Shown here: in pieces, positions 1 through 10,839 of the stretch | Layout of the letters: every line of letters begins with the position of its first letter | Position numbering within the stretch: position 1 is the first letter of the stretch | NCBI GenBank assembly: GCA_046757025.1 | Contig: JBHHXN010000174.1 | Location: 1 to 10,839 of the forward strand | Direction of reading: 5' to 3' | Origin: a bacterium | Lineage (GTDB): Bacteria > Zhuqueibacterota > Zhuqueibacteria > Oceanimicrobiales > Oceanimicrobiaceae | DNA length: 10,839 nucleotides | Position numbers and translations under genes: made by a program | Notes under the pieces: model-generated | What the model was told of the DNA's origin: nothing | Database searches by the model: none | What the model saw: the letters and a program-made list of their open reading frames with translations, nothing else

Positions 1-432
1 CGCCATTTCCAGCTGGCTGTCACCAATGGCCACCATGTGTTTGACTGTGGTGAGCTTCGACTTCAGTTTCGTCACCGATGGTTGCCATTCCGGTGAGTAG
101 ATCAAAATTTTCGGCCCGGCTTCAGCGATGATGTTTTGCAATTCTGCGACGGTCAATCGCCAATTCAGATTGTGCAGGATGGCGCCGGTTTTGTTGCAGG
201 CGAAAAACAAGTCCAGATATTCGGCGCAATTGCTGGCATACACCGAAATCCGATCCCCTTTTCGCACCCCCAGGCTGTACAGGAAGTTGGCAGTTTGATT
301 GACGCGGGCGTTCCAGGCCGCAAAGGAGATTTCTTCATCCGTCAGCGTGTCGAGCAGCGCCGTTCGCTCGGGTGTGAGCCTGGCCCGCTTGTCCAGCCAA
401 TCTGTGACAAAAAATGATTTTTGAGCTTCCAT
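1..432 (-). CDS. Long-chain fatty acid--CoA ligase / AMP-binding (ANL) enzyme, N-terminal 144 aa (3' end lies outside the window)
   Basis: Not in the ORF track because no stop lies in the window. Manual translation from the ATG at 432 gives MEAQKSFFVTDWLDKRARLTPERTALLD...WNARVNQTANFLYSLGVRKGDRISVYASNCAEYLDLFFACNKTGAILHNLNWRLTVAELQNIIAEAGPKILIY..., open to base 1. This is a typical ANL N-terminus (GVRKGDRI, GAI..LNWRL) and aligns with the 4336..5868 paralogue. Confidence 0.92.
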   Translation of the reverse strand, partial: MEAQKSFFVTDWLDKRARLTPERTALLDTLTDEEISFAAWNARVNQTANFLYSLGVRKGDRISVYASNCAEYLDLFFACNKTGAILHNLNWRLTVAELQNIIAEAGPKILIYSPEWQPSVTKLKSKLTTVKHMVAIGDSQLEMA

Positions 433-510
433 CGTTTCTTATTCTTGGCAAGTTTCAATCGCAATGCTGACATCTTATTGAAACTGAAAGGCCGTTTGCA
501 TTCCCACCAA

Positions 511-1557
511 TTAACCCGGTCCCCACTTGACGCAAGCGGCGCCCCAGACGTAACCGATTCCGGCGCCAACCATCATCATGAGATCGCCGGCTTTCAGCCG
601 TCCCTGTTTTTCGCCCTCGATGATGGAAAGAATGCTGTCCTGTTCGCCGATGTGTCCGTAATCGGCTAAATAAACCGAGTTGTCTTCGGTTAATCCCAAC
701 TGCTGCAACAGTTGGCGATGGGCGGAAGGCTTCACCAGAATCAAATTCAGATAACCGATGTCCTTGCGTGAATACGGTTGACCGTCGACTTTGGAGCCGC
801 TTTTCGCCAGTGCCCGGTCGATGCAGTGCAGCCAGTTCTTCATGGAAACTTCGTTGAGGCGGTTTTTCATGGCCTCCGGTTCCACCAGGTCGAAGTAAAA
901 TTGTTTGTTGGCTACCGCTTCGTCCGTGGGGTGTTGCACGGTGCCGCTGGCCGGTACGATGACGTGTTTGCTCATGGAACCGTCGCTCATGAGATGGCTT
1001 CCCAGCACGTGATTATGGGGCCAGTTTTTGCGTAGCAACAGCGCACCCGCGCCGGCGCCGATGTTGAACATAAATGATGTGCGGGAGTTTTGAAGGTTGA
1101 TGAATTTGCTGATGTTGTACCCGCCTGCTATGAGCACGGTGCGGATGTCTTCGTTGTTGAGCATCATATCCCTGGCTTGTTTTAGCGCGGCGATGGTGGT
1201 GCAGCAGCGCATGTGGACATCCATAGCCCAGGCGTTGACCGCGCCGATTTCATGCGCCAGATGAATGCCCGCTGTCCAGAGTAAATACTCTTTCCATTCC
1301 TCGGTGGTACACAGCACTACGTCGATTTCTCGTGGATGGACCTGGGCTGTTTCCAGACAAGATTGCGCCGCACGGATAGCCATTTGATTGGGATGGTCTT
1401 CCGGCCCGGCGATATACTTTTTGTTGATACCCAGTTTTTCGCGCACCACCCATTCAGGTAGGCCGCTTTCCCGGGCAATATCCGCAGCGGTTAAAAACTT
1501 GTTAGGCAGGTAAAATCCGGTACTGACAATGCCAACAGATGAGGTTTGACGGTCCAT
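511..1557 (-). CDS. 3-oxoacyl-ACP synthase III (FabH/KAS III)-fold protein with atypical active site
   Basis: 348 aa. FabH-like motifs: GIVSTGFYLP, EKLGI, AMDVHMRC (Cys118 at the nucleophile position), IGAGAGALLL (GDGAGA-equivalent), YGHIG (YGNT-equivalent), GRLKAGDLMMMVGAGIGYVWGAACVKW. Confidence 0.92.
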   Translation of the reverse strand: MDRQTSSVGIVSTGFYLPNKFLTAADIARESGLPEWVVREKLGINKKYIAGPEDHPNQMAIRAAQSCLETAQVHPREIDVVLCTTEEWKEYLLWTAGIHLAHEIGAVNAWAMDVHMRCCTTIAALKQARDMMLNNEDIRTVLIAGGYNISKFINLQNSRTSFMFNIGAGAGALLLRKNWPHNHVLGSHLMSDGSMSKHVIVPASGTVQHPTDEAVANKQFYFDLVEPEAMKNRLNEVSMKNWLHCIDRALAKSGSKVDGQPYSRKDIGYLNLILVKPSAHRQLLQQLGLTEDNSVYLADYGHIGEQDSILSIIEGEKQGRLKAGDLMMMVGAGIGYVWGAACVKWGPG

Positions 1558-1641
1558 TATTTAATATATCAGATTTGTTTTATTTGCGGGTGCCGGACAT
1601 GCCAGCGATGTTTTTCGCACCTGATCACAAATATTAAATTT

Positions 1642-1687
1642 TTCTCCCGCGCCCGGAAAGGGGCTTCCCTTTGGGGACGCGGGAGAA
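1642..1687. terminator. Strong GC-rich stem-loop just downstream of the TonB-dependent receptor (partial terminator or mRNA-stabilising hairpin)
   Basis: TTCTCCCGCG (1642-1651) pairs with CGCGGGAGAA (1678-1687), with an inner AAAGGG/CCCTTT stem. It lies 18 nt past the receptor stop. On the minus strand it is followed by AAATTTAATATTT rather than a clean U-tract. Confidence 0.6.
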
Positions 1688-1705
1688 TTGCTGAAGATGG
1701 ACAAT

Positions 1706-4180
1706 TTATCGAATGTTGAATTTCAGCTCGGTGGAAAATAACCTGCCGATGGCTGGTGAGGCCACAAATTCCCTCACCTCCGAATCGAAGACGTTGATCA
1801 CCTGGCCTGAGATGGACACGTATTTGTTGATCTGATAGCCCAGGCTAATATCCACGTTGACGAAGCCGCCCAGGGGACCTTCGTTAAAATCACGCCCCAC
1901 GCGCTTTCCTTCGATCACCGATTCGCCGCCGTAAATCAAATCTTCGTTGGTGCTGGCAGCCACGTTGATGCCGGAGAAGAAGTCGTACTCGTCCACCCAG
2001 CGTGCGCCGATGCTGCCAAAAAAGTTGTTTTTATTCACGTTCAATCCGACGTTTAATTTGTGCTTGGGCGTGTTGATGGGCAGATCGTTTTCGTTGACGT
2101 TGCCATCGCGGTTGCCGTCGTTTTTGGAGTCTTTTTCATCCAGGTCGAAGTCGAAATAAGAATAATTCAATTTCAAGTTGAAATGGTTGTTGAAGAAATA
2201 GTTGATGCCGAGATCGAAACCGAAAGTGTTGACTTCGCCAAAATTGAGATAGGTCAGGATAAAGCCCGAGCCGGTGGCCGGCGTGCCGGGAACCACCTCG
2301 CTCATGGGTTGATCGCCTCGGTGCGTGACGAAATTGCCGTTGGCCGCATCCGCAATATTGATCAGCGGACTGATGAAATTTTCGTGCATGTTGTAGTAGG
2401 CGTTGCTGTCGATAAACAATTTTTCGCTCACGACGCCTTTGTAACCCAGCTCGATAGTTTGAATGGTTTCCACTTCCAGCCCGGGAATTTTGGTGCCGTC
2501 GGTGAGCGTAAAACCTTCTCCGTTGCCCAGGAGCAGACCGCCAAAAATGTTGGCACTCAGATTCAAAATAGTCGGGGCGGCAATGCCTTTACCGTATGTC
2601 AGACGCCAGGTGTTGCTGCCGCTGCTGTAGAGCAAACCGCCTTTGGGGATGAAGTTGAAGCCGTACAATTCATGGTCGTCGCCGCGAGCCGCCAGCACCA
2701 CCTCGAAACCGCTTTCCCCCAGCGCCTTTTCCACCTGTCCGTAAACGCCGAATTGGTCCAGATCGATGGAGCCGCCGCTGTCCAATAAATAAGTTCCTTT
2801 GCTGTTCGCCATGTCGCGCTGCCACTGAAAGCCGGCGGTGACATCGAATCCGCTCCAGGAATTGTTGTACTGCACTTCGGCATTCCAGCGTTTGGAGTCG
2901 TCTTTGAAATTGGCCTCTCGGTTTAAGGCAACGCCAAATGCCGAATTCCACTGTTCATGCAGAGAGCGACGCATGGCTTCTTCCTCGGAAAAGCCGGCGT
3001 TGATGAAGCTCAAATAGTTCTGAGTTCTCTGGTTGATGGCATAGGTGTCTTCGGTGATGCTCCAGGTGTGATAGACCTGTGCAAACAGTCTGGGCGAAAC
3101 ATAGCGTGCCTGCACGATGTGCAGCTGCCAATCCTTTATCTGGTTGCGACCGGCATTCGTGACAGACAAATTGTTATTGAGGCTGCCACCGTAGGTCAAT
3201 ATGAAATCCGATTCGTTAGTGGGGCTGAAATAAAAGGAGGCTTCTCCATGCAGGGAGTCGAAATCCCGATCCAGGGCCAGTTCATCGAAGCCCACACCGC
3301 CAACGTACACAGAATCCACGTAATTGAACTCTTCGCCCTGAACATACCCGGCCGCAACTTTAAACGCAAACAAATCGCTCAACACCTGTGCGTGACGGAA
3401 CCGGCCGGTGAAGGTGCTCTGGTTGCCGGCGCCTACTACCGCGGTGGTGCCTTCCGAATTGCGGGGATCTTTGGTAAGGGTGTTCACCAATCCGTTGTGC
3501 GCATTGGGACCGTAGAGAGCCGCTGAAGGTCCCAGAATGACTTCCACGCGCTCGATGTCTTCTTTCACCACGGTACTCAGGGCGCCATATGGCAAGCCAG
3601 TCGCGATAAGGGTGGAAAGCCGGGCATCGTTCATTTGCAGGTTTTTCGGGTTGAACGCGCTGTTGAAACCGCGCACGTTGATGCCCGTGCCCACGACGCC
3701 GGTGCGAACGTAGTCTACGCCTTTTTCATAGGCTAACAATTCGCCGATATTGGCCGATGGGTGCTCCGCAATTTGCTGGGCTGAAATGATGTTGATAGTG
3801 GCCGGCGCATCGGTTAACTTTTCAGGTCGGCGAGAAGCCGTTACCACCACCTGTTCACTCAAAAAATCGGTTTTTTCCAGCGCTGCTTCCACTTTGAGCT
3901 CCTCGTTTTCTACGACGCTTACCGATTGTGAGAACTGCGCAAATCCAATGTACGATACGATCAAAGTGTAGCTGCCGGCAGGTACATTCGTAATAGCATA
4001 TTCCCCCTGCAGATTCGTGGATGAGCCGTAACTGGTGCCTTTCAGATAAACATTGGCGCCGGCTAACGGCTGTCCCGTTTCTTTTTCGGTGACTTTACCA
4101 GAGATACTACCGTTACTGGCCACAGCCACTGAAGAGACCAGACAAATACAAACTGCGATTAACCACCATTTTTTAGTCAT
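1706..4180 (-). CDS. TonB-dependent outer-membrane receptor with N-terminal carboxypeptidase-regulatory-like domain
   Basis: 824 aa. Sec signal MTKKWWLIAVCICLVSSVAVA; N-terminal extension ISGKVTEKETGQPLAGANVYLKGT...; TonB box EQVVVTASRR; plug motifs INVRGF and IERVEVILGPSAALYG..A..GLVN; amphipathic barrel strands; C-terminal NVFD...GRLFSTELKF. RBS AGGAG at 4187-4191. Confidence 0.96.
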   Translation of the reverse strand: MTKKWWLIAVCICLVSSVAVASNGSISGKVTEKETGQPLAGANVYLKGTSYGSSTNLQGEYAITNVPAGSYTLIVSYIGFAQFSQSVSVVENEELKVEAALEKTDFLSEQVVVTASRRPEKLTDAPATINIISAQQIAEHPSANIGELLAYEKGVDYVRTGVVGTGINVRGFNSAFNPKNLQMNDARLSTLIATGLPYGALSTVVKEDIERVEVILGPSAALYGPNAHNGLVNTLTKDPRNSEGTTAVVGAGNQSTFTGRFRHAQVLSDLFAFKVAAGYVQGEEFNYVDSVYVGGVGFDELALDRDFDSLHGEASFYFSPTNESDFILTYGGSLNNNLSVTNAGRNQIKDWQLHIVQARYVSPRLFAQVYHTWSITEDTYAINQRTQNYLSFINAGFSEEEAMRRSLHEQWNSAFGVALNREANFKDDSKRWNAEVQYNNSWSGFDVTAGFQWQRDMANSKGTYLLDSGGSIDLDQFGVYGQVEKALGESGFEVVLAARGDDHELYGFNFIPKGGLLYSSGSNTWRLTYGKGIAAPTILNLSANIFGGLLLGNGEGFTLTDGTKIPGLEVETIQTIELGYKGVVSEKLFIDSNAYYNMHENFISPLINIADAANGNFVTHRGDQPMSEVVPGTPATGSGFILTYLNFGEVNTFGFDLGINYFFNNHFNLKLNYSYFDFDLDEKDSKNDGNRDGNVNENDLPINTPKHKLNVGLNVNKNNFFGSIGARWVDEYDFFSGINVAASTNEDLIYGGESVIEGKRVGRDFNEGPLGGFVNVDISLGYQINKYVSISGQVINVFDSEVREFVASPAIGRLFSTELKFNIR

Positions 4181-4335
4181 GATTTTCTCCTCTCTCTTTG
4201 ATGAATAAATTGAGTGCGTTTTTTTAAATAACGATATGAGTTGTAGCGGGCGGCGCGCGGTCGTTGGCCTTCTCTCCCCAGAACGCAGAAACCGTGTGTG
4301 TAAAAATTTGGGTGCTCATGAAATCGTTACCTTTA

Positions 4336-5868
4336 TCAGGTGGATTTGATCGTCTTTCGCAATTCGGCTTTGTGAATTTTGCCTGCACCAGACAGCGGCA
4401 GACGCTCTTTGAATATAAATTTTTGGGGAATTTTGTATTTGGCCAGATGCTGACGGAGGAAGGACCGTAGATTTTCTGCCGTGGCCGTTTGGTTTTTTTT
4501 CAATACGACAAAAGCGCATCCGGACTGGCCCCAGCGGGTGTCCTCCACCCCGATGACAGCGCACATGGCTACTGCTGGGTGCCGATACAGGACGTCTTCT
4601 ACTTCTGCAGGATAAACATTTTCACCGCCGCTGATATACATATCTTTTAGCCGATCCACGATGTAGAAATACCCTTCCTCATCCACGTAAGCCAGGTCGC
4701 CGGTGTGGAAATAATTGTCTTCGTCAAAAGCGGCCCGGGTGGCCGGTTTATCTCTGAAATAGCCGGTGGTGGCCGATGGCCCGCGCAGCACCAGCTCGCC
4801 GATTTCACCGCTTGCTTTGGGTTGATTGGTCTCGGGATCCACCACCCGCGCGTCCACGAAAAAATTCGGTTTTCCGATGGAGCCGGCTTTGCGCTGCGCA
4901 TCCTGAGCGGCCAGGGAAAACACGCCCGGCCCGAATTCCGTCATGCCGAATCCCTGGCGAAAGACCACGCCTTTTTCTTTTTGATATTTTCGAATCAGGG
5001 GCAGCGGCATGGGCGCTCCGCCGCTCATACAGTAGCGCAGGGAGCTCAAATCGGCCGCAGGCCAGCCAGAAGCCTGTGTCAACATTTGAAAGATGGCCGG
5101 CACACCGCCAAATATGGTGGCGCGTTCTGTTTCGATGATTTTGAGCACCTCATCTGCATCGAATTTTTTCGTTTGAATGACCGTGCCGCCTTGAATCAGA
5201 ATCGGTAAGGAAAACGCAAACAGACCTCCTGCATGAAACAAAGGAAAAATGTTCAAATAAGTGTCGCTGCCAAGCACGTCTCCTAGCAGCGAATTCAAAG
5301 TGTTCCAGACGATTTGACGGTGACTCATTTGGGCCGCTTTTGGCCGGCCCGTGGTTCCGCCCGTAAACAGCAGACACGCCGAGTCCATTTCGGTGATGGA
5401 TTCGCAGGAGACGGGGGTGGCAGAGGAGACCTGGATCGCCCGCTGAAAAGTCACTTTATCATCGCCGTCCAACGGTATCAATTGCGGCATCTCTGGGCAC
5501 GATTTTAAATGTTGCACGATTTGGCCCATGGGCTCCTGCGATGCGTAAAAAAGCACATGGGGTTGCGTGTGCCCAATTTGGTGTTCGATTTCCCGTGCAT
5601 GTAACCGCCAATTTAATGGTAAAAAGATCGCGCCGATTTTGCAGCAAGCAAAGAATGCATCGTAAAAATGCACGCCGTCGTATGCCAGCATGGCCACGCG
5701 CTGGCGCTTTTTGATGCCGGCCGCTTGCAGCCAATTGGCCAGTTTATTGGCCCGTTGATTCAATTGCTCAAACGTATACCGGCGGGCGGGAGCTTCAGAA
5801 TAGTCGATGAGCGCCAGGGAATGGGGGGTGTAAACCGTCCGGCGTGCCAGATAGTCACCGATGTACAT
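4336..5868 (-). CDS. Long-chain fatty acid--CoA ligase / acyl-CoA synthetase (MenE/FadD-like ANL enzyme)
   Basis: 510 aa. P-loop LFTGGTTGRPKAA, PLFHAGG, SGGAP, QGFGMTE, FHTGDL, IVDRLKDMYISGGENVYPAEVE, and catalytic Lys in PLSGAGKI. RBS-like AAGGGG upstream. Confidence 0.95.
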   Translation of the reverse strand: MYIGDYLARRTVYTPHSLALIDYSEAPARRYTFEQLNQRANKLANWLQAAGIKKRQRVAMLAYDGVHFYDAFFACCKIGAIFLPLNWRLHAREIEHQIGHTQPHVLFYASQEPMGQIVQHLKSCPEMPQLIPLDGDDKVTFQRAIQVSSATPVSCESITEMDSACLLFTGGTTGRPKAAQMSHRQIVWNTLNSLLGDVLGSDTYLNIFPLFHAGGLFAFSLPILIQGGTVIQTKKFDADEVLKIIETERATIFGGVPAIFQMLTQASGWPAADLSSLRYCMSGGAPMPLPLIRKYQKEKGVVFRQGFGMTEFGPGVFSLAAQDAQRKAGSIGKPNFFVDARVVDPETNQPKASGEIGELVLRGPSATTGYFRDKPATRAAFDEDNYFHTGDLAYVDEEGYFYIVDRLKDMYISGGENVYPAEVEDVLYRHPAVAMCAVIGVEDTRWGQSGCAFVVLKKNQTATAENLRSFLRQHLAKYKIPQKFIFKERLPLSGAGKIHKAELRKTIKST

Positions 5869-5998
5869 GACGCACCCCTTGCTGAATTTTCTCCATGGCT
5901 CTTTGTCTATCCAGGTGGAATGACATTTGAAAAGCTAAACTCATCATTGCCTGTTTGCTCGATGGATTAATGGTTCTGGTCGCTGTGCTACTCGCAAT

Positions 5999-6817
5999 TC
6001 AATCATTGTTGGAAGGCACAGAAATATTTGAAAAAAACTCAATGATTTCCTGATTGAATTTTTGGTGCATTTCATAAAAGAACAGATGTTTACCCTGGTA
6101 AATGGACAATTTGGCCTGGGGAATTTGCGTGTGCAAACGTCGCACGTCTTCCAAAGGCACCAGCGGGTCGCGTTCGCCTGCGCAGATCAATATTGGCGCC
6201 TGAATGCGTTTGGCCCGCGATTCCCCATCATAAGCATAGCCGGCCAGCAGTTGGCGATAGTAGGCAAATTCGGGTTGCGGATATTCGGTTCGCCAGGCCG
6301 TGATGGCTTCCAGTTCCTGCGGACAGTTTTGCAGGAAATCATCCGTAAAATTAAACCGGTAGCCGTCTTCCAGGCGCTCGCGCCGGTTGCGGCCATGCGG
6401 GCGAATGGTGCGGCAGAGAATATCGCCGTCGGGTCCGATTTGATTTTCTCCGCCCAGAGAGGTGCCCGCCAACGCTAGACCAAGCACGCTCTGCGGCCAC
6501 TGCGCTGCAAAATATTGTGCAATAAACCCGCCCATGGAAACGCCGAGCAAATATACTCTGGGATATTTGAGCTCTTCGAGCAGCACCCGCAAATCCGAGG
6601 CAAACAAAGCCACGGAATAGCGCTGGTCCGGTTTGTCCGAACGACCGCTGCCACGCAGCTCCGGCATGATCAATTCAAAATATTTGGATAATTCTGAAAC
6701 CGACTTCGACCAGAGCCAGTTGCCTGCACCCAGACCAGGAATCATCAGTAGTGGCGCACCCTCGCCGGTTCTTTCAACAAAAAGTTTGATGCCGTTCACG
6801 GCCACTAAGTTGTCCAT
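5999..6817 (-). CDS. Alpha/beta-fold hydrolase (esterase/enol-lactonase-like), cytoplasmic, 272 aa
   Basis: True start re-assigned to MDNLVAVNG (ATG at 6817, GGGGAG RBS upstream) instead of 7279. Oxyanion loop LLMIPGLG, ELRGSGRSDKP, nucleophile elbow GVSMGG, Asp in GERDPLVP, His in GKHLFF. Confidence 0.93.
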   Translation of the reverse strand: MDNLVAVNGIKLFVERTGEGAPLLMIPGLGAGNWLWSKSVSELSKYFELIMPELRGSGRSDKPDQRYSVALFASDLRVLLEELKYPRVYLLGVSMGGFIAQYFAAQWPQSVLGLALAGTSLGGENQIGPDGDILCRTIRPHGRNRRERLEDGYRFNFTDDFLQNCPQELEAITAWRTEYPQPEFAYYRQLLAGYAYDGESRAKRIQAPILICAGERDPLVPLEDVRRLHTQIPQAKLSIYQGKHLFFYEMHQKFNQEIIEFFSNISVPSNND

Positions 6818-6849
6818 GCAAAAGCTCCCCAGGTTGTTCAAATTCAGAG

Positions 6850-7593
6850 TTAAACCAGAATGCCGCCATCCACTGATAACACGGTTCCCGTGATAAACGC
6901 GGCTTCGTCCGATGCGAGAAAAAGGTACGCGTTGGCGATGTCTTCCACGGAACCCATCCTGCCGAGCGGCGTTTTCTGCACCATCAAATCGATGACTTTT
7001 TCCGGTATCGATTGCAGAATTTCGGTGGCGATGAAACCCGGCGCCACCGCGTTCACGCGAATGCCTTTTTTCCCCAGCTCTCGGGCCCAGGTTTTGGTCA
7101 TGCCGATGACTCCGGCTTTGGTGGCGACGTAATTTGTCTGACCAAAATTGCCGTACAAGCCCACCACCGAGGACGCGTTTAAAATGACGCCGCCGCTTCC
7201 CTGACTCTCCATCACTCGGGCAGCAGCCTGCCCACAAAGAAACACCCCCTTCAAATTGACGTCGATGACGCGCTGCCACTGCTCCAGCGCCATTTTCACC
7301 AGGCGGGCGTCCGCTACGATGCCGGCGTTGTTCACCAGAATATCGACTTTACCGAACGTGTCGAGCACTGCGGCAACCATCGTCTGAACGTCGTCGTGGT
7401 TTGTCACATCGACTTGCTTGAACAGAGCAGAGCCCCCGGCCTTTGTGATCTGCTCGACCACCGTTTTCCCGGCCGATTCGTTAATATCTGCAACCGCGAC
7501 TTTGGCGCCCTCTCGTGCAAAAGTCAGCGCGGTTTGTTGCCCAATGCCGCAGGCGGCGCCGGTGATGATAGCTGCTTTGTTTTTTAATCGCAT
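6850..7593 (-). CDS. fabG: 3-oxoacyl-ACP/CoA reductase-like classical SDR (FabG family)
   Basis: 247 aa. TGAACGIG, DILVNNAGI, ASSVVG, catalytic YVATK, NFGQTNY, VNAVAPGFI, ITGTVLSVDGG. RBS AGGAG at 7599-7603. The symbol denotes the family; this is probably not the housekeeping FAS II copy. Confidence 0.93.
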   Translation of the reverse strand: MRLKNKAAIITGAACGIGQQTALTFAREGAKVAVADINESAGKTVVEQITKAGGSALFKQVDVTNHDDVQTMVAAVLDTFGKVDILVNNAGIVADARLVKMALEQWQRVIDVNLKGVFLCGQAAARVMESQGSGGVILNASSVVGLYGNFGQTNYVATKAGVIGMTKTWARELGKKGIRVNAVAPGFIATEILQSIPEKVIDLMVQKTPLGRMGSVEDIANAYLFLASDEAAFITGTVLSVDGGILV

Positions 7594-7618
7594 TTCGACT
7601 CCTGAATCCGTTTTAAGT

Positions 7619-8155
7619 TCAGGCGGCTTTCAAACCCATTTTAACGACGTATTCTTCCACCGACGGCAGCTCCGATTTGGCGAGCTTCCATTCGTTGATG
7701 AAGTGCTTGTATGAGTTGATCAGCTTCATGTTAAATTCCCGCATGCTGATCAAGCGCTCACAAATCGTTTTCAACCTGGCCTTCTCTTCCATGCTAGCCG
7801 CTTGGTATTTTTTCAACATGGGCTGCAAGTGGTTTTCCGCTACCTGTAAATTCTGTTCGTACAACCGCGACAGGTTGATGCTCGCCTGTAGAAATACATC
7901 TGAAGAAATTTGAAAATGATGTTTGCGCTCGCCTTTGACACGCACCCGACGGATCAGGTTGAGCTCCTCTAACCGGCGGCAAATTTGATTGATGGGCGTT
8001 TTGGTGACGTTGAGAACTTCACAAATCTCCTCCACCGAAACCGGTTCGGTTTCACATATCAACAATCCGACCACCCGGCCCATCAATTCGCTGTGACCAA
8101 ACTTGACATAACCGCTGCCAAAATCCTCAATGATTTCTCGTTGAATTTCTTTCAT
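7619..8155 (-). CDS. GbsR/MarR-family winged-helix transcriptional regulator
   Basis: 178 aa. IIEDFG....FG.SELMGRVVGLL...EPVSVEEICEVLNVTKTPINQICRRLEELNLIRRVRVKGERKHHF matches the GbsR-type wHTH pattern (wing G-E-R-K-x-x-F), followed by a helical dimerisation region. GGAG RBS. Confidence 0.88.
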   Translation of the reverse strand: MKEIQREIIEDFGSGYVKFGHSELMGRVVGLLICETEPVSVEEICEVLNVTKTPINQICRRLEELNLIRRVRVKGERKHHFQISSDVFLQASINLSRLYEQNLQVAENHLQPMLKKYQAASMEEKARLKTICERLISMREFNMKLINSYKHFINEWKLAKSELPSVEEYVVKMGLKAA

Positions 8156-8256
8156 TTATTTTCTCCAATCGAGTATTTTTATGAAATATTAGTTCAGAAT
8201 TGTGGAAATTTTCTTGGAAAAGTGATGACGATTCAACTTTTGGCTGTTGGTTTTTA

Positions 8257-8328
8257 GTCTGTCTGCGTCTGCATGCTTCCGCAGGACAGGCAGGCAGCAG
8301 ACAGGTGCTTTTTTTCGCACAGGCAGGC
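8257..8328. repeat. Nested REP-like palindromic element (CTGYCTGC...GCAGRCAG type)
   Basis: CTGTCTGC (8259-8266) pairs with GCAGACAG (8297-8304). ACAGGCAGGC occurs twice (8286-8295 and 8319-8328). Confidence 0.5.
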
Positions 8329-8376
8329 TAATTGCCAATTGCTTAATCGTTCAGAAAATAGATAATTTTTTTGGCG

Positions 8377-9261
8377 TTATTTTTTGGTTTTCTCCGACAA
8401 AAAATCGATCACATCTTGATTGAACTGATTCGGGATTTCCACAAAGAACTGGTGGCCGAGATCCTCATACACTTTGAGCTGACTGTTCGGAATCTTTTTG
8501 TTCAAATTGTAAGCATTGGCAATCGGCACCAGCAGGTCTTTGGTGGCGGCCATGATTAAAGTTGGCGCTTTTATGTGTTTGGCTTCTTCAGATAAATTGA
8601 AGCTCGTACCAGCCGCAATTTGGGCAAGGTAAGCATGTGGCGGTTGCGGATTTTCAAGTCTTAAATCGATCAGATGCTCAAATTCTTCTTGTTGCATAAA
8701 CGTTTTAGAGTACGCCAGCCTGAGTTTTTTACGGGTCAGTTCGCGCGGGTCGCCTTCATTGACAAAAAACATGGCCAGCGTTTCCTTGGACATGGGCACG
8801 TGGTCGGGTCCGCCGGCGCTGGTAGAAACCAGAATCAGGCGGTGGACTTTGTCCGGGTAGCGCAGGGCAAAATCCTGTGCGATGAACCCACCCAGGGAGA
8901 TGCCGAGAATGTGTGCCTGGGGAATTTTAAGGGTGTCCATCAAAGCAGCGAGGTCATCCGCCATCATGGCGACGGAGTAGGGGCCGGGCGGTTTGTCTGT
9001 TTTGCCCACACCGCGATTGTCGTAAACCACGGTGGTGAAGTGTTTGGCAAATTCCGGTGCCTGCTTTTCCCAAATCCAGGCGGCTACGCCCAGACCTTCG
9101 ATCAAAATCAGGTGCGGACCGCGGCCGTAAATTTCGTAATAAATTTCAATGCCGTTGGCTTTGACTGAGTTTGATGGCTGACCGAGCACTGCATGATTAA
9201 TTGGCATGAAAAAAAATCCCATGAAAATGATCAAAAAACACAATCGTGGTTTCTTTGGCAT
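8377..9261 (-). CDS. Alpha/beta-fold hydrolase (esterase/enol-lactonase-like) with probable Sec signal peptide
   Basis: 294 aa. N-terminal MPKKPR-LCFLIIFMGFFFM-PINHAVLG|Q extension; LILIEGLG, YDNRGVGKTDKP, GISLGG nucleophile elbow, Asp in TKDLLVP, His in LGHQFF. Confidence 0.93.
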   Translation of the reverse strand: MPKKPRLCFLIIFMGFFFMPINHAVLGQPSNSVKANGIEIYYEIYGRGPHLILIEGLGVAAWIWEKQAPEFAKHFTTVVYDNRGVGKTDKPPGPYSVAMMADDLAALMDTLKIPQAHILGISLGGFIAQDFALRYPDKVHRLILVSTSAGGPDHVPMSKETLAMFFVNEGDPRELTRKKLRLAYSKTFMQQEEFEHLIDLRLENPQPPHAYLAQIAAGTSFNLSEEAKHIKAPTLIMAATKDLLVPIANAYNLNKKIPNSQLKVYEDLGHQFFVEIPNQFNQDVIDFLSEKTKK

Positions 9262-9404
9262 TTTGTTCTCAGTTTTACGCAGAATGGGTTATCTGTAACT
9301 GCAGCTTGGTTTGAAATCGTTAATTGGAATCGCGCCGCTGGCAGATCATTATTTTTAGTTTTGCTAAAAGCAGGTCAGGATACAAAAGAAAAGAAATTAT
9401 CATT

Positions 9405-9436
9405 ACTGAAAAAACTTTAAAAAAAGTTAATTCAGT
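9405..9436. promoter_or_regulatory. Operator-like 32-bp palindrome
   Basis: ACTGAA-aa-AACTTT-aaaa-AAAGTT-aa-TTCAGT, symmetric about 9420/9421 and overlapping the predicted transcription start of the minus-strand cluster. Confidence 0.6.
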
Positions 9437-9440
9437 TATA

Positions 9441-9469
9441 ACAATAATTAAAATATTTTAAAATGTCAA
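9441..9469 (-). promoter_or_regulatory. Sigma70-type promoter for the minus-strand cluster
   Basis: Perfect -35 TTGACA (9469-9464), 17-nt AT-rich spacer, -10 TATTGT (9446-9441), and AT-rich upstream sequence. Confidence 0.65.
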
Positions 9470-9587
9470 GACTTTTTTTCAAGTATGTAAAATTTTTTGA
9501 AATAATTTTTAATAAAAGTTGATTTTTACTAAGGAATTGTTATCTATTGAAAATATCTATTTGGAGTCTTAAGCGTAGGAGGGTATT

Positions 9588-10229
9588 ATGGCCAAAAGTT
9601 ATGTTTCAAATAAAGACGAGTCGATTCCATTATTTAAAAATAAATGGCTGGATAAATTTACTTACGTGCATCCCACGGTGCCGGTCATTTTGTACTTACC
9701 GGTCATTGCCTTTTTCATGCGGCGGGGGCTTGTAGCGAATGATTTTACGGTTGCAGCGATTGTGGGATTGTTTGCAGGCGGCTTTCTGCTGTGGACGCTC
9801 ACTGAGTACCTCATGCATCGTTTTGTTTTTCATTTCGAACCGAAATCCCATTGGGGGCAGTATTTACACCATCTCATGCACGGCGTTCATCATGATTACC
9901 CGAATGACTCCCGGCGGCTGGTGATGCCGCCGGTGGTGAGCATTCCGCTGGCGTTTTTCTTTTATGGCCTGTTCACGGTTCTCATTCCGGCGGTCTATCT
10001 TCCCGTGCTGTTCTCTGGATTTGTTTTTGGCTATGTCTGCTATGATGTGATACACTACGCCACGCATCATTTCCCTATGAAAGGCCGAATCGGTTTGTGG
10101 CTTAAGCACCACCATATTCGGCACCACTACCAAAACCCCGAGCTGGGTTATGGCGTCAGCTCGCCGCTGTGGGATGTGGTTTTTGGCACGACCTTTCCGG
10201 AAAAAGCGCAGGAGAAGAGCGCGGGTTAA
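9588..10229 (+). CDS. Fatty acid hydroxylase / sterol desaturase superfamily membrane di-iron enzyme (FA2H/Scs7-like, no cytochrome b5 domain)
   Basis: 213 aa. His boxes EYLMHRFVFH, HHLMHGVHH, YDVIHYATHH, HHHIRHH; HHDYPND..RLVMPP and YGVSSPLWD.VFGT motifs typical of fatty acid 2-hydroxylase-like proteins; hydrophobic TM segments. AGGAGG RBS at 9577-9582. Confidence 0.93.
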   Translation: MAKSYVSNKDESIPLFKNKWLDKFTYVHPTVPVILYLPVIAFFMRRGLVANDFTVAAIVGLFAGGFLLWTLTEYLMHRFVFHFEPKSHWGQYLHHLMHGVHHDYPNDSRRLVMPPVVSIPLAFFFYGLFTVLIPAVYLPVLFSGFVFGYVCYDVIHYATHHFPMKGRIGLWLKHHHIRHHYQNPELGYGVSSPLWDVVFGTTFPEKAQEKSAG

Positions 10230-10548
10230 GAAAGATGGTCATGGAATGAGGGTATAGGGTATAAGAGAAGTAAGCGTGGATTTTCACTATCGTGAACTGG
10301 CAGACTTTTGTGCACGAATTGCCTGCAGCTCATAATGCCTCTTGTAACAACTTGCCTGGGGTAAAGAAATACAGAACATTTGAGCTGCAACTTAGAAATA
10401 ACATTTGAGATGGCATAAAGCCATTCCTTAAAAAAAGGGTTCCTCATCAGAATTTGTGGGTAGAGATACTATGTCTTTTCGCAGGCTAGCGGCGGAAAGA
10501 TAGCCCCGGCACACGTCTGGGTAAATTGAAAAGGAAACTCGAAACATT

Positions 10549-10583
10549 CCGATTGCCGATTTGGGATTGGGGATTGCGGAATT
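10549..10583. repeat. Degenerate heptamer tandem repeat (5 units)
   Basis: CCGATTG CCGATTT GGGATTG GGGATTG CGGAATT. Confidence 0.65.
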
Positions 10584-10593
10584 ATCATGGAAA

Positions 10594-10788
10594 TAGTGTT
10601 TGAACGGAAGCTCGCCATTTTGTCATTCTGAGGAGCGCAGCGACGAAGAATCTCATACAGCCCAATTTGCGAAAATGCAAAAGTGGTAAATTCGTGCAGA
10701 GGGTTTGTTCTCTGAACAAATAGACTCGGTGGGAAAAGATTCTTTGGTCGCGGGCTGCCTCAGAATGACATTTTCCGTTCAGACACTA
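10594..10788. mobile_element. Non-autonomous composite inverted-repeat element (MITE-like with internal REP-like arms)
   Basis: Terminal IR TAGTGTTTGAACGGAA (10594-10609) / TTCCGTTCAGACACTA (10773-10788), 15/16 match. Inner IR TGTCATTCTGAGG..GCGAC.AAGAATCT (10621-10653) / AGATTCTT.GGTCGC..CCTCAGAATGACA (10737-10770). No ORF inside. Confidence 0.7.
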
Positions 10789-10790
10789 AA

Positions 10791-10839
10791 TAGTGATTGA
10801 CCGAAAAGTCCATATTTCTTCACCCTGAGCCCTTCGACA
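10791..10839. mobile_element. Left end of a second related inverted-repeat element (truncated by the window)
   Basis: TAGTGATTGACCGAAA (10791-10806) matches the first element's terminus at 13/16. It is followed by the REP-like arm TCACCCTGAGCCCTTCGACA. Confidence 0.5.

Follow-up and report, generated by a model that had tools for sequence, protein, structure and literature searches.

An eight-gene TonB-receptor cluster from an uncultured deep-sea-vent bacterium with a probable role in the uptake and use of 3-hydroxybutyrate oligomers

TonB-dependent receptors are found in carbohydrate loci such as the PULs of Bacteroidota (SusC/SusD) and the CUT loci of Xanthomonas. The classical mobilisation of PHB proceeds through a depolymerase or oligomer hydrolase (B. 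thuringiensis PhaZ; NF050089, PDB 8YNV) and a 3-hydroxybutyrate (3HB) dehydrogenase, and then through ScoAB or acetoacetyl-CoA synthetase, and the uptake of soluble PHB fragments from other organisms is poorly defined. For the TonB-dependent transporter MASE_06600 of Alteromonas macleodii, which is induced under carbon limitation, uptake of PHB products was predicted from a neighbouring PHB depolymerase (PMC7190382), and a recent review of PHA in soil describes cross-feeders that consume oligomers, with the word "transporter" absent from its main text (PMC13372988). No published description of a TonB operon for PHB oligomers of the present kind was found. Like the PUL and CUT loci, the type of locus reported here unites a receptor, an exported hydrolase, an inner-membrane carrier, cytoplasmic enzymes and a regulator; however, the window contains neither SusD nor glycoside hydrolases, and its enzymes are esterases and acyl-CoA enzymes.

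The window, that is, the whole stretch of DNA analysed, is an entire contig of 10,839 nt (C174, JBHHXN010000174.1), and the operon is cut on its left by the contig end. Pfam and NCBIfam profile searches of the window revealed eight co-oriented genes on the minus strand between 1 and 9261, with intergenic gaps of 25–221 nt (Table 1). This agrees with the at least eight genes claimed in the earlier note, as does the position of the receptor gene between those of an acyl-CoA ligase and a KAS III-fold enzyme, and the same searches bore out its statement that ACP, FabD, FabZ, FadL and SusD are absent from the window. Elsewhere, the same genome contains an ordinary plsX-fabH-fabD-fabG-fabF cluster on contig C85 (read from translations) and a FadL-family gene on contig C27. 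The stretch is spanned without joints or indels by contigs of four vent metagenome runs, which belong to one study and one of which is possibly the source of the assembly. The source is an uncultured deep-sea-vent bacterium with a widely conserved eight-gene cluster.

Table 1. Coordinates of the genes and candidate signals in the window
Feature	Position	Strand	Basis
Candidate sigma-70-type promoter, TTGACA-17 nt-TATTGT	9441..9469	-	10/12 matches
Candidate operator, imperfect inverted repeat CTGAAwwAAC-N10-GTTwwTTCAG	9406..9435	.	Just downstream of -10 box
hydA, exported alpha/beta serine hydrolase, 294 aa	8377..9261	-	Pfam Abhydrolase_1; hydrophobic N-terminus
MarR/GbsR-like winged-helix regulator, 178 aa	7619..8155	-	Pfam MarR_2 over cut-off
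FabG/PhaB-like classical SDR, 247 aa	6850..7593	-	NCBIfam FabG models 294.7/296 and 289.8/297.75, just below cut-off
hydB, cytoplasmic alpha/beta serine hydrolase, 272 aa	5999..6817	-	Pfam/NCBIfam
ligA, AMP-forming acyl-CoA ligase, 510 aa	4336..5868	-	Pfam AMP-binding
TonB-dependent receptor, 824 aa	1706..4180	-	Pfam plug, barrel, CarboxypepD_reg (carboxypeptidase-regulatory-like domain)
Strong stem-loop directly after receptor stop codon, no U tract	1642..1687	-	-38.3 kcal/mol, z -5.3
KAS III-fold enzyme, PRK06840 (NF005308), 348 aa	511..1557	-	439.8 bits vs cut-off 315
ligB, second AMP-forming CoA ligase, first 144 aa	1..432	-	Pfam; cut by contig end

The receptor has a signal peptide, a plug and a large beta-barrel, the latter two over their Pfam cut-offs. 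It scored 86 against a cut-off of 368 with the SusC/RagA model TIGR04056, which places it outside the SusC family of PULs; no SusD was recognised in gene listings beside the receptors of its relatives, and none of the nine window proteins matched a glycoside hydrolase family in Pfam. By sequence, it is a member of a conserved, uncharacterised clade without a SusD partner, and its best 120 relatives (61–78% identical) are labelled KSB1/Calditrichaeota, Bacteroidota, Longimicrobiales and Ignavibacteriaceae. Its structural model, which ends 21 residues short of the C-terminus, has a pLDDT of 85.6 and matched Cir/BtuB folds in Foldseek at 17–18% identity.

The receptor is a genuine member of the gene set. 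A search for conserved co-occurrence, as the earlier note had suggested, found the KAS gene in 19 and the receptor in 23 of 167 genomes of the phylum, with all 19 among the 23. All 17 loci fetched from relatives hold both genes, in shuffled order, the receptor taking up at least three different places, and as a control just one of the 29 receptor-like loci in this genome has comparable neighbours, so that the proposed tie between the receptor and these lipid-type enzymes is supported. Among 27 metagenome loci selected by the receptor, 16 contain at least two of the hydrolase, ligase, SDR and KAS-like genes, eight contain one and three none, those with one or none being stretches of 2–9 kb. The 18 Bacteroidota loci include a ligase in 13, a hydrolase in 14 and a FabH-like gene in 11. 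Against the PHB reading, the receptor occurs without the enzymes in four Bacteroidota loci (L086, L090, L091 and L123; 36–42% identity) and in two same-phylum loci (L096 and L097). An inner-membrane transporter, either a sodium:solute symporter or an MFS protein, follows the operon in 14 of the 17 relatives' loci, a component that the earlier note had missed. Across lineages the transport part is exchanged (receptor and symporter in diderms, ABC elsewhere) and the core enzymes are constant.

The predicted catalytic sets of the two hydrolases, which are 39% identical, are Ser122-Asp242-His270 in hydA (from motif reading) and Ser94-Asp217-His244 in hydB, whose true start is the ATG at 6817, a longer GTG frame overlapping the SDR gene. 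For hydA, the best NCBIfam model is PcaD (148.6, under cut-off) and the nearest solved structure is Est1 (6EB3/8V16, E 1e-50). An N-terminal hydrophobic or lipobox-like leader was seen, by eye, in most KSB1-type orthologues, and hydA is likely a periplasmic oligomer esterase. Both hydrolases fall below the cut-off of 300 for the intracellular scl-PHA depolymerase model NF050089 (hydA 73.9, hydB 62.4). In the SDR, Asp36 occupies the cofactor position, and a Ser142-Tyr155-Lys159 set is present; an acidic cofactor residue (Asp or Glu) is found in all 31 listed relatives and is absent from the genome's own FabG. These residues favour the NAD-type (R)-3-hydroxyacyl-CoA dehydrogenase suggested earlier, and the SDR is likely an NAD(H)-type (R)-3-hydroxybutyryl-CoA dehydrogenase. 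Assignment as a 3HB dehydrogenase (TIGR01963) was rejected at 195.4 bits against 307. The ligA product scored under cut-off with PRK06187 (463.9/476) and PRK06839 (411/748). Its nearest solved structures are 8WEU/8WEV, a feruloyl/fatty-acyl-CoA synthetase (E 1e-108); this feruloyl-CoA synthetase kinship was counted against the PHB reading. The remainder of ligB was not found elsewhere in the assembly, and its orthologues in relatives are full-length at 511–519 aa.

The KAS III-fold enzyme belongs to a family with members in 54 of the 250 Bacilli-class genomes and 21 of the 201 Chloroflexota genomes that were sampled, and also in haloarchaea. Its structural model (pLDDT 96.7) resembles FabH of type II fatty-acid synthesis in fold (Z about 39, 20–23% identity) and shares its catalytic Cys, here Cys118. 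However, in the register given by alignment to FabH, the sites of His244 and Asn274 are occupied by Ile273 (within Leu272-Ile273-Leu274) and His302, so the Cys-His-Asn triad is missing; the score with the FabH model TIGR00747 is 113.5/292, and the genome has its own FabH on C85. A Cys118-His302-Asp307 set is present instead, conserved in 96, 99 and 101 of 104 aligned relatives, respectively. The KAS III-like acyltransferases CerJ and ChlB3 are described with the same set and spacing, His and Asp lying five residues apart (Cys113-His296-Asp301 in ChlB3; PMC9573744). They differ in that sequence similarity is weak (E 1e-9 for CerJ, 9e-6 for ChlB3) and that the window enzyme stands without an ACP or PKS partner in a catabolic context; both lie outside its best 50 structural matches, where many KAS III folds tie. 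A crude motif search for ACP over all loci from L021 onward gave no match. From its active site, the enzyme is predicted to transfer acyl groups instead of building chains, in line with one of the roles given in the earlier note. The other role given there, action in place of a thiolase, was not upheld: the enzyme is not a thiolase substitute because a thiolase adjoins it in all 20 Bacilli-class loci, and a thiolase is also present in 6 of the 27 metagenome loci and, as three strong matches, elsewhere in the window's genome.

The regulator, left out of the title and reasoning of the earlier note together with its candidate operator, has orthologues at 50–72% identity in most related loci. Promoter-type sites in the window are in no excess over shuffles (11 found, 9.7 expected), and 16 of the 21 upstream regions examined from relatives have TTGAC at a comparable place. 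The operator consensus scores at least 13/18 in 10 of the 21 and has two sites genome-wide when one mismatch is allowed; the pattern was derived from the same sequences, which makes its shuffle test circular. The MarR/GbsR-like protein likely represses the operon through this inverted repeat over the transcription start, to which it would bind. The stem-loop behind the receptor is likely an mRNA stabiliser or a partial terminator, and a fold with z ≤ -3 (mononucleotide shuffles) directly follows the receptor in 13 of 17 relatives, whatever its place. In the window this strong hairpin stands between the receptor and KAS genes, an observation counted against the PHB reading.

Since no 3HB marker is present in the window or its genome, nor in the 17 same-phylum genome loci, we infer the substrate from homologous loci, whose 3HB and PHA markers, spread over four lineages, make PHA oligomers the leading one of the candidates listed earlier; long-chain lipids and acyl-homoserine lactones are not supported as substrates, no context marker for either having been seen. 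A 3HB dehydrogenase over cut-off stands directly behind the receptor and hydrolase in two of the 18 Bacteroidota loci (L080 and L122), whose receptors are 57% and 52% identical to that of the window, and ScoA and ScoB adjoin it in L122. Seven SDRs in related loci passed the TIGR01963 cut-off of 307. Class III PhaC was located within or beside the operon in 5 of the 27 metagenome loci (two confirmed over cut-off, one PhaE confirmed by Pfam), although all five PhaEC loci carry the same metagenome prefix and four of them, those placed on the tree, form one clade; PhaE-like and two PhaC-like genes were observed in L120. The class III PhaC model, which gives a match in G587, found none in the 167 phylum genomes. 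Of 18 Chloroflexota KAS loci, 5 contain a 3HB dehydrogenase and 12 have MaoC-like genes (six such genes confirmed by Pfam), and the 20 Bacilli-class loci contain NF050089 depolymerases over cut-off in 11, FabG-like SDRs in 20, CoA transferases and LIV-type ABC transporters in 19 each and acetate kinase in 6, these counts overstating independence as the Bacilli-class and several of the Chloroflexota loci are kin. The NF050089 cut-off was reached by none of 47 hydrolases taken from loci of Chloroflexota, Bacteroidota and the KSB1 type. The window's genome (94.8% complete) gave no match for PhaC, a 3HB dehydrogenase over cut-off or a PF10503 depolymerase, which fits a scavenger that needs a CoA route.

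Gene content and the linkage of receptor and enzymes support a coherent uptake-and-catabolism locus, as first suggested. We put at about two in three the probability that the operon imports soluble (R)-3-hydroxybutyrate oligomers from the PHB of other cells and yields acetoacetyl-CoA, each step being a proposal. The receptor would carry oligomers across the outer membrane, exported hydA would trim them in the periplasm, and a sodium:solute symporter or MFS protein, here beyond the contig end or missing, would bring short species inside. There, hydB may release the monomer, and the two ligases may form CoA thioesters of the monomer and probably the dimer. The PRK06840 enzyme might shift 3-hydroxybutyryl from an oligomer ester to CoA (ester thiolysis), giving 3HB-CoA with no ATP spent; this is the weakest step, with somewhat less than an even chance if the substrate is right. 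The SDR would then oxidise (R)-3HB-CoA to acetoacetyl-CoA, and a thiolase encoded elsewhere would lead to acetyl-CoA. Thiolysis of an oxygen ester costs roughly 10 kJ/mol and would have to be pulled forward. Moreover, 3HB dimers and trimers could pass porins by their size, so that a TonB receptor has no evident purpose unless the oligomers are longer or in short supply. The bolder combination, in which the receptor clade found in KSB1, Bacteroidota and further diderm phyla is specialised for the import of PHB oligomers and PRK06840 is an ester thiolase running the CerJ reaction in reverse, is tentative and, taken whole, doubtful.

The KSB1 version might instead apply the same uptake logic to other hydroxy-acid esters, such as medium-chain PHA fragments, 3-(acyloxy)acyl lipid pieces, rhamnolipid precursors, or 4-hydroxybutyrate esters or lactones, and all of these together are unlikely. 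The 17 marker-free same-phylum loci speak for them, and so do the ligases, which come closest to models of long-chain or aromatic acyl-CoA ligases. Breadth is suggested by the presence of two ligases and, in some loci (L023, L034), of a further KAS/ligase pair, and a larger substrate suits a TonB receptor better. However, the closest receptor clade includes loci whose operon contains class III PhaEC, the receptors next to 3HB dehydrogenases are 52–57% identical, and the same-phylum loci, as annotated by similarity, have no acyl-CoA dehydrogenase or longer-chain hydratase; for 4-hydroxybutyrate, the sole candidate 4-hydroxybutyryl-CoA dehydratase (L028) does not carry the cysteine motif sought.

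Catabolism of aromatic, hydroxycinnamate-type esters by CoA-dependent side-chain shortening, a route known from the Rhodococcus cou and Corynebacterium phd clusters, is improbable. It would agree with the structural match of ligA, with MarR regulators typical of such clusters, with an MFS partner whose best, weak match is an aromatic acid/H+ symporter model, and with an ABC binding protein in L026 matching R. palustris-type binding proteins. But the route requires both a hydratase and a dehydrogenase, and here FabG-like SDR and MaoC mostly alternate (the former in none of 18 Chloroflexota loci, the latter in none of 17 same-phylum loci); no ring-cleavage or demethylase genes were seen, and the 3HB and PHA markers would be left unexplained.

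A biosynthetic cluster whose product would be an OleABCD-like olefin or beta-lactone, an ACP-independent acyl metabolite or 3HB oligomers, and whose receptor would serve re-uptake or be unrelated, has a similarly slim chance. OleABCD consists of a KAS III-fold enzyme, an SDR, a ligase and an alpha/beta hydrolase, which the window matches at family level, and is marked by an OleA-type condensing enzyme, an extended-SDR OleD and an Asp-nucleophile OleB. The window has GxSxG serine hydrolases and a classical FabG-type SDR instead, and in the profile search OleA structures come far lower than FabH and match the KAS over its N-terminal half only. PhaC neighbours could feed synthesis, and ChlB3 and CerJ work in biosynthesis (PMC9573744). 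Against this, the core goes with importers, and no exporters, in every lineage, so that the ACP-independent synthesis mentioned earlier is not supported, and the neighbouring genes for thiolase, CoA transferase and acetate kinase point to catabolism.

Acyl-homoserine lactone scavenging or quenching is very improbable. AHLs cross membranes without a TonB receptor, and the link comes from the nearest solved structure of hydA, Est1, which is probably, judging by length, the 268-residue esterase Ade1. Activity of Ade1 was reported on tributyrin, Tween-20 and hexanoyl-homoserine lactone (bioRxiv 10.1101/2020.12.16.421545). The enzyme is promiscuous, and an opened lactone keeps an amide needing an acylase, none of which was seen in the loci. 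Least credible is a metal-chelate or B12 transporter merely sitting among these genes, as the nearest folds (Cir, BtuB, PirA, PfeA) and the database label "iron complex outer membrane receptor" of relatives might suggest: those matches are at just 16–18% identity, every NCBIfam receptor model scores far under its cut-off, and a receptor that changes place inside the operon but remains with it across phyla argues against a bystander.

Under the PHB-oligomer reading, the locus provides a candidate for the outer-membrane import of a polymer other than a sugar, gives the orphan family PRK06840 a testable job and suggests that vent KSB1 bacteria recycle the storage polyester of other cells. Ester thiolysis by the KAS III-fold enzyme, if real, would be a reaction new to this fold and, by saving ATP, useful in bioplastic recycling; together with a dedicated importer clade it would amount to a previously undescribed route of cross-feeding on the most common storage polymer of bacteria, which is also a main bioplastic.

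MASE_06600 is likened to this locus by gene context; its role is a prediction, and its published account describes no CoA ligase, SDR or KAS (PMC7190382). Classical PHB mobilisation shares the deduced substrate and end point, and its PhaZ-family, BdhA and ScoA/B genes are present in relatives' loci. It differs from the window, where a ligase and a putative NAD-type CoA-ester dehydrogenase take the place of BdhA, the hydrolases are not PhaZ members, and an outer-membrane importer is added along with a KAS III-fold enzyme.

The locus is real, conserved and uncharacterised. The window spans contig C174 from end to end (10,839 bases), and the genome to which it belongs measures 5.96 Mb and is 94.8% complete. 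Four DNA runs, all from one hydrothermal-vent study, contain the stretch, and no RNA run was listed as containing it. The fatty-acid hydroxylase family gene shown in the table was excluded from the operon unit because no homologue of it occurs in any fetched locus, and elsewhere in the genome are its usual cluster for fatty-acid synthesis and a gene of the FadL family. Neither the remainder of ligB, of which L021 has a full-length orthologue, nor an orthologous symporter turned up in a search of the assembly, and contigs from two metagenome runs extend about 150 nt beyond the left edge of the window.

Genes and regulatory features of the window
Feature	Position	Strand	Remark
hydA (exported alpha/beta hydrolase)	8377-9261	minus	
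MarR/GbsR-like regulator	7619-8155	minus	
SDR (NAD-type, FabG-like)	6850-7593	minus	
hydB (cytoplasmic alpha/beta hydrolase)	5999-6817	minus	
ligA (AMP-forming CoA ligase)	4336-5868	minus	
TonB-dependent receptor	1706-4180	minus	
KAS III-fold gene	511-1557	minus	
ligB (AMP-forming CoA ligase)	1-432	minus	truncated at contig end
Fatty-acid hydroxylase family gene (PF04116)	9588-10229	plus	divergent from operon
Candidate promoter TTGACA-17-TATTGT	9469-9441		
Inverted repeat downstream of promoter	9406-9435		

The receptor belongs to the locus, and the earlier note was right to tie it to these lipid genes. Among 167 genomes of the same phylum, the KAS III-fold enzyme (KAS) was matched in 19 and the receptor in 23, with all 19 falling within the 23; 17 of the 18 KAS loci of relatives were fetched, and each of them contains the receptor, placed variably behind ligA, ligB or the regulator. 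As a control, receptor-like loci in the genome carrying the window, 29 in all and many of them on short contigs, were checked for such neighbours within 10 kb; the window was the only one to have any. The metagenome loci selected by the receptor carry at least two enzyme classes in 16 of 27 cases, one in eight and none in three, the poorer loci being those on short contigs, and L076-L078, with matches of only 23 residues, were left out of these counts. In Bacteroidota the receptor was detected in 12 of 401 sampled genomes, with five more from two order-level samples (251 and 201), and the 18 receptor loci contain a ligase (13), a hydrolase (14) or a FabH-like gene (11). The cultured Chondrinema litorale WSW3-B12 carries such a locus (OQ292_RS29205-29235), comprising fabG, a KAS III-like gene, a symporter, a ligase, a hydrolase, a hypothetical gene and the receptor. 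Four Bacteroidota loci and two from the same phylum as the window have a receptor but lack the enzymes, and in each of these six the receptor is a distant one. The receptor structure model, in which the last 21 residues are missing, gave nothing beyond generic TonB-dependent receptor matches, and the FastTree tree, which carries long-branch warnings at the root, serves for clade membership only.

The loci of the relatives are completed by a sodium:solute symporter (9/17) or an MFS carrier (5/17), while Chloroflexota, Bacilli-class and haloarchaeal genomes harbor the same KAS family alongside a LIV-type ABC importer instead. Full-text search of the open literature found no paper on the ligand of RPA4397, and PMC3223731 does not give it in its main text. 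L027:7428-9002 and L063:11064-12608 encode an exported protein, some 520 aa long, that matches no known family; in L027, an Ignavibacteriae locus, it occupies the place where a TonB receptor was not found, and it may thus serve as a different kind of outer-membrane component.

Upstream regions of the relatives contain a TTGAC box in 16 of 21 cases and a similar inverted repeat in 10 of 21, the repeat pattern being derived from the same sequences, so that its shuffle test is not independent. A strong hairpin lacking a U tract lies 3′ of the receptor gene (z of -5.3 in the window, and also found in 13 of 17 relatives), and it may stabilise the receptor mRNA or partly terminate transcription. Several other sequence features were also noted. 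An 83-base stretch at 8269-8351, between hydA and the regulator, recurs on contig C206 with 90% identity. Substitutions in the sister-run contigs are clustered at 490-1075, over the 3′ half of the KAS gene, which suggests strain variants. Repeated non-coding elements, each present on many contigs, occupy 10529-10839, comprising an element of about 200 bases, whose arms are inverted copies of each other (10594-10609/10773-10788 and 10621-10647/10744-10770), and another repeat, at 10782-10839. They are probably REP-like or small mobile elements, and the contig probably breaks because of them. On contig C149 of the same genome, three neighbouring genes at 668-3308, including a thiolase matching PF00108, resemble, the other two as judged from their translations, an archaeal mevalonate-pathway module (HMG-CoA synthase, thiolase and DUF35) in a bacterium.

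TonB-powered scavenging of polyhydroxybutyrate (PHB) oligomers with CoA-dependent catabolism is the best explanation of the locus, at a probability of roughly two in three. The pointers to this substrate come from the loci of relatives and not from the window itself. A 3-hydroxybutyrate dehydrogenase above the TIGR01963 cut-off stands immediately behind the receptor and a hydrolase in two Bacteroidota loci, L080 and L122, one of which additionally carries ScoA and ScoB. The 18 Chloroflexota KAS loci contain the dehydrogenase in five cases and a MaoC-like (R)-hydratase in 12, and one of the Chloroflexota loci, L120, ends its operon with PhaE-like and PhaC-like genes. Class III PhaC and PhaE lie within or adjoining the operon in five metagenome loci, from one assembly and one clade. 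In the Bacilli-class set, the KAS family was found in 54 of 250 scored genomes, and the 20 fetched loci have as KAS neighbours a thiolase (20), a FabG-like SDR (20), a CoA transferase (19), an ABC importer (19) and acetate kinase (6), with 11 of the 20 encoding a hydrolase that passes the cut-off set for PHB depolymerases of the B. thuringiensis type. Judged from gene content, four different markers from four lineages all point to (R)-3-hydroxybutyrate and esters of it, the genomes in these counts being related and hence not independent samples. Against this reading, none of these markers occurs in the 17 same-phylum genome loci, PhaC was matched in none of the 167 genomes of the phylum, the window's hydrolases score far under the PhaZ cut-off, and ligA most closely resembles a feruloyl-CoA synthetase. 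In the genome carrying the window, neither PhaC, nor a 3-hydroxybutyrate dehydrogenase above cut-off, nor the PF10503 depolymerase was matched; the bacterium would thus be a scavenger of soluble fragments using the CoA route.

The expectation that phaZ of B. thuringiensis would neighbour the KAS gene in Bacillus was not borne out in L092 or L095, and the reading of an HpaB-family gene in L028 as a 4-hydroxybutyryl-CoA dehydratase was not confirmed. In the Bacillus/Brevibacillus set, an exported NHL-repeat protein behind KAS replaces the alpha/beta hydrolase (L092:9987-11849 and L095:10046-11944). A protein of 470-480 aa without Pfam or NCBIfam match, TPR-like by its Atlas name, is regular in the Bacteroidota form of the locus (L064:7998-9431, with homologues in L070, L071, L073, L080, L083, L084, L122 and L124-L126), and Atlas searches yielded no functional information.

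KAS is a member of PRK06840, and its predicted structure is a confident KAS III fold; full-text search of the open literature returned no paper on PRK06840, nor was one found there on TTHA0199. Cys118, His302 and Asp307 are retained in 96, 99 and 101 of the 104 aligned relatives, respectively, with Ile273 at the FabH His244 site and His302 at the FabH Asn274 site. According to PMC9573744, the KAS III-like acyltransferase ChlB3 performs ping-pong transfer by Cys113-His296-Asp301, and CerJ likewise, giving an ester as product; neither is among the top 50 fold matches of the KAS model. The earlier note had put KAS in place of a thiolase, which is ruled out because a true thiolase accompanies it in 20/20 Bacilli-class loci and six metagenome loci, and further thiolases are encoded elsewhere in the window's genome. 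Once the hydrolases, the CoA-activating step, the dehydrogenase and the thiolase are assigned, the acyltransferase task left would be transfer of the 3-hydroxybutyryl group between oligomer ester and CoA, and KAS would perform it as ester thiolysis, on which the consulted passages of PMC3734047 contain nothing. Oligomer scavenging combined with this step is, as a joint claim, tentative and rather unlikely. Ester transfer by KAS, if true, would save ATP, in keeping with the enzyme being retained by lineages that have small genomes and acetate kinase. The Bacteroidota loci carry a different FabH-like paralogue with Tyr at the His302 position, and L080 and L122, which carry the 3-hydroxybutyrate dehydrogenase, contain no KAS; this fits a pair of alternative routes that start from one imported substrate. 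Some KSB1-type loci (L023:15252-17798 and L034:2652-4081) additionally contain another PRK06840 paralogue, with about 35% identity, together with a third ligase, and L048 and L059 have the second-type paralogue only.

No description of this gene cluster was found in the open literature searched, with subscription papers and supplements mostly outside the search, and no open paper on TonB-dependent uptake of 3-hydroxybutyrate oligomers was found. The nearest published idea, in PMC7190382, is an Alteromonas transporter for which uptake of PHB products was predicted from its neighbour. The locus is like PUL and CUT loci in its mode of working but differs in composition, with no SusC/SusD and no glycosidases, and to these known systems the window contributes the receptor-coupled KSB1 form, a direct receptor-BdhA-ScoAB link for receptors of the same clade, and also a candidate operator.
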